A stretch of DNA of 64,000 nucleotides from the IMG/VR virus record IMGVR_UViG_3300031957_002938, positions 1-64,000 of that record, one strand, 5' to 3'. The notes under the pieces were generated by a model. The model saw nothing but the letters and a program-made list of their open reading frames with translations. It was not told the DNA's origin and did not search any database. The position numbers were made by a program, and so were the translations under genes. The stretch's first letter is position 1, and every line of letters starts with the position of its first letter. Source of the stretch: a virus. Shown here piece after piece: positions 1 to 64,000 of this stretch.

Positions 1-57
1 GTCATCTAACAATACGTGACCTCTGCTTCTGGCAATACATGCATAAGGAATTCTCAT
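1..57 (-). CDS. Partial CDS running off the window start (MRIPYACIARSRGHVLLDD...)
   Basis: ATG at 57, immediately after the stop of 59..367; open to the window edge. Confidence 0.5.
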   Translation of the reverse strand, partial: MRIPYACIARSRGHVLLDD

Positions 58-58
58 T

Positions 59-367
59 TTAATAGGTTTTGTGTTTTTTTTGTATGTATCCTTCTAAGTC
101 TATGTCTTTGCCCAAAATAGCATCTTTGATAATTTTGACTATCTTCTCGTCAATCTCGTCAATCAAAACATTCCTTTGAGCATTTAGATCACAACATTTC
201 TTAATAGAGGTAAAAAGATCTTGTTGTTTTTCTTCAGTCGAAGTGTATTTTTCTTTAAACTCTTCAAATGAACATTTCCTAACCTCGTATAAAAACTCTT
301 GATTATTCCACATTTTCATATCGACAGTTATAAGCTTGTCTATAATTGAACCTAATGTATCAGCCAT
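59..367 (-). CDS. Hypothetical protein, DUF4254-like, associated with glycosyltransferase loci
   Basis: TLGSIIDKLITVDMKMW and LNAQRNVLIDEID motifs; co-oriented with GT genes. Confidence 0.55.
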   Translation of the reverse strand: MADTLGSIIDKLITVDMKMWNNQEFLYEVRKCSFEEFKEKYTSTEEKQQDLFTSIKKCCDLNAQRNVLIDEIDEKIVKIIKDAILGKDIDLEGYIQKKHKTY

Positions 368-770
368 TTTTAAATTTCATTGTGTAATATTTTTTATTCT
401 TATCTTTTATTATAAAGCCAAAATTATTATATAGCTTTATAGCAGCCGTGTTAGTTTTATCTACTGTTAATTGTATATCGTTTTCCACATGCGTCAATAA
501 AACTGCCATAATTATTTTGCCATATCCTTTACTTCGATACTCGGGAGCTACATAAATTCCCAACCAAATTATACCGTCTTCTGGGTCAAGATGGCCATAG
601 CCAATAGGCTCTCCTTTTTCGTAAATTAAAAAAGTAAATAAATGATTTTCTATGCAAGAAAAATCTCTATTATCGAAATAACGGAACGTATTAGAATTGT
701 CCTTTATAGTAAATAATTTTTTTACTTGTGCTTCAGAGGGAGATGTGACTATTTTCATACAATAATCCAT
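360..770 (-). CDS. GNAT-family N-acetyltransferase
   Basis: Motif A VAPEYRSKGYGK and motif B NTAAIKLYNNFGF. Confidence 0.85.
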   Translation of the reverse strand: MDYCMKIVTSPSEAQVKKLFTIKDNSNTFRYFDNRDFSCIENHLFTFLIYEKGEPIGYGHLDPEDGIIWLGIYVAPEYRSKGYGKIIMAVLLTHVENDIQLTVDKTNTAAIKLYNNFGFIIKDKNKKYYTMKFKNG

Positions 771-1435
771 TTTTTTCTACTAGAAAGAATATTAGGTTTC
801 ACACTATTGTGGTGAAACAGTGAAATATTTTTAGTATCTAAATGCTCGGAATAACATCTTATGCAACTTTCTATGCAGTGAAACTCTTTTGCATTTTCAA
901 TTACTTTACCATAATGAAAAATACTCTCGGTAATATCATTTTTAATTATTTTGTAATCGCTTTCGATGTCGATTTTAAATCCTCTTTCAGTATCATCATG
1001 AACAAAAATATAATCTTCACCTAATGGGTTCAACTTTTCGAAAACTCTTTGTTCTTCTTTAGTATCCCTATCAATTCTAAATCCATCAAATCTTTCCTCA
1101 TAAGAGACTCCAGCTATTTCGTAAAAATATACATCACATGTTTTGTTTCTAGGTATATTACAAAATCCAACTCTTAAAAATTTGTCGTATGGAGAAATAT
1201 TTTTACTCGTAAATTTATTGACATATTCTATCTCTTTGTTCGGATCATTATCAATTGGTATTAATTGTATTTCGTCTTGAGTATATAAAATCTTTAAATT
1301 ATTAAGATACTTCTCTTTACAAAATAAGAATATTTTTTCAAATTCACCAGTTCTCAAGAAACTCAAAACCATTCCGTTTAAACAGATATGATCTCCAAGA
1401 CCTAAATGATGGTGAAGAAATAATTTTTTTTTCAT
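755..1435 (-). CDS. Putative glycosyltransferase-like protein (start likely ATG 1435)
   Basis: N-terminal HHHLGLGDHI (GLGD) motif seen in GT9/GT11-like folds; GT cluster context. Confidence 0.5.
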   Translation of the reverse strand: MKKKLFLHHHLGLGDHICLNGMVLSFLRTGEFEKIFLFCKEKYLNNLKILYTQDEIQLIPIDNDPNKEIEYVNKFTSKNISPYDKFLRVGFCNIPRNKTCDVYFYEIAGVSYEERFDGFRIDRDTKEEQRVFEKLNPLGEDYIFVHDDTERGFKIDIESDYKIIKNDITESIFHYGKVIENAKEFHCIESCIRCYSEHLDTKNISLFHHNSVKPNILSSRKKWIIV

Positions 1436-2283
1436 TTGTTTAAAACCCTTTCCCAAAATATAGATGGAGCATTTTCACAACCATCCCTGAACTTTTCATA
1501 GCCGACATTATTAAATTCAAGATAGGCTCCTATTTTTGATTTGTCACCTATAATTTCCTCCACACCGCATAAAATTGCCTCACCCACCATTCTGCAAAAT
1601 GGTTCATTTACTATAGGTTGATGGAAAATAGCTTTTGATGATTGCAATATTGAAGGAATATTTTCATATTTTGCCTCACCATTAAAGTTAATATTATCAT
1701 AACCTTTAAACGTTTCTTGAGGAGAAAGTTCTCCCCACCCAAAAATATCAATTTGCCTATCTGTATTTTGCTCCGCAAACCTAAGTAAGTTGTTTAAACC
1801 TTTAAGGGGATGTAAATAACCACAATAGACTACATCATATGTCTTTTCATGGTCCGATTTTTTAAACTTAGAAGCGTTGATAGGATCGTAGACAATTTCT
1901 ACATTGTGAAAGTAATCCCCATACAAATGTTTAAAATAATTGTAATGATAATTACTTAAAAAAAAATTCTTTTCCGCTTTAGAAAACAAAAGCTTCCTTG
2001 TGTCATCATCTAAATAACTGCAAGAGTCATGCTCCAACCTAACAGAATTAGGAGATTTAATAATCAAAGGTATTTTTGGAGGAGTTATTTTACTAATGGC
2101 TTCCAAATTGGAATTAACCACTAAATCATAAGAAGATAGAAAATCAGTAACTGATGAGTTGTGATGGTGTTCTTTTATATCAAGACCTAACTCCCTGCCT
2201 TTGTCGATAAGCAATTTATTGCTTACTTGAGCGCCACCTTGTCTTTGTTCGAGTGTGAAATCAGATATAAATAATACTCTCAT
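1432..2283 (-). CDS. GT-B (family 4 / Glycos_transf_1) glycosyltransferase
   Basis: GGAQ N-terminal loop, GYLHPLKG, and EPFCRMVGEAILCG (EX7E) motif. Confidence 0.85.
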   Translation of the reverse strand: MRVLFISDFTLEQRQGGAQVSNKLLIDKGRELGLDIKEHHHNSSVTDFLSSYDLVVNSNLEAISKITPPKIPLIIKSPNSVRLEHDSCSYLDDDTRKLLFSKAEKNFFLSNYHYNYFKHLYGDYFHNVEIVYDPINASKFKKSDHEKTYDVVYCGYLHPLKGLNNLLRFAEQNTDRQIDIFGWGELSPQETFKGYDNINFNGEAKYENIPSILQSSKAIFHQPIVNEPFCRMVGEAILCGVEEIIGDKSKIGAYLEFNNVGYEKFRDGCENAPSIFWERVLNK

Positions 2284-2302
2284 GCAAATGCATGATTATA
2301 CC

Positions 2303-3283
2303 CTATAAACCCTCTTCTTCAACAACTTCCTCAATTTCAGCTAGAAATGGAAAAGAATTTAATAAATCTTGATGATCAGCAAAGTTAGCATCATCCCAGC
2401 CCCACTCGCTTAATACTTCTTCATCATCCCAAGCCAAGGCTTCACTAGAAGTCATCTTACTTACTGGCTTTTTGCTCCAAAATCTACAAGACCAATATCT
2501 AGCCTTATGTTTTGGTCCTGGGTTAGAATCGCATTTATGACGCGCTCTAAAGTTCCTCCGTCTAGCAGGATCGTCTCGTTTGATTTCCATATTAGGATCA
2601 CCAAACTTTACCATAACCGTATTACCTTTGGGGCTTTTTACATAAACACCAAATTTCTTTTTGGAGCCAGAGGGTAATCGGAAAGGTTTATTTAAAGTTT
2701 TTTTTTCTGCCTCGGAGTAATCGATGTCTTCTATATCTTGATCCATTTCCTCTTCAGAAACACCAGCTTTTAAAAGATCAATTTTAGCAAGACCAAATTC
2801 TACCTCATTGTAGTCAACATACCCCTCTCCATTTTCCTCATTGTAGTATTGTTCACTGCCTCTAGCGATGTCGCCATCAGCAGCTCTATAAGATTCTTTT
2901 ACTTTACCCCCGCGAACCATTTTAAGAAATGTATTTACGCGAGCCATAGACCACTGACCCCTACTTTTCCCAGGACGGTGGCTGCTAGAAAAAGCCCCCG
3001 AACCTCTCCTATATACCTTTTTAAGTTGGCCAAGAGTGACTTTTTTAGAATATTTCTCGTTATGCTCTTTAACTTTATTCTTAAGAGCAGTAATAATTTT
3101 TTCAGAAAAAGTAATAGATGGAGCTTTTTTATCGCCACCTGCGGAACCTTTAGGATTCTTTTCAGAGCCTTTTTTACGCTCGGAGGGTTTTGCAGGAGTT
3201 TGAGCAGAACTGCGTGGTCCTTTGCGTTTAGCGCTTTGGCTTTCTAAAAACTCTTTAGCTTGGTCTGAAAAGTCGTATTCCAT
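2303..3283 (-). CDS. Basic two-domain viral hypothetical protein (DUF5824-like plus DUF5754-like)
   Basis: LKKVYRRG...HRPG...QWSMARV and KKFGVYV...VKFGD...RRRNFRARHKC...ARYWS segments; preceded by a GTGTAA motif. Confidence 0.5.
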   Translation of the reverse strand: MEYDFSDQAKEFLESQSAKRKGPRSSAQTPAKPSERKKGSEKNPKGSAGGDKKAPSITFSEKIITALKNKVKEHNEKYSKKVTLGQLKKVYRRGSGAFSSSHRPGKSRGQWSMARVNTFLKMVRGGKVKESYRAADGDIARGSEQYYNEENGEGYVDYNEVEFGLAKIDLLKAGVSEEEMDQDIEDIDYSEAEKKTLNKPFRLPSGSKKKFGVYVKSPKGNTVMVKFGDPNMEIKRDDPARRRNFRARHKCDSNPGPKHKARYWSCRFWSKKPVSKMTSSEALAWDDEEVLSEWGWDDANFADHQDLLNSFPFLAEIEEVVEEEGL

Positions 3284-3321
3284 CAAGAATTTATTACACT
3301 TTTAAATATTAAAAATGAATA

Positions 3322-4968
3322 TTATCCCTCACAAGAAGAGCAATTTAGTATAGATCTTGCTAATTCTTGACTAGGATTTGCACTCCTTTGATAATAAAAG
3401 CTTTTTACTCCCTGTTCCCAACCAAATATAAGCAATTCACTAGCTTGTTTTGGTGGGCATTTTGGAGACACCATAACATTTAAGCTTTGTCCTTGATCAA
3501 TAAATTTTTGTCTTTGGGCTGCTTGAATCACAACTTCTTTTTGAGAGATTTCTCCAAAAGTCTTAAATACAGCTTTCTCTTCATCTGAAAGAAAATCTAG
3601 ATGCTGGACAGAACCCCCTTTGACAAGAATAGATTTCCAAGTAGTCTGGGTATTTTTTTTCTTTTCTTCTAATAAGGACTCTAGGTAAGGATTCTTATAA
3701 GTAAACTTACCTTTAGCTAAATCTTTTGTAAAATAGTTGCTATTCAGAGGCTCTATAGAAGGAGATACTGCGCCTAATATAAAAGAACTTGAAGTGGTCG
3801 GCGCGATAGCCATCGTGGTCATATTGCGCTTGCCATATCCTTTTAGATGTTCTGGCTCTCCAAACAAAACAGCTAATTCTTTGGTGGCTTTGTCGCATTT
3901 TTCTGAAATAGTTTTGTGAATTTCAGAATTTAAAAACTTAGCATCCATGCTTTCAAAAGAAATCATTTTTGATTGTAGGTAAGAATGCCAACCTAAAACG
4001 CCCACGCCTAAAGCCCTTTGTCTTTTAGAAAAGTTATGAGAAGACTTCATGTAAGGAATATCTTCTGTTTTTTGGATATATTCCTCCATCACTGCATCTA
4101 AAAAGTAAGTCAAGGTTTCTACAGCATCAGTCTCTACCATTTCATCCCAATTTAATAAGTTCAGTGAAGATAAACAACAAACAAAAGATTCATCCTCCGA
4201 AGAATGAAGAAAGATTTCGCTACAAAGATTAGATGCATGTATTTTAAGTTTTTTATCCTTGTAGGGTTTGGGTGCGTTAGCGTTTGCAGTATCAGAAAAA
4301 AATATGTATGGATAACCAGATTCATACCTTTTCTTAATAACCTGAAGCCAAATAGATCTTTTCTTTTTATCACCCTCGACCATAGACCTCATCCACTCAT
4401 CAGTAATGCAAACAGCAAAGGACATTTCTTGTATAGGGTTTCCCTCTGATCTAATCCTAAGAAATTCAGAAATATCAGGATGATCTATAGGTAAGTAAGC
4501 AGCGAAAGATCCTCTCCTGACATTACTTTGTGAGACGACGGATGTAACCTTATCAAAAAGCTCCATAAAATGAACAGGACCACTAGATGTTCCTCCATCA
4601 GAAATATTAGCTCCCCTAGATCTTAAGGAGCCAAAGTAACCAGATGTACCTGAACCGAGTTTGGTTTGCATACCAACTTCGGCTTGTTTATCAAGAATAG
4701 CGTCCATACGGTCTTCGATGTATACACCATTACAAGATATTGGTAGACCTCTTTCTCTGCCGAAATTAGCCCAGACAGGACTTGATAAAGAATAAAATCC
4801 TCTGCGAAGGTAATCCTCGAACTTTTCTGCGAAGCCTTTTATTTTAAGATGTTTTTCAGCAGCTACTGCAATATCATGGCCTCTGATTTCAGCCGTTTCA
4901 TTATCTTGAAGATAACCGTTGTTTAAAAACTTACGAGCATCCTTGTTAAGCCATTTATATTTTTTCAT
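3322..4968 (-). CDS. nrdA: Class I ribonucleotide reductase alpha subunit (short, no ATP cone)
   Basis: SSP, ISC, RRG, SNLCSEI catalytic motif, AIAPTTSSS, DQGQSLN, KSFYY, C-terminal CSSCEG. Confidence 0.95.
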   Translation of the reverse strand: MKKYKWLNKDARKFLNNGYLQDNETAEIRGHDIAVAAEKHLKIKGFAEKFEDYLRRGFYSLSSPVWANFGRERGLPISCNGVYIEDRMDAILDKQAEVGMQTKLGSGTSGYFGSLRSRGANISDGGTSSGPVHFMELFDKVTSVVSQSNVRRGSFAAYLPIDHPDISEFLRIRSEGNPIQEMSFAVCITDEWMRSMVEGDKKKRSIWLQVIKKRYESGYPYIFFSDTANANAPKPYKDKKLKIHASNLCSEIFLHSSEDESFVCCLSSLNLLNWDEMVETDAVETLTYFLDAVMEEYIQKTEDIPYMKSSHNFSKRQRALGVGVLGWHSYLQSKMISFESMDAKFLNSEIHKTISEKCDKATKELAVLFGEPEHLKGYGKRNMTTMAIAPTTSSSFILGAVSPSIEPLNSNYFTKDLAKGKFTYKNPYLESLLEEKKKNTQTTWKSILVKGGSVQHLDFLSDEEKAVFKTFGEISQKEVVIQAAQRQKFIDQGQSLNVMVSPKCPPKQASELLIFGWEQGVKSFYYQRSANPSQELARSILNCSSCEG

Positions 4969-5939
4969 TAGAAAAGATCGTCAGCGTCAAATGTTTGAGA
5001 ATTTTTTGAATATTCCACTGGTCTTGAGTGGAAAAAATCAGTGGCATTATTGCCCATTAATTCTTCTTCGAACCACATTGTATCTTCCAACAATGAAGTG
5101 TCAACATCAAACGCCGAATGAAAACCAATTTTTTCCAAAGAGTCATTAATTCTATTTTTTATAAACTCTTTAAGAATATCAGCATTCAATCCTTTCTCAT
5201 TAAAACCATTAATCATCCAGTCAACAATTTCACTTTCTGCTGAAAATGCAGCTTTGGACTCACTAGCCACTCTATCTTCTAACTCATCATCAAACAAATC
5301 AGGATGTTCGCTGCGAATAGTATTTATAATTTTAATTCCAGCTAAAGCATGAATATTTTCTTCGTTACGAGTATACTTTACTTGCTGGCCAGTGTCTTTG
5401 AGAACATTCCTGTAACGATTAAACCAATTAACAATATAAAACTGACTAAACAAAGATACATTTTCTACGAAAAGAGTAAAAAGTATAATTGAATAAACAT
5501 ACTGTTTTTTAGAGTCTTTGTAAAACTTATGGTTGTATTTCCGAAGATATTTCACCCTGCCTTCAATAAAATCAAGCTCCAAGTTCTTCTCAAAAACATC
5601 CTCTAGACCCAATACCTTTAATAACCTTTCGTAAGCATTGTTGTGAATCACTTCAGTATTAGCCATTACATAGCCCAAATCAGTTAAGCTTGGATGTGGT
5701 AAATTATCTCCGAGTTTGCTCCAGAATTTTTTTACTGCAACTTCAATCTGACCAATAGCAGAAAGAGTCCTGATGACCATTTCTTTTTCGTCTTCTGATA
5801 AATTTACGTTAAAATCTTGAATATCACTGCTAAAACTAAATTCTTTGTCGGTCCAGAAACCGTTGTGCATTGCCTCAATAAACTCCTGCGCCCAAGGGTA
5901 GTGGTCGGGCTTCCTCGATACTTGTTCTTCAAAAATCAT
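4968..5939 (-). CDS. nrdB: Class I ribonucleotide reductase beta subunit
   Basis: Ferritin-like EVIH and EENIH iron motifs; DFF...PVEY C-terminus; adjacent to nrdA. Confidence 0.95.
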   Translation of the reverse strand: MIFEEQVSRKPDHYPWAQEFIEAMHNGFWTDKEFSFSSDIQDFNVNLSEDEKEMVIRTLSAIGQIEVAVKKFWSKLGDNLPHPSLTDLGYVMANTEVIHNNAYERLLKVLGLEDVFEKNLELDFIEGRVKYLRKYNHKFYKDSKKQYVYSIILFTLFVENVSLFSQFYIVNWFNRYRNVLKDTGQQVKYTRNEENIHALAGIKIINTIRSEHPDLFDDELEDRVASESKAAFSAESEIVDWMINGFNEKGLNADILKEFIKNRINDSLEKIGFHSAFDVDTSLLEDTMWFEEELMGNNATDFFHSRPVEYSKNSQTFDADDLF

Positions 5940-6012
5940 GGTTAAAATATTTTACACTTAGACCTGATCGAAGGCAAGCTCAAATACGATATTTAGGAAA
6001 AAATTTTTTTTG

Positions 6013-6040
6013 TTGACAAATAATCACAAAGAAGTATAAT
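6013..6040 (+). promoter_or_regulatory. Sigma70-type promoter TTGACA-N16-TATAAT upstream of the sigma/SSB operon
   Basis: Perfect -35 and -10 hexamers in the divergent nrdB/sigma intergenic region. Confidence 0.75.
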
Positions 6041-6161
6041 AACCGTGAAACGGGATAAACGTAATTCTTAGCTATTACGTTATAGATAAAGTAATACGTT
6101 TACTGTATCGTATACGTTTTATAAATATATTATAAAATATAATCAGATTTTTTTAATTTCT

Positions 6162-6773
6162 GTGGAAAAAGGAAATACAGATGATAGAATTGGTTCAGTG
6201 GAAAGCGATCTGACACTAATTTCTAAAATACAAGACGATAATGCCGATCAGGAAAGCCTAATAACTTTGGTGGATCGACATTCTGGGATATTTCATACGA
6301 TGGTTAATCATTTTATGTCAAGTCCTCAATGCGTCTTAGATAAAAATTTAATTGTTGAGGATAAAGAAATGACAATTTATGATTCTGCTCTGAATTACGA
6401 TCCTTCTAGGAACACTAAATTCTCTACTCATTTAGCCAACCAAACTAAGTGGAAATGTCTTAACGCATTGAACAAGAAGAAGAAAAATAGGGAGTATTTT
6501 ATCGACGATGAAAATACTTACATAGAGCCTAGTTGTGATTCATTCATTAAAGATATCAACAAAGAAGAGGCTTTAGATGTGTTTAAAAGATGCTTAGAAA
6601 CAGAAGAAGACGAAAGAGTGAAAAAAATAGTTGACATGCGCTATGGATCGACTAATAATAAACTCATCCCTTGGAGATCTATAGCTGAAAATCTTGATTT
6701 AAGCATTCAAGGGTGTATTAACATCCACAATAAATTTATTAACAAAGTAAAAAAAGAAGCAAATTATGTATAA
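6162..6773 (+). CDS. Phage RNA polymerase sigma70-family factor (start may be GTG 6198)
   Basis: Region 2 YDPSRNTKFSTH; region 4 HTH IPWRSIAENLDLSIQGCINIH. Confidence 0.8.
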   Translation: MEKGNTDDRIGSVESDLTLISKIQDDNADQESLITLVDRHSGIFHTMVNHFMSSPQCVLDKNLIVEDKEMTIYDSALNYDPSRNTKFSTHLANQTKWKCLNALNKKKKNREYFIDDENTYIEPSCDSFIKDINKEEALDVFKRCLETEEDERVKKIVDMRYGSTNNKLIPWRSIAENLDLSIQGCINIHNKFINKVKKEANYV

Positions 6774-7134
6774 TTCTATTACAGCCGCAGCATATCTGGT
6801 TAAAGACCCAGAAGTAAGAACGACCAACAATGGTAAAAAAGTAGTCAGCCTAAGAGCTGGTATCTCCACATCTAATGCAAAAACTAAGTGTTTCGTAGAT
6901 GTTGAATATTGGGACAAGACAGCAGAGATTGCTGAAAAATACTTGTCAAAAGGTAGAGAGTTTATTGTGAATGGAGAACTTTGTATGTCATCTTGGGAAA
7001 AGGATGGTAAAAAATTCAGTAAATACTTTGTTCGTGGAAAAGATCTTCAGTTTTTAAGTTCTAAAAAGTCTGAAGGAGACGGAGACGGAGACAATAGCTC
7101 AAGTGATGTTAAAGGTGACGATGTTCCATTTTAA
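6766..7134 (+). CDS. ssb: Single-stranded DNA-binding protein
   Basis: LVKDPEVR, WDKTAE..YLSKG OB-fold motifs; acidic DDVPF tail. Confidence 0.93.
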   Translation: MYNSITAAAYLVKDPEVRTTNNGKKVVSLRAGISTSNAKTKCFVDVEYWDKTAEIAEKYLSKGREFIVNGELCMSSWEKDGKKFSKYFVRGKDLQFLSSKKSEGDGDGDNSSSDVKGDDVPF

Positions 7135-8216
7135 TGAACTTAATATTAGAAGCTCCCTTAAATAGCTTAAGCTTTGGTAATGTTAGTTTTAACATTATTA
7201 GAGAGCTTCATAAGCTAGAGGTAAATCTGGCCATCTTCCCGACAGGTGAGCCAGATTTATCTGCTTTTGATATAAGTGATGATCTAAAAAAATACATTGA
7301 AGATGCTATAAACAATAGATGGAAATTAATTTCCAAACTAACACCCACTTTTAAATTATGGCATTTAAATGGCTCTGAAAACAGAAAGACCAAAGATCAA
7401 CATTTGTTTTCATTTTATGAATGTAGTGAACCTACAAAACTAGAAACTACGATAGCAGGTCTTCAAGACAATGTTATTTTTTCTTCTAAATACGCCCAAA
7501 ATCTTTTTAAAGAAAAAGGTCTCGAAAACACTAACTTTATTCCCCTTGGTTTTGATGAAGATTTCCATATCACTGGAAAAGAGTATCTAAAAGATATTAT
7601 CCATTTTGGCCTTATGGGTAAGTATGAGAACAGGAAACATACTAAAAAGATTATACAAACTTGGCTGAAAAAGTATGGGAATGATTCCAAATATCAACTT
7701 TCATGTTGTGTAAATAATCCTTTTTTAAATCAAGAGCAAATGCGAGGGGTCTGGAATGATATTACACAAGGTGTAAACTACAACAATCTCAACATCATCC
7801 CAAGATTAGCTAAAAATTCTGAAGTAAATGAGTTTTTAAATGCTATAGATATCGACCTCACAGGTCTATCTGGAGGAGAAGGCTGGAACATACCAGCTTT
7901 CAATGCTACTTGTTTAGGTAAGTGGAGTGTAGTTTTAAACGAAACCTCTCATAAAGATTGGGCGACTGAAGATAACTCAATTTTGGTTGAATCATCTGGA
8001 ACAACACCCTGTGAAGACGGAGTGTTTTTCACTAAAGAAAATGATTTTAACAATGGTATTTTTTATACATGGTCTGAAGATGAAGCTGTCTCCGCTATGG
8101 AAAAAGCTGAATCTAAAGTAGGACAGGTTAACACAGAGGGTGTCAAAATGGGAGACAATATGACATACAAGAAAACTACTCAAGCTATTTTATCCCTTGT
8201 TTTCAACAAAAAATAG
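7134..8216 (+). CDS. Putative GT-B glycosyltransferase
   Basis: GKYENRK and SGGEGWNIPAFNATCLGK (EGW/F..P) motifs. Confidence 0.75.
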   Translation: MNLILEAPLNSLSFGNVSFNIIRELHKLEVNLAIFPTGEPDLSAFDISDDLKKYIEDAINNRWKLISKLTPTFKLWHLNGSENRKTKDQHLFSFYECSEPTKLETTIAGLQDNVIFSSKYAQNLFKEKGLENTNFIPLGFDEDFHITGKEYLKDIIHFGLMGKYENRKHTKKIIQTWLKKYGNDSKYQLSCCVNNPFLNQEQMRGVWNDITQGVNYNNLNIIPRLAKNSEVNEFLNAIDIDLTGLSGGEGWNIPAFNATCLGKWSVVLNETSHKDWATEDNSILVESSGTTPCEDGVFFTKENDFNNGIFYTWSEDEAVSAMEKAESKVGQVNTEGVKMGDNMTYKKTTQAILSLVFNKK

Positions 8217-8246
8217 AATGGCATAATAAATGTTAAATAAGTAAGT

Positions 8247-8561
8247 ATGCATACATTAATTAACAACATTCTTAACGATATCAACAAAACAACTAAAACT
8301 CACCCAGTCAAAGAGTCTGGAGATGTTTATACAGCAGAATTTGAATTGGCTGGGTTCTCTAAAAAAGATGTAGATATCAAAGTCACAGATAATATCTTAA
8401 CAGTAAATGCTAAAACTGAAGGTAGAAAAAAGTCATACCAATTATTTCTCTACGATTTAGTAGCAGAAGACCACATCTCTGCTTCGTTGAAGAATGGTCT
8501 TTTAAAAATAACTCTCCCCAAAAAGGCGGTTGCGGAGGCAAAAAAAATAGATATTAAATAA
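8247..8561 (+). CDS. Small heat-shock protein (Hsp20)
   Basis: ELAGFSKKDVDI and ASLKNGLLKITLPK alpha-crystallin motifs. Confidence 0.9.
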   Translation: MHTLINNILNDINKTTKTHPVKESGDVYTAEFELAGFSKKDVDIKVTDNILTVNAKTEGRKKSYQLFLYDLVAEDHISASLKNGLLKITLPKKAVAEAKKIDIK

Positions 8562-8574
8562 TAGATATTAAATA

Positions 8575-8961
8575 ATGGCTATTTATGTTTACAGACATCC
8601 TGAAACCAAAGAAGAAAAAGAAGTCTTCCAAAAAATGGATGATGAACATGTTTATTCAGAAGATGGCGTTGAGTGGGATAGGGTCTTCTCTGTCCCACAC
8701 GCATCTATAGACAGCTCTATCGACCCTTTTAATAGTCAACAGTATATGGATGCCACATACAATAAAAAAGGCACTATTGGAGACATGATGGATCTTTCTG
8801 CTGAATTAAGTGCGAAGAGAGCAGAAAAATCTGGCGGCTTAGATCCAGTAAAGGAAAAGTTCTACGACAATTACAAAAAAGAACGCAAAGGCGCAGAACA
8901 TCCGAACAGAATTAAAGAAAAAGGTTACAATAGCAAAAATATTAAAATCGATTACGATTAA
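8575..8961 (+). CDS. Hypothetical protein with FmdB-like N-terminus
   Basis: MAIYVY...EVFQKM pattern, lacking the Zn cysteines. Confidence 0.45.
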   Translation: MAIYVYRHPETKEEKEVFQKMDDEHVYSEDGVEWDRVFSVPHASIDSSIDPFNSQQYMDATYNKKGTIGDMMDLSAELSAKRAEKSGGLDPVKEKFYDNYKKERKGAEHPNRIKEKGYNSKNIKIDYD

Positions 8962-8973
8962 TAGTTGCTCGCG

Positions 8974-10071
8974 CTAAACATAGGCGCTCCCGCTAAACCT
9001 TAATCCTTTCTCTTCTGTGACTGTAAAACTAAAACTTGCGTCAAAAGTCATTTTATCATTTATGGGCATTCCATAATTATAAGAGTCTAGTTTAGCTTCT
9101 TGTATTTCATATATCATTTTTTTGTCTCCTGAAGCCAATACTAACTCAAAGTCATACTTTCTGTCATTGCTTAAAACACCTGTTACAAATCCCTCATCAA
9201 ATCCCGAAACTAAAGAAGAAACTGAAAAAGTTCCTTGAGCTGGGAATTGAGCTTTTCTGTTATAAGGAAAATCATTACCTAATCCATATGATGAAACTCT
9301 AGGAAGTGAGACTTGCATATCTACAGCTTGTATAAAGTGTATCCCAGATAAACGTTGTCCTCCTACTTGCAAATTTTGCAAAGTAACGCTACTTTGAGGA
9401 TCTGTAGGATTAATTATCGGGGGATTTCTATCTCTTGTTGATTGAGGATCAATTTGAAACGAACATCTTCCAACATTATCATTATTACCTCCAGTTAAAT
9501 TTATAGCTGGAGACTCCATAGAAGTTCCTGTCAGGTGTTCGAAAACCATATTAGAACAAATATAACTAGTAGTTACAGAAGGCAACGTCCCTATCCCATA
9601 AGACAAACTATAAGAAGTAGGGAAACAATTTCCAAAAGCCATACAATCAAAGCCTGTTAAATTGAACTGGCTTCCGTCAAATGTGATGGAATCAAAAGCA
9701 TCAGTATTCCCAGTTTCAGGAGTGTTAACTACATAAAAGTTTGTCGCTCTTTCAGAAACACCTGAAAACATATTTTTATATGGTGGACCTGCTAATGAAG
9801 CGCTTTTAAAGTTACCAAAAGCTTCATTGTCAAAAGAGGGTTCTGGTATATAAGTGAAATTCAACTGCACATCAGGCTGTTGTGTCATCTCTTTTAGAGA
9901 TAAATCTTGACTCCCTATTTGTTTCAATTCTTGTCTGGGCAAACTAACGGAATAACTAAAATTCTGAACCAGTTTATACAAAACAACATCTAAATTCAAT
10001 TCAGAAAAAGATACTCCGTTCTGTACAAATACAGCAGCGTTTGGGCTTTTTATTGATACTCCTCTACTCAT
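8974..10071 (-). CDS. Tail tube-like minor tail protein
   Basis: Shares VQ..YS...R....Q.G and Q......LPR....LG...FP blocks with 22296..23393; downstream of the tape measure. Confidence 0.65.
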   Translation of the reverse strand: MSRGVSIKSPNAAVFVQNGVSFSELNLDVVLYKLVQNFSYSVSLPRQELKQIGSQDLSLKEMTQQPDVQLNFTYIPEPSFDNEAFGNFKSASLAGPPYKNMFSGVSERATNFYVVNTPETGNTDAFDSITFDGSQFNLTGFDCMAFGNCFPTSYSLSYGIGTLPSVTTSYICSNMVFEHLTGTSMESPAINLTGGNNDNVGRCSFQIDPQSTRDRNPPIINPTDPQSSVTLQNLQVGGQRLSGIHFIQAVDMQVSLPRVSSYGLGNDFPYNRKAQFPAQGTFSVSSLVSGFDEGFVTGVLSNDRKYDFELVLASGDKKMIYEIQEAKLDSYNYGMPINDKMTFDASFSFTVTEEKGLRFSGSAYV

Positions 10072-10072
10072 T

Positions 10073-11029
10073 TTATGTTCCTGTTGGAATTACACCCAAA
10101 GGGTCTTCTACAAAGTCTACGGTCAATGTATTAGAATTAACATAGTTCCAAGTGTGCGTCCATTTTGGACAATAGTAAACTTTTGGTCTATTATAAACAG
10201 AAGGTATTTGATGTTCGAATCTTCTGTAACCACCTTTGTTTTCTAAAAAGTGGATCATGCTTTTGGTTTGGGAATCAGAAATATTATTAAAACTATAACT
10301 AATATCAAAAGTAGAAATATTGTCATTGGTTTTTAATCTTTGTTTAAAAGAGTTCTTATACTGTAAAACATCTGCTTTTATAGTTACGTCATTTTGTGTG
10401 CCTATATCTGGCTCGAAAAAGAACTTTTGGCTCCACATAGAAGATACTCCTGTAGGACTATTACTTTCTGTAGAGCTATGGTCTCCAGTGCAATAATAAA
10501 AATTATCTAATTTATTTTGATTTAAACCAGAATATACTACATTATATTTTTTGTATGTAGTTGCTGGACTCCAACCGTCAAAATTTAAATTAGCAAAACA
10601 TCCCATTCCTGACCACTTTAATAAAGTCGGAGCATGATCTACACTTATAGTTGATGCTACTTCATAATGTTGATTATTAATAAAATTAATAGCATAATTA
10701 TTACAAAAACCTGTTACCGTTTTATATATATTTGAAGAATCAGGAGTGAAAGGAATATCTTCTACACCCGATTGATTTTCAAAAAATACAGCTAATCTTT
10801 GAGCATTAGTTTCATTTACATCATACCTTACATTAAATTGAGCAGTTAAACTATTTACTGAATAAGGAACTAAATTGTAATAAAAATCATCAGTATTATA
10901 ACTATTATTAGTAGCTTGAAAATTAACTTGTGATCCATAAACAGGAGTAAGATTTAACGCGCCAATAGTAGAAGGAACGGTGATTCCAGAGATATTGTTG
11001 TCTCTATTATAAAATAAACTTTCGCTCAT
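10073..11029 (-). CDS. Minor tail protein, distal-tail / lambda gpM-like with two repeated domains
   Basis: Duplicated LAVFFENQSG / MIHFLENKGG pattern; position after the tape measure. Confidence 0.55.
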   Translation of the reverse strand: MSESLFYNRDNNISGITVPSTIGALNLTPVYGSQVNFQATNNSYNTDDFYYNLVPYSVNSLTAQFNVRYDVNETNAQRLAVFFENQSGVEDIPFTPDSSNIYKTVTGFCNNYAINFINNQHYEVASTISVDHAPTLLKWSGMGCFANLNFDGWSPATTYKKYNVVYSGLNQNKLDNFYYCTGDHSSTESNSPTGVSSMWSQKFFFEPDIGTQNDVTIKADVLQYKNSFKQRLKTNDNISTFDISYSFNNISDSQTKSMIHFLENKGGYRRFEHQIPSVYNRPKVYYCPKWTHTWNYVNSNTLTVDFVEDPLGVIPTGT

Positions 11030-11835
11030 TGATGTCCTATATAGTTGAGTGTTAAACGAACTGCTCCGTCAGAGCTAGATGTCAATTGTTCAGAAACAAG
11101 AGATGCATTAGGTATTGTTAATAATTGTATTCCATCTCCATTTTTTGCAGAGAGTAAAAAGCTAACGGTTTTATTTTCTCTATCATTTAAAAAATCAAAT
11201 CCACTTTGCAAAAAAGTATCATCCACTTCCATTTGTACAGAAGCTGAATACTGAATTGGATTTATATGTTTTACTTCCGTTGGTGTTTCAGACCCAATTG
11301 TATAGTATGGTTTTTTATTCATAGTTAATGAATAATCAAAACCAATCACACGATTACTAGAGCTATTATCACAAGTAGCAGTTATAGACCCTTGGCTTGG
11401 TATATAAATTGGAGTTGGTGTTGTTCCACTAGCATTAACCCCACTTCTCATTTCATCATAAACAACAAAAGATGTGTTAACTTTCGGAATAGCCCCTACA
11501 GCGCAATTAACAGAATAAGAAGATAAATATCCACTATTAAACCCATAAGAACTATTATTATTATAGTTAAAACTTCCCGCCATAGCTTCAGATGCCCCCG
11601 TAAAAGCTAAAATAGGATCTTCATAAATTAAATTTCTAGAAAAAGAAACAGTTTGACTTGTAGCGCCGCCTACCGCTGTTAAACCACGGCTCGATCCTAA
11701 AGGAGCTAAAACAGTGCTACTATTTGAGTAACCTATATCAAGACTTTCTACCCCAGAAAGCTCTCTTGCGCTTGGGCTTCCATCCGCTCCTGATATAAAG
11801 AAGTGGCAGTCGTAATTTAATGTTGTGTCATACAT
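11026..11835 (-). CDS. Tail tube-like minor tail protein
   Basis: GYLSSYSVNCAVGAIPKV matches AYLSDYSVEMAVGAIPTV of the major tail protein. Confidence 0.65.
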   Translation of the reverse strand: MYDTTLNYDCHFFISGADGSPSARELSGVESLDIGYSNSSTVLAPLGSSRGLTAVGGATSQTVSFSRNLIYEDPILAFTGASEAMAGSFNYNNNSSYGFNSGYLSSYSVNCAVGAIPKVNTSFVVYDEMRSGVNASGTTPTPIYIPSQGSITATCDNSSSNRVIGFDYSLTMNKKPYYTIGSETPTEVKHINPIQYSASVQMEVDDTFLQSGFDFLNDRENKTVSFLLSAKNGDGIQLLTIPNASLVSEQLTSSSDGAVRLTLNYIGHQ

Positions 11836-14800
11836 TATGCTCTAGCTTGTCTTAAAGATCCTCCTAGCCTTTTTTCATCATCAATAACCTGTTTTACAAC
11901 ATCTCTTATTCTTCCTGCAAGATTTGTATTTTCTTCATCTGCGTTTCCATTTTCGCTAGATGTTCCATCTGAATTTACAGTGATGTTAATTATAGTTTCT
12001 CCTTGGTTATCAGAAACAGAAATTAATTCATCGAGCTTGTTTATAACAGCTCCTCCATCTCCAGAACCTCCACCAGAATTCATAGAGGATAATGCACCCC
12101 TACCAATTCTTTGTGTCGCCGCTGCATTCATTACAAACTCTCCTCCTGACAACATAGTAGGAACAGTATCTACTCCCGCTGCATAAGGTATAGATCCTCC
12201 TGTAGCGGCTTTTTTAGCAGCTTCACCGCCGCCGCCACTGAATAGACTATTTAAACCAAAAGACAAAGCGAAAGATGCTACAGAACCCAACAAAGCTTTA
12301 TTAGCTTGCTTCTCTTGCTCTCGCATTTGTTTCTCTTTGTTAATCTGTTGGACATATAATCCAAATGCTGATTTTTTACTAGCTTGCTCTTGTGCAAATT
12401 GTGGGCTGTTCCTACGCCCAAACATTGTAAGAGCTGCACTTTGAGGCTCTAGCGCAACAGAGGCGAATCCAGCCCCACCAGAAACAGAATCGAAAGCTCC
12501 AGTTGTAAATCCTTGAGTCGCGAAGTCTAAAAGGTTATTTTTACCCTTTATTGATTCCTGCCCATAAGTTCCTGGGGTGAATAATCCCCCTCGGTTCATC
12601 ATGGGAATTTGCCCTTGGTTCAAAGCTGCCATAAAACCTGCTCCATATTTTTGAACAGCTCCTTTTTTCATTACGAACTCTCCACCAGTCAAAAGAGCTG
12701 GAACATCATCTCTAGCCCCAGATCCTCCAGTAACTGGACCTCCAGAGTTTCTACCTAAAAACCCTAAAATGCTGCCAAAAAATCCTCCTCCTGATCCTGA
12801 CCCTTCACCGACTATACTATTAACAGCCTTTTGCATGAATGCTTGAGACAGAGTATTGAAGAAATCCGCAGCAGCACTTCTCAACAACCCGCCTAAATCC
12901 TCTCCTTTAGCGATAGCGTCTGTCATCGCTCTCCCTATGTTTTGGGCAAATTGAGCTGATGCATCTATTAACTGACCTGAAAATTCTTCCTGCTCTTTTA
13001 AAAGTCTTACTGTTTCTGTATCGTCTGCAATAATAGCATTACCCATGTTAGTTCTATTTTTTTCTCTTATGGCTAACTTTGCTCTCTGGGCTGGATCTGT
13101 GGCTAAATCTCGCTCAATAGCGCCTTGTCTTGCGCCTCTTAACATATCAGTCCCCATATCATCTAAAAGTTGACCCCGACTCTTTAGGAAGACACCTGCG
13201 GCTTCTAGATTAGCTTGAGCATTTTTTTTCGCTGCACTTGCTTGGTTATTCATCTCTTCGCGAGATCTTGCAAAACCGTCTCTTAAATTTGAAAGCTCTT
13301 GAGCAATTTTGTCTCCTTCTTCAGAGTCTCTTCCAAGTTGTAGTTCTATTGCTTTGTCTAAAGCAAAATCTGAACCCACATTTTGAATAACATCAGAGGC
13401 AGACGATCCTTGACTACCCGTCTGCATTACAAGCTCTGATATTGCTGCTGGACCTAACTTCTCTATTCTATTTGTAATTTCTTTGTTTATACTTAAATCA
13501 AGAGCATCTCTTCTATTTCTATTGTCATCTTTAACATCTGATAAAGCGTCTTGAGCAGCCTGTATTCGCAAACCCTCACTTTGCCTATTTGAAAACGCTC
13601 CAGTCTCTCTGGCAGCTCTATCTTGCTCTCTAGATCTCATGCGCTCTTTTCTCCCTTCCACAAGACCAAAAGTGCGCTCCTCTTCTCCTCCTAGAAATGA
13701 AAGATCGCTAGCTGCTCTAATATTTGCGATTTCAGATGCTTTTACTTTAATATTACCAAGAACTCCTAACTGACCAGTAAGTTCTCTAGTTTTCTTTTCT
13801 TCTACTTTTAAAGAATTTAATTCTCCCTGTAATTTTTCTTTGATTCTGTCATCACTTTCTTCTAATAACTTATTAGTCTGTTCTATTAAAAGTTTTGTTT
13901 CTTCTTTTGTGAAACTTTCTTTATTAGAAGCATCAGCTATTAATTTTTGAAGTTCTAGAGATTCATTTTCTTTAAACGTTATCTCTTTACTGGCTTTAGC
14001 CATCGCAGCTACAGCATCTAAAGTTTTGTCTCTTAAACCAACATTAGCATTTAATATGTCTTGCTCTGTTTTTAGAGCAATCATTTCTTCTTCAGCAAGA
14101 CTTTTCGACAACTCTGCTTTCAATACTCTCTGATCCATTTGATCCAAAACAGTTCTATCTGCTTTGGCGAGATCAACTGCGAACTGTATTTGTTGTTTAG
14201 CCAAGTTACTTGCAAGTCGAGCAGTGTCTACTCGAAGTTTTTTTTGATCTGCTAACCTTTTATTTTCTTCTAATGTAAAAATATTTTCTTTTTGACTCTT
14301 AGGAATTGTAATACCTTTTTCTCCTAAACCAGCTTGGACAGCTTCACTTCTAAACATGTCCTGTGTATTTCCTCCACGGAATCCTTTCACAAGGTTTTTA
14401 AAATCTTCATCGCTTAAATCACTAATAGCTTTAGTAAATTCATCTAAATCTTTTTTAACTTTCTTATTGGTTGTCGATAGAAAATCAAGAAATTCATTTA
14501 AAGCGTCTTGCCCTAACTTTACTCGGAAAATTCCCTCGCTAGTTTCGCTAGCTTTACTTCCTAATTCATCTAATTTAGCATCTACTTGCTCCGAAGTTAC
14601 ACCTAAAGACAAAAGAGAGGTCGCTGCTTTGGTAAACATTTCTTTAAAAGATTCTCCACTTTCTGCATCTTTACCCCCCTCGAACAATCTTGATCTTTGA
14701 AAATTTTTGAATGTTGCATTTTTAATAGCGTTTGTATCAACTGCTCTAGCACCAGTAACAGGAGGTAAATCTAATTCTCTTGTTGTAACCGTCCCACCTA

Positions 14801-17800
14801 CAACAGCTTTAGCTTCATCTTTAAGATTTTGTTGTTCTACGGCACTAAGATTAGAAAAGTTAAATGTAAGTTTTTTTGTGGCATCTGTTAAAGCTGCCAT
14901 AGCTAATGAAGCAGCTTTATTTTTACCAGTTGCTTCATTTATTGCTTCGTTTATGCCTTTAAATACAGATATCCCAGCGCCTATAGCAGCCCCATAAATT
15001 CCTAATTTGCTTACAAATTTTCCTCCTACACCTTTTATATTTTTTCCAAAATCGTTCAAAGCTACCCCTGCAAAAGCGGCGCTTGTGGCTCCAGATAAAC
15101 TTTCACTGACTATGTTTGTATATTTCTTAACAGCACCACCAGCTCCTTCTGTGGCAGCGCTTAAGAAACTTAAACCAGCTTGAAGTGCAAATATCGGACC
15201 TAGCAAATCTCTTTGAGCTTTACCTTGTTTTTTGGTATCTTCTATTTGGCCTTTGGCTGCATCCGCTGTTGCGTTTTGAGTTTTCTCGTTGTTAGACAAG
15301 CTCCTAGCAAATTTATCGACTTCTTTAGAGGCTTTATCATAAGACATTGTGCCTTCTGCCACTTCTTTATTTAATGAATCTATTTTTGAATTCAATTCAT
15401 CTAAGTTAGCCGCGACTTTCTTAGATCTCGTTCCTATCTGTTGTAATGTAAGATTTGCCCCACTTGCACCTTGATAATTTGGAATAAACCCTCTAGAAGC
15501 AGAAGGTATCGCTCCAGTGGGTTCGTCTCTTGTATTAGTGACAGCAAGACCCATTGGGTTTCCAGCATTTCTTAATGTTGGATCTTGATTGATTCTTATT
15601 TGATTGATTGGAAGACCTGCGGCTTTTTCTCTTCCTATCGCATCTTCAAGAGGTGAAGCAAAATTTGGAATGTAACCAGAAGCTCCTCTTGTCGAAGCTT
15701 TCATACCCAGTTTACTCAAAACTTCCTGTTTTCCTTTGTCACTAGCTTTTGTTAACTCGATTACCCCTTTTTGACTAATTGATCTTCCACTAGCAGAAGC
15801 GCCGAAATAACTAAATATTTTCTTAGCCATGCTATTTCTAGTTCCAGAATTGTCTGCAATTTTAGCATCTAAAAATTTAATACCACTACCTTTCAAAGCT
15901 GGAGATATATCTCCGATACTATTAATCGCAGATTGACCCACATAATCAAATGTAGCTGTTTCTCCAAAATCGAAATCTTTACTTTTTAATAAAGAACTTA
16001 AAGCTGTTTCAAAAATCGCTCCAGCTAATCCACCTATCGCTCCTTGGTTGGCGAGGCGATTAATTTTACCCGCTGTTGGTCGGCCACCAGTCATGGATTT
16101 TGATTCTCTTGTAGCTAACCCTATAGAAAATCTTTCGACTGATCTTTTTATATCTTTTTCTTCTCTTACTTTTTCTCCTGCCGAATCAATCCCAAAAACT
16201 GGGAAACTATAAGTATTTCCTCCAAAGGTTCCTGTAGCTCTTCTCGACCCTACACCTTTACGTGGAATAATCATACCAGCGGCATTAGTTTTAACTGGTT
16301 TTTTAGCAAAATTAGGTATATATCCTCCAGCCGCGCCCACTCTTCTCGCTCCAGCAGGAAGCCCCATCGAAGAAACCATATCTTGGTTAAATATAGCAGA
16401 TCCTCCAGTGCCAGCAAAATTAGGAACCATATATTCGCTGGTGTTTGCCACCATTGTTCCCTTCTGACCACTACCAAAATTAAAGTTCGGTATGGTAACT
16501 GGTCTTGCTGATTTAGGCGCTCCTCCCACTCCACGGTTTATATCTGACTGTTCAGAGCCATAACCTATAACTGCATTAAAGTTAGGGATATAACCTCCAG
16601 CACCGCGACCTTTAAGCTTTTTAGTTCCACCCATAACTCCAGGAGCTATTGTAGCTGCAATACTTTGCATCCTAGTCATTATCCCCACTTGCTCATTTAA
16701 AGCTGTTGTGAAAAATTTTACTTGAGCTTTCCTTTTATCTGCAACGCTTAACTGCGAATTTTCAATAGCTAAAATTTGTTTTTGAATACTCTCGTTACCT
16801 AACAAAGTCGAAGCGATCTGTCCTTGTAGAGTAGCTTGCTCTTTCGCTGCTCTATTAAGACCAAAGAAAGTTTTTAAAGAACCAACACCGAACTTCGCTA
16901 AATCGGCAGTGAGCTTTAGAATGATAGCTCCAAAGATGGCCAACCCAGGTCCAGCGATTACACCTCCTATACCTTTTACTATTCCTTTAGCAAAAGTAGA
17001 TCCTGTCTCTTCTCCACCCCCAAGCAGTTCATTCACTTTAGCAAAAATACCACTAAAAAAGTCTAGAATACTTTTTAAATTATCTGTAACACCAATTTCT
17101 CCTAAAGTGTTAGCTAACTCTTTTAAATTAATAGTAGTCTCATTAAGAACAGCAGATAAAGTTTGGTTTAAGGCTATATTACGACTGTAAGCTTCATTGG
17201 TGGCTTTGCCAGCAATTTCAGTTACCTTAATAGCTGTAGAAGTTTCTTTATTATAATCTTCGAGAATAGCTAAGAACGGAGCGATTTGGAACTTGCCCAC
17301 TAAATTCTCTGCAATCTGCAACCTTTTAGCGTCAGGTAAAGTCTCTAAAGTTTTTCCTAAATTTTGAATTAATTTTGTTGCACTTAAAACCTGTCCTGAT
17401 GCATCAGTTACTTGGACACCAAGGTTTTGCATTGTCTCAAGTTTATCGAGACTTTGTATACGAGTGAAAATTGTTTTAAAGGAGTTACCAATAACTGCTC
17501 CCCCTCGGGCGGTTCTTTCTTGTACTGCTGTAATAACACCAACCAGTTCATCGAAAGAAACACCTGCCTGAATAGCAACAGAACCAGATCTCTTAATACC
17601 TTCGATCAAATCTTTTTCTGAAACAGCAGCCGAAACAGCGGCAGCAGATAATTTATTAAGAACTTCTGCACTAGTAATCCCAGTAGAATTGAAAGAGTTA
17701 ATAGCTGATGTCAAACCAGCAACCGCTTCAGCAGCACCCAAACCAGACAAACGACTTAAAACCAAAGAATCATTTAATCTTTTTGTAACTTCTTCTGCTT

Positions 17801-18233
17801 TTAAACCTTGTCGGCTTAATTCTAAAGCGGCGTTCGCCACTGTTTCAAATGATTGCTCTGTATTTCGAGCTACATCAAAAATGGTTCCCTTAAAGGTATT
17901 TAACTCTTTGTTAGTCGTTCCAAGAATCGAATTAATACTAGCAAGAGATTTTTCTACTTCGATAGTTGTTCTTACTAAATCCGCGAAACCTCTTTGGACT
18001 GCCGAAAGCACACCCACTGAAGCTCCAAATGCCAACACACGGGCGTTAGCTGCCTCCATAGATTTAGTGAATTCATCTGCTTTACCAGTAATTCGACCAA
18101 GAGGTTGAGAAAGTCCCTCGATGCTCTTCGCACCTGGACCCATATTAATTTTAAGGCTTTTCCCCGCTTTTTTAGCAGCAGCTTCTATGCTGGCCTCTAA
18201 TCCTGTTTGTGTGACTGGTATTCTAACTGGCAT
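11835..18233 (-). CDS. Tail tape measure protein (TP901-type core)
   Basis: 2132 aa, Ala/Gly-rich and helical; RGGAVIGNSFKTIFTRI; C-terminal DxVPAxLxGGEFVM motifs. Confidence 0.93.
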   Translation of the reverse strand: MPVRIPVTQTGLEASIEAAAKKAGKSLKINMGPGAKSIEGLSQPLGRITGKADEFTKSMEAANARVLAFGASVGVLSAVQRGFADLVRTTIEVEKSLASINSILGTTNKELNTFKGTIFDVARNTEQSFETVANAALELSRQGLKAEEVTKRLNDSLVLSRLSGLGAAEAVAGLTSAINSFNSTGITSAEVLNKLSAAAVSAAVSEKDLIEGIKRSGSVAIQAGVSFDELVGVITAVQERTARGGAVIGNSFKTIFTRIQSLDKLETMQNLGVQVTDASGQVLSATKLIQNLGKTLETLPDAKRLQIAENLVGKFQIAPFLAILEDYNKETSTAIKVTEIAGKATNEAYSRNIALNQTLSAVLNETTINLKELANTLGEIGVTDNLKSILDFFSGIFAKVNELLGGGEETGSTFAKGIVKGIGGVIAGPGLAIFGAIILKLTADLAKFGVGSLKTFFGLNRAAKEQATLQGQIASTLLGNESIQKQILAIENSQLSVADKRKAQVKFFTTALNEQVGIMTRMQSIAATIAPGVMGGTKKLKGRGAGGYIPNFNAVIGYGSEQSDINRGVGGAPKSARPVTIPNFNFGSGQKGTMVANTSEYMVPNFAGTGGSAIFNQDMVSSMGLPAGARRVGAAGGYIPNFAKKPVKTNAAGMIIPRKGVGSRRATGTFGGNTYSFPVFGIDSAGEKVREEKDIKRSVERFSIGLATRESKSMTGGRPTAGKINRLANQGAIGGLAGAIFETALSSLLKSKDFDFGETATFDYVGQSAINSIGDISPALKGSGIKFLDAKIADNSGTRNSMAKKIFSYFGASASGRSISQKGVIELTKASDKGKQEVLSKLGMKASTRGASGYIPNFASPLEDAIGREKAAGLPINQIRINQDPTLRNAGNPMGLAVTNTRDEPTGAIPSASRGFIPNYQGASGANLTLQQIGTRSKKVAANLDELNSKIDSLNKEVAEGTMSYDKASKEVDKFARSLSNNEKTQNATADAAKGQIEDTKKQGKAQRDLLGPIFALQAGLSFLSAATEGAGGAVKKYTNIVSESLSGATSAAFAGVALNDFGKNIKGVGGKFVSKLGIYGAAIGAGISVFKGINEAINEATGKNKAASLAMAALTDATKKLTFNFSNLSAVEQQNLKDEAKAVVGGTVTTRELDLPPVTGARAVDTNAIKNATFKNFQRSRLFEGGKDAESGESFKEMFTKAATSLLSLGVTSEQVDAKLDELGSKASETSEGIFRVKLGQDALNEFLDFLSTTNKKVKKDLDEFTKAISDLSDEDFKNLVKGFRGGNTQDMFRSEAVQAGLGEKGITIPKSQKENIFTLEENKRLADQKKLRVDTARLASNLAKQQIQFAVDLAKADRTVLDQMDQRVLKAELSKSLAEEEMIALKTEQDILNANVGLRDKTLDAVAAMAKASKEITFKENESLELQKLIADASNKESFTKEETKLLIEQTNKLLEESDDRIKEKLQGELNSLKVEEKKTRELTGQLGVLGNIKVKASEIANIRAASDLSFLGGEEERTFGLVEGRKERMRSREQDRAARETGAFSNRQSEGLRIQAAQDALSDVKDDNRNRRDALDLSINKEITNRIEKLGPAAISELVMQTGSQGSSASDVIQNVGSDFALDKAIELQLGRDSEEGDKIAQELSNLRDGFARSREEMNNQASAAKKNAQANLEAAGVFLKSRGQLLDDMGTDMLRGARQGAIERDLATDPAQRAKLAIREKNRTNMGNAIIADDTETVRLLKEQEEFSGQLIDASAQFAQNIGRAMTDAIAKGEDLGGLLRSAAADFFNTLSQAFMQKAVNSIVGEGSGSGGGFFGSILGFLGRNSGGPVTGGSGARDDVPALLTGGEFVMKKGAVQKYGAGFMAALNQGQIPMMNRGGLFTPGTYGQESIKGKNNLLDFATQGFTTGAFDSVSGGAGFASVALEPQSAALTMFGRRNSPQFAQEQASKKSAFGLYVQQINKEKQMREQEKQANKALLGSVASFALSFGLNSLFSGGGGEAAKKAATGGSIPYAAGVDTVPTMLSGGEFVMNAAATQRIGRGALSSMNSGGGSGDGGAVINKLDELISVSDNQGETIINITVNSDGTSSENGNADEENTNLAGRIRDVVKQVIDDEKRLGGSLRQARA

Positions 18234-18266
18234 ATCCGTAAACCTTTACTGTAATTACACAAAGAT

Positions 18267-19250
18267 TTACACATCATGCCCAGCTAATCGCATCATTTGT
18301 TTCATATCTAACTTGCCACCAGCCTTTTTCGCCTCTTCAGATAATAAGACATTACCCTTTTTAGCTTTTAGATTCTTCATATCTTCTTCTGTCGCTCCAA
18401 AAACAGCAGAAGCATCTGCATCTTCTCTTATTCCACCAGAATTTTTACCATCATTCCTTTGAGACTCTGAATAAGCTATTAGTTTTTCAGGATCATCTTT
18501 AACGTGGTCTGGAATGTCTTCGGTATACTGGAATATATTATGAAACATTCTTCCAAAAAGAACCACCCTCAATTGATATATAGTTAACTCTGTTATCGGT
18601 TTACCATAGAAACCATTGACATCTTCACACAAAGAAAGATACATACTAAAAAATGGCCTTAAAACCGCTTTTTGTATCGTAGAGTCAGTTAATCTTTTTT
18701 GAACATCTCTGTGGATTTCGCTCAATTTCAAAATTTGCCAAGACTCCAATTCACCAAACTCTTCTTCAGAATATAAATGATCTGTTAATTCTTTATTTTT
18801 AAACAATAAAAATCTTAATATTTCATCACCACTTCTGATTTCAGCATAACTCTCTGCTGTTTGGCCTACAATTTCTTTCCTTTTCTCTTGTAATGAGATT
18901 AGCTCCTTAGACTTTTCTTCTACTTGATTTAAAAAGTCTTCTTTTTGAGATTGTAGGAATACAGCTCTAGCTGTTTGTTTGAGGTTTTTAATCTCAAATT
19001 TTAAATTTTCTATAGCTAACTCATCAGAATCTTCCCAAATACCTTCATTTCTAACATACTCTAATTGATATTCCTCTGACGGCAATCCTTTAGAAAGAGC
19101 AAGTTCTCTGTATTTTTCATAATAGTTATGAAGATATCTTTGATCTCTTATACTTACATGTTTTATGAATACAGTCTTCTCTTCAAATGAGGCTTTGGTA
19201 TAACCATCAAAAGCTTCACCTACAAGAGAGATGTAAAACTCTTCCTTCAA
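18267..19250 (-). CDS. Putative tail assembly chaperone (downstream)
   Basis: Directly upstream of the tape measure; TTG start overlaps the previous stop. Confidence 0.5.
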   Translation of the reverse strand: MKEEFYISLVGEAFDGYTKASFEEKTVFIKHVSIRDQRYLHNYYEKYRELALSKGLPSEEYQLEYVRNEGIWEDSDELAIENLKFEIKNLKQTARAVFLQSQKEDFLNQVEEKSKELISLQEKRKEIVGQTAESYAEIRSGDEILRFLLFKNKELTDHLYSEEEFGELESWQILKLSEIHRDVQKRLTDSTIQKAVLRPFFSMYLSLCEDVNGFYGKPITELTIYQLRVVLFGRMFHNIFQYTEDIPDHVKDDPEKLIAYSESQRNDGKNSGGIREDADASAVFGATEEDMKNLKAKKGNVLLSEEAKKAGGKLDMKQMMRLAGHDV

Positions 19251-20002
19251 AGTTCACCTTTTTCAAGATCTTCTATTAGTTTGTTGAATTCTTTAGGAGT
19301 CGAAGCTTGGTTGAAAAACCAAAACGCTAAAATAGTTGTCACTTTTTTGACGATAGCTTGATAAAAATCTGTCGATAAATCTTCTTTATTGTAATAGTCT
19401 TCGATTTTTTCATCGAATTCTTCTCCTTTGAAATAAGGAATAGGCTTTTCATCTTCCTCTCTTTGAATATGAGTCAACATAAGAGTATACCATAATAGAA
19501 GCCTATTTTGAGCTTTTGTATCAGCAGTGTGATCAAAAAGTGACTGCATCGAACTTTCAGCATCTACAATTTTCCTTTTTGTTTTGGCTAGGTTTTCTTT
19601 TAAAGATTCTAGCTTTTCTTTTTGCTTCGCAGTTTTTTTGTCTACACTTTCTAATCGGACATATTCGTTTTGAATATCAAAGATTTCTTTGTAAAGTTTT
19701 CCGTAATCCTGTGCATCATCTTCACTCCAAACGCCCCCTGTGTCGCTATACTTCTTATAAAGCATAGCTTTCGTAAGAATTCCTTTTTTGACACAACGAC
19801 TCATTTCTACAGAATATTCTAGTTCCGCTTCCTCTAGCTCTCTCCTAGAAGGTCTTTTTAATTTAATATGAACAGGAGACTTCTCTTTTACTTTTTTAGT
19901 AATAGTCGTCTCTTCGCCAGTTTTCTTATTCTTGCGAGTGCTTTTCTTTTCGACTTCTTTCTCTTCATCTAGAGAGAATGAATATAATTCTTTAAATGCC
20001 AT
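19247..20002 (-). CDS. Putative tail assembly chaperone (upstream)
   Basis: Charged helical protein two genes upstream of the tape measure. Confidence 0.5.
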   Translation of the reverse strand: MAFKELYSFSLDEEKEVEKKSTRKNKKTGEETTITKKVKEKSPVHIKLKRPSRRELEEAELEYSVEMSRCVKKGILTKAMLYKKYSDTGGVWSEDDAQDYGKLYKEIFDIQNEYVRLESVDKKTAKQKEKLESLKENLAKTKRKIVDAESSMQSLFDHTADTKAQNRLLLWYTLMLTHIQREEDEKPIPYFKGEEFDEKIEDYYNKEDLSTDFYQAIVKKVTTILAFWFFNQASTPKEFNKLIEDLEKGEL

Positions 20003-20013
20003 AACCTTTTTCC

Positions 20014-20301
20014 TTATTTAAATATAAAACTTACTGTATAATTATCTAGTTCAGAATACAAATTTCTAATAGATTCGTTACCTTGATCTAGAATTCTTTT
20101 CCTAATCCAATTGACTTTTTTAGAAGTAAAATGATTAGCTGTATTTATAACATCATGATGCTCCTTTGGTATATTATCGTAGAGTTTTTCATAATGAAAA
20201 TCATGATCAGCCTTCATATCTTCTAATAAAGAAAGCATTTCTTTAAAAAGGTTAGAAATTTCATATTCAGCCCTTTTATTTAAACTTTTTTTCGCGTCCA
20301 T
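20014..20301 (-). CDS. Hypothetical protein
   Basis: Co-oriented ORF with typical composition. Confidence 0.6.
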   Translation of the reverse strand: MDAKKSLNKRAEYEISNLFKEMLSLLEDMKADHDFHYEKLYDNIPKEHHDVINTANHFTSKKVNWIRKRILDQGNESIRNLYSELDNYTVSFIFK

Positions 20302-20346
20302 GCCTTAATCCTATCTTATTATAGGAATAAAAGTGTAAAAATCAAC

Positions 20347-20814
20347 ATGGCAGGTTTTTTATCAGACGATCAAATAACAAAAGTTAGAAATTTAGCAGAC
20401 ACCTTGCACAGCACTTTCGCAAGGACCATTACTGTTTATAAAAATGCTAAAAAAACCTTAATAGCTTCTAACTCTTCATGGAACTCATTGTATAGAAGAA
20501 CTAATACTGGCTCAAATAGCTCTGTAGAATACACAGAAGTTTCTCAAAGTTTTACTGCTAGAATATATTACAAAGACATGGATAGCTCATACTTAACCGA
20601 TGATGGTCCATCTCAACAGGCTGGCTCTCAAAACAAGGTAGTTGTTCCTGCTGGAACTGTAGAAATTACAGTCAAAGAAGATGCTTACAATTATTTAAGT
20701 GAAGCCCGAAGAGTAGAATTCGATGGTCAAAAATTCATAATTGAAAGCGATGGACAGCCAAGGGGTCTTACATCAAATCAGTTTTATACTTTCACACTTA
20801 GCCCCACAGATTAA
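20347..20814 (+). CDS. Putative head closure / head-tail joining protein
   Basis: Size, beta-rich composition, first gene of the neck-to-tail-tube operon; GTGTAA upstream. Confidence 0.5.
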   Translation: MAGFLSDDQITKVRNLADTLHSTFARTITVYKNAKKTLIASNSSWNSLYRRTNTGSNSSVEYTEVSQSFTARIYYKDMDSSYLTDDGPSQQAGSQNKVVVPAGTVEITVKEDAYNYLSEARRVEFDGQKFIIESDGQPRGLTSNQFYTFTLSPTD

Positions 20815-21401
20815 TGGCCGCTCTTCCTTTAGACGTAAAAAACGCTTTAAAAAGGCAAGTTCCCAAAGCTGTTAGAAAAGACTTTGAAAAGGAAATTAGA
20901 GACAAATTTAAAAAAATAAAACAGGAAATGATAAAAGAGTTTTTGAGTGATCCTGTTACTATGGAAATTATGGCTGGCCCTTCATCCACAAACATCAGCG
21001 GGACATTAGGAGGAATCAGCAATTTGTTTGCTTTTATAGGATTTGATCAAGGAGATCAACCAATAGCTCCAATACTAAATTCTTTAGAAAGTGTAGACAT
21101 TATTTATAACAAAGAATTAAATAAAACAAATCAAATAGGCGTTAGTTTCAATGTATTCTTACCTACAGCAGAAGAAATTTTTGCCATAACCCCTTTACCT
21201 TGGGCTACAGGAAGAAGTTGGGCGCAAGGAATAGAAAGAGGTCTATCAGGATTAGGGTTTTTATTAAGGAAAGAAGGGGGTAGATCGGGAGCAGCGGTCC
21301 AATCGCGTGTAAACAAAGTGAGGGGAGGCAGGTTCCAGAATAGACCCTATATCTCTAGTTTTATAAATAAGTATAAAAAAAGATTTGAAGAGTTAAAATG
21401 A
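20814..21401 (+). CDS. Putative tail completion / neck protein
   Basis: Basic protein with C-terminal RPYI; canonical position between closure and terminator. Confidence 0.45.
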   Translation: MAALPLDVKNALKRQVPKAVRKDFEKEIRDKFKKIKQEMIKEFLSDPVTMEIMAGPSSTNISGTLGGISNLFAFIGFDQGDQPIAPILNSLESVDIIYNKELNKTNQIGVSFNVFLPTAEEIFAITPLPWATGRSWAQGIERGLSGLGFLLRKEGGRSGAAVQSRVNKVRGGRFQNRPYISSFINKYKKRFEELK

Positions 21402-22246
21402 TCGAACAATTCCAACATAAACTAACCACATCTTTCTTTTTGTGGTTTGATAATTTTCTCCTTAAACATGGAGAAGCGTATACCAATACTACTGGTCAAT
21501 TTTTTTATTACGACGATTCTAGGTTGGATTCTGACTATAAAGCTTACGGAAGCCCCTATAAACAATGGGTTACAGACTCATCCATAACAGGCGCTACTGT
21601 TCCTTCTGGAGTTTTTATTGATGGATCATTTTCTGGAAGAAGTGATGGAGTTGTCTTAGATTTTGATAACGGAAGAGCTTTAATAAATAATTCTGTTACA
21701 GGGTCTAGCATAACTGGCGAATTTGCAGTAAAAGATTTTAGTGTTTATTTAACAAATGACACAGAGGACGATTTGATAGTGGAAAACAAATATTCCATAA
21801 ATTCTAGGCTTCCTTCAGGCCCACTTACTTACATAGACCCATATGATGATGTTGTGCCAGCTATATTTTTATCTACTGCTCAATCAGAGAATGAACCTTT
21901 CGCATTTGGGGGTATGCAAGAAACAAAAGTCCAAGCTAAAGCTGTAATCATAGCTGAAGATACTTATCAATTAGATGGAGTTTTATCTATTTTTATGGAC
22001 TCTATAGATGAAACAATAACTCCAATTCCTATGTCAGATTACCCTATAACAGAATTGGGAGATTTAAAAGGAAACACTTATAGCTACACAGGGACAACTA
22101 ATAACCACACAGGACAAATTAATTTCTATGTTGATAAAGTAAGGACATCCAAACTAAGCGACAGAACTAGAAGAGAGCTAGCTAATGAACTTTACATCGG
22201 ATTTATCGATTTTGACTTACAACAACATAGATTTCGATTCCAATAA
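21398..22246 (+). CDS. Putative tail terminator / neck structural protein
   Basis: Immediately upstream of the major tail protein. Confidence 0.45.
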   Translation: MIEQFQHKLTTSFFLWFDNFLLKHGEAYTNTTGQFFYYDDSRLDSDYKAYGSPYKQWVTDSSITGATVPSGVFIDGSFSGRSDGVVLDFDNGRALINNSVTGSSITGEFAVKDFSVYLTNDTEDDLIVENKYSINSRLPSGPLTYIDPYDDVVPAIFLSTAQSENEPFAFGGMQETKVQAKAVIIAEDTYQLDGVLSIFMDSIDETITPIPMSDYPITELGDLKGNTYSYTGTTNNHTGQINFYVDKVRTSKLSDRTRRELANELYIGFIDFDLQQHRFRFQ

Positions 22247-22295
22247 TTTCATATTTTAATAATAAAACTGTAAACAAAAGAAAGAATCTTTAATT

Positions 22296-23393
22296 ATGGC
22301 TAGAAACAGAGTAATTTATCAATCAGAAGCAGTATTCGTCAACCAAGACGCTGGACAAAGAAACGGATACAATCAGCTAGAGCGAGTGCAAAGCGCTAAC
22401 TATAGCTTCACCATTAACCGTCAAGATATAAACCAATACGGACAACTAGGAAAACTGGATAGTATTCAGCTAGACGCTCCTACCGTGAACGCAGATATCA
22501 GTTATTATCTCACTGATGGGTTTACAGAGCGAGCTTTAGGCTTTTTCGTGCAAACAGGGAGCAATACTCAAGGTTTTTGTTCAGGCCATTTAGCTGACGG
22601 TTCGGGTAGAAACCTTATTGTTCTTACAGTTCCAGAAGGAGAAGATGCAAGTATTCCTTCACAAACTCCAACCGCTACAGATAGCACAATTGGAATTGGA
22701 AATGCTTACTTAAGCGATTATTCAGTGGAAATGGCTGTAGGAGCTATTCCTACAGTTTCGGTGGCTTTTGACGCTCTTAACATTAATTCAGATGATAATG
22801 CTTCCGCTATCGCCAGCCCAGCTATTGACCCAGTAAATGGAACTGAAATTGGTGAGGCTGCGGTTTTACCTAGTACAAGAACTGGTCAAGGAGATATCGC
22901 CGCATTGCGCCCAGGAAATATTACGGTTAACTTGAGCAATTTTGATAGCACTCCTTTCCCTCTTGCTAACATTGGCACTGATAAAGATGGAGGCCACATT
23001 CAAAGCGCTAGTCTTAGCGTTCCTTTGAGCAGAAGTAAACTTGAGCGTCTTGGAAGTCGCTCTGCTTATGCACAAAGCGTTGATTTCCCAGTCACAGCGA
23101 CTCTTAATGTTTCTGCTATTCTTAATGAAGTCGAAGCTGCCAACTTAGCCGCTATTGTAGATGATGAGAGCGAAAAAGAAATCACTGTGTCAATTGTAGA
23201 TGACAATGCAGCGCCTACTATTAAATATACTCTTAAAGGTTGCTCAATGGACTCACAGTCTATCTCTTCTAGTATTGGTTCTAATAAATCAGTTGATCTG
23301 ACTTTCAGCACTTCTGTTGGTGGTCCTAACGATACCACTCATGGAGTATTCATGAGCGGAGCTTCTACAACTGCCTTAAACGCTCCATCTTAA
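22296..23393 (+). CDS. Major tail tube protein
   Basis: MARNRVIYQSEA start, Ser/Thr/Ala-rich beta protein, internally duplicated tube domain, own promoter-like motif. Confidence 0.75.
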   Translation: MARNRVIYQSEAVFVNQDAGQRNGYNQLERVQSANYSFTINRQDINQYGQLGKLDSIQLDAPTVNADISYYLTDGFTERALGFFVQTGSNTQGFCSGHLADGSGRNLIVLTVPEGEDASIPSQTPTATDSTIGIGNAYLSDYSVEMAVGAIPTVSVAFDALNINSDDNASAIASPAIDPVNGTEIGEAAVLPSTRTGQGDIAALRPGNITVNLSNFDSTPFPLANIGTDKDGGHIQSASLSVPLSRSKLERLGSRSAYAQSVDFPVTATLNVSAILNEVEAANLAAIVDDESEKEITVSIVDDNAAPTIKYTLKGCSMDSQSISSSIGSNKSVDLTFSTSVGGPNDTTHGVFMSGASTTALNAPS

Positions 23394-23394
23394 T

Positions 23395-23643
23395 ATGAGC
23401 AAAAAAGATTTTCTACCTAAAAAGGAAAACTACTCTTCCCCGTCTAACGGGGAGGAGAAAATTTTCGCAAAGAAATCAATTTTATCTGACATTAAGAAAG
23501 ATTTCAAACATGTATCTGAACTTTCTCGTTATGTCGGCAAATTAAACTCTTCTGATAAAAAGAAATTTGCTGAAAAATATGGCATTTCTTATAAAGACGA
23601 AAGTGAAATTAGAGGTAAAGCAAAAGCCAAATACTTAAAATGA
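23395..23643 (+). CDS. Lys-rich hypothetical protein
   Basis: ORF coupled to the tail tube gene. Confidence 0.5.
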   Translation: MSKKDFLPKKENYSSPSNGEEKIFAKKSILSDIKKDFKHVSELSRYVGKLNSSDKKKFAEKYGISYKDESEIRGKAKAKYLK

Positions 23644-23861
23644 GTGATTTAAAAAAGAAAACAACTACCAAGCCTAAAGCTGCTCCTAAAAAAGCTACTC
23701 CTAAAAAAGAAGCTCCCAAAGAGATTAAAAAACCTCAAGCTAAAACTTTAGGTCAGTTAAAAAAAGACTTTGTAAGTGCGCGTAAGGCTAATCCTGAAAA
23801 AAGCGATACTCTTCGTAGTGAATACTTAGAAGCCAAGAAAGCTTTAAAAGCCTCTCTCTAA
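23640..23861 (+). CDS. Lys/Ala/Pro-rich histone-H1-like basic protein
   Basis: KPKAAPKKATPKKEAPK; ATGA overlap. Confidence 0.5.
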   Translation: MSDLKKKTTTKPKAAPKKATPKKEAPKEIKKPQAKTLGQLKKDFVSARKANPEKSDTLRSEYLEAKKALKASL

Positions 23862-24343
23862 ATATAGGTTACGCCTACTCCACTGGCATCAATACCACCC
23901 AGTTGTCTGGGTTGAGCTTGGTATATATTATACTGTGCAGATAGCTGTGTGACTCTATCCATGCAGTCGTTGGCTAGCCCTCTGTATACTTTTGATACTT
24001 CATTGCGATTAACGAACGTAACAGCGCTTTCTCCATCTCGTAGAGACAATACGTTATCTCCACTGGCAGTAGACGTTGTAATGCCTCTAAGGGCGTTTCT
24101 CGCTTGTTTATTGTAGTAATTAGAAAGGTATAGTTCTTTTAACACACCTTGAGCCTCAATATCCATTTCTCCATATGTGCCGCTAGCTCCATCTCCACTA
24201 AAGTTAGTATACAAATAGGTATTTACTTGCCCTAGATTTTCAAACAACCAACCACTGACATTAGATACAGTAGCAATTCCTGTGTCACCATCAAACTCTG
24301 TGACAACAATTCCTGAAGCGAGATCTTCTAATACGTTCGGCAT
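23858..24343 (-). CDS. Putative head-tail adaptor
   Basis: Second gene after the capsid gene; helical N-terminus plus SLRDGESAVTF hairpin typical of adaptors. Confidence 0.5.
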   Translation of the reverse strand: MPNVLEDLASGIVVTEFDGDTGIATVSNVSGWLFENLGQVNTYLYTNFSGDGASGTYGEMDIEAQGVLKELYLSNYYNKQARNALRGITTSTASGDNVLSLRDGESAVTFVNRNEVSKVYRGLANDCMDRVTQLSAQYNIYQAQPRQLGGIDASGVGVTYI

Positions 24344-24371
24344 ATAGTGTATTACACTATCTTTTAGTATT

Positions 24372-24821
24372 TTAACTCTCTAACCAATCAAGAAGTTCTT
24401 TATGCTGTGGATTATTTGGATCTAGCTCAATAGCTGGAACTGGTTGGGGCGCTGTAGCTATATTACCTCTGCTTTTATATCTATTAAATTCTTTGATAAT
24501 ATTGTCCCTTACAACTGATGCATTATAGTAAGGATTCACTCCTACCTTCCTAGAGAAAGCCTGTAAGTCTGCTTTACTCATTTTGTTTAACTTTTCTTTT
24601 AGAACTTCTAAATCATTTGTTCCAAAAGAGTTAGTTTCTCCTGTGCCAAAAATAACTTCAATCTCCTGCATCACCTCTTTATAACGAGCGGTGCTAGTCT
24701 CCCCCTTTTCTCTAAGCTCCTCCAATTCTTCCAGAAGACCTTTTTTAGCAGGTTTTTCTTGCCCTGTAGTTACTTCTTCAAATGGGACTTCTTTATTTTT
24801 AGCTGTTTTCTTTTTAGCCAT
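24372..24821 (-). CDS. Hypothetical protein with possible Rho-N/SAP-like helix
   Basis: LNKMSKADLQAFSRKVGV; follows the capsid gene. Confidence 0.5.
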   Translation of the reverse strand: MAKKKTAKNKEVPFEEVTTGQEKPAKKGLLEELEELREKGETSTARYKEVMQEIEVIFGTGETNSFGTNDLEVLKEKLNKMSKADLQAFSRKVGVNPYYNASVVRDNIIKEFNRYKSRGNIATAPQPVPAIELDPNNPQHKELLDWLES

Positions 24822-24853
24822 ACAATATTATATACACTTAATTAATAAATTAC

Positions 24854-24886
24854 AAAAAAAAAGCCGCTCCCGAAGGAACGGCTTTC
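24854..24886 (-). terminator. Rho-independent terminator after the major capsid gene
   Basis: GCCGTTCC-TTCG-GGAGCGGC followed by T9 on the minus strand. Confidence 0.85.
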
Positions 24887-24908
24887 TTTATAATTTAAAA
24901 GGTTGTTG

Positions 24909-26072
24909 TTAACCTCCCTTAATAAGTCCGAGAAGAACACGGTTGTCGAGGACAACTCGTCCTTCTTCAAGCTGACCGTAGTAACCAATCTTGTTCTGAC
25001 GAACGCTATACTGGTCATCTGCGACGAGATTAAGCTCACTGCTGCTATCTGGATCAGTAGCAACAACACGCATAAGTGAATCGCGAGTACGATCAACACC
25101 GACGATAATTTCGTCAGTTGCACCTGCAAATTGTGCGCCTCTAGCACCATCATAGGTCTTATAGGTCGCATTTCCAGCAGCGGTGTCGAAGATAGAGTTA
25201 AACTTCTCTCCTTTACCCATCTCGTTAAATTCCAAGATGTTAACACCCATGAAGCTATCAAGACCTGCATTCTGATAAAGCTCGTTACGAAGCCCTTCAG
25301 GAGCAGCAAGAGGGTTTTGAGATCCATCTGTAGCAGCCGCTCCAGCTCCGTCACCACCGCGAGTGTTCACAGGGTTATAAGCCATTGCGCGGATACTTCC
25401 AACAACTTCTGGAGAACAAACGATATCAGTGATACCGCGAGTACGAGTAGTGGGAGTTCCACCGATCCAAGAAGTGTTGATGCGCTTCGCAAGAGTCATG
25501 AGCTTATTGAAATCATCAATAAGAACACTGTCTGCAAGAGCAGTCCTGAAGATCTGCTTGTCCTCAAACAAAGGAGAAGTTTTAATCGAAGCGCCAGCAA
25601 GAGAAGTCATAAGAAGAGAAGCAGAAGTGCGCTCTTGCTTAAGAAGAATCTCTTGGGCAACACGGGTAAAGGTTTTCCCAACAACATCCATGCGGCTCTT
25701 TGCTGCATAGCGGCGATCAAAATCAACAGCGGCATCAAGAGTGTAAGTAGCTAACTTAAGCTCGGAAGCTGTAGGAAGCACTTGGTTGCTTGGAAGACCA
25801 CCTGCGTGACTTTGACTCCAAACTCTGACGTAATCTTCGTCAGCGATGTCGTAGTAAAGATCAAGCGGGATGCTTGGGTTGTCATCCGCGTCAAATTGAA
25901 GCGAATTGAAAAGGTTGCTAACAGTAGGAGCGTTGTTGAGAACCTCGGCCAAAACTGGTCCGATGAATTCAGCAAGTGCTACTTGAGCCTCGTATGCCAC
26001 AGAGCGGTTACGAGAAGCCATAGCTTTTACAAGCTCGACTTGTTCTGGAGTTCTTTTTAAAGTAATTTTCAT
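24909..26072 (-). CDS. Major capsid protein (HK97 fold inferred)
   Basis: 387 aa; follows terminase-portal-protease-decoration; raised GC / biased codons; strong terminator downstream. Confidence 0.8.
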   Translation of the reverse strand: MKITLKRTPEQVELVKAMASRNRSVAYEAQVALAEFIGPVLAEVLNNAPTVSNLFNSLQFDADDNPSIPLDLYYDIADEDYVRVWSQSHAGGLPSNQVLPTASELKLATYTLDAAVDFDRRYAAKSRMDVVGKTFTRVAQEILLKQERTSASLLMTSLAGASIKTSPLFEDKQIFRTALADSVLIDDFNKLMTLAKRINTSWIGGTPTTRTRGITDIVCSPEVVGSIRAMAYNPVNTRGGDGAGAAATDGSQNPLAAPEGLRNELYQNAGLDSFMGVNILEFNEMGKGEKFNSIFDTAAGNATYKTYDGARGAQFAGATDEIIVGVDRTRDSLMRVVATDPDSSSELNLVADDQYSVRQNKIGYYGQLEEGRVVLDNRVLLGLIKGG

Positions 26073-26091
26073 GTTATAAAGTCCTTTCTAA

Positions 26092-26760
26092 TTATGAGTT
26101 ACAATCAAACGACACAACGATGTAATTACCAGAGAACTGATCTGTGGTAGGCCCAACATTGGAGCGTGTTCCTGTTCCGAGAACGTGACCAAAAACCTTA
26201 TCCTCATCTACTAAGTCTCCAGTAGTAATATTAGCAAGTGCAACACTTGTAAAACCAGTAATTTTACCAGCGTTAGAAGAGAGCTTGATCTTATTTCCTG
26301 GGGCGTAGCTTGTAATTGGTCCGTCGAAAGCAGCAGCAGCTAAAGTAAAGATTCCTTTAGTTGCAATAGGAACAGCTTGCCCTGGGAGCATTGCTTGGAG
26401 TTCCTCTTGCTTTTGTGGATTGTAAAGCAGCTTTTCGCCGTTCTCATCGTTTTTAGCGGTCTGATAAAGAGTCATACCAATAGCATGATCTTCGTCTTTA
26501 GCGCCTGTAACTTTAATATTAACTTCAGGATACATCTCTGTAGTTCCAAGGAACGGATAGCTGGTGTTACCCAAGTAGCTGTTCGTTTGGTAAGTTACAG
26601 GATCGTTATCGAAGTTACCGTCTGACACCTTCACAAATACGCCAGCATCGCCAGCGCCTGTTCCAGTGGTACTATCGAGAACATCACTATCAATGATAGA
26701 GTACATGTTCACGACATCGTGATCAGAGTATTGTCTGAATGGTAGAATACGTAATGCCAT
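26092..26760 (-). CDS. Capsid decoration / cement protein
   Basis: Between scaffold and capsid genes; Gly/Thr-rich, PGQAVPIATKGIF. Confidence 0.6.
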   Translation of the reverse strand: MALRILPFRQYSDHDVVNMYSIIDSDVLDSTTGTGAGDAGVFVKVSDGNFDNDPVTYQTNSYLGNTSYPFLGTTEMYPEVNIKVTGAKDEDHAIGMTLYQTAKNDENGEKLLYNPQKQEELQAMLPGQAVPIATKGIFTLAAAAFDGPITSYAPGNKIKLSSNAGKITGFTSVALANITTGDLVDEDKVFGHVLGTGTRSNVGPTTDQFSGNYIVVSFDCNS

Positions 26761-26780
26761 AATTTTAGTTTTTTTTTAAA

Positions 26781-28271
26781 TTAAGAAATTTCAATGTTTT
26801 CGCGAGAAAAAGCAGATTTAAACTTATCCCGCAAAGAGGGTTCGTTAGATGCAACAGCCTCATTTGCATTAGAGACTTCTGCGTCTACAGGTTCAGCAGC
26901 GTCAAGAGCTTCTCCAATTTCGACTTCTTCAACAGAAGCGTTAGAGAGCTTTTTAGCTACTTCTTCATCAATACGAGCTTGAATTTGAGAATTAAATTCT
27001 TCTTGGACCTCTTTGTTCTTGTTTTTCCAAAGAACATCGAGCTTAGAAGCGAAAGCTTCGTAAGAAGCATCATCATCTAAAGTTTTCAGTTCAGAGGCGA
27101 GAAACTCACGATCTTGATCATCAAGTTCGAATTTCTCGTCAATTTGGTCCATACGAGTGTTAAACGAAGCGATAGCTTTTTGAGCTTTCTCCTCATTTTC
27201 ATAACCAGAAATGCGCTCGCTAGCGTTTCCTAGTTTTTCCTCAAGCGCCTTTACAGAAGCTTTAAGGTCTTCGTATTCTTTAATTTTATCTTCTTTTTCC
27301 AATCTCTCTGCTTCGAGATCCTTACGGTACTGTTCGTCCCGTTGACGGATTGCATCAGCAAAGGTATCAGTCATGGAAGCGACAGCTTCCTTTGAGAATT
27401 TCTTCTCATTCAGAAGATCCTTCAATTCATTTAGAGTATTTTCAAGTTCCATATCGATAATGTTCTTTTGTGTGTTTACATTTAAATTATTATTTTGTGA
27501 AATTTTATCCCTCTTATCGTTTATAAAAATTTGAGTTTTTTCAGGAGGCTTCGAATATAAACCTTTCACATCTGCTGCTGGATTTAATGTATAAGCGATG
27601 CCTAGCGGGTATATATCACCCATGATTAATCTGTTTATTTTCTCCCCTTTATCAGTCTTACCATTACCGCCATAACTCCTTAAATTACCTTGTAACTTAG
27701 CTATTTCTTCAGGATCAGATATAATTCTAGCCTCACTTAATTTGTCGCTGCCAACAGCTAAAACATAACTATTGAATCCAACTTCCCAACTAGCAGAAAC
27801 CTTTTGATATTTATCGCTTTCAGAATCTAAGGAATTTTTTACTAAATTAGTAAAATTTGGGTTTACAGTCTTATATAAGACAGCTCCCAAAGAGATATTA
27901 AAAGGTTCTTTAACGGTTTTAACCTCCTCTTCCCCCATTAACTCACTAGACCCGAACTTGCTATAACCAGCAGAAACGATGTGTCCGACAATCTTTTGTT
28001 TATCATGCTCTATATTTGTAGGCTTATGAATAAACTTGTCAGTGTATTTTATGGCTGTAGATGTATCCATCCCATCACCATTTTTGTTAAATTCATTAAT
28101 TACCGCAGCATTAAATGCGACACCCATCAAATCTACGTTTTCATCGTAGTTGATGTTATCAGGCACTAAAGGCTCTAGATTTTCCAAAGAAGCTTTAGAA
28201 ATCAAAGAAGCCTCGCTAATTTCACAAGAAATTAAAGGAGCTTGAAATGTTGTTGTATACTTATACTCCAT
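26781..28271 (-). CDS. Prohead protease fused to a coiled-coil scaffold (start ATG 28271, MEYKY)
   Basis: NKNGDG, NIEH...IVGH and SASWE motifs of HK97/T4-type proteases; acidic coiled-coil C-terminal half. Confidence 0.8.
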   Translation of the reverse strand: MEYKYTTTFQAPLISCEISEASLISKASLENLEPLVPDNINYDENVDLMGVAFNAAVINEFNKNGDGMDTSTAIKYTDKFIHKPTNIEHDKQKIVGHIVSAGYSKFGSSELMGEEEVKTVKEPFNISLGAVLYKTVNPNFTNLVKNSLDSESDKYQKVSASWEVGFNSYVLAVGSDKLSEARIISDPEEIAKLQGNLRSYGGNGKTDKGEKINRLIMGDIYPLGIAYTLNPAADVKGLYSKPPEKTQIFINDKRDKISQNNNLNVNTQKNIIDMELENTLNELKDLLNEKKFSKEAVASMTDTFADAIRQRDEQYRKDLEAERLEKEDKIKEYEDLKASVKALEEKLGNASERISGYENEEKAQKAIASFNTRMDQIDEKFELDDQDREFLASELKTLDDDASYEAFASKLDVLWKNKNKEVQEEFNSQIQARIDEEVAKKLSNASVEEVEIGEALDAAEPVDAEVSNANEAVASNEPSLRDKFKSAFSRENIEIS

Positions 28272-28644
28272 CGCTATATTTTTTAGCCGCGATATCAGTA
28301 AGTAGTTGAGCGTAACTCTTTTTGTCAGACTTTTCCTTCTTTTTGCCATCTTTATAGCCAGCCTTCATCTTTTCTTCAGAATCTTTGTCGAACTTCATGT
28401 CTTTTTTAAGATCCTTTTTTTCAGCATCTTTTTTCTCTGAAGGAGCGCCTTTATCGAGTTTTTTCATTTTGCTCTTGTCATCCTTAACAGCATCTTTTTC
28501 ATGTTCGACTTTTTCTTTTTTGCTGTCTTTCTTCAGTTCTTTGGTATCGATCTTATCATACTGCTTCTTTGTCATTGCGGCTTCGATCTCTTCTGAAGAA
28601 ATAGATACTTCAATTTCTGTAGACTTAAAATTATTGTTTTTCAT
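28261..28644 (-). CDS. Lys/Asp-rich hypothetical protein
   Basis: Low-complexity charged ORF between portal and protease. Confidence 0.55.
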   Translation of the reverse strand: MKNNNFKSTEIEVSISSEEIEAAMTKKQYDKIDTKELKKDSKKEKVEHEKDAVKDDKSKMKKLDKGAPSEKKDAEKKDLKKDMKFDKDSEEKMKAGYKDGKKKEKSDKKSYAQLLTDIAAKKYSDGV

Positions 28645-30589
28645 GGCTGTGATATAAAATTGCGGCTGGGTAAGTTTCTAAAGTATGTTGAGCTGAAATA
28701 TCTAAAACTTCTTTTAAAGTGTCTAAATTTTCAATTTCGTTAAAGTCTTTTACACAAGATTCTAACGTTTCGCCCCAATATTCTTTATTATGGGAACAAA
28801 CGATGGATTCACATAAATTCGACACCATCTCTTCTTGGGCTTGACTAAGCTTAGAAACTTTAAGATGAGATATCATTTTATCTTTTGCATCATGAACAAA
28901 GCTGTCTATATCATAAATAGTTTTTTGTATATTTGATCTAGAATATTTAGCATTAGCCAAGGGGATGTCAGTTGTTCCTTCTGGCCTACCTGCTTCTTTT
29001 CTAGGCCCACTAGCTTTATCATCTGGAGAATATACAGGCACTCCACCCACAATTGGGTTGTAGTAACCTTTTTCTCTGTCTTCCAAGAAGTCTTGTTGTG
29101 CAGAGTCTAATTGATCTGGCTCTGGGAATTTACCATTATGGAACATTTCCATTCCTTGCTCTGGAGTAATAATTCCAAGCTCCATAAGCCTTGTAGATGC
29201 TCTCATCAGTTGCACCTCATCTCTCATATCAATGTCCTTCATCTTAGCTTCTGGCCATGAGCGGAATCCTAAGTCTTTAGCTATTCTTTTAATCTCTTTG
29301 TTTAAGAAATCATTTAAAAATCCATATCTAGACTCTTGTAGCCTATCAATAAATATTTGAGCCTTTACTTGAGTAGAATTAAACTTTTCTTCTCCAACTA
29401 CGATATTCTGCAAGCCCTGCTTGATATCCTCGTTAAGTATTTGATATTTTTGAGGACCGAGAACTAGGTTTAGTTCAGGAATGATAAATTCTGCTTTAGT
29501 CGTGTAATCAGAAACCAACACGCGCCCGACACTCTCGTTTTTAAACAAGTTTTGCATAGCAGCCATGTTATTTGGGTTTACCCCTCCTTTTTCTGGATCA
29601 GCACCCATAGTGATAAGTAAAATAACATTCTCTACAGTTCTAGTGATGGCTTGGTCCATTTTCTTCAACTCCATCTTGGCGTTGATATCTTCAAGGACAG
29701 GGAAACCAAAAGGAACCGCAAATGGCTCATAGTCTTGTTTTTTATAAAAAGAGTAAGATAACCTTTTAGGGTCTAAGTTTATTTTAATACCTTTATTACT
29801 ATAAGATCCGTTATTGATAGAATCTTTAATCTCTGGGTCTAGAGCTTCAAATATAGCTAAGTCTTCTTCTGTTTGAGGGCTTCCAAGTCGCGCTATCTCA
29901 TATTCAGATAATACCTTTTGGTATACACCCCCGTTAGTAAATGTTGTTGACCTTCTAGCAATAACATCGTAAGGATTTAGAAGAATATATTTTAAAGGAA
30001 CTTTATTTGCGGTAGCTCCGATATTGCCTACTTGGTTAATTAATCTAGCATAATCGTCTGCTTTAAATTTGCCATCAATTCTATATAAAAAGATATTACC
30101 ACTTCTGTAATATTCTCTAAAATATTGGTCTTTAAGCCCGATAATGTTAACTTTTTTAAACCACTCGTAAAAAAACTCCCTGCTCTTTTTACTGCCCCCT
30201 TCTAAGTAAATGTCAGTGTTTGTGAACTCTGACATTATATCAATTGCGTTTCTAAATACAGCTACATTACAATAAGCTTTTTGGCACAGCTCAATAGCAT
30301 CTCTACAAGTAACTCCATCAGCACCATACTCATAAGGCAGCAATCCCCTACGGATGCTTGAGAACCTCTCTTTTTGAGTCACATAGGCAGATCTGTTTGT
30401 TCTAGACCCACTGAAAGTGCTTGTGGAAGCTCCTTGCCTTCTAGCTTCAGATGTAGAACTATAAGAGGCATCGGAAGTATAAAAAGGTTCTCCTAAAAGT
30501 TCTGGAGAAGGTTCTTCTCCGATAGTCTGTGATGGGTGAGTGAATTTATCCCAATAATCAGAGCGCTTGGTGTATTTTCTTTTAGCCAT
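28631..30589 (-). CDS. Portal protein
   Basis: 652 aa directly after terminase; VFRNAIDIMSEF, YYRSGNIFLY patterns. Confidence 0.85.
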   Translation of the reverse strand: MAKRKYTKRSDYWDKFTHPSQTIGEEPSPELLGEPFYTSDASYSSTSEARRQGASTSTFSGSRTNRSAYVTQKERFSSIRRGLLPYEYGADGVTCRDAIELCQKAYCNVAVFRNAIDIMSEFTNTDIYLEGGSKKSREFFYEWFKKVNIIGLKDQYFREYYRSGNIFLYRIDGKFKADDYARLINQVGNIGATANKVPLKYILLNPYDVIARRSTTFTNGGVYQKVLSEYEIARLGSPQTEEDLAIFEALDPEIKDSINNGSYSNKGIKINLDPKRLSYSFYKKQDYEPFAVPFGFPVLEDINAKMELKKMDQAITRTVENVILLITMGADPEKGGVNPNNMAAMQNLFKNESVGRVLVSDYTTKAEFIIPELNLVLGPQKYQILNEDIKQGLQNIVVGEEKFNSTQVKAQIFIDRLQESRYGFLNDFLNKEIKRIAKDLGFRSWPEAKMKDIDMRDEVQLMRASTRLMELGIITPEQGMEMFHNGKFPEPDQLDSAQQDFLEDREKGYYNPIVGGVPVYSPDDKASGPRKEAGRPEGTTDIPLANAKYSRSNIQKTIYDIDSFVHDAKDKMISHLKVSKLSQAQEEMVSNLCESIVCSHNKEYWGETLESCVKDFNEIENLDTLKEVLDISAQHTLETYPAAILYHSHEKQ

Positions 30590-30637
30590 AAATATAATTT
30601 ATCTTACACGACAAAGTTAACTTTCAACTTTTAAAAG

Positions 30638-32500
30638 TTAAGAAATAAACATCGGAGTGAAAGTCGTTTGGGTATCAGAGATATCATCAGACTCCATATC
30701 ATAAAAAATATTCATCATCCAATTACCTAGCACTAAAGCTGAATAAGAGTCTTTTCTGGCTTTATCAGCCCCACTTTGTTTTCTCAAGTTACGTGGTAAA
30801 TCAAAACTTTGTGTGCCTTGGGCAGAAGTCGTAATTTGCACCAAAGCACACTGAACTTTTATTAAGTCCATCATATCTTTTTGATGCTCTACAAAATCAA
30901 TCATTCTAGCTCCTTTACCCCCTTTATCATTATTATCACCTTTAATGAACTTTAAATCATCTATCGGGACTCTAGATTTCCTTTGATTGTTATAATCGTC
31001 ATTCATTGCCGCTCCTGCGAAAAATATTCTTTTATGATCGAATGCTGATTGTAAAGATTCGTTAGCTAGCCTGATCCATGCCGAAGTCGGCTTCCGAAGA
31101 AACACAAATTTCTTTTCTGACTTATTATATTGATTTTTAAGCCTTCTTAAGTTTTTATCATAGTCTTTAGATTTATCTAGGTCGGCTTCTATGACACCAA
31201 GATTTAAATTTTTCTTTTTAAAGATTTCACTCTCATTGCAGGAGTTAATAAATTGAACTCCTCCATTGTAGTCACCTACTACAGCAGCTACATTAAAGTG
31301 GGTCAATACGTAAGCCATGTATTTAATATGTGTTTTTAAACTCGATCCAGAAAGCGCATAGCTATGGACAGCAGTTCCTTTTCTAGTGTCACGATTCAAT
31401 TTTATTAAAAGCATCGCGAAATCGTCTGAACTTTCGCTTTCAGACCAAGAGGGGTCAAAAGCTAGAATATATTCATCTTTGGGATTACCCACAACCTCCA
31501 CACATTGCCCTTCTCCGTCTGGTATCGTGCAAGCAGCCATCTTACTAACCTTAAAGTATCCAGAGCTGTCATCTGTGAATATAGCACCAAACTCCCTGTC
31601 AAACTGGGAATCACTCATGGTGGATTTAGATTGATTGATTAGACTCTGATCATACAACTGTTCAGGAGCGCAATCATAACTAAAATGCATTATTGTTCTG
31701 TGTGCTCCGTCTTGCTTTTTTTTATTTAAGATAAGAGCTTCATATTGCTGATAGATTTTATATAAATATTCAAATTTATAAGAAGCCGAGGATAAACCAA
31801 TAATTTTGTTATTAGGCCACCTTTTTCTTTCTTCTTGTTTCATTTTACCCTGCTCAATCATCTGGGTTTCTAAATCATAAACCTCTTGACGTTCTGTAGG
31901 GTTTTCCACAACAGATAGGAATGGTATGATAACCTCATTGTAAATTTTTTCAGGCATCAACAATAACTCATCAATAATCATTCTTTGGAATCGGAAACCC
32001 CTTAACTTTTCTCCATCTCCCAAAGGAAGCGCTCTGATACTACTTCTGCCGATCTCCATAACCCACTCATCGTTCATCTTAGATGTTCTAGTTATGCATT
32101 GAGAAAAGAAAGTAGCCTTGGGGCTTTTTGCTATATCTTCGATCTTTTTGAAAATCATTTTAGATTGCCTAAAAGACTTAGACAAAATACCTATCTGCAC
32201 CCCCTGATTGAGAATAGCGTCTAATAGCGCGAAAACGCCCGTAGAGAAGCTTTTGGACATTCCCCGACTCCATATCCCCAAAAAGTAGTCAGACTCCATC
32301 ATGGCCTTAATAGCCATATGCTGGAATGGGAATAATTTAACCCCTGTAAACAATTCACAAGCAAAAGAAGGATTTTCCCTCAAGAATTTATAAAGCAAAA
32401 CTTTCGCTTCAGTTTCCTCTATAAAACCCTCTTTTTCGAGAATATCTTTGTTTATATCCTTGTACTGTCGGTGTAGTTTCTGTTTTCCTGTTTCCCAAGC
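30638..32500 (-). CDS. terL: Terminase large subunit
   Basis: LFPFQ Q-motif, variant Walker A SRGMSKS, LRG..FQRMIIDE Walker B, SSAS coupling motif, RNase H AFDPS and KDSYSA. Confidence 0.92.
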   Translation of the reverse strand, partial: AWETGKQKLHRQYKDINKDILEKEGFIEETEAKVLLYKFLRENPSFACELFTGVKLFPFQHMAIKAMMESDYFLGIWSRGMSKSFSTGVFALLDAILNQGVQIGILSKSFRQSKMIFKKIEDIAKSPKATFFSQCITRTSKMNDEWVMEIGRSSIRALPLGDGEKLRGFRFQRMIIDELLLMPEKIYNEVIIPFLSVVENPTERQEVYDLETQMIEQGKMKQEERKRWPNNKIIGLSSASYKFEYLYKIYQQYEALILNKKKQDGAHRTIMHFSYDCAPEQLYDQSLINQSKSTMSDSQFDREFGAIFTDDSSGYFKVSKMAACTIPDGEGQCVEVVGNPKDEYILAFDPSWSESESSDDFAMLLIKLNRDTRKGTAVHSYALSGSSLKTHIKYMAYVLTHFNVAAVVGDYNGGVQFINSCNESEIFKKKNLNLGVIEADLDKSKDYDKNLRRLKNQYNKSEKKFVFLRKPTSAWIRLANESLQSAFDHKRIFFAGAAMNDDYNNQRKSRVPIDDLKFIKGDNNDKGGKGARMIDFVEHQKDMMDLIKVQCALVQITTSAQGTQSFDLPRNLRKQSGADKARKDSYSALVLGNWMMNIFYDMESDDISDTQTTFTPMFIS

Positions 32501-33419
32501 CATCTTTTTTTAATTGTTTGTCCCAAAAATACTGAAGGTCTACTGCCCAGAGCTTCGTGCCTAAAACAAGAATTTTAGGAATTAGTTCTTCGCTTTTTTC
32601 TCTAGACCCACTAAACACAAATTGACAGCAGTCTGTATACTCTGCCTGTATTTCACGCATCCTATGATAAACATAATCTAATTTAAATTTTTTGTATACC
32701 TGTTTATTAACAGCCCACATTTGGTCGAAAGCTGTTTCTATCACTATAAACAAGTAACAACCCGTAGATCTGCACCTATCTAATTCTTTTAAGAACCGAT
32801 TGTATCCATTTGTGACAGTAGAACAAAAATCCTGGTAAGACTTCCTATCCACGAATGTATAGTCATATAAATCGCCCCCCACTGCATAATCCCCGACATC
32901 AAGCTTCAACAACTTAGAATTGGTGAAATGCAGGGGCTTCTGCTCTCTTGTATCTATCAGTATGGGTGTATCTGAATAATCTTTGTTGAATTGCTTCGGC
33001 AGAGGTTCGGAAAGCATGGGTTTCATGTCTAACTGTTTACATGTCTCTTTGTAGCTGCCGAAGATCTGTTTACACAGATCTATGTCTGGCAGATTGCTAG
33101 TGAGTAGGTAAGTGGACGGGGGTCCAGACGAAACCGCTTTGGAAAGGAATTTTTTGTCTAAGGATGCGACAATGAAATCTTTAACTTCCTCCTTTGGTGC
33201 TTGGAGACACCATTTTTTCATATTTCTTTTATTTATGAAATCTGTAGCGAAATACTGTTTATAATTTTTAAAAGGTATTAACTCTCCAGTTAACTTGTCT
33301 TTTCTTCCGTAATTCTCGACATAGTAGTCTCCCAACAGTTTACCGTGCTTTCTCATGTGAGAATGCAGTCCTTTTAAGGAATCAAATGAATCCCCACATA
33401 TTTTACATTTATATGACAT
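32409..33419 (-). CDS. C2H2 zinc finger plus ERCC4/XPF-type nuclease
   Basis: CKIC...HMRKH; IDTREQ, LDVGDY and VDRKS..DF motifs. Confidence 0.8.
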   Translation of the reverse strand: MSYKCKICGDSFDSLKGLHSHMRKHGKLLGDYYVENYGRKDKLTGELIPFKNYKQYFATDFINKRNMKKWCLQAPKEEVKDFIVASLDKKFLSKAVSSGPPSTYLLTSNLPDIDLCKQIFGSYKETCKQLDMKPMLSEPLPKQFNKDYSDTPILIDTREQKPLHFTNSKLLKLDVGDYAVGGDLYDYTFVDRKSYQDFCSTVTNGYNRFLKELDRCRSTGCYLFIVIETAFDQMWAVNKQVYKKFKLDYVYHRMREIQAEYTDCCQFVFSGSREKSEELIPKILVLGTKLWAVDLQYFWDKQLKKDGLGNRKTETTPTVQGYKQRYSRKRGFYRGN

Positions 33420-34458
33420 CTTGCTGTCCTATTCCCAAAACTCTTGCTTTCCATTCTGCCATACCCTCTAATCTTTCCGCTTCCTGCTTCACAGCCTCCT
33501 TTTGCATCTCTGCAATTCTTACCATTGTTTCTCTTTCTTCCTCTTCTTGGAAAAGTTGCACTATAGACAAAAACGAAGCATTTTCTTTGTTCATCTTCTT
33601 CATCCTTTCGCTTCTGTCTCCTTGAAGCTTTTTTGTCAGGTTCTCGATGCGGGTTTCACATTGATGATACTCTCCGCTCTTAGCTTTGATGATTTCAGCC
33701 AACCTGATAGACATTTCTTGCTGCTCGTCAGCATCATCGAACATGCTATTCAGTTTGTTCAAGTGAGCGCTAATAACTTCTAAGTTTATGACTTCCTTGC
33801 ACACGTTTAAATACAAATTTATTTCGTCTGCGGTTAAGTCGGGTTTATCCCAAGTCAATCGAGTAAATTCGTGTTCGAACAACACTCGATCCTCTTGATT
33901 TAAATAATTGTTAATAATTTTAAGAAATCTTGAGTTAGAAAAGTTAACCCCTAGTTTTTCTACGCAAATTTGTTTTTGTCTATTAAGTTTTGATTCATCT
34001 AACCTCAAACCAGTGGCATCATTGATTTTTTTGATGATTCGTGATGAAGACTTCGGTGCAATGTATGAATTGAGAGCGCCTGAATCTTGAGAAGGTAAAA
34101 TGTCAGGATTTACCTCTCTAATTTGCGACAGAACAGCTCTTTGCTCATTACTCAATGGTCTTACAGATCTAGACGGAAAAACTATGCGAGCTATCTCTAA
34201 AGAAGACAACCCTTCTCCAGCTTGTTGAATTATAAAATCTTTTTGCTCTTTTGTGAATTCTATAGTCTCGGTAGGCATTCTCGCTGTAGTTTTGAAATCT
34301 ATAGAATTTTCTACCAAAAATTTTCTTACAGCCCTACCTTCTTTGGACCTTCCGTCTAAAGAATCGTCTTCGAAACACTGTTTCGTTAAATCAATTAGAT
34401 CAGGGATCTTTGATGCGTTCTCCCTTAAAAAATCCTTCTGTTCTTTAGTTAGATCCAT
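33409..34458 (-). CDS. Hypothetical helical/HTH protein, candidate terminase small subunit
   Basis: Two xTKEQKDF repeats, LSSLEIARIV HTH-like segment, C-terminal coiled coil; upstream of terL. Confidence 0.4.
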   Translation of the reverse strand: MDLTKEQKDFLRENASKIPDLIDLTKQCFEDDSLDGRSKEGRAVRKFLVENSIDFKTTARMPTETIEFTKEQKDFIIQQAGEGLSSLEIARIVFPSRSVRPLSNEQRAVLSQIREVNPDILPSQDSGALNSYIAPKSSSRIIKKINDATGLRLDESKLNRQKQICVEKLGVNFSNSRFLKIINNYLNQEDRVLFEHEFTRLTWDKPDLTADEINLYLNVCKEVINLEVISAHLNKLNSMFDDADEQQEMSIRLAEIIKAKSGEYHQCETRIENLTKKLQGDRSERMKKMNKENASFLSIVQLFQEEEERETMVRIAEMQKEAVKQEAERLEGMAEWKARVLGIGQQDVI

Positions 34459-35131
34459 CTCCTATAATATCTTGGTCCCTAAGTATTTCCATAGCTACCT
34501 GTAGGAACTTCTTTTTTAAATTTTTTACTTGTCTATAGCCAAGTTTTCTTTTTTGAGCAGAAATTTTGTAACCCATGAACTTAGCTACGTCTTCTTCACT
34601 GTTTTTTTCGAAATACAACATCCTATACGCAGTATAATGAATATTACTTAAACGAATTTTCATTTGACCGTTTAACCTCTCTAAAGATACAGTAAAATCA
34701 AAATCTATGTATTCTTTACCTTTTACCTCTTTAACAAAATCTTCAGTGGAAAGTGGTAACTTAACTTCTAAAGCTGATTTTTTTGTTTTTTTCCATTTTT
34801 GACATATAGGGCAAGTTGATGAATCATGATCTGGCTCATGTTGCTTGGGACAAGGGTTAACATAATTGCCGTAGTGATTTCTCACTAGGTTTCTTATTTG
34901 ATTAGATATTATTCTACCAATCCAAGGTTCAAGAGGTCTTTCTTGATCCCACATATGCCACTTCTTAGAAATGTGCAATTTGATGATTTGCTGAACATCA
35001 TCGAAGTCAAACCATTTTACAGCGTTAAGTCTCCACTTATATTGCTGTTTTTTAATCGCTGCGTCAATTACTTCAGAAAAGTCTTCATAAGTATACTCAC
35101 CCTTCTTTTTTCTTTTCATCAATAAATTCAT
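34445..35131 (-). CDS. Second sigma-factor-like protein
   Basis: DFDDVQQ...KWHMWDQERPLEPWIGRIISNQIRNLVR (region 2) and C-terminal HTH EEDVAKFMG. Confidence 0.7.
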   Translation of the reverse strand: MNLLMKRKKKGEYTYEDFSEVIDAAIKKQQYKWRLNAVKWFDFDDVQQIIKLHISKKWHMWDQERPLEPWIGRIISNQIRNLVRNHYGNYVNPCPKQHEPDHDSSTCPICQKWKKTKKSALEVKLPLSTEDFVKEVKGKEYIDFDFTVSLERLNGQMKIRLSNIHYTAYRMLYFEKNSEEDVAKFMGYKISAQKRKLGYRQVKNLKKKFLQVAMEILRDQDIIGDGSN

Positions 35132-35447
35132 TAATAGATCTAGCCCTCTTAGCCCGACCCTGATCGGAGTTAGTTGACTCGCCTACCAATGAACCAAAAG
35201 TCATAGGACTTTTGTCAGACGCTTGGACTTCTACTTCAAAATTTGAAATTGTAGGTACACTCTCTGCATCTGTCTCGTCTTGAGAAATAACTACAGATTT
35301 TTCTAGCACAGGCATACCTGCTGAAGTGTTGGTCGAAGTTGTAGAAGCTAAAGAGTTAAGTTGTATACCACACTTCCCACAAAAATTAGGTTTTGCATTA
35401 GCATAAGAAAGTTTCGCACCGCAACTGTGACAAAATAGATGAGCCAT
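35097..35447 (-). CDS. Zinc-ribbon protein
   Basis: FCHSCG...FCGKCG. Confidence 0.75.
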   Translation of the reverse strand: MAHLFCHSCGAKLSYANAKPNFCGKCGIQLNSLASTTSTNTSAGMPVLEKSVVISQDETDAESVPTISNFEVEVQASDKSPMTFGSLVGESTNSDQGRAKRARSINEFIDEKKKEG

Positions 35448-35570
35448 ACTATATATTTATATAATTAAAATTAAATTTTTCAAAAAAAGAAAAACAAGGC
35501 TTGTGTCTTTTATGTTTGTAGCAGTTCGCCGCTTGCGCGTAACACTTTTTTCTTGCTTTAATATATAATA

Positions 35571-36287
35571 TTACACTTTCTTGCCTTTTTCTAACTTAGA
35601 AATGATAAATTTTAATATTTTGCTTCTAACAATATCGTTTTTGTTAAATGAAAAACAACTTATACCGTTTTCTTTAGACTCATCATCAGAAAATATATCA
35701 AACATATCTTTAAACCCAGTCTTACCATTAATATCGCTCTGCATAAAGTCTCCGCATATACACAGCTTAGTATCTTCTCCGATACGAGTGATTAATGTAG
35801 TTAATTCTTTGAACGTAAAGTTTTGAGCTTCATCCGCTACAATTAACTTATTGTTCCAGTTAGCGCCCCTCAAAAAGTTTATAGGTATAGCGGATACTCT
35901 TTCCTTCTGTTTTAAGAACGCTGTATCTCCCTCATGTATTATTTCTTCCAATTTATCATATAGAGGTAGAGTGAAAGGGTTAAACTTTTCAGACATATCT
36001 CCAGGAAGACTCCCTAACCCTTTATCTGCGCTTTCTACAATGCTTCTGATGTAAAGAAGGTCTTTCTCGTTATCTTCAGCCATTAAACGTAAACAACCAT
36101 ATAAAGACATGTATGTTTTACTAGAACCCGCTGGCCCAGACACAAACATGATTTTTACTTCAGGATCTAGCAGAGTCGCTAGAAATTTGCGTTGATTCGG
36201 GGTGAACTTAAATTTCCTCTCTTTGAATTTAATAGAGAAGAATGTATGAGGCTCTAGACGAAAATTAGACAATTTTTTAAGTGCCAT
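35571..36287 (-). CDS. phoH: PhoH-family ATPase
   Basis: GPAGSSKT, FLRG, DEAQN, TRIG, GDFMQSD, DIVRS motifs. Confidence 0.93.
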   Translation of the reverse strand: MALKKLSNFRLEPHTFFSIKFKERKFKFTPNQRKFLATLLDPEVKIMFVSGPAGSSKTYMSLYGCLRLMAEDNEKDLLYIRSIVESADKGLGSLPGDMSEKFNPFTLPLYDKLEEIIHEGDTAFLKQKERVSAIPINFLRGANWNNKLIVADEAQNFTFKELTTLITRIGEDTKLCICGDFMQSDINGKTGFKDMFDIFSDDESKENGISCFSFNKNDIVRSKILKFIISKLEKGKKV

Positions 36288-36310
36288 ATGTAATATACAT
36301 TACACTGAAA

Positions 36311-37156
36311 TTATAATTTAACCTGTTTAATTGTCGCGCTAGTCGTTAAAGTCTCTCCTCCTTGATTAGAGTAAGATTCTGTTAATAACCTAGAACCGAC
36401 AGTGAAATTAATTAAATCTTGTACAAATGGAGTAGTAGTACCTATTCCATGAACATTCACACTTAGACTACTTGATAGCGACTCTCCACTGAAATTTATT
36501 AAATTTTTTAAACCTGTAGATGATATGGTTATTTCTTCCTCTACTCCATCAAGAAGCATAGATGAAGCGTTTATTGACCCAATCCCGTAAACTGGTGTTC
36601 GGGCGTAACTTCTTTGAAAGCTTATTTGAGATTTAACATCACTTAGAATGTTTGCGTTGTCATTTACAGAACATGTATGACCATATGCGATTAGATTACT
36701 ATCTAATGGTATTTCTCCCCCATTATAAGGATTTGGATCTCCGCTCACAGGTTGACCAACCGCAGGTTCCAAAGAAACAAAATTAGCCTTTAATGTAACA
36801 GGAGCGAATGGACTAACGTCTATAGAAACATCTTTAGCGTAACATTTATGATAAACACCACTCCCCACTTGGATTGATACAAAATTATCTTGATTCGCAT
36901 CTTTTAAAAAGTCTAAACCAGATACCATACCTGATTGGAAAACGCAGTTAACTGATATATCAGCAGTAAGCGCTCCATTAAAACCAAACTGGTCATTAGA
37001 GGCTATTGTTTTTCCTTGTTTACGGTTGGGGCTATGATTTGTATTGTAATTTACACTGGCTTGAGTGGCAGGAACATAACCATTTACTTCATTCGGAACG
37101 GCTGTAGATCCGACACTCCCAATATAAACAGGAAACTCACTATATGGTAAACTCAT
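36311..37156 (-). CDS. Tail tube-like structural protein (orphan location)
   Basis: QISFQRSYARTPVYGIGS resembles the R/K..Y.IG motif of the other tube paralogues; GTGTAA upstream. Confidence 0.5.
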   Translation of the reverse strand: MSLPYSEFPVYIGSVGSTAVPNEVNGYVPATQASVNYNTNHSPNRKQGKTIASNDQFGFNGALTADISVNCVFQSGMVSGLDFLKDANQDNFVSIQVGSGVYHKCYAKDVSIDVSPFAPVTLKANFVSLEPAVGQPVSGDPNPYNGGEIPLDSNLIAYGHTCSVNDNANILSDVKSQISFQRSYARTPVYGIGSINASSMLLDGVEEEITISSTGLKNLINFSGESLSSSLSVNVHGIGTTTPFVQDLINFTVGSRLLTESYSNQGGETLTTSATIKQVKL

Positions 37157-37175
37157 TTGTTTAATTTACACCATT

Positions 37176-37337
37176 TTACTGATTACCAACTACCATAAGG
37201 CCAAAATTTGCCGTAGCATATGATATCCAGATCACACCCCAACCATATTCCTTCTTCATGAAATACGCAACAGCCACAACCCCATACATCAATCCCGCCA
37301 ACAAAGGCACATACTTTGTTATATCGTCAAGAGTCAC
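37176..37337 (-). CDS. Small two-TM membrane protein (53 aa, not in ORF track)
   Basis: GTG start; MTLDDITKYVPLLAGLMYGVVAVAYFMKKEYGWGVIWISYATANFGLMVVGNQ. Confidence 0.6.
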   Translation of the reverse strand: MTLDDITKYVPLLAGLMYGVVAVAYFMKKEYGWGVIWISYATANFGLMVVGNQ

Positions 37338-37604
37338 TCTTAATTATAGGGTCTGATTATTTTTTTTAAACAATAAATAGAACTCATGCCCCCGTTTACC
37401 ACGCCCAGACAAATGGGTGGGGGTTTCACCGTTGATAAATTGATAATGGACTCCCCCGCTCATTTTGCCACGCAAACGCTTAAAAATATTTTCAGAAATG
37501 GGGTGGGGTCTTGTGGGGTGTCAAGTCTTTTTTTAAATAAAAAAAAATAAAAAAAATACAATAAACTAGTTGCGTTTAGTTTTAATCTGTGCTATACTTA
37601 CTAC

Positions 37605-37835
37605 ATGAAAAACAAAGAATTAATAAATCGTTTAGGTAATGGAGTTGAGTTCACCGCACAAGGTGAGTGGTTTGTAGTCGCAGACACCGACTTTGAAAAT
37701 GGTGTCGTGTGGGGCGTTGATCAAGACGGCGGCGAGCGCGAGGTCTCTATAGATTCTATAGATGACATAAGCGAAAGTTTAGCCGACATGGTAAGCCGTG
37801 ATTGGTCGCCTATGCTCAACAAATTGAGCATATAA
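37605..37835 (+). CDS. Early hypothetical protein
   Basis: Leaderless promoter TTGCGT-N17-TATACT-N6-ATG. Confidence 0.75.
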   Translation: MKNKELINRLGNGVEFTAQGEWFVVADTDFENGVVWGVDQDGGEREVSIDSIDDISESLADMVSRDWSPMLNKLSI

Positions 37836-37899
37836 AAAAAAGATCAAAAAAGATCAAAAAAGATCTTGATTAACTTTTAACCCTGTGCTATATTCAGAT

Positions 37900-38046
37900 A
37901 TGGAAAATAAAACAGATAAATACATCATCTACGGTCAGTATGACCGAGATCATGAGTTTGACGGCACACTCGAAGAGTGCCGCGAGTGGATTCGCGTAGT
38001 CGATCCTAAGTGCAAGTGGTACTTCATAGCTCACGAGAGTGAGTAA
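37900..38046 (+). CDS. Early hypothetical protein (48 aa, MENKTDKYII...)
   Basis: Own promoter TTGATT-N17-TATATT-N5-ATG; fills the gap exactly. Confidence 0.7.
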   Translation: MENKTDKYIIYGQYDRDHEFDGTLEECREWIRVVDPKCKWYFIAHESE

Positions 38047-38099
38047 AAAAGATCAAAAAAGATCTTGACTAACTTTTAACCCTGTGCTATAGTATAAAC

Positions 38100-38303
38100 A
38101 TGACAGCAAAACAAGAATTACAATCAATCGAAGGCGAGGAAATCATTTTCAACATCTTTGACAATCAAGTCGAGCAAGGCATCCTTTCCTTTGATGCAAA
38201 TGAAAATGCGATAGTGACCTTTGACGATGGCGAGACAATGCAAATAAAAGTCGAGCAGTTCGTTGACACATACGAAAATTGGAGCAAAGAAAACTTCAGC
38301 TAA
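38100..38303 (+). CDS. Early acidic hypothetical protein
   Basis: Promoter TTGACT-N17-TATAGT-N6-ATG. Confidence 0.75.
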   Translation: MTAKQELQSIEGEEIIFNIFDNQVEQGILSFDANENAIVTFDDGETMQIKVEQFVDTYENWSKENFS

Positions 38304-38356
38304 AAAAATATAATAAAATAGTTGCAATCAATTCTAATCTAGATTATACTTAAGCC

Positions 38357-38557
38357 ATGACAAAGACCAATCAAATCAGAATCACACGTTACTCTCACGC
38401 AAATCAGTATGACAATTCTCATTGTGGAATTGTTATAAACAAGGACAGATCAAAAGCATATGTCACGGTTCACGTTGCAGAAATGGCTTTTAAGTGCGTA
38501 GATGTCTCAAGAGAGGACGCGCTAAAGATCCTCAAGACAATGAAATCGGAGGCATAA
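38357..38557 (+). CDS. Early hypothetical protein
   Basis: Promoter TTGCAA-N17-TATACT-N6-ATG. Confidence 0.75.
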   Translation: MTKTNQIRITRYSHANQYDNSHCGIVINKDRSKAYVTVHVAEMAFKCVDVSREDALKILKTMKSEA

Positions 38558-38609
38558 AAAGATCAAAAAAGATCTTGATTAAAATCTAAAATTCAACTAT
38601 ACTACCCAC

Positions 38610-38783
38610 ATGACAGCAACCGAAGAAGCACTAGCAGCAATGGCCAAAGCAGAAGAAGCGTGGAACGAAATGGTTAACAGAACCGTCGATGTCTCGGGCC
38701 AGTTCGTAAAAGAATGCCAAGAGTTCCAGAAAGAGCAGCGGGAATGGCTGCGCGAAAAAAAAGATTCTAAAAACGCAAAATAA
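38610..38783 (+). CDS. Early hypothetical helical protein (57 aa, MTATEEALAAM...)
   Basis: Promoter TTGATT-N17-TATACT-N6-ATG. Confidence 0.7.
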   Translation: MTATEEALAAMAKAEEAWNEMVNRTVDVSGQFVKECQEFQKEQREWLREKKDSKNAK

Positions 38784-38820
38784 TCCTTGCACTAATCCAA
38801 AATTCAACTATACTACTCAC

Positions 38821-39081
38821 ATGACAGCAAGCAAAGAATACTACCGCAGCGTAACTTGGGACGATGGCCGCACAGTCAAATTCAACGATGACTTCGAAGT
38901 CGAAGGCTTCACCAAGGTCACCGATATATGGCCTTCTGAAAGTTCTATAGCTAGGAACCTTGAGCAACGCAAAGCTTTAGGCGGCGGCAAGTCTTTCGGA
39001 TACCGCTACAAGTCTATGCAAAGACAAGACTGGTATGTAGACTTCGACGCAAAAGCTTTCTGGGCTTCTGATAACGTCTAA
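38821..39081 (+). CDS. Early hypothetical protein
   Basis: Promoter TTGCAC-N16-TATACT-N6-ATG. Confidence 0.75.
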   Translation: MTASKEYYRSVTWDDGRTVKFNDDFEVEGFTKVTDIWPSESSIARNLEQRKALGGGKSFGYRYKSMQRQDWYVDFDAKAFWASDNV

Positions 39082-39124
39082 AAAAAAACTTTACTAACTT
39101 CTAAAACTACACTATACTACCCAC

Positions 39125-39373
39125 ATGAAAAAATTATTCTCTACTATCAATCACTTCATCGACCGCTTTCTCTTTAGCCTGATGATATGCGTTAGCTTTA
39201 ACCTTGCGCTCATATGCATAGCCGTCTTAATCGGTAGCGGTCCCGCACTTTTCAAAAGCGTTCTTCACGGTTGGGATGGCCTCGACTTTCTCGCTGTCAT
39301 GTTTATACCGAGCACTTTCGGCGCGGTTGTGTTATTGTTAGGGGATGCAGTCTTGAAAATAGTTCACAAATAA
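39125..39373 (+). CDS. Early two-TM membrane protein
   Basis: Two hydrophobic segments; promoter TTTACT-N17-TATACT-N6-ATG. Confidence 0.7.
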   Translation: MKKLFSTINHFIDRFLFSLMICVSFNLALICIAVLIGSGPALFKSVLHGWDGLDFLAVMFIPSTFGAVVLLLGDAVLKIVHK

Positions 39374-39403
39374 TCTTGACAGGGTAACCTGTCGCTGTCA
39401 TGG

Positions 39404-39434
39404 AGCCTCGTCACCCAAGGGTGGCGGGGCTTTT
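39404..39434 (+). terminator. Rho-independent terminator
   Basis: AGCCTCGTCACCC-AA-GGGTGGCGGGGCT followed by a T run. Confidence 0.75.
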
Positions 39435-39500
39435 ACTTTCTAAAAAAAAGTTAAAAAAAAACTTGACAAAGCTGCTTGTTGATAGTATGTAAAAAGCCTC

Positions 39501-39577
39501 GTAACTCACTGATAGTCAACGACTTACAAGGGCGCGGCCCCCGCCGCCCCGTAAGTGACTGATACTCAACGACTTAC
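39501..39577 (+). repeat. 77-bp bipartite palindromic element, copy 1
   Basis: gtaactcactga-tag-tcaacgacttac, 23-bp GC spacer, gtaagtgactga-tac-tcaacgacttac. Confidence 0.92.
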
Positions 39578-39761
39578 GAGCCTTTATACGCACAGTCGAT
39601 CTGGGGGGCTGTCAAGTAAAAAAACACACTATTTACTATTTATCTATTTAACGTGTGACCTGCGACCTGCAACGTGTCAAGTGAAATTTAAATAATAAAA
39701 AATAATAAAAAAGAATAAAAATGGTTGCATTAAACAAAAAATAGGTTATACTTACCCCATC

Positions 39762-39932
39762 ATGACAGAGACAAAATCAGATCTTCAACAACTCCTCCAA
39801 GAACAGACTGCGGTCGCACTTATGAGAGACGACATCTCGTTTCTTATCGGTTGGACTAAAGCCGACAATCCAGAAATCGCTCAAAGACTTGAGGACATCT
39901 TGGCTAATCACACAAAAAACAGAAATAAGTAA
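39762..39932 (+). CDS. Early hypothetical protein (56 aa, MTETKSDLQQ...)
   Basis: Promoter TTGCAT-N16-TATACT upstream; stop abuts the next ATG. Confidence 0.7.
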   Translation: MTETKSDLQQLLQEQTAVALMRDDISFLIGWTKADNPEIAQRLEDILANHTKNRNK

Positions 39933-39933
39933 A

Positions 39934-40125
39934 ATGATAAATCGAATCGATCAAATCCTAGCAAACCTAAACTGTGCCGCTGTAGATGGCGGCTTCTGCC
40001 TCTTTGTAAAGGATGGGGAAATTGTAGCCAAGGATCTTCTCTCCGAGGAGCCTCTTGAGTTTAATATCAGATTCGTTGGAACTGACATCTCTGACATCGA
40101 AGCAAAACCACTCACCAAAAAGTAA
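39934..40125 (+). CDS. Early hypothetical protein (start ATG 39934, MINRID)
   Basis: Translationally coupled to its neighbours. Confidence 0.65.
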   Translation: MINRIDQILANLNCAAVDGGFCLFVKDGEIVAKDLLSEEPLEFNIRFVGTDISDIEAKPLTKK

Positions 40126-40126
40126 C

Positions 40127-40501
40127 ATGGGACTAGACCAATACGCAAAAAAAGTAAAGAGGAGATACAATCACGAAACCCTCACGGAGACAATCGTCAA
40201 AACTGAAATAGGTTACTGGCGCAAGCATCACGCACTAGAGTCTTATATGGCTGAACTATACAGCACTAAGACATATGATACAGGAGAGTTTAACCTTAAA
40301 ACTCTTAATCTTGACTCTGATGACTTGGATACCTTGGAAATGGTAATTAAAAAAAGTTTGTTACCTAAAACAGTATGGGGAGGGGTCAAGGATTGCACTG
40401 AAGATAATGACGAATATAAAGAAACTGATCTTGAGTTTATAACTAAAGCAAGAAAATGTCTCGCCAAAGGTTTCGAGGTGCAATATACATCTTGGTGGTA
40501 A
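40127..40501 (+). CDS. Conserved phage hypothetical protein (MGLDxY...YWRK...SWW family)
   Basis: MGLDQY start, EIGYWRKHHAL, C-terminal YTSWW. Confidence 0.75.
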   Translation: MGLDQYAKKVKRRYNHETLTETIVKTEIGYWRKHHALESYMAELYSTKTYDTGEFNLKTLNLDSDDLDTLEMVIKKSLLPKTVWGGVKDCTEDNDEYKETDLEFITKARKCLAKGFEVQYTSWW

Positions 40502-40562
40502 AGACTTAAAAAAAAAGTAATAAAACGCTTGCGCCCTCATAGGATCGGGGTATACTAATAGC

Positions 40563-40769
40563 ATGACAGTTCAAAATCCAATAGGCGACTTACAACCAAT
40601 GAATGAAACCGATCTCCGCGAAATGCTCGACGACGGGCCTCGCGCTGGCAACTGGAATCCCACACCCGACGAGGTGCAGGAGGCGCTAGCGCAGATCCAC
40701 GCCGACATGGGTGACCGCGACCCTAACTGGTCATCGGAGGTTGAGGATCAAGACGAGATCCCGATGTAA
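40563..40769 (+). CDS. Early acidic hypothetical protein
   Basis: Promoter TTGCGC-N16-TATACT-N6-ATG. Confidence 0.7.
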   Translation: MTVQNPIGDLQPMNETDLREMLDDGPRAGNWNPTPDEVQEALAQIHADMGDRDPNWSSEVEDQDEIPM

Positions 40770-40772
40770 GCT

Positions 40773-40849
40773 GTAACTCCCTAAGTCTCAACGACTTAGG
40801 GGGGCGCGGCCCCCGCCCACTCGTAACTCGTTGATACTCAACAGGTTAT
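40773..40849 (+). repeat. 77-bp bipartite palindromic element, copy 2
   Basis: Same 27+23+27 architecture; starts 4 nt after a stop codon. Confidence 0.92.
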
Positions 40850-40922
40850 GAAGCAAAAATAAAAATGCATTTAAATGCAAAAAAAAGGTTGCAATCTCTA
40901 TTTGTTGTGATATACTACGTCC

Positions 40923-41297
40923 ATGAAGTTGAAATTCCCCAAACTCTGGAGCAAAAAAAACAACAAATTACCACTTGACCTAACCCCACTTATCGGTTAT
41001 ACTACTCTCATGAATAAAACAACACACATCCTCAACACAGGTCCACACAACGACCTTCCTTCCAACCCTATCGAACTCGCCTCTGCTTTGACTGGCAAAA
41101 CTTTGGTATACAATGCTATCAAGTCCACCGTTAAAAGTAATAACACTAGAGTGTTTAAAGTTCAAAAGGTTGATGACGTATATACTTCAAACTCTACTGG
41201 TGAGAAGTGCGTGACTGTTTGGGCTAACGACATCGATAGAGATGGAGAACTTGTCCCTCGCACTTTGCACGTTCACGGTATCAAATCAATTTCCTAA
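40923..41297 (+). CDS. Early hypothetical protein (alternative in-frame start 41010)
   Basis: Two leaderless promoters, one before ATG 40923 and one before ATG 41010. Confidence 0.7.
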   Translation: MKLKFPKLWSKKNNKLPLDLTPLIGYTTLMNKTTHILNTGPHNDLPSNPIELASALTGKTLVYNAIKSTVKSNNTRVFKVQKVDDVYTSNSTGEKCVTVWANDIDRDGELVPRTLHVHGIKSIS

Positions 41298-41410
41298 TGG
41301 GGGAAGTGTGTGGTGGGGGGTGGTCTGCTGAAAGTAAAAGTATGTAGGCGGCTGCCCCCCATTTCCCTAAAAAAACTTTACAAACAATAAACAATAAACT
41401 ATACTAACCC

Positions 41411-41629
41411 ATGTCAAAATCACCTGAATCAATTCGTATCGAAGTCCAAAATAAAGATCAAGCTATCTTGCTTCAACACGCCTTACGTATCGTTCATCAA
41501 GACCTCGCCTCATATATGGGAGAGGTGCAAGATGACAAGTTCGAAAATTTTGTGGATAATGTGAAATGGACGCGTAAGCATCTAACTTCATTAGACAAAA
41601 AGTTTTCTTTGACTGCTAGCGAGTCTTAG
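41411..41629 (+). CDS. Early hypothetical protein
   Basis: Promoter TTTACA-N17-TATACT-N5-ATG. Confidence 0.7.
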   Translation: MSKSPESIRIEVQNKDQAILLQHALRIVHQDLASYMGEVQDDKFENFVDNVKWTRKHLTSLDKKFSLTASES

Positions 41630-41755
41630 AAAATCGGTGGTAACAGTGACCAACTCTTAATTGACTGGCACTCGTCAACAAGCCGACCCTCTCCTGTTTT
41701 TTCAGCGCAGTCTAATTAGTGGGAGGGGGAACCAATTTTCTTTTGGACATATCTA

Positions 41756-41793
41756 CCTCGTCCCCTTCTGTCATGGGGGGCGGGGTTTTCCTT
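41756..41793 (+). terminator. Rho-independent terminator
   Basis: CCTCGTCCCCT...GGGGGGCGGGG-TTTT. Confidence 0.65.
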
Positions 41794-41794
41794 T

Positions 41795-41871
41795 GTAACT
41801 CACTGATACTTAGGGGGTTACGAGGCAGCGGCCCCCCGCGCCGTGTAACTCGTTGATACTCAATGACTTAC
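41795..41871 (+). repeat. 77-bp bipartite palindromic element, copy 3
   Basis: gtaactcactga-tac-ttagggggttac, 23-bp GC spacer, gtaactcgttga-tac-tcaatgacttac. Confidence 0.92.
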
Positions 41872-42011
41872 GAGGCAAAAATAAGCACACTTTTCTAGGT
41901 CTGTCAAGCATTTATTCTAACTATTTTGTCAAGAACTATTTTACCCAAAAAAGATTCAAATTAAATGCAGAAAGTTATTGCAATCCGTCTCATTCTCGCT
42001 ATACTTCTTGC

Positions 42012-42866
42012 ATGAGCTTAATCCTAGCTAAAAACAAAGTAAGTCGCGAGCAACTCGCGGCTGTCGATTCAGACACAGGTCTGTTTCTCGAAGGATTCGG
42101 TGAAAACGGAGTAGCTAAAAGGACTCCTGATTCCACCGATACCCACACACCAATCGCTCACTCGCTTCTCGTTGATGAAGCGCACAAGGCATTGGATCGG
42201 TTCGGCTTCGCAGTCGAAGAAGAAGAACACGCTCTCGCGTGTGCAGGTGACCAATACTTTGGCGGCTTTGCCATCAAAGGTCAAGATATCGAAGCTGCTG
42301 ACCGCCGTTTGGTTGTCGGTCTTCGCAACTCGCATAACAAGCGTTTTTCCGCTTCGGTTTGCATCGGCAACCAAATGATGGTTTGTGAAAACCTTTGTTT
42401 CTCTTCTGATGTAAAGCTTGCTCGCAAGCATACAAAATACATCGTCGGGGATCTTTCGCGCCTCCTTTCGGATGCAATCTCTAGTGTCGTCGAGCATTGG
42501 TCCGACATGGGCGACCGCATCAAAGCCTACAAGGCTACAGAGGTCGCTTCTAATCGCGTTGCCGACTTGGTTGTAGACTTGGTTGATGCCAAGGCCGTTG
42601 CTAAAGGTCGCATCTACGATGTTGTCGAAGAGTTTCGCAACCCTCGTCACGACGAGTTCAAAGGCGGCTCTCTCTGGACTCTCTACAATGGGATCACAGA
42701 GAATCTCAAGGGCAACGATATGACTTTGTTGTCAAATCGGACTCGCAAGATTCAAGGAATCTTTGACAGGGTAGCGGGTCACACCTCGCTCGCGCAAATC
42801 GAAGCGGCTAAAAAAGCCGCCGAGGAAGCCGCGAAAGAGGCCGAGATGGTCGCGCTTCCCGCGTAG
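42012..42866 (+). CDS. DUF932-family protein (true start ATG 42012, MSLILAKN)
   Basis: THTPIAH, GLRNSHNK..S...G..MMVCENL, RKHT and SLWTLYNGITE motifs; leaderless promoter. Confidence 0.8.
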   Translation: MSLILAKNKVSREQLAAVDSDTGLFLEGFGENGVAKRTPDSTDTHTPIAHSLLVDEAHKALDRFGFAVEEEEHALACAGDQYFGGFAIKGQDIEAADRRLVVGLRNSHNKRFSASVCIGNQMMVCENLCFSSDVKLARKHTKYIVGDLSRLLSDAISSVVEHWSDMGDRIKAYKATEVASNRVADLVVDLVDAKAVAKGRIYDVVEEFRNPRHDEFKGGSLWTLYNGITENLKGNDMTLLSNRTRKIQGIFDRVAGHTSLAQIEAAKKAAEEAAKEAEMVALPA

Positions 42867-42880
42867 GTAAACCCATCACA

Positions 42881-42910
42881 GCCCGTCCCCGAGAGGGGGC
42901 GGGTTTTTTT
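42881..42910 (+). terminator. Rho-independent terminator
   Basis: GCCCGTCCCC-GAGA-GGGGGCGGG-T7. Confidence 0.85.
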
Positions 42911-42959
42911 GTGCTTTCTTAAAACTTTTTTCTTGACACGCATTAAAGTAATAACCTTC

Positions 42960-43036
42960 GTAACTCGTTGGTTATCAATGAGTTAGGCGGCGCGGGGGGC
43001 CGCGCCCTCGTAACCCCTTGACTATCAACGTGTTAC
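42960..43036 (-). repeat. 77-bp bipartite palindromic element, copy 4 (inverted)
   Basis: Spacer gcggcgcggggggccgcgccctc is the reverse complement of the type in copies 1-3; arm centres tta/cta. Confidence 0.92.
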
Positions 43037-43095
43037 AACTGAAAATAAATGCAATTAAATTTGACAACGGTTTGCCCCCGTGCTATATTTAAGCC

Positions 43096-43332
43096 ATGAC
43101 ACCACCGAGACTAACCACAGAATCTTTTTCTATTTGCTATTATGATGGCAATACTGGAGAAGTAATAGAGCTTAAAACTTATCTTAATAACACTGGCCGA
43201 GTAATAGATACTTTGGAAATGGCTGTTGACAGCAAGCCCGAGTATGATGGACTTGTGCTATGGGATATAAACACTGTGAAAGAAGCAGATGACGACAGGA
43301 AACACATTGCAAAAAAAGTTTACCACAAGTAA
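43096..43332 (+). CDS. Early hypothetical protein
   Basis: Promoter TTGACA-N17-TATATT-N6-ATG. Confidence 0.75.
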   Translation: MTPPRLTTESFSICYYDGNTGEVIELKTYLNNTGRVIDTLEMAVDSKPEYDGLVLWDINTVKEADDDRKHIAKKVYHK

Positions 43333-43397
43333 ATTAATTTAATTAATTTTAATTAAAAAAAATTGACAAACCGAGCGAGTCTTGTATACTAATGCTC

Positions 43398-44084
43398 ATG
43401 TCAAACCTACTTAATTCAGGAAACTATAAAACGAGTAAGGGCGAAAAGTATGGTTGGAAAACCTATGGCTTGCACCTTGCACCCTTTAACTTATCAGGAA
43501 AAAATGTTTGCTCTTCTGCTTCTGTTGGTTGTTCTACTGCTTGCCTCAATACTGCTGGTCGTGGATCAATGCATTCAGTTCAAGATGCCCGAGTTAAAAA
43601 AACACAGAGGTTTTTCGAGGATCGGGTTGAATTCTTATCGCAGCTATTCAAGGAAATCAAAAGCTCGGTCAAGAGCGCGGCGAAGAAACAAATAAACTCT
43701 TGTTTCAGGCTTAATCTCACAAGCGACTTGCCTTGGGAGAATATGGTGGTCAAACACTTTCCAGATTCTCAATTCTACGACTACACAAAACACTTAAAAA
43801 GATTCGTTGCATACTTAGAGGGAAAGCTCCCTGACAATTACCATCTTACTTACTCCAGGGATGAAACAACGCCCGATACATTAGTTCAAAGCTTGTGTGC
43901 AAGTGGTGGAAACGTCGCTGTCGTTTTCCGAGGAAGTCTCCCAAAGACATGGCTTGGAATCGAAGTGATCGATGGCGACGATTCAGACTTGCGCTTTAAA
44001 GATGGCAACGGTAAAATTGTTGGGTTGCTAGAGAAAGGTCTTGCTAAGAAAGATGAAACTGGATTCGTAGTAGAGCCATGTTAA
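43398..44084 (+). CDS. Gene product 88 (GP88)-like, radical-SAM-related protein
   Basis: C-x6-C-x3-C (CSSASVGCSTACL), RLNLTSD, FYDYTK, NYHLTYS, GDDSDLRF. Confidence 0.75.
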   Translation: MSNLLNSGNYKTSKGEKYGWKTYGLHLAPFNLSGKNVCSSASVGCSTACLNTAGRGSMHSVQDARVKKTQRFFEDRVEFLSQLFKEIKSSVKSAAKKQINSCFRLNLTSDLPWENMVVKHFPDSQFYDYTKHLKRFVAYLEGKLPDNYHLTYSRDETTPDTLVQSLCASGGNVAVVFRGSLPKTWLGIEVIDGDDSDLRFKDGNGKIVGLLEKGLAKKDETGFVVEPC

Positions 44085-44161
44085 TAGATCCTCACTGGTT
44101 TATAATAATGATGACTTTACTTTTAACCCTTTGCTGCTATAGAAAACGAGAGTAATAAGAT

Positions 44162-44344
44162 ATGACAATAGAAGTAACACAAAAAGAAGTTTATGGAAAC
44201 ACCCTCACCTATGTGGCAGATGAATCCATAAGGAACTCCATAAAGAAACTAACGGGAAGAAAAACCTTGACAGACTATGACATCGAAGCTCTTAAAGAGC
44301 TAGGCTTTGTCTTAGTGCTTAAGCAAATGACCGTTGCTATCTAA
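44162..44344 (+). CDS. Small phage hypothetical protein
   Basis: KEVYGN...KLTGRKTLT...LKELG pattern. Confidence 0.7.
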   Translation: MTIEVTQKEVYGNTLTYVADESIRNSIKKLTGRKTLTDYDIEALKELGFVLVLKQMTVAI

Positions 44345-44351
44345 AACCCCC

Positions 44352-44428
44352 GTAACTCCTTGAGTATCAAGGGGTTAGAGGGCGCGGGGGGGCGCTCCCG
44401 CCTAACTCGTTGAGTATCAGTGACTTAC
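44352..44428 (-). repeat. 77-bp bipartite palindromic element, copy 5 (inverted)
   Basis: gtaactccttga-gta-tcaaggggttag, G-run spacer, ctaactcgttga-gta-tcagtgacttac. Confidence 0.92.
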
Positions 44429-44453
44429 AAGGCGAATCTTTATGAATGCACAC

Positions 44454-44479
44454 AAAAAAACCCGCATTGCTGCGGGTTT
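44454..44479. terminator. Terminator at the convergence of early (+) and accessory (-) transcription
   Basis: A7-CCCGCA-TTGC-TGCGGG-TTT. Confidence 0.75.
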
Positions 44480-44524
44480 GGTTATTTATTTGATCTTATT
44501 TGATCTGGTATTATAGTTATTTAG

Positions 44525-45007
44525 TCAAGATCTCACGACCTGCAACTTACCATATGTTTCTTTCTTTCTACCTCTCATCCACATACAATCCCAACGCTGT
44601 CTTCGAGGTTTGCGGTGGTAGTATCGATAGACCTCACCTGTTTCTTTATTAATGAGTTTATATTTACCCTTGATTGTTTTTACATTGCCCCCGTTATCTT
44701 CTGATTTATAACACCTCTCTGGTCTGGCCCCGACCTTCCGACACATACGTTTCCATACAAAGTCATGCCCATGTCCTGGGCCTGTAAGTGCGTGGGCGAT
44801 TTCATGGAGAACAACATCTTTTGTTTCTTCGAGAGTATTAATACTTGCGAGTTTCTTCGTAATACCAATCTCCTTACTTCCGTATCGGCACTGCCCGTAT
44901 CTTCGAACAGCTCTAGTATCCCATACAAACTTCCAATCAGATATGCCCCACTTGTCCATCTCTTCTAATGCGAACAGTTTTACTTGGTGTAATTTAATTA
45001 AGTCCAT
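44525..45007 (-). CDS. SprT-like zinc metalloprotease
   Basis: RRYGQC, VLHEIAHAL, GHGHDFVWK...GARP. Confidence 0.85.
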   Translation of the reverse strand: MDLIKLHQVKLFALEEMDKWGISDWKFVWDTRAVRRYGQCRYGSKEIGITKKLASINTLEETKDVVLHEIAHALTGPGHGHDFVWKRMCRKVGARPERCYKSEDNGGNVKTIKGKYKLINKETGEVYRYYHRKPRRQRWDCMWMRGRKKETYGKLQVVRS

Positions 45008-45056
45008 TTTCTTAAGGTCTGTATAAACAATAATATTAATAGTAATAAGACTTCAA

Positions 45057-45341
45057 TCACTGGTTGTGGATATGTTCGATGTGCTTCTCAACATACTGCT
45101 CGAAGTCTCCTATATTGTTTAGGTGCTTGCGCCTCTCATCATATGCCATAGAGAAAGCATCAACATCCACAGCTTCCAGATCTTGGATATAATAATCTCT
45201 GCCGTGGAATTCACAAGAACTAATAGCTTCCCTTAATTCATTAATAGCAGATAGGATTCGAACATTTCCCTCCAATAACGATTCTTTTGAAGTGCCATTA
45301 AGGTGAACTGTCGGTAGTGGATACTCTTTTGTTTCAGTCAT
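45057..45341 (-). CDS. Phage hypothetical protein (start ATG 45341)
   Basis: PTVHLNGTS, HGRDYY motifs; leaderless promoter TTGACT-N17-TAGTAT-N6-ATG. Confidence 0.7.
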   Translation of the reverse strand: MTETKEYPLPTVHLNGTSKESLLEGNVRILSAINELREAISSCEFHGRDYYIQDLEAVDVDAFSMAYDERRKHLNNIGDFEQYVEKHIEHIHNQ

Positions 45342-45570
45342 GTGCATATACTACTACCACCTACGGTGGTAGTCAAGAAATAAAAAGAAAAAAAATTAAA
45401 TTTAATTCAAAACCCAAAACAGATCAAATTCGTTCGCGATTGGATATCACGGCATCAACATCATTATTAAGCGTTATATGCCGCGACCTGCATTATTTAG
45501 TTATTTACGTTTGATCCTACGACCTGGGCCTTCTTGTTTATTTAGATTATTTGAATTGAACTGGGCAATC

Positions 45571-45644
45571 TAGGTGCGGTGGGATTCGAACCCACACTTT
45601 ACGGATTTTAAGTCCGTTGCCTCTGCCAGTTGGGCTACGCACCC
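45571..45644 (-). tRNA. tRNA-Leu(TAA), short variable loop, no encoded CCA
   Basis: GGGTGCG acceptor, D-arm with TGG, anticodon arm ACGGA-CTTAAAA-TCCGT, GTGGGTTCGAATCCCAC T-arm, A discriminator. Confidence 0.9.
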
Positions 45645-45945
45645 TAGCCATCAGACCAGTAATCGTCTATGTCTTCGTCTCTATGTGATGTTTTCTCTCC
45701 CCTACTAAAAGCAAGTAAAACAAAAGAAAAAAAGAGAATAATTGTCCCCCAAGGGGTTCCGTCTTCCATAAACTATTTAAAAATAATAAAAATGTTATTT
45801 AATTAATTAAAAAGGGTAGGTTGAAAGCTATCCTGCTAATAAAGATTAATCCTTATGTTTACAGTATATTCTTTTATATTCTCCCCTATATGTATCTTAT
45901 GCTGTGAGTGATTGTAAATGCGTGAAAGAAGAGGTGTTTTTATAA

Positions 45946-46158
45946 TTACAAACGGCGATTGAATAAATCTATATTCTTAGCGTTGGAATACTTGTTATTA
46001 TATTCTACTAGTTCTTTTACTCTGTATATCTCCCCTAGAGTCTCTTTAGTCCTACCAGAATTGTCTACCTGACGTAGTGCTATGAGATCTGCTTCAGCAG
46101 ATGATAGGACGTTGAAAAGCTCTCTGATAAGCTCATCGGGGGATTGATACTCACTCAT
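45946..46158 (-). CDS. Hypothetical protein
   Basis: Co-oriented ORF in a minus-strand operon. Confidence 0.55.
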   Translation of the reverse strand: MSEYQSPDELIRELFNVLSSAEADLIALRQVDNSGRTKETLGEIYRVKELVEYNNKYSNAKNIDLFNRRL

Positions 46159-46170
46159 TGTCGATCTGAA

Positions 46171-46473
46171 TTAATCATTAATAAGAATAATAATCTTACC
46201 CCGATTCTTTTTGAGTGTTACTGTATCTCCTGCCTCTGCTTGATGTTTTAGCTTGGTAATAGAGATTCTCTTATCTCCTCTGGTCTTAGCCTTATAGAAG
46301 GTCACCTTGGCTTCTGTCCCATCAGGATACTTACCCGATACTAGATGCTTGGCTCCACTCTCTGCTTCTGAATAATCAAAAGAGAATTGCTTGGCTAGTT
46401 CACAAACTGATTTGTTTGCGTCTATGATGCTCTTGTTGAGCATGGTGTCTGTTATGTTAATGGTTGCTTTCAT
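46171..46473 (-). CDS. Hypothetical protein
   Basis: ITDTMLNKSIIDA...RGDKRISI; co-oriented. Confidence 0.6.
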   Translation of the reverse strand: MKATINITDTMLNKSIIDANKSVCELAKQFSFDYSEAESGAKHLVSGKYPDGTEAKVTFYKAKTRGDKRISITKLKHQAEAGDTVTLKKNRGKIIILIND

Positions 46474-46476
46474 AAA

Positions 46477-46752
46477 TTAATTAATCTCGTAAACTGATGT
46501 TATTGTCTCTATCTCATGATCTGGGTTGTCACTGCCATCCCAAGTCTTTCCTACTAAATCGTTATCTTCTGACAACTCTTCTTTCTCGAAGTAATAAGAA
46601 ATAGTGCCATCCATAGCAACTAAATCTAAATCTTCTACTTTATCGTGGTCGAAGTTCTTAATGTCTTCTGAAAATTTATCATCCCCCAACCAACAAACAG
46701 TTGTAGCATATCCTGTCTTATCTATTACTGTGATTATCTTGCTCTTCTGCAT
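46477..46752 (-). CDS. Acidic hypothetical protein
   Basis: Co-oriented ORF. Confidence 0.55.
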   Translation of the reverse strand: MQKSKIITVIDKTGYATTVCWLGDDKFSEDIKNFDHDKVEDLDLVAMDGTISYYFEKEELSEDNDLVGKTWDGSDNPDHEIETITSVYEIN

Positions 46753-46909
46753 TTTCTGTTTCTATGTTACTATCTGCTAGTATCTGGTCTTCTGTCCCTA
46801 ACAATTCTGTGAGAACTAGGCTTTCTGCCCTGTTACAAGCATCTGTATTGTTTCCTGCTACCACTCGCACATCTTGAGTTACGGTGACTTTTACTGTATA
46901 CCATTTCAT
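46718..46909 (-). CDS. Hypothetical protein
   Basis: ATGA overlap with the upstream gene. Confidence 0.55.
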   Translation of the reverse strand: MKWYTVKVTVTQDVRVVAGNNTDACNRAESLVLTELLGTEDQILADSNIETENAEEQDNHSNR

Positions 46910-47226
46910 TTGCCGCTAATATACCTCTTGTATTCTGCTTTGACAAGTGGAATAACCATATAATCCACAATTCTTACTAAAGCCTCTTCTGTATTATCGC
47001 AGTCGAGAATGTTAGATAAACCGCCGACTCCTAAAGCTGCATGATGAGCTTCATGAATCAAAGTATCTAACTGCTCCTCTGGACTAAGACCTTTTCTGAT
47101 TGCAATAACCCTCTTATCAAAATCCATTTGCCCGAAATCATCCATCTCTTTGAAGACAACTTTGAACTTCATCCCTCCCACGGTTATCGTGGAAGGGGGC
47201 TTGTAAATCTTTTTTCTTTGGGCCAT
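46906..47226 (-). CDS. Small HExxH metallopeptidase-like protein
   Basis: FGQMD...I.I...DTLIHEAHHA...EEALV. Confidence 0.7.
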   Translation of the reverse strand: MAQRKKIYKPPSTITVGGMKFKVVFKEMDDFGQMDFDKRVIAIRKGLSPEEQLDTLIHEAHHAALGVGGLSNILDCDNTEEALVRIVDYMVIPLVKAEYKRYISGK

Positions 47227-48146
47227 TATCCTATCTTTTCTAATGCTTTAATTCCTTTACCTGTAATCTCTCTCTTGCCATCGATTCTCATAAACCCATT
47301 CTTCAAGAGAAACACTTCTGAATCTTTTTGTAATGCGGTTCTAGACATACCAGTAACAGCAGATAACATCTGCAAGGTGCAAGCTCCACGCTCTTTCAAG
47401 ATTCGCATCACTTGTAGCTCGGTGTTATTGATACCATATGGCATAATACCTAGCAAGTCACATAGATTATCCCACTCTTTTTTGCCGAATCTGGATTTGT
47501 TATTAACTTCGGCCCATGCACTGATCTCTAATGCTCTCTTGATAGCAGACCGTGCATTACCTCGAACTGTTTGGCAGACTTCTTTAAGAACATTACCCTC
47601 GAACTTAATCCAGTCTAATTTTCTTTGCAGTATGCCACCCAACTGATCTGCGGTATAAGGTTCAAAATCAAGTTGAGTAAGGCGATCTTTAAATGGTGGG
47701 AACAATTTATCAAGCTCTGTAGTAGCGAATAGAAAAGTCTGACGCTCGAACTCGAAGAATAAGGTAGATTCACCGAACTCAAACCTCTTGGTCTTCGCTC
47801 CCTCTACGTTAAATATTGTAAGGAATGCCATCTCAAGATCTTTGGGTAGTGAGTGACACTCATCCAAAAGAATGGTAACGTCCTTATCTAAAATAGCAGG
47901 AATAAAAATTTGTTCAAAGAACTGCTCTGCATTACGAATGGTAGAACAATTAATTTCAATCATTGGCTTCTGTAGAGACTTAGCAAAAGATTTCGCAAAC
48001 TCTGTCTTGCCCAATCCTTTAGCTCCATTAAAAACAATAAAAGGAAGCGTTCCTGTAGCTTTCTTTGCTCTGCTGTAAAACTTGAGACGCTTTTTAAGTG
48101 TCTCCTGTCCAATCAGCCCATCAAACATATCAGTGGTATTGCTCAT
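47226..48146 (-). CDS. ruvB: RuvB-like Holliday junction branch-migration AAA+ ATPase
   Basis: FDGLIGQ, GAKGLGKT, LLDECH, FATT, PFKDR, RGNAR, C-terminal winged helix with E.FL...G.....G R.IT.KG. Confidence 0.75.
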   Translation of the reverse strand: MSNTTDMFDGLIGQETLKKRLKFYSRAKKATGTLPFIVFNGAKGLGKTEFAKSFAKSLQKPMIEINCSTIRNAEQFFEQIFIPAILDKDVTILLDECHSLPKDLEMAFLTIFNVEGAKTKRFEFGESTLFFEFERQTFLFATTELDKLFPPFKDRLTQLDFEPYTADQLGGILQRKLDWIKFEGNVLKEVCQTVRGNARSAIKRALEISAWAEVNNKSRFGKKEWDNLCDLLGIMPYGINNTELQVMRILKERGACTLQMLSAVTGMSRTALQKDSEVFLLKNGFMRIDGKREITGKGIKALEKIG

Positions 48147-48391
48147 CAATCAAATGTGTTTACGGTAAATTCGATTCTCTCTTCGGTTTCTTCTTTTTTA
48201 GCGGGAGCAGGATCGATTGTCAAGGCTTCTTGTGCTTCGATTACATCTTCCAGCCAACGCTTGGATACTACAATGGTCGCTTGATTGGTCATGCCTACAT
48301 CACGCAAACGATCAGACAAGTCTTTAAGTCTGATCTTAGTGAATGAAGTAGAACCTTTCTTGCGTCCTCTTTTCTTTGGTGTTTCGCTCAT
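48146..48391 (-). CDS. Small basic DNA-binding-like protein (AT-hook-like KKRGRKKGS)
   Basis: N-terminal RGRK motif; promoter TTGCGC-N16-TATAAT just upstream. Confidence 0.6.
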   Translation of the reverse strand: MSETPKKRGRKKGSTSFTKIRLKDLSDRLRDVGMTNQATIVVSKRWLEDVIEAQEALTIDPAPAKKEETEERIEFTVNTFD

Positions 48392-48479
48392 ATGTTGGGT
48401 ATTATATATGGGTCAGAACCAAGCGCAAGTCTTTTTTTTCATTTAAATTAATTTTTTTTCTATAAGTGTAATTAATAGT

Positions 48480-48812
48480 ATGACTCTCATTGTAGTTTCC
48501 CAACTCACAACAAAGGAAGGACTATACTTTAGATATCTGACAAGTGCTATAAAATTACACTATAATATGGACGTAATTGTAGAGGCACAAAAAGCACAAA
48601 TAGATCATTATTATTCGTTATTAAAAAAAAGAGGTCTATATGATTTTGTATCAGAGATTGTGACCCCAGAGATGAGAGAGGAAGGAATTAGACTTGATAC
48701 GGAGATGAATTATCCACTCACCGTAACGACACAGAAAATAAACGTAATTAACGTTTCAGGTTTAATTACTTCCATAAATAATCTTTATCAAATTAAAAAT
48801 AATTTTAATTAA
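48480..48812 (+). CDS. Hypothetical protein, counter-oriented, with GTGTAA motif
   Basis: ORF flanked by AT-rich gaps; GTGTAA at 48466. Confidence 0.6.
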   Translation: MTLIVVSQLTTKEGLYFRYLTSAIKLHYNMDVIVEAQKAQIDHYYSLLKKRGLYDFVSEIVTPEMREEGIRLDTEMNYPLTVTTQKINVINVSGLITSINNLYQIKNNFN

Positions 48813-48874
48813 TTTTAATTGTTTTTAAATAATTTTAATTCTTTTATTTGAAAAAAAATCATTCGATCTGGGAC

Positions 48875-49363
48875 TTATTTGGCGCAAGATGATTCGATCT
48901 GGGAAATAAACCAAGAAGGGGTTTCTCTTTTACTCCATTTAGCGAAGTAAGCTTTCTCTCCATTGTAATAAGAGCGGTAAGCTGTAACAGAGCATTCGTT
49001 TTTGTATTCATCTGGCATTGCTTGAGCGAACTTAGTCAGACCTATGCGTGGTAGATCTAATTTGTGGTAGTTACACCCACACCAGTGGATAGCTTCTAGA
49101 GATTTATGCACCTTACTGTAGCGTCTAGTATACTCTTGGCACATGGCGTAAGCGTGAGAAAGTAGCCATTCGTAATTTTCTTCGGATTCTCTTGCCCATT
49201 TAGTGCATGGATGATTGTAGAATGCTCTTTTGTATGGAGCATCTCCCTTGGGGAAGACAGCGCAAAGCATTTGGGCTGACTCAAGAATCATTTTTACTAC
49301 ATGTTTATCGCACAATTGTTGTGCGGCTATCTTGGGGTCGGTATCTACTGCGAATATATTCAT
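48875..49363 (-). CDS. Pyrimidine-dimer DNA glycosylase (DenV-like)
   Basis: MNIF...DKHVVKMILESAQML, NHPCTKW, EYTRRY.K.H, QAMPDEY. Confidence 0.85.
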   Translation of the reverse strand: MNIFAVDTDPKIAAQQLCDKHVVKMILESAQMLCAVFPKGDAPYKRAFYNHPCTKWARESEENYEWLLSHAYAMCQEYTRRYSKVHKSLEAIHWCGCNYHKLDLPRIGLTKFAQAMPDEYKNECSVTAYRSYYNGEKAYFAKWSKRETPSWFISQIESSCAK

Positions 49364-49366
49364 GTT

Positions 49367-50083
49367 TCAGACACTGTGTCCGAGAAAACGGAGAAGATCA
49401 AGATATTTTTTTGATTCCTCATCTCTTATATCATGATCACCAGCCATATGAAAGACATATGGTAAAGCTTTCAATTTAGCTAGTATCTCGCGCTCACTGA
49501 CATTGTAATGCTGAAGCTCTAAATAAGGAATAAGTTTTGTTATGCTATTTACATTATCTACATCGTCTTGATAAAAACCTCTGACAAGAGCTTGGTCTTC
49601 AATCCAGTTCATTTTAGGACACAATAAACTTTTCCATTTTCTTTTTCCGCAATATTTATCTTTTAGTTCATCTGAAAAAGACCATTTCTTTAAAATCTCC
49701 ACGACCCTCTGTGTATTTTTGAAAATAGCAACGCCTGTATTTATTGCAGGGGGATTGATTTTAGAATCGTCCTCGCCAAACATAATTTCTTTTTTATACT
49801 TTTTAATTATTTTAGTTATAGGAGGAGACATATTATAAAAAAAAGCATCAGCATCTACCCATACTATGTAATCATAATCATTTATGTATTCAAGTATGAA
49901 CGGATATCTCTCCCAATGACCGCTTCTAGGTTCTCCCTTCCAAGCAGAAGATGTATAATACTTCTTAGAAGATTTTATTAAATCATATCCATATTTGTCG
50001 CAATAAACTTTATTTATTTTATGGCAGTTATCTCCATAAGATTTAAATTTTCCGTCATACCACATTAAAAAAGCGATCTTCAT
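49367..50083 (-). CDS. GT34 (GMA12/MNN10-like) glycosyltransferase
   Basis: YCDKYGY, YDYIVWVDADA (DXD), INTGV, EDQ, FHMAG. Confidence 0.8.
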   Translation of the reverse strand: MKIAFLMWYDGKFKSYGDNCHKINKVYCDKYGYDLIKSSKKYYTSSAWKGEPRSGHWERYPFILEYINDYDYIVWVDADAFFYNMSPPITKIIKKYKKEIMFGEDDSKINPPAINTGVAIFKNTQRVVEILKKWSFSDELKDKYCGKRKWKSLLCPKMNWIEDQALVRGFYQDDVDNVNSITKLIPYLELQHYNVSEREILAKLKALPYVFHMAGDHDIRDEESKKYLDLLRFLGHSV

Positions 50084-50238
50084 TACCAATTCTTTATAAT
50101 ATTAGCTACAATAAATAAATTACAGACGACAGCTTGAAGGATAATTACAGTTCTAATGAAAGCTACACAATCAGCTTCATGATTTTTTCCCTGTTTTTCT
50201 CCTAATGCTTTTGCCCACAATCTCCAAACATTTTTCAT
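50083..50238 (-). CDS. Small conserved phage membrane protein (51 aa, MKNVWRLWAKALGEK...)
   Basis: WRLWAKALGEK...EAD...IRT pattern with a C-terminal TM; fills the gap with overlaps at both ends. Confidence 0.7.
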   Translation of the reverse strand: MKNVWRLWAKALGEKQGKNHEADCVAFIRTVIILQAVVCNLFIVANIIKNW

Positions 50239-50693
50239 GGCATATCTCCCTCTCCGACAGAGTAAGTCTGCTTATAGTGAAGACCTTCGTTACCGTTTTG
50301 TCCGATAACATTCATACGCTTTTCCGCTTGGATCTCTTCTTTTCCAGTTGGTAATTTGGAAACTGGTCGTTCGATCTGGGATCTTTCTTCCATCAACATC
50401 GCTTTAGCTAATATCGCGTAATTTACGATATCATCGCAAGCGTCCTCCACTGTCTCATTTGGAACAGATAGTTCTTTATCGTTAGTGAACGAACGGATTC
50501 TCTGCACCTTATCTATAACACGCAAGAGTAAACCCTGCACAGGATGGATGTTAAGGATTTTGGATGAATTAAAATTAGCGAATATATCTGTGGCAGTTTT
50601 GCCTCCAGTGTAATCATTATTTTTCTTAAGCATGATGTCCCTACAAGATTTGCAAGTGTCATCGTGGAGTTGGAGTAGTTCTTTACTGTTCAT
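50235..50693 (-). CDS. Nucleotide modification-associated domain 1 (DUF1599-like) protein
   Basis: KKNNDY, ANF, RVIDKVQRI, ETVEDACDDIVNYAIL. Confidence 0.75.
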   Translation of the reverse strand: MNSKELLQLHDDTCKSCRDIMLKKNNDYTGGKTATDIFANFNSSKILNIHPVQGLLLRVIDKVQRIRSFTNDKELSVPNETVEDACDDIVNYAILAKAMLMEERSQIERPVSKLPTGKEEIQAEKRMNVIGQNGNEGLHYKQTYSVGEGDMP

Positions 50694-50861
50694 TTTGATA
50701 TTTTTTTATGGAAGGTAAATAAACATGTTATTTCGATTCCCTTTCTGCTTCTTTTAAAAATTTATCCAACTCTTCTTCAGTGGGATAACGCATCTCGTCT
50801 TTCATTCCCTCGGGAATTTGACCAAGCCAGCAAATACTTTTTTCTTTTTCTGGTTTATGTT

Positions 50862-51275
50862 TCATTGTTTAAGATATTCTATTGCTTTTTTAAGTAAATT
50901 AACATCGTCTTTAAAACACCCAATCGCACGATTACATGGATGGCAAAGCCAACCTCTGGCCTTATCTGTTAAATGGCAATGATCTAAAACCCAAGCGCCC
51001 AACTTTAACCCTCCTTTTCCTACGACATCCCCTTCACTTCCCCCACAAATAGGACAGCGGTGATCGGGTGAGGGAGGAGGTGTTATTTGTTTTAAACGCT
51101 CTCGGACATGAGCTAGTTCATTATTACATTTTCTGCACTCTGGTCGATAATAGTTTGCTCCTCCATGCATCGAAAAGCTATCAATAGGTAGAACCTTGTG
51201 ACATTTATTGCACTGGCGAGTTTCTACTCCTTTAGGTATCGAATAAATTTCTCCAAATAATTCTGTTTGGATCAT
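50862..51275 (-). CDS. Recombination endonuclease VII family nuclease
   Basis: CPICG...LDHCH.T...RGWLCHPCNRAIG.FKD...L.KAIEYL. Confidence 0.88.
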   Translation of the reverse strand: MIQTELFGEIYSIPKGVETRQCNKCHKVLPIDSFSMHGGANYYRPECRKCNNELAHVRERLKQITPPPSPDHRCPICGGSEGDVVGKGGLKLGAWVLDHCHLTDKARGWLCHPCNRAIGCFKDDVNLLKKAIEYLKQ

Positions 51276-51580
51276 TCAATTGGTTTCCTAGCTAAATGCG
51301 TAGAAGAAATATTATATTCTTCTGAATGTTTACTTCCTTTAGCTATCGAGGTAAAGGTAAGACTGTCTTGGGGTGCAGCAGGACCACCATAACCGCTATC
51401 TTCATCGATCATGTTAAGCATTTTCTCCAGTTGATACTTAGTGAGAGTGACTTTGACTGGAATTTCTTTTTGTTTGTTGTAAGTCACCACTAATTCTTCA
51501 TTAAGAATGATTTTATCTTTTTTGAGATAAATTAAACTGGCGGCGGTTACAATTCCCACGGATAATAATATGTATTTCAT
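51272..51580 (-). CDS. Hypothetical membrane-anchored protein
   Basis: N-terminal hydrophobic helix. Confidence 0.55.
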   Translation of the reverse strand: MKYILLSVGIVTAASLIYLKKDKIILNEELVVTYNKQKEIPVKVTLTKYQLEKMLNMIDEDSGYGGPAAPQDSLTFTSIAKGSKHSEEYNISSTHLARKPIE

Positions 51581-52059
51581 TACTCTACTAGTAGTTGGAA
51601 TATTTGTTCGTCTGTATATTTGTCAGGATTATTAGAAGCGTCAATCAATAAGTCTGTATGATTTAATAGCTCCTGTCTAATTTGGCCATAAGTTTTAGAA
51701 TCAAGAACTAATTCTCTTGTTTTTAGATCATAAACATATAAGTCTTCATGGAATCTCGTATACTCATTTAGATAATCTAAAACATCTTCTATTGTAGGGA
51801 GGACTTCTAGCTGCTCATCATCATATGAATTCTGTATTCTTATTTCATATTTGAATGTTACCTCTGTGACATCTGGCTCACCTTCTTCTAAAGGGTGAAC
51901 CTCTGGAGCCATAACTTCGACTTTGATTTTTGGTTTTAAAACTTCATCTGTTTCAAACTCTGTGTCTACAAAAAACAAAAAGATTTGAATGAATACGAAT
52001 ACGAGTAAACCGAATACAAGTCCACCTACTAAAGCTTTTATTAAATCTTTTTTAGACAT
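51580..52059 (-). CDS. Hypothetical membrane-anchored acidic protein
   Basis: N-terminal TM. Confidence 0.6.
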   Translation of the reverse strand: MSKKDLIKALVGGLVFGLLVFVFIQIFLFFVDTEFETDEVLKPKIKVEVMAPEVHPLEEGEPDVTEVTFKYEIRIQNSYDDEQLEVLPTIEDVLDYLNEYTRFHEDLYVYDLKTRELVLDSKTYGQIRQELLNHTDLLIDASNNPDKYTDEQIFQLLVE

Positions 52060-52369
52060 CTTTTACAAATTTTCCGTCAACCATCTTGCCAGTTCTATCT
52101 TTAATTTCGTTGTATGCTTGCTCCAGACAAGTAGTAGGATCAAGATCCATCATTTTGGCAGCAATGATAATAGTAACAAGCATATCGCCAATACCATCAG
52201 CTATTTCAGTATGATCACCGCCATGAAAATCATTCTTTACTGCCTCTATTGTTTCATTCAACTCTTCTTGAGTCTTATCTAATTGAGCCAAAGGATCTCC
52301 ACCATTGAAAATACCTCTCTCTTCTGCCCATTTTATGACATACAAACTTAATTCGTAAAACGATTTCAT
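52052..52369 (-). CDS. MazG-like nucleotide pyrophosphohydrolase
   Basis: KTQEELNE, IADGIGDMLVT, CLEQAYNEIKDRTGKMVDGKFVK. Confidence 0.88.
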   Translation of the reverse strand: MKSFYELSLYVIKWAEERGIFNGGDPLAQLDKTQEELNETIEAVKNDFHGGDHTEIADGIGDMLVTIIIAAKMMDLDPTTCLEQAYNEIKDRTGKMVDGKFVKDV

Positions 52370-52671
52370 TAGTTATTATTATTGTTGTTCTTTTTTTGTT
52401 CCATTCTTCGGATATGTTTATCCCAAATAGATTCTTCTTGAGCGGGGACTTGAAAATCGGCACGTTTAAAGTCTTTGGAGACACCAAAAATTTTCTGTAA
52501 CCTTCTGACCCGAGACGCTTCTACAGACTGCTTGTAAATTTGCAAGGGAAATGTGACAAGAGAATTAAAAAAAGCACAAAGCCCAATAAATACTGCCAAA
52601 AGCAAACCCACTGTCAATCCTGCCACTAAGCTAAATAAGCCATATAAAAAGTTTCTGTAATTAAATTTCAT
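52369..52671 (-). CDS. Hypothetical membrane protein (start likely MKFNY)
   Basis: Hydrophobic segment; co-oriented. Confidence 0.5.
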   Translation of the reverse strand: MKFNYRNFLYGLFSLVAGLTVGLLLAVFIGLCAFFNSLVTFPLQIYKQSVEASRVRRLQKIFGVSKDFKRADFQVPAQEESIWDKHIRRMEQKKNNNNNN

Positions 52672-52885
52672 AAACAACTGTGTAGTTATCAGGTTTGATG
52701 CCAACAACATTGAACTCAATGTATTCAGCAGCTTCGTCTACACTCATGCCAGACTTAGAAAAATAGTCAAGCATTTTTTTATGAGAATAAACAAGAAACC
52801 CTCTTTGATCGTTGCCAATGATACAATCATCTAGACCATCAAACTTTATTGCCTCTTCACATAAGGCTAATTCGTCTATCTCCAT
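52661..52885 (-). CDS. Conserved phage hypothetical protein
   Basis: DGLDDCIIG...VYS...M...EAAEYIEFNV.G pattern. Confidence 0.7.
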   Translation of the reverse strand: MEIDELALCEEAIKFDGLDDCIIGNDQRGFLVYSHKKMLDYFSKSGMSVDEAAEYIEFNVVGIKPDNYTVVYEI

Positions 52886-52995
52886 ATAAAATAATTAGAT
52901 AAAATATAAAAAGAATACAATAAAAAAAGCAAATAAATAAAGGCTTCTATTCTAGACATGTCGATTTTAACGTTAACGTTCGACATGTATTACAT

Positions 52996-53229
52996 TCATG
53001 CGTTCACATTCGACGCATGTTCTTCAGGAAAATACCTGCGAAGACAATCCAAACGATCATCTGCATCGACCAAAAGTTCCAAAGCTTGCCTCGCATTCTT
53101 CCAGTAATCATCTGTAGAATGATCGCCAATACCTACGGAATGGTCAGATAGTAAATCAAGAGAAAGCAATGCCTTATCTCTTTCCGCAATAGCTTCGCTG
53201 TGAAGCATGTCATATAGTTGTCGTTTCAT
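52996..53229 (-). CDS. Conserved phage hypothetical protein
   Basis: VGIGDHS motif in a helical hairpin. Confidence 0.65.
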   Translation of the reverse strand: MKRQLYDMLHSEAIAERDKALLSLDLLSDHSVGIGDHSTDDYWKNARQALELLVDADDRLDCLRRYFPEEHASNVNA

Positions 53230-53434
53230 TTATTTTCTTCTTTTTTTCTTTGATGCTCCTCAATAAAGCGGTCCTGTTCTGCATTAATCCCTAGAAGGCG
53301 GCAAACAAATAGGATAAAGGCTATCCAGGCGATAATAATAAATATCCATAATAGCATAGAGTCGATTATACTTACAATTTAAGTTGCGTCAATAGATTTT
53401 TCAAGAATCTAGAAAAAAGTGTAACTAAAAGAGT

Positions 53435-53710
53435 ATGCCTATAGACTTATTAAGCGAAATTCATTCTAGCATTTCAGTTGAATCTGGTGATTGGGCCAGT
53501 TTTAGAGCTGAAGTCACTGGTATGTATTTATTAAGTGGACAAAATGGTGAAGTCGGTAGACAACACTTATTAAGAGAATACAACAGGAATATCAACGAGA
53601 GATATAAATCTTGGACTGGTTCTGCACCTGTCACCACTGGTTTGTTTATAGAGCCTTATAATAACGGGTTTAGTTATATAGGGACTGGAGACTTCAGAGA
53701 CTACCCTTAA
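53435..53710 (+). CDS. Small putative virion protein, counter-oriented
   Basis: GTGTAA at 53419; S/T-G-rich like the tail proteins. Confidence 0.55.
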   Translation: MPIDLLSEIHSSISVESGDWASFRAEVTGMYLLSGQNGEVGRQHLLREYNRNINERYKSWTGSAPVTTGLFIEPYNNGFSYIGTGDFRDYP

Positions 53711-54243
53711 ACACTATCTATAGGTAGCTCATACTCCTGATATGGGAGAATCCAATGTTCGCAATTGGCAATGAATATATCTTGTAGATTAACCATAGAC
53801 ATTAAGTCTTTCCTACCTTTTCTCCTATAACCTTTATAAAGACACTCATTTACTTTTGTTACAGTGTCTCTCAAATCACATTTTTTCTTTGCTAACTGGT
53901 ATAAATCAGAATTTTTAACATGCAAAAAGAAAGCTCCTACATCAAAAGCTATCCAAACTGGGGTTCCACTTTCATTGCACCAACCAGTTTTGCCACCGAC
54001 ATTTAGAAACTCTAAAAGTATCTTACCTTCTCTTGTAGAGTTTTTTAAACCTTTTAAATCCACAGTCTCACCTTCTACAACAAAATCAACATGCCCTATG
54101 TCTTGAGCTTTACCTGTCTTCTTGATAGATAAACCTGCCGACAAACAAGAGTCATGATACCTCTTTACAGACTCATCCATCAATTTTTTTGTATGAGCTA
54201 CATGGCTTAAGCCAGACAGACCTTTAGCTTTATTGGAGATCAT
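53707..54243 (-). CDS. PD-(D/E)XK nuclease-like protein
   Basis: HVDFVV..ETVDLKG, ILLEF.N..G..GW, RKGRKD. Confidence 0.65.
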   Translation of the reverse strand: MISNKAKGLSGLSHVAHTKKLMDESVKRYHDSCLSAGLSIKKTGKAQDIGHVDFVVEGETVDLKGLKNSTREGKILLEFLNVGGKTGWCNESGTPVWIAFDVGAFFLHVKNSDLYQLAKKKCDLRDTVTKVNECLYKGYRRKGRKDLMSMVNLQDIFIANCEHWILPYQEYELPIDSV

Positions 54244-54290
54244 AAGTTGTATTGTAGCTTATAATTAATTTAAATCAAGTAAATATACAG

Positions 54291-54320
54291 CAAAACCCCC
54301 AACCCAAAAGGGAGGGGGTG
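54291..54320 (-). terminator. Probable terminator
   Basis: ACCCCCTCCC-TTTT-GGGTTGGGGGT-TTT on the minus strand. Confidence 0.55.
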
Positions 54321-54352
54321 TCTAGAGATTAATCTATAAAATAACCCGTAGA

Positions 54353-54535
54353 CTATTTCTGCTTGGCTTTCCCGACATTTAACGCCGCCCAATCAATTAT
54401 AGAATAGATTTTAGACCAAATCGTCCCCTCTTTAGGGGTAGGGGTGGCAGCAGCGATTGCAGATGCGAAAGCGATTCCAGCAGTCACTACACCAAACCAA
54501 GGGTTATCTTGAACTAGTTGAAGAATGATATCCAT
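54353..54535 (-). CDS. Small holin-like membrane protein
   Basis: ASAIAAATPTP...IDWAALNVGKAK pattern; GTGTAA upstream. Confidence 0.6.
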   Translation of the reverse strand: MDIILQLVQDNPWFGVVTAGIAFASAIAAATPTPKEGTIWSKIYSIIDWAALNVGKAKQK

Positions 54536-54549
54536 ATTGTTATTTACAC

Positions 54550-55152
54550 CTAATCAGGATAAACTATGTAACCTTTTTCTTTGATTTTAGACCAAATTTG
54601 CCTTTCTGCCCATTCCTCCTGAAATCTTTCTTGATTAGATTTTAGCCATCTTTCGTGAGAGTCTTTTGTTATTTGAAGAGCTGCACTCTTAGATTTCCAA
54701 TCTCCCACTTTAGTATCAGAATCTCTGTCTATTTTGTAAATTTTGAAAAATTGCCTGTAGATTTTAAGGTGGGCTAATTCAATATCGTGAACTGTTTTGT
54801 ATTTATCCACAGGTGACCAATGAGGCACGGCAATTAGTTTATTATCAACTTCTCCACCGTCAATAAAACCTAAAACCCCAAGGACACGGCAAGATACTAA
54901 ACTCCCTCTATCTATAGGGTCATGGTTAAAAATTAAAACATCTAGAGGATCGTTATCAAGGGCAATAGTTTGTGGAATAAACCCATAATTTATTGGATAT
55001 TGCAAAGAAGAAACAAGACATCTATCTAATTTAAATATGTTTAAACTCTCATCATACTCATATTTTGTATTAGTCCCTTTAGGTATTTCTACGATACAAT
55101 TCACATGCTCATAATCATCTGAAGTAATAGGAATATCGTTAACTAAATTCAT
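54550..55152 (-). CDS. ppa: Family I inorganic pyrophosphatase
   Basis: VEIPKG..KYEYD, LDR, YPINYGFIPQT, DNDPLDV, D.GE.D.K. Confidence 0.93.
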   Translation of the reverse strand: MNLVNDIPITSDDYEHVNCIVEIPKGTNTKYEYDESLNIFKLDRCLVSSLQYPINYGFIPQTIALDNDPLDVLIFNHDPIDRGSLVSCRVLGVLGFIDGGEVDNKLIAVPHWSPVDKYKTVHDIELAHLKIYRQFFKIYKIDRDSDTKVGDWKSKSAALQITKDSHERWLKSNQERFQEEWAERQIWSKIKEKGYIVYPD

Positions 55153-55636
55153 TTAAATCTTTATTTTCTATTTCCCAATTATCTGCTCTTAGGGGAAAAG
55201 ATTCTGGACCCCTCATCCGAACCGTCCCTTTCGGGTAGAAAGACGCTCTCTTTTTAAAATCTTTTTTAGAAACCCAACCACAGATAGAGAGATTTTTCTT
55301 TTTAGTATTCAAGGAAGTAAAAATGTAAGCCTCTGATTTGTGTTTCAATTGCACATCAAAAACATTATTTATGTAAAAAGGTTTGGGATCTACAGTCCTA
55401 TTCATAGACTTTATGTCGGTTTTCTGGCCTTTATACATTACATCGTAACCGCCATCAAACCCTTTAGGTTCTATTAACGGGAGTTTTAAATATTGCCTCA
55501 CCATATTTTCAGAAAGTATCCCAATAAATTGTTCTTTGGGACTTCCATCATCTTTACCTCTTTGCCCAAAATTATTTTCTTCTACTAATTTTTTACTGTA
55601 ATCATAAACTTCTTTCTTAATAGGTAATGTTATCAT
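55139..55636 (-). CDS. PD-(D/E)XK-like hypothetical protein
   Basis: G..SE...DGGYD...DIKS...CGW pattern. Confidence 0.55.
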   Translation of the reverse strand: MITLPIKKEVYDYSKKLVEENNFGQRGKDDGSPKEQFIGILSENMVRQYLKLPLIEPKGFDGGYDVMYKGQKTDIKSMNRTVDPKPFYINNVFDVQLKHKSEAYIFTSLNTKKKNLSICGWVSKKDFKKRASFYPKGTVRMRGPESFPLRADNWEIENKDLNEFS

Positions 55637-55642
55637 TTGTTT

Positions 55643-56902
55643 TTAATTATTGAATTCAAGCTTAATAGCTTTTGAAGTCCCAGCCAAACCAAGATAAACA
55701 TCGTCGCCTTTTACTAAAGGTGCTGTTGAGTATCCCGTCCCGATGCTCATAATACCAGAGCCGTCTTCAACAGTCAAGTTGCCATCTGAAAATTCATATT
55801 CATAATCTTTCCACTGTATCTCATAAGTCTCTGGATTAATCCTAAAACATTTTGTATCAGCCCAAAACGTGCTGTAAACCCAACCGTCAGGGGCTAAATA
55901 ACCTTGAAAGCTTTTGTTTTTATTAGCTACCGCCAAGAAATCTGGAGGCAAATCAATCTCTTCATAGCTATCGTCAGAACAATCAATGATAAGAATTTTT
56001 CTACCTGTTCTTGGGATGCAAAATACTTTATTAACTGATGCAACATATGTAGCTCCTACATATTTGACATCAAACCCACTGGTCCCAGATTTAACAGGTT
56101 CTCCCTCAAGATATTTAAAAACGCCATTTTTATCTATTTTAGCGACGCTTTGATTCAAAGCAGGGGGCATATAAATCTCTCCCTTTGCATCTGCTGCTGC
56201 ACCCCAAATATGGCCAAAAGCTGACCAAAATCCACCTTTGACTGGTTTATCTGGGGTGTATGATCCTACTTCTCCAGTATTTGTATCTAAAGTATAAATC
56301 TTTAGAGTCTTAGTGTATGAGGGCATATAAATAATACCATTTAACCCCTCTGCCCCAGATCTAATTTGAGGACTCGTCCTGAATTTTTTTTCTATGGTTA
56401 TAGAACCAGTCTTCCTACCAAGCTTACCAATAGAACTCGCATAAGCTGGCATAAAATAAGTGTATCCATCTGAAGCTTCAACAGTGCCGATAAAACCTTT
56501 ATAACCTAATTCATTTCTTTTTATAGAATCAGTAGCTGTATCAGTCTCAATATGCATATTCGACTTATAACCTAATGAATGAATTGTCCCGTTATCATCC
56601 ATAGCCATAGTGCGTGTTTTGGTAAGATTACCTACTATTTCATTTTTTAAATATTTAAAATTCGGCCAAGGCAAATTCCTTAAATTAATACTGACGCTCG
56701 TCGAACCGATGCCAACACTCGTCGAACCAATGCCAACGCTCGTCGAACCGATACCAACGCTCGTCGAACCGATACCAACGCTCGTCGAACCAATGCCAAC
56801 GCTCGTCGAACCGATACCAACTCTTGGAGACACAACCTCGTCAACTGCTTTGTTGTAACTTTTAAATAAGTTAATTATTTTTTTTATAAATCCAAAAAAC
56901 AT
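55643..56902 (-). CDS. Beta-propeller-like protein with N-terminal VGIGSTS repeats
   Basis: Repeated G.IY(F/M)P blades (DGYTYFMP, NGIIYMP, KGEIYMPP, NKVFCIP, DGWVY). Confidence 0.6.
   Translation of the reverse strand: MFFGFIKKIINLFKSYNKAVDEVVSPRVGIGSTSVGIGSTSVGIGSTSVGIGSTSVGIGSTSVGIGSTSVSINLRNLPWPNFKYLKNEIVGNLTKTRTMAMDDNGTIHSLGYKSNMHIETDTATDSIKRNELGYKGFIGTVEASDGYTYFMPAYASSIGKLGRKTGSITIEKKFRTSPQIRSGAEGLNGIIYMPSYTKTLKIYTLDTNTGEVGSYTPDKPVKGGFWSAFGHIWGAAADAKGEIYMPPALNQSVAKIDKNGVFKYLEGEPVKSGTSGFDVKYVGATYVASVNKVFCIPRTGRKILIIDCSDDSYEEIDLPPDFLAVANKNKSFQGYLAPDGWVYSTFWADTKCFRINPETYEIQWKDYEYEFSDGNLTVEDGSGIMSIGTGYSTAPLVKGDDVYLGLAGTSKAIKLEFNN
56694..56819 (-). repeat. 21-bp tandem repeat x6 encoding (VGIGSTS)6
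   Basis: acgctcgtcgaaccgatgcca units differing only at synonymous positions. Confidence 0.95.
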
Positions 56903-56907
56903 CTTTT

Positions 56908-57207
56908 TTAATAATCTAAAAGAACATACGTAGGTGCAATTTCAGAAATTTCTTTGCAGACACTTTCTATCTCTTGTTTTTCCATTTTCCGAGACAATCT
57001 CTTAAGCCTAGTGACCTCCCAACAAAACTTTTGGTATTCTTCGTTTTGGGTGATGTTTGTTCTAGTCTCGCTGTCGTAGACAAACGAGTCAAAAGTCTCG
57101 TATCTTGTCGGGTCGATACACCTCTCAATAGGATCAAAAACTGAATTACCAACAACCCAATTAAAGATATCATGGGTGTTGACCTTGATGTTGAATTTAT
57201 TCATCAA
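56908..57207 (-). CDS. Hypothetical protein
   Basis: Co-oriented ORF. Confidence 0.55.
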   Translation of the reverse strand: MMNKFNIKVNTHDIFNWVVGNSVFDPIERCIDPTRYETFDSFVYDSETRTNITQNEEYQKFCWEVTRLKRLSRKMEKQEIESVCKEISEIAPTYVLLDY

Positions 57208-57237
57208 GTATTATATATAGCGATAACTATATGTCTA

Positions 57238-57858
57238 CTAAACTATTCTGATTCTACTCCTGATTTTAGAGACATGGCGTTTCTTCTCTAATACGGAGCC
57301 ACCTTCTCTACTACCAGCGCCATTAGTATTGCCTTCTATAGTGATAACATAACCACTAGAATCAATGTCTTTTACAGCGAGACCTATATGAGAGAATGAG
57401 AAAACAACAATGTCACCAGCTTTGATGTCCTCATTCGTTGGCTTACGTAGGTCTACACCTTTACCAGATTGTTGTTTAGCCCAATTTTCAAAATCCCAAG
57501 CACCCGCAGTTCTAGGACGTTTAAAAGAAACGTCTTCTCCTTCTATAGCTTCTCTGACTAGCCAACAAATAAAAGCCGCGCACCAAGGCCAACCTTTATC
57601 TGGGTCTAACCAAGTAGCAGCTTTATATTGATCTACTCTTGGGCCACAATTACTACCATCAACTTCTGATACTCCTATCTCTCCGCGAGCTAATTGAACC
57701 ATTTTATCTCCTATACCACCAGAGAGATTAACGGCTTCTTTTGTAGATAGTTCCGCTAATATAGCATTCCAAGTTACAGGTCCATCAGCACCATCAGAAG
57801 AAACACCGAGGAGTTTTTGAATCGCTTTTACAACTTCTTTTTTACCTTTAAAATTCAT
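57238..57858 (-). CDS. Endolysin: peptidoglycan-binding domain plus CHAP amidase
   Basis: IQKLLGVSSDGADGPVTW; PWCAAFICW, HIG and IEGNT CHAP motifs. Confidence 0.9.
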   Translation of the reverse strand: MNFKGKKEVVKAIQKLLGVSSDGADGPVTWNAILAELSTKEAVNLSGGIGDKMVQLARGEIGVSEVDGSNCGPRVDQYKAATWLDPDKGWPWCAAFICWLVREAIEGEDVSFKRPRTAGAWDFENWAKQQSGKGVDLRKPTNEDIKAGDIVVFSFSHIGLAVKDIDSSGYVITIEGNTNGAGSREGGSVLEKKRHVSKIRSRIRIV

Positions 57859-58463
57859 TACGCACACTTTCTACTAAATCCAGTACATATCGACATTACA
57901 ACACATAATACGATAGCCAAGATCATAAAATCTCTATAAGTCGAAATTTCATTATTTAAAATTTCAGATTGAGCTTCATTATAATACATTTTTATATCCA
58001 TTATTTGATTAATAGCGTCAATCGTGGGGTCGGTCATCTCATACATTACAGGAACTGAAGCTTTAATTTTATCTACCTCACCAGCTTGACCCCATTTAAT
58101 TAACTTATCTACATACAAAGTTATTTTTTCTTCTTGATCAAAAACAAATTGAGCGAATTCTTTTTCTTCAGAAGTAATATTTTTTTTATAATCTTTTAGA
58201 AGTTTATCTTTATTAACCCTTTCCTCTTCTAAAACATCCACCATTTCTAAAGGAGTAATGACTCCATGAGAAGTTTTAACTACGGAATCGACTATAATTA
58301 CTCCATACCAATCAAAACACATCCCTATTTCCATAATAGAAGACTCCGATTGCCTAGCATTTTCTTTTAAGGTCGATTCGATATTCTCCGTAAGAATTAA
58401 ACCTTTCCAAGCAAAGCAAAGGGAAATAGCAGCTAAACAATAAACTATAAATTTAGGTCTCAT
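57858..58463 (-). CDS. Two-TM protein with a periplasmic four-helix-bundle (chemoreceptor sensor-like) domain
   Basis: N- and C-terminal TMs flanking a helical domain, VMYEMTDPTIDAINQIMD. Confidence 0.55.
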   Translation of the reverse strand: MRPKFIVYCLAAISLCFAWKGLILTENIESTLKENARQSESSIMEIGMCFDWYGVIIVDSVVKTSHGVITPLEMVDVLEEERVNKDKLLKDYKKNITSEEKEFAQFVFDQEEKITLYVDKLIKWGQAGEVDKIKASVPVMYEMTDPTIDAINQIMDIKMYYNEAQSEILNNEISTYRDFMILAIVLCVVMSICTGFSRKCA

Positions 58464-58777
58464 CTTTTAATAAATTTCGCTGGGTTTTTAGCGAATTTTT
58501 CTCCTAGACGCACAATTCCAGCAATTATTTCAGGGCTAATTACACCAATAATACCATAAGTAACTGCTTTCGTAAGAGAGGATACATCTGTTTGCTCTAA
58601 AACAAACCAAGCAATACCAGCAGATATGGCTGCTGTTAATACTCTTTTTAATTGTTGTTTTATTGATAATCCATTATGACCAGACAAAAGTCTAGCAAAC
58701 ATAGCTGCTGCGCCGACTAGAGGTACTAACCATCCCCCATTTAAAAACTCTCTTAAAATAGACTTTTCAGGTTCCAT
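58460..58777 (-). CDS. Holin (three TM)
   Basis: 105 aa, three hydrophobic helices, basic C-terminus; in the lysis cluster. Confidence 0.7.
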   Translation of the reverse strand: MEPEKSILREFLNGGWLVPLVGAAAMFARLLSGHNGLSIKQQLKRVLTAAISAGIAWFVLEQTDVSSLTKAVTYGIIGVISPEIIAGIVRLGEKFAKNPAKFIKR

Positions 58778-58799
58778 GTTTAATTAATTACACGGAATA

Positions 58800-58829
58800 T
58801 AAAAAAAGCCCCCCTTTCGGGAGGCTTTT
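58800..58829 (-). terminator. Rho-independent terminator after the outer-membrane protein gene
   Basis: AGCCTCCC-GAAA-GGGGGGCT-T7 on the minus strand. Confidence 0.85.
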
Positions 58830-58853
58830 AATAACAATTTTTTTAGTCTGTTA

Positions 58854-59546
58854 TTAGAATTCGTATTTAAATCCTAGTCCAAAGTTCCAATCATGATCAA
58901 GACTATATGGTGAATTGTCTACATCATTGTGGTTATAAGTAGCTTTAGCTGCGACTGAAAGTCCGTTGCCAAAATCATAATCAACAACTGTCCCAACCTC
59001 TACTGCGTTGTAAGAGTTAGCTAAGTTAGTTGTGATAAATGGAATGACGCTAAGATTAGCGACTGGAGTTTCAAAGATTCGGGAAGCAGTAAGCTCTACA
59101 CCGTAGGAAGCGCTTGATCCAAGCTCATGCCAAACAGTTGCACTTACGTCAGCCAACTCATGAGAGTAAGCTAAACCCAAACCAACTTGCTCCCAACCTC
59201 CGAAATCAGTTTCTACCTTTTGGAAAGATACTTTAGCATCGAAAGCTTGACCCAAAAAATCGACACCTCTACTCCAAGAAACATCAACCTGTGAATCAGT
59301 GTCATTATCTGTTTCGAAGAGACCTACACCAGCAGAAAGAGATCCTCCACCAACATCAGTGCCGAGAAGAAGAGAATAGTTAAATGCATCATCTCTTACT
59401 TTTAGACCCCTAGTGTTTGTTAATTCAGTGTGAGAAACTCCGAGATCTACAGAGATACCTTGAGTAAGGCTAGAAGAAGTTTCGGTTCCTGCGCTACTGA
59501 AAGCAGCGCCCAACATAGTCATAAGACCAATTACTAGTTTTTTCAT
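58854..59546 (-). CDS. Outer-membrane beta-barrel protein
   Basis: Sec signal peptide, alternating beta strands, C-terminal BAM signal FGLGFKYEF. Confidence 0.8.
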   Translation of the reverse strand: MKKLVIGLMTMLGAAFSSAGTETSSSLTQGISVDLGVSHTELTNTRGLKVRDDAFNYSLLLGTDVGGGSLSAGVGLFETDNDTDSQVDVSWSRGVDFLGQAFDAKVSFQKVETDFGGWEQVGLGLAYSHELADVSATVWHELGSSASYGVELTASRIFETPVANLSVIPFITTNLANSYNAVEVGTVVDYDFGNGLSVAAKATYNHNDVDNSPYSLDHDWNFGLGFKYEF

Positions 59547-59604
59547 ATATATTTTCTATTATTACAATTTTTTAATTTTTGTCAAATAAAAGTTACACTA
59601 AAAG

Positions 59605-59847
59605 TTATTTTCCAGAGTAAATTTCTCTTTCTAATCTACGGAAACGAGCATCTGAATGCCAAACTTCATCAGTTTGAGGTGTATAAATACCCTCTTTAGT
59701 CTGTATTGGAAGCCCCTTGTCCAGTTTTAGAATAGAAGGTTGATAAATGTTTAAACTGTTTACGCTCATCAGCGAGTTGCTGGCGCAAGAGGTCAGCCCT
59801 ATCAGCGTCATCGCTAGTGCCATTTTGCCTAAGTTTTTCAATTTCAT
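59605..59847 (-). CDS. Lipoprotein, putative o-spanin (Rz1-like)
   Basis: Lipobox LTSC; overlaps the upstream gene in another frame. Confidence 0.65.
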   Translation of the reverse strand: MKLKNLGKMALAMTLIGLTSCASNSLMSVNSLNIYQPSILKLDKGLPIQTKEGIYTPQTDEVWHSDARFRRLEREIYSGK

Positions 59848-59965
59848 TAATAAGTTTTACTTCTGTTTGTTGATGTTCCTTATGTAAATCGTAATAAAAT
59901 TTATTATTTTTTATATTTAAAAATAATTCTAAAGATTTTAAAATAGATTTAATTATGGAAAACAT
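59696..59965 (-). CDS. Putative i-spanin (Rz-like)
   Basis: Amphipathic N-terminal anchor plus coiled coil; partially overlaps the lipoprotein gene. Confidence 0.55.
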   Translation of the reverse strand: MFSIIKSILKSLELFLNIKNNKFYYDLHKEHQQTEVKLINEIEKLRQNGTSDDADRADLLRQQLADERKQFKHLSTFYSKTGQGASNTD

Positions 59966-60162
59966 TATTTTTTGGCTTTCTTACTATAATCAAAAATAAG
60001 TTTTTCTGTAACATCGCCGTCATAGACTTCTTTTACAACGCCTCTAACTGCTTTAGCACAATCAATAGCCCAATCGCGAGAACCTTTTAGCTTTGCACTG
60101 TAGCCATGATGATACTCGCCCTTCTTCGTATATACCCTGTAAAGGATAGGTTTCGATTTCAT
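59965..60162 (-). CDS. Hypothetical protein
   Basis: Coupled ORF. Confidence 0.55.
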   Translation of the reverse strand: MKSKPILYRVYTKKGEYHHGYSAKLKGSRDWAIDCAKAVRGVVKEVYDGDVTEKLIFDYSKKAKK

Positions 60163-60869
60163 TTATTTGGTATAAATTGCAGGGAGATATTCCCTACATT
60201 GTTTTCATTATCAGAGATAAGTCCATTTAGAAGAACAGATTCAGAGAGAAAGTCAACCCCTTTTTCATCTAAAAGGTAAATTTCTTCATCAATAGCAATT
60301 TCTCTTAGCAATCCATGCTTAACTCTTCGAGTTGATCTAAGGAACGCATCCTTACCAACTAAATGTTCAGTTGCTTTATTTGTTCCTACTACTTTGAATT
60401 TAACGGTCATAATATTTTTATTACAGAAAATTACAGTGTTGTCCTCGTCATTGAGGATAATAGCGTTTTTGCAATATTTTTCAATCCATTTTTTGAAAGA
60501 CCTAACTTTAAAAGTGCGCCTGATTTCACTTTTTAAATAAGCTTTATCAGAGTCTTCAAGAGCTTTTTTTACCAAAAGACGAGCTGTTGATGCGAGCTTA
60601 AAGTTGCCAGCTTTTGAAGAAATACCAAAAATAAAAACTAAATCTAAACACATCTGCTCTTCTTTGATAAACGAAAAAGCAAATGGCCCGTCTTCTTTTT
60701 CAACTTTATAAACCCTGTAAGACGAAAATTCTTCGAATACGTTTTTTATTTTATAATCCCTTAAAGCTTTTGATTTGAGAGAGCAGAAGTCATAAGGTTT
60801 TGATTTTACACAAAACTCATAAAAATATGGCCATACTTCAGCAGGGTCTTTTACCTGTGTAATTTTCAC
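60159..60869 (-). CDS. Hypothetical protein
   Basis: Long ORF with GTG start. Confidence 0.55.
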   Translation of the reverse strand: MKITQVKDPAEVWPYFYEFCVKSKPYDFCSLKSKALRDYKIKNVFEEFSSYRVYKVEKEDGPFAFSFIKEEQMCLDLVFIFGISSKAGNFKLASTARLLVKKALEDSDKAYLKSEIRRTFKVRSFKKWIEKYCKNAIILNDEDNTVIFCNKNIMTVKFKVVGTNKATEHLVGKDAFLRSTRRVKHGLLREIAIDEEIYLLDEKGVDFLSESVLLNGLISDNENNVGNISLQFIPNK

Positions 60870-60910
60870 TTCTTTTTTATATTATATAATAATAAAGTGT
60901 AATTTAAAAT

Positions 60911-63064
60911 ATGGCGGCAGAAGGAAAAAACAAAGTAGCAAGTAGTCTATTAGACCTACAACCGACCGCCATACTAGAATTATTTAGGGTTTTCCCCGAC
61001 AGAATTAACAAACCCACTTTGTTTTTAGGGTTTCACGGAGGTGCTGTTTATGAAAAATCAATTGTTTGGCAAGGAGTAGAATATTTGCCGTTAGCTGTAG
61101 AAACAGAAGGCTTTGATATATTGGGAGATGGTAAGCTAGCTAGACCAAAAATAAGAGTAGCCAATCAAAACAATATCATCACTAATTTCCTACAAAATTA
61201 TAAGGATTTTAAGAATGCTAAGATAGTTAGAAAGAGAGTATCTGTAAAATTTATAGACGATGTGAACTTTGAAGGAGGAAACCCTTTCGGTTCAGCAGAT
61301 CCTAAAGCAGAACTAACGGATGAAACATGGTTAATGGGCAGAAAAACCCAAGAATCAAAGATATTTGTTGAGTTTGAATTAAATTCTCCATTAGATTTAG
61401 AAAATTTTTCAGTCAACAATAGAAATATCGTATCTAAGTTCTGTTACTGGCAATATAGAGGGGAAGGATGTAGATATGCTGGAATCCCTATAGAAAGAGC
61501 TGATGGAGATAAATTTCTAGATCCCACTGGGGGACCAGTCGTTCCTAAATATAGGCCAGAAGGGAATGCAAATCCTGCCGCTGCTGCATCTCCAACATAT
61601 TTTTTAGCTGATCGAAATGCGATATGGAACCCCACAAAAGAATATATAAAAGGAGATATAGCTGTCACTGAAAGCCCGACAATTCTTTTACCTAGCCCGA
61701 ATCCTAATGAAGATGGCAAACCTTTAAAAACAGTTTTTGTTTGTGTCTCTGGTAACAGCGGTCAATCCCCAGAAGGTAATCCTACATATTGGCAAAGAGA
61801 TGGTTGCACTAAAAAATTATCAGCCTGTCGCAAAAGATTTAATGATATCGATTTAGTGAGTTTTATATCTGCACAAAATATACAAAGTGGTTTCAGTGGA
61901 ATCAGAATATCAGGCTCATCGAGTGAAAATAATCACTTAATCCCAAATCACACAGGGTTATTTCATTCTACAGAACAAGGATTAACTGGCCATTTCACAG
62001 GAGCATGGACAATTATGGGATGGGTAAATATTAATACAAACAGCCCTGTAGGGGCTGGGGTCTTAAGCACCACACCTAGAGATGATCAGAATTGGCCGAA
62101 TATGCAATTCTTAAACATCAATGCTAATACAACCACACAAACACAAGATGGTAGTAGCTCAAGAAAAATAAGAGGTAACAAAACGAACACAATTGCCGCT
62201 AACTATTTAGGCTATAAAATTAATAGTACAAGCACAAATGCCGACAAGAACGCTTTTAGAAATGTTTCCCTCCACGAAGAACAAAACGGCGGGGATTCAA
62301 GAGAATGGGTCCAATATGTAATCACTAACAGCACAGGAACAGCTAATTTTATTAATGGTGAGGGCGCAGAACAAGATACAATTATAAAATTCTTTGTAAA
62401 TGGTGTCAGTAAATCTGCTGATAATACTACTAGGTTTGCTAGACATGGACTGGATCGGGAAAACCAATTATTATCACAGAATCTTGGAAACTTCGGCAGT
62501 TTAGCGGAGAGACTAGCAACAACCAGTTTAGCTCACCAGCCTGTCGCCGCGCCAGCATTACCTCAAACATTTATGTTGGGAGCTGTGGAATATTACCCAG
62601 GAAGGATAGGTTATGATACCAGATTCGGAGGCGTTACAACCCCTTACACGACTTCTATGAACGGATGCCTTGGACCGTGGGCTGTTTGGAATAGAGCTAT
62701 TAATCAAGAAGAGATCGGTTTTCTATATAAAAGCATAAGAACTCCAAATGGAGTTACAAACTCTTTAGATTTTGTCCCAAGAGATTATTATGAATGCACA
62801 GGGACATACAGCGGTGTGACTGGAGATGGATTAATCGCTTGGTGGGATGGGTCTACAGGTAATATGAGTATCGGTAACGGGATGGTAGATATACATACTG
62901 TCGGGCCTTATCATTTAACAGGTAGTGGAGAATTCGAAGCTATTGAAGAAAGCTACCAAGAAGCCCCACAAACACTTTTACCAAACCCGACACCTAAATT
63001 TCCAAGATTTGGTGGATTCCCAGGAACTGACGGATTTAGCTATGGCAGAAACGCACAAATGTAA
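60911..63064 (+). CDS. Lambda gpL-like tail tip protein with a large LamG/concanavalin-like insertion
   Basis: WQG.EY.P..., RP.IRVAN, CYWQYRGEGC, DGCTKKLSACRKRF and terminal FGGFPG. Confidence 0.88.
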   Translation: MAAEGKNKVASSLLDLQPTAILELFRVFPDRINKPTLFLGFHGGAVYEKSIVWQGVEYLPLAVETEGFDILGDGKLARPKIRVANQNNIITNFLQNYKDFKNAKIVRKRVSVKFIDDVNFEGGNPFGSADPKAELTDETWLMGRKTQESKIFVEFELNSPLDLENFSVNNRNIVSKFCYWQYRGEGCRYAGIPIERADGDKFLDPTGGPVVPKYRPEGNANPAAAASPTYFLADRNAIWNPTKEYIKGDIAVTESPTILLPSPNPNEDGKPLKTVFVCVSGNSGQSPEGNPTYWQRDGCTKKLSACRKRFNDIDLVSFISAQNIQSGFSGIRISGSSSENNHLIPNHTGLFHSTEQGLTGHFTGAWTIMGWVNINTNSPVGAGVLSTTPRDDQNWPNMQFLNINANTTTQTQDGSSSRKIRGNKTNTIAANYLGYKINSTSTNADKNAFRNVSLHEEQNGGDSREWVQYVITNSTGTANFINGEGAEQDTIIKFFVNGVSKSADNTTRFARHGLDRENQLLSQNLGNFGSLAERLATTSLAHQPVAAPALPQTFMLGAVEYYPGRIGYDTRFGGVTTPYTTSMNGCLGPWAVWNRAINQEEIGFLYKSIRTPNGVTNSLDFVPRDYYECTGTYSGVTGDGLIAWWDGSTGNMSIGNGMVDIHTVGPYHLTGSGEFEAIEESYQEAPQTLLPNPTPKFPRFGGFPGTDGFSYGRNAQM

Positions 63065-63449
63065 AGGAGAAGTTTCAGCTCTCCATAAGATAAAAGAAAT
63101 AGCTCACAAGTATTTTACGAAGGAGATATGTGGTTTTCTTGGGTATGATCATGAAAATAAAGAATTTATTGTGCAATTAGAAGACAATGTTTCTGAAGAC
63201 CCTAGATCATATTTTTTAATAAATCCTCTAAGTTATTTATTGTTTAAAGATTCCTACGATATGGTAGCCGTTTTCCACAGTCATTTGATAGGAGATGAAA
63301 CAGAATCTGAATTTGATATCAAAATGTCTGACAATTGCTGCCAACCATTTTTGATTTATAGTTTAAATACAAAAAAAATAAATATTTATACGCCCAAAAC
63401 CATAGAAGCTGATGTAAATATACTAGAAAGGATTAAGGCAGTAGCATGA
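63042..63449 (+). CDS. Lambda gpK-like JAB/Mov34 tail assembly protein (start ATG 63042)
   Basis: EICGF, FHSH, SEFD JAMM motif. Confidence 0.85.
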   Translation: MAETHKCKGEVSALHKIKEIAHKYFTKEICGFLGYDHENKEFIVQLEDNVSEDPRSYFLINPLSYLLFKDSYDMVAVFHSHLIGDETESEFDIKMSDNCCQPFLIYSLNTKKINIYTPKTIEADVNILERIKAVA

Positions 63450-64000
63450 CACAAGTATACATACATGGAATTTTGGCTCGGGAATACGGCGATAATTTTA
63501 AATTGAGCCTACCAAACCCAAAAGATGTCTTAGAGGCTATAGATTGTAATAGGATTGGTTTTATTCAAAGGTTAGTGGAATTACAAAAACAAGGATTTTG
63601 CTACGATATTATAATAGACAAAAAAAGAGTCACCCAAGAAGAACATATGACAGGGGTCAAAAACCCTAAAACTATAGATTTAGTTCCAGCTATCACAGGA
63701 GCAGGACCATTCGCGGGTGTTTTTCTTTTTTTAGGCTCGGGAACCCTTTTAGCTAACATAGCCGTTTCACTTATATTCGCTGCGATTTCTTACGCTTTAA
63801 CACCTAAACCAGAAGTAGAAGCTTTGGAGATCGAGGCAGATGCATCTAAATCTTCCCTTATATTCAGTAATACAGTCAATGTAGCTAGCCAAGGTTCCCC
63901 AGTCCCGATTGGATATGGTAGATTAAAGGTAGGTTCACAAGTGATACAAGCCACAATTAAATCATTTCCTCAACATCAAGCGCCACAAGAATCTTTAGGG
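63446..64000 (+). CDS. Lambda gpI-like tail assembly protein (partial, not in ORF track)
   Basis: MTQVYIHGILAREYG...IDLVPAITG...NVASQGSPVPIGYGRLKVGSQVI. Confidence 0.88.
   Translation, partial: MTQVYIHGILAREYGDNFKLSLPNPKDVLEAIDCNRIGFIQRLVELQKQGFCYDIIIDKKRVTQEEHMTGVKNPKTIDLVPAITGAGPFAGVFLFLGSGTLLANIAVSLIFAAISYALTPKPEVEALEIEADASKSSLIFSNTVNVASQGSPVPIGYGRLKVGSQVIQATIKSFPQHQAPQESLG

What the first reader, a model, noticed from the sequence alone, without database searches (positions are those of the whole stretch)
39501..44428. Five evenly spaced 77-bp bipartite palindromic elements in a convergent (>>> <<) array: candidate undescribed cis-acting system
Seen: copies at 39501-39577, 40773-40849, 41795-41871, 42960-43036 and 44352-44428. 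Each has exactly two 27-bp imperfect palindromes (12-bp half-site consensus GTAA(C/G)TCNYTGA, 3-bp centre, inverted half-site) whose starts are exactly 50 bp apart. Between them is a 23-bp GC-rich spacer (consensus RRGGGCGCGGCCCCCCGCGCCNY) that can fold as GGCGCGG/CCGCGCC. Lengths are invariant while sequence drifts, which points to geometric selection for protein binding. The elements are polar. Copies 1-3 have a C-run spacer and arm centres TAC/TAG (one GTC); copies 4-5 have a G-run spacer and centres GTA/CTA/TTA. All are intergenic, following a stop or terminator, and start-to-start spacing is 1272, 1022, 1165 and 1392 bp. Inference: paired dimer-binding sites for a phage protein. Possible roles are recombination sites that excise or invert early gene cassettes (the 12-bp inverted half-sites recall serine-resolvase res subsites), an origin or polar fork-control array, or staged DNA-injection signals analogous to the T5 injection-stop region. 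No recombinase is visible in this window.
Basis: partly seen in the sequence, partly recalled or inferred. Interest (0 to 1): 0.9.

Follow-up and report, generated by a model that had tools for sequence, protein, structure and literature searches.

The report
Double DNA-bending-protein sites between phage genes
Five copies of a 77-letter double palindrome sit between the early genes of an uncultured marine phage; they belong to a widespread, apparently undescribed repeat family whose two arms look like ideal docking sites for a bacterial DNA-bending protein of the IHF/HU type.

Summary
Five 27/23/27 elements lie at the stated coordinates: 10 arm sites against 0.02 expected by chance, and none elsewhere in the 89.7-kb record.

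They belong to a large family. It is always confined to the early-gene region.

The arms are sequence motifs, not stems:
- Arm 1 with arm 2 pairs less often than shuffled.
- Each arm on itself pairs barely above shuffled.
- Only the GC spacer shows modest self-complementarity.

The arm equals the IHF consensus WATCAR-N4-TTR mirrored about its W, with the two kink steps 9 bp apart. The same palindrome occurs singly in Fibrobacter and Bacteroidota genomes. There it lies beside integrase genes and beside an iteron origin.

The phages searched encode no HU/IHF, integrase, resolvase or Y1 transposase.

Best reading (0.45): host HU/IHF-type architectural sites forming boundaries between early transcription units, with cassette gain and loss as a by-product.

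Not conserved in the family: the exact geometry, the polarity, and any general excess of breakpoints at elements.

The scan met this family before on other DNA (note e1-6053766).

The parts
39501..39577 (.). Element c1: arm 39501-39527, GC spacer 39528-39550 (C-run on +), arm 39551-39577. The palindrome extends about 8 nt into both flanks.
   Evidence: RNA fold z -7.9
40773..40849 (.). Element c2: arm 40773-40799, spacer 40800-40822 (C-run on +), arm 40823-40849. It starts 3 nt after the stop of gene 40563-40769.
41795..41871 (.). Element c3: arm 41795-41821, spacer 41822-41844 (C-run on +), arm 41845-41871. It lies directly after the terminator-like site 41755-41786.
42960..43036 (.). Element c4, inverted relative to c1-c3: arm 42960-42986, spacer 42987-43009 (G-run on +), arm 43010-43036.
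   Evidence: (I1, I4, I5)
44352..44428 (.). Element c5, inverted: arm 44352-44378, spacer 44379-44401 (G-run on +), arm 44402-44428. It starts 7 nt after the stop of gene 44162-44344 and is the last element before the switch to minus-strand genes.
   Evidence: (I2, I3, I6)
39402..39433 (+). Intrinsic-terminator-like hairpin plus T-run upstream of c1.
41755..41786 (+). Intrinsic-terminator-like hairpin plus T-run abutting c3.
42880..42905 (+). Intrinsic-terminator-like hairpin plus T-run upstream of c4.
44458..44479 (.). Bidirectional terminator-like hairpin 30 nt after c5, at the convergence of plus- and minus-strand genes.
40889..40916 (+). Sigma-70-like promoter (TTGCAA-16-TATACT) of the leaderless gene 40923-41297, 39 nt after c2.
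41978..42005 (+). Sigma-70-like promoter of the DUF932-like gene (ATG 42012), 106 nt after c3.
43061..43089 (+). Sigma-70-like promoter (TTGACA-17-TATATT) of gene 43096-43332, 24 nt after c4.

Best explanation
Each 27-bp arm is a high-affinity, fully symmetric binding site on double-stranded DNA for a dimer of the HU/IHF (DNABII) family of DNA-bending proteins. The protein is most likely supplied by the host.

Each arm reads TAA-N4-TTGA-(xWx)-TCAA-N4-TTA. This is the IHF consensus WATCAR-N4-TTR mirrored about its W. Both beta-arms of one dimer can then kink the DNA at the two A|A (T|T) steps 9 bp apart, and both flanks offer a TTR clamp element.

One element therefore carries two sharp protein-induced bends about 50 bp apart. 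They flank a short, very GC-rich, weakly self-complementary spacer that is hard to melt.

The elements sit in the gaps between a stop codon or terminator and the next promoter of the one-gene early transcription units. There they most likely act as architectural boundary (insulator) elements. They would keep neighbouring strong early units apart, either by hindering read-through polymerases or by stopping transcription-driven supercoils from spreading.

Because the arms are conserved between copies and between phages, they also offer short homologies at which cassettes are occasionally lost, gained or swapped.

Shown: the motif, its symmetry, its lack of stem covariation, its position and its distribution. 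Inferred: the identity of the binder, the bends and the boundary function.
For: (1) The arms are conserved as sequence, not as structure.
- Arm 1 with arm 2: 77.4% paired against 79.6% shuffled; 500 of 500 shuffles are at least as high.
- Each arm on itself: 84.9% against 83.9%.
- At the variable positions 5/23 and 8/20, 48-58% of sequences are unpaired.
- An unbiased profile of 103 partner arms from protein-selected loci keeps TAA/TTA at 0.99, T10/A18 at 0.99, C7/G21 at 0.92 and W at the centre at 0.78.

(2) Match to the IHF consensus in the right register.
- 459 of 725 distinct arms carry the full WATCAR-N4-TTR on at least one strand. TATCAA is the commonest word at positions 14-19.
- Published passages state that IHF kinks its site about 9 bp apart, that T44 is the centre of TTR, and that it lies 6 bp from the nearest kink (PMC5829579; bioRxiv 10.1101/382655).
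- This places the kink at the A|R step and the dyad on W. In the arm, A18|A19 and T9|T10 are 9 bp apart, with the dyad at position 14.

(3) A cellular binder exists.
- The same palindrome, variable at the same positions, is in 16 orthologous Fibrobacter loci.
- Fibrobacter genomes hold 2-16 copies each against 0 for the reversed control.
- A Bacteroidota MAG holds 8 copies on 8 contigs.

(4) In bacteria the palindrome lies in classical architectural-site contexts.
- It lies 54-56 nt before tyrosine integrase genes in L174 and L139. In L174 it directly follows a tRNA-like 3' end.
- It lies between an A/T-rich stretch and at least 9 iterons of a Rep_3 origin in L173.

(5) The phages do not encode HU/IHF: 0 of 1 and 0 of 15 over cut-off, 4 of them complete.

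(6) Position. 364 of 393 paired elements are intergenic. The median distance is 43 nt after the upstream stop and 93 nt before the next start. In the window, 3 of 5 follow a terminator and 4 of 5 precede a promoter.

(7) The element is conserved in the clade: 16 of 16 close relatives, and it is confined to the early region in complete genomes.
Against: - No binding experiment exists. The IHF match rests on a consensus that I went looking for among many remembered motifs.
- The arms hold more information than the E. coli IHF consensus. T6, C7, G21, A22, G1 and C27 are also conserved.
- Arms have genome-specific flavours: ATAA..TTAT ends in G009, 53-bp spacing in G007 and GTGC variants in G006. 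These could reflect co-evolution with a phage-encoded protein.
- The arm-to-arm distance varies (50 in 182 of 434, 41-42 in 87). The two bends therefore have no fixed helical phase.
- Only about 5 of roughly 17 promoter-bearing junctions in the window's early block carry an element. They are not an obligatory part of a transcription unit.
- The host is unknown.
- Sampled marine Flavobacteriaceae and Rhodobacteraceae almost never carry the palindrome: 2 of 151 genomes each, counting the centre genome.
- My derivation of the kink position from '6 bp away' could be off by one base pair.
Confidence: 0.45

Rival explanations
1. Operator array for a phage-encoded dimeric regulator of unknown family. 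An early or middle phage protein binds each arm, two dimers per element, and shuts off or insulates early transcription. This would resemble the dispersed repressor sites ('stoperators', recalled) of mycobacteriophage L5.
For: - Arms are confined to the early region.
- Arms have genome-specific flavours and spacings.
- Conserved positions go beyond the IHF consensus.
- Many early proteins have no known family.
Against: - The same palindrome with the same variable positions occurs in bacterial chromosomes and mobile elements that share no genes with the phage.
- No helix-turn-helix or similar candidate was found among the genes scanned.
- The only array-resident gene that tracked the elements in a small comparison (GP88) is absent from G006, which does have elements.
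- The distance from element to promoter is variable: quartiles 65-141 nt to the next start.
Confidence: 0.25
2. Recombination modules whose main role is cassette exchange. The conserved arms, perhaps with the GC spacer extruded as a cruciform and cut by the phage's junction enzymes, mediate deletion, insertion and swapping of early-gene cassettes. This would be like PeSLs of T4-type phages or a recombinase-free analogue of integron attC sites.
For: - L233, L242, L246 and L070 carry an extra 590-840-bp cassette between two elements where this phage has the single element c1.
- Gene 43096-43332 is an indel abutting c4.
- Cassette order differs in L104.
- The phage encodes a RuvB-like ATPase, endonuclease VII and an ERCC4 nuclease.
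Against: - There is no overall excess of homology-block ends at elements: 8 of 139 (6%) against 4% expected if uniform, and 15% against 13% within intergenic space.
- Other indels (37620-38356 and 40127-40501) are not element-bounded.
- No integrase, resolvase or Y1 transposase was found in 0 of 5 records.
- Copies within a genome differ by 20-40%, which is poor substrate for homologous exchange.
- The strong conservation of specific arm positions is not explained by a need for homology alone.
- Contig 'joints' between arms have short sides of 22-31 nt and are what cross-mapping would give.
Confidence: 0.15
3. RNA-level element: a long hairpin, or three hairpins, in read-through transcripts. 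It would act as a terminator, an RNase III-type processing site as in the T7 early region (recalled), or an mRNA 3' stabiliser like REP.
For: - Each copy folds well as RNA: about -39 kcal/mol, z -3.5 to -7.9 on the + strand.
- Elements lie close after stop codons.
- The spacer shows modest covariation.
- About a fifth of the elements have a downstream T-run.
Against: - There is no compensatory change in the arms.
- Only 44 of 218 tandem-context elements have a T4 run within 20 nt downstream, while 94 have an A4 run.
- 3 of 5 window copies lie behind a canonical terminator and so are probably little transcribed.
- Elements occur in either orientation and between divergent genes (40 cases).
- No Rfam family matches.
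Confidence: 0.07
4. Replication or injection signal: origin-like sites, a polar fork trap, or stepwise DNA-entry stops.
For: - Orientation is convergent (>>> <<) in this window.
- Flanks are A/T-rich.
- The same arm flanks an iteron origin in a Bacteroidota plasmid-like contig.
Against: - Orientation patterns are mixed in relatives and half of the elements are unpolarised.
- There are up to 16-18 elements per 10 kb in some relatives, too many for origins or stops.
- There is no GC-skew turn at the array.
- No initiator gene is known nearby.
Confidence: 0.05

Closest known systems
IHF binding sites (consensus WATCAR-N4-TTR), as in lambda attP H', plasmid iteron origins and att/int regions
   Same: - The arms have the same words in the same register.
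- The W lies on the dyad, and the kink steps are 9 bp apart.
- The conserved stretch is about 27-29 bp, and IHF's footprint exceeds 25 bp.
- In bacteria the palindrome lies beside integrase genes and iterons.
   Different: - Natural E. coli IHF sites are asymmetric, with the consensus on one side and often an A-tract on the other. Here both halves carry the consensus.
- Extra positions are conserved here (T6, C7, G21, A22).
- Sites come in pairs around a GC spacer.
- Binding has not been shown.
REP/BIME elements of enterobacteria, especially the IHF-binding BIME-1 (RIP/RIB) class
   Same: - Extragenic position, after genes.
- Two palindromic units plus a short linker of variable length (abstracts of PMC3333891 and PMC2817692).
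- Linked to nucleoid-protein binding. The RIP/RIB details are recalled.
   Different: - In RIP the IHF site is the linker between two GC-rich REPs (recalled). Here the IHF-like sites are the arms and the linker is GC-rich.
- There is no GTAG or CGTC head.
- There is no stem covariation.
- There is no RAYT/Y1 transposase.
- There are 5-18 copies confined to a phage early region, not hundreds across a chromosome.
PeSL (promoter-early stem-loop) cassettes of T4-type phages (Arbiol et al. 2010, PMC2839356; abstract read)
   Same: - Repeated intergenic modules among small, non-essential early genes.
- Associated with insertion, deletion and replacement between relatives.
   Different: - PeSLs consist of a strong promoter plus a terminator stem-loop. 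These elements contain no promoter; the promoters are separate and at variable distance.
- Most lack a terminator T-run.
- They are protein-site palindromes.
- The phage is siphovirus-like, not T4-like.
- No overall excess of breakpoints was measured.
Integron attC sites
   Same: - Imperfect palindromic elements of similar size follow single-gene cassettes.
- One cassette indel is flanked by two elements.
   Different: - There is no integron or other tyrosine recombinase.
- The cassettes have their own promoters.
- Pairing of the two arms is not selected, whereas attC works as a folded strand (recalled).

Membership tests
IHF/HU (DNABII) binding site | Match to WATCAR-N4-TTR | tested here: met
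   459 of 725 distinct arms carry the full consensus on at least one strand. TCAR and TTR are present in both halves of nearly all arms. The consensus wording was confirmed in a passage of bioRxiv 10.1101/382655.
IHF/HU (DNABII) binding site | Two kinks about 9 bp apart, centred on the dyad | tested here: met
   Derived, not measured. Passages say the kinks are about 9 bp apart and that the centre T of TTR lies 6 bp from the nearest kink. In the arm the mirrored A|A steps (9|10 and 18|19) are 9 bp apart around position 14. The uncertainty is plus or minus 1 bp.
IHF/HU (DNABII) binding site | Physical binding and bending by the protein | not testable with these tools
   No tool models protein-DNA binding. 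A gel shift or footprint is needed.
IHF/HU (DNABII) binding site | Occurrence at places where architectural sites are used (att/int regions, iteron origins) | tested here: met
   L174 and L139: the arm lies 54-56 nt before PF00589 integrase genes. L173: the arm lies between an A/T-rich stretch and at least 9 iterons before a Rep_3 gene. This is three loci only.
REP/BIME | Conserved GTAG or CGTC head on each unit | tested here: not met
   Arms begin (Y)GTAA and end TTAC(R). The head rule comes from the abstract of PMC3733652 (listing).
REP/BIME | Stem-loop maintained by compensatory change | tested here: not met
   Arm self-pairing is 84.9% against 83.9% shuffled. Arm-to-arm pairing is below shuffled.
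REP/BIME | Associated RAYT (Y1) transposase | tested here: not met
   PF01797: 0 of 5 records, 3 of them complete; the control rang in 6 of 14 genomes. A host-encoded RAYT cannot be excluded.
PeSL | Early promoter inside the repeated module | tested here: not met
   Promoters lie 24-147 nt beyond the elements in the window and at variable distance in the family.
PeSL | Stem-loop that terminates transcription | tested here: inconclusive
   Only 44 of 218 have a downstream T4 run. No transcript data exist: no RNA holder is listed.
PeSL | Recombination between copies shuffles modules | tested here: inconclusive
   There is one element-bounded cassette indel, seen in 4 relatives. Breakpoints in or near elements are 8 of 139 against about 4% expected.
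Integron attC | Integron integrase present | tested here: not met
   PF00589: 0 of 5 records; the control rang in 14 of 14 genomes.
Integron attC | Folded-strand pairing of the two halves conserved | tested here: not met
   Arm 1 with arm 2: 500 of 500 shuffles are at least as paired.
Serine-resolvase res site | Resolvase or invertase gene | tested here: not met
   PF00239: 0 of 5 records; the control rang in 12 of 14 genomes.
Intrinsic terminator | GC-rich hairpin followed at once by a U-tract | tested here: not met
   The spacer hairpin is followed by arm 2, not by Ts. A T4 run follows the whole element in 44 of 218. Three window copies sit behind separate canonical terminators.
Known RNA families (Rfam 15) | Covariance-model match | tested here: not met
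   No match on the elements at E up to 1; only tRNA-Leu at 45571-45644.
Polar replication fork trap (Ter-like) | Conserved convergent orientation of sites | tested here: not met
   Orientation strings in 25 multi-copy loci are mixed, and about half of the elements are unpolarised.

The most novel reading that the evidence does not exclude
The elements are the cis sites of an undescribed, recombinase-free cassette-exchange system of lytic marine phages. Two host DNABII dimers bend the arms and force the GC spacer out as a cruciform. The phage's own junction enzymes (RuvB-like ATPase, endonuclease VII, ERCC4 nuclease) then process this four-way junction. Single early-gene cassettes, each with one element, would thus be excised, captured and reshuffled. 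This would be a functional analogue of integron attC recombination without an integrase.
Probability: 0.1. Interest if true: 0.85.

Novelty: new variant of a known kind. Interest (0 to 1): 0.62.

Why it matters
If the reading holds, a large and abundant clade of uncultured marine phages has built a dedicated class of boundary elements from idealised host architectural-protein sites. This phage was found in seawater metagenomes of about nine studies.

- It would be a clear viral counterpart of the REP/BIME and PeSL ideas.
- It would be a natural 'perfect' symmetric IHF/HU-type site, useful for structural and synthetic-biology work.
- It would be a handle on how lytic phages insulate dozens of strong, leaderless, one-gene early units from one another.
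- The arm motif may serve as a host clue, because in cellular genomes it is concentrated in the Fibrobacterota-Bacteroidota group.
- The arm motif also marks cassette borders in metagenomic phage contigs.

Even if the binder turns out to be a phage protein, the family is widespread. I found no published description in the searches made.

Tried and rejected
**Database and literature searches that found nothing useful**
- blastn of the 7-kb region against cultured phages: no match.
- blastn of one element against cultured phages: only three E~0.8 hits inside Achromobacter phage genes. Against plasmids: none.
- Literature search for the four half-site strings: 4 papers, all unrelated primers or genomes. 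I read the one ICE paper's passage and it is a PCR primer.
- Two keyword searches for a published description: nothing relevant in the listings. Subscription journals and supplements are not covered, so 'undescribed' means not found in these searches.

**Fibrobacter flank genes as binder candidates**
- The 136-aa protein has no Pfam family, and the 505-aa protein is an M23 peptidase.
- Neither has a homologue in the phage or the viral loci.

**GP88 as a dedicated partner**
- It lies inside the arrays and seemed to track them.
- G006 has elements but no GP88, and Fibrobacter has arms but no GP88.
- It has no relative in the PDB.
- Close relatives give no variance: 8 of 8 have both.

**A mistake I corrected**
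- I first took G006 as an element-free control. This was wrong: it has variant arms that the strict pattern missed.

**Cassette breakpoints**
- The idea that breakpoints cluster at elements came from a few relatives. It was not borne out by the systematic count.

**Sequencing runs**
- No RNA holder is listed. All holders are stored as assembled contigs.
- Laid contigs are fragmented. The joints between arms of different elements have sides of 22-31 nt at 88% likeness and are most likely cross-mapping of other copies or relatives. They were not used as evidence.

**Host and motif checks**
- Host family test: arms were found in 2 of 151 Flavobacteriaceae and 2 of 151 Rhodobacteraceae genomes, each count including the centre MAG whose arm lies on a phage-like contig. 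This gives no host assignment.
- Other remembered motifs were compared by eye and rejected for wrong register or symmetry: CIRCE, FNR and CRP boxes, parS, the CtrA box, GTnAC, the Fur box and dif.

**Not attempted**
- Structure prediction, the complex prediction and the large protein searches. None would test DNA binding.

Full report
**The thing itself**

- The repeat finder returns one family of five copies with start-to-start spacings 1272, 1022, 1165 and 1392 (D1). The five align without gaps.
- A 27-bp palindrome pattern with up to three mismatches finds ten sites. These are two per element, with starts exactly 50 bp apart. Shuffled sequence gives 0.02.
- The window is the first 64 kb of an 89,658-bp IMG/VR virus record estimated 81% complete. 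In the whole record the half-arm motif occurs only in these five places, apart from one 2-mismatch chance hit.
- Copies 4 and 5 are inverted relative to copies 1-3 (I1-I6).
- The genes from 37.4 to 44.4 kb are all on the plus strand. They are small, and most have a sigma-70-like promoter whose -10 box ends 7 nt before the ATG, so they are leaderless.
- c1, c3 and c4 follow terminator-like hairpins. c2 and c5 follow stop codons by 3 and 7 nt. c1-c4 are followed by the next promoter, and c5 by a bidirectional terminator where the strand switches.

**The genome**

It is a large siphovirus-type phage.
- Annotated genes include a 2132-aa tape measure, a large terminase, ribonucleotide reductase, a PhoH-like ATPase, a weak sigma-70-like protein, a RuvB-like ATPase, endonuclease VII and an ERCC4 nuclease.
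- Its terminase is at most 26% identical to that of any cultured phage.
- The region is held by seawater and marine metagenome runs of about nine studies.

**A large family**

- A position-weight scan of those loci finds 850 arms at 16 bits or more, against 4 in shuffled sequence.
- 393 arms are paired and 64 are single.
- The arm-to-arm distance is 50 in 182 of 434 cases, 41-42 in 87 and 48 in 25. The rest are scattered from 25 to 74. The 27/23/27 geometry is the mode, not a rule.
- In loci chosen by the PhoH protein rather than by DNA, 16 of 16 with at least 4.5 kb on the early side carry 6-15 arms there and none on the other side.
- In complete relatives the arms are confined to one 10-12-kb region: G007 105-116 kb, G009 114-125 kb, and G008 across the record ends.
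- G006 first looked element-free. It has variant arms that the strict pattern missed.
- Arrays reach 16-18 elements in 10 kb.

**Sequence motif or folded strand?**

Each copy folds well as RNA, but that follows from the palindromic consensus. On a gap-free alignment of 106 elements:
- Arm 1 with arm 2 forms fewer standard pairs than column-shuffled controls: 77.4% against 79.6%, with 500 of 500 shuffles at least as high.
- Each arm with itself is one point above the shuffles: 84.9% against 83.9%, with 4 of 500 at least as high. The tool warns that this margin arises without constraint.
- At the variable positions about half of the sequences are mismatched. Columns 13/31 have 51 of 106 unpaired, and columns 16/28 have 62 of 106.
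- The GC spacer does show an excess: 57.5% against 49.4 ± 1.1, 0 of 500 shuffles, and slid controls of 41-47%. Still, barely more than half of the cells pair.
- My own contingency analysis gave the same picture.
- An unbiased profile was read from the unconstrained partner arm in protein-selected loci, using 103 windows. It keeps TAA/TTA at 0.99, T10/A18 at 0.99, C7/G21 at 0.92 and T6/A22 at 0.93. Position 5/23 is C or G only, and the centre is A or T in 78%.
- No Rfam family matches.
- Only 44 of 218 elements between co-directional genes have a T4 run within 20 nt downstream, while 94 have an A4 run.

The arms are therefore double-stranded protein sites. Most elements are not intrinsic terminators.

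**What binds?**

The arm core is TAA-N4-TTGA-NNN-TCAA-N4-TTA. The centre triplets are dominated by GTA/TAC (21%), TAA/TTA (20%), CTA/TAG (15%) and ATA/TAT (10%). TATCAA is therefore the commonest word at positions 14-19, and 459 of 725 distinct arms carry the complete WATCAR-N4-TTR on at least one strand.

That is the IHF consensus. I recalled it and then confirmed it in a passage of bioRxiv 10.1101/382655. Passages of that preprint and of PMC5829579 say three things:
- IHF kinks its site at two points about 9 bp apart.
- H'44A is the centre position of TTR.
- That position lies 6 bp from the nearest kink.

This puts the kink at the A|R step of WATCAR and the pseudo-dyad on W. In the arm the mirrored steps T9|T10 and A18|A19 are 9 bp apart around position 14. 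Each arm thus has the geometry of an IHF site made fully symmetric. This is an inference from sequence plus published geometry, with an uncertainty of one base pair. It is not a binding result.

**Host or phage factor?**

- The phage has no HU/IHF-family gene.
- Nor do 15 element-bearing records searched, four of them 100% complete, at the family cut-off. Five further handles were not held.
- A strict single-arm pattern found 56 stretches in one-genome-per-species bacteria and archaea.
- By my count of the record titles, 25 are Fibrobacter or Fibrobacteraceae, 8 Bacteroidota, 3 Zixibacteria and 1 Gemmatimonadota.
- Several of the rest are phage-like contigs binned into MAGs, with all arms on one contig. 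A few are plain hairpin terminators, such as the three Zixibacteria loci.
- Sixteen Fibrobacter loci are orthologous. The arm lies between a giant gene and a 136-aa plus M23-peptidase operon, and it varies at the same positions as the phage arms.
- Whole Fibrobacter genomes hold 2-16 arms with up to 3 mismatches, against 0 for the reversed pattern.
- A Bacteroidota MAG holds 8 arms on 8 contigs.
- Fibrobacter genomes have two generic HU/IHF-family genes each.

Three bacterial loci are telling:
- In L174 the arm directly follows a tRNA-like 3' end and precedes a tyrosine integrase gene by 54 nt.
- In L139 an arm precedes an integrase gene by 56 nt.
- In L173 the arm lies between an A/T-rich stretch and at least nine 22-bp iterons in front of a Rep_3 initiator gene.

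These are the classical places for architectural protein sites. So a cellular protein recognises this palindrome, and a DNABII protein is the best candidate.

Points against this reading:
- The arms conserve more positions than the E. coli IHF consensus.
- Arms show genome-specific flavours.
- Sampled marine Flavobacteriaceae and Rhodobacteraceae almost never carry the palindrome.

**Host clue**

Only 10 of 99 genes have a Shine-Dalgarno-like word upstream. The GC content is 30-45%. Together with the cellular distribution of the arm, this is compatible with a Bacteroidota-type host. The link between low SD usage and that phylum is from my own knowledge. The early promoters look sigma-70-like, and no host is shown.

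**Recombination**

- No tyrosine recombinase, serine recombinase or Y1 transposase is present in this record, in three complete relatives or in G010. That is 0 of 5 for each family, with controls ringing.
- Some homology blocks stop or start exactly at elements.
- The four relatives L233, L242, L246 and L070 carry an extra 590-840-bp cassette between two elements where this phage has the single c1.
- Other indels (37620-38356 and 40127-40501) are not element-bounded.
- A systematic count of the ends of homology blocks of 200 nt or more gives 8 of 139 in or at an element, against 4% expected if uniform, and 15% against 13% within intergenic space.
- Laid metagenome contigs gave only short-sided joints that cross-mapping explains.

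Cassette exchange at the elements happens, but it looks like a by-product.

**Orientation**

By spacer C/G bias about half of the elements are unpolarised. In co-directional contexts the sense strand is C-rich in 73 and G-rich in 47. Orientation strings along 25 arrays are mixed. The >>> << pattern of this window is not a family trait.

**Mechanism proposed**

- Two DNABII dimers bind per element, and each makes a U-turn.
- They flank a GC-rich clamp that resists melting and may extrude.
- The element is placed in the terminator-to-promoter gap.
- The most economical function is an architectural boundary between strong, independent early units. This would be a block to read-through or to the spread of supercoils.
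- Only position supports this step, and only about 5 of 17 promoter-bearing junctions in the window have an element.

**Comparison with known systems**

- The arms pass the sequence and geometry tests for IHF-type sites, but binding is untested.
- The elements fail the defining tests for REP/BIME: no GTAG head, no stem covariation and no RAYT.
- They fail for PeSL: no internal promoter and mostly no terminator.
- They fail for attC: no integrase and no folded-strand pairing.
- They fail for res sites (no resolvase), for intrinsic terminators and for a fork trap.
- They work most like the IHF-binding BIME-1 class, turned inside out.

**Prior notes and print**

It read it as a dock for a DNA-bending protein and as a cassette boundary. 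I reached the IHF reading before seeing it and tested it independently. The two are not independent evidence.
- I found no description in print in the searches.

Noticed in passing
window 37570-44170: Most early genes are single-gene, leaderless units. A TTGnnn box, 16-17 nt, TATACT-like box and then the ATG 7 nt later. The promoter modules themselves are repeated (families D2-D4).
   Followed up: partly
whole genome G000 (99 called genes): Only 10 of 99 genes have GGAG/GAGG/AGGA at -18 to -4. This very low Shine-Dalgarno usage is a possible host clue.
   Followed up: partly
G000 80466-89658 (beyond the window): The 'ORF-poor' tail of the record is one open-ended reading frame of more than 3063 aa with 19 VGIGT repeats. 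It follows ORFs of 1549, 2971 and 887 aa and is probably a set of giant fibre or tail proteins.
   Followed up: partly
window 45571-45644 (-): The single tRNA of the record, tRNA-Leu(TAA), lies just right of the array.
   Followed up: no
window 47226-48146 (-), 50862-51275 (-), about 32574-32954 (-): A RuvB-like ATPase, an endonuclease VII domain protein and an ERCC4-type nuclease are present. The RuvB-like gene lies 2-3 kb from the array in G000, G007 and G009.
   Followed up: partly
window 39609-39616, 39675-39682, 41901-41908, 41927-41933: TGTCAAG words (the reverse complement of a -35-like CTTGACA) recur just right of c1 and c3. One gives a minus-strand promoter-like site that would fire into c3 (41907..41878).
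   Followed up: no
L130-L179 (16 Fibrobacter loci), for example L138:5822-5848: A single arm is conserved at one chromosomal intergenic site across 16 Fibrobacter species. It lies 150-230 nt from a 136-aa gene of no known family, which is followed by an M23 peptidase gene. Fibrobacter genomes hold 2-16 such palindromes.
   Followed up: partly
L173:3300-3745: A Saprospiraceae MAG contig has a textbook iteron origin: an A/T-rich stretch, the arm, at least 9 iterons and a Rep_3 gene.
   Followed up: partly
G006 about 145-150 kb (L226): The relative G006 (206 kb) has a huge tandem array of short words (about 700 copies of one 11-mer), presumably a repetitive protein.
   Followed up: no
window 34445-35131 (-) and 33409-34458 (-): A weak sigma-70 region-2-like protein and an unknown 349-aa protein lie next to PhoH. 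Both are conserved in all four complete relatives and in 39-46 of the viral loci.
   Followed up: no
window 43392-44084 (+): A GP88-family protein (Pfam E 7e-47) lies inside the arrays of G000, G009 and, weakly, G007. It has no solved relative and is absent from G006.
   Followed up: partly
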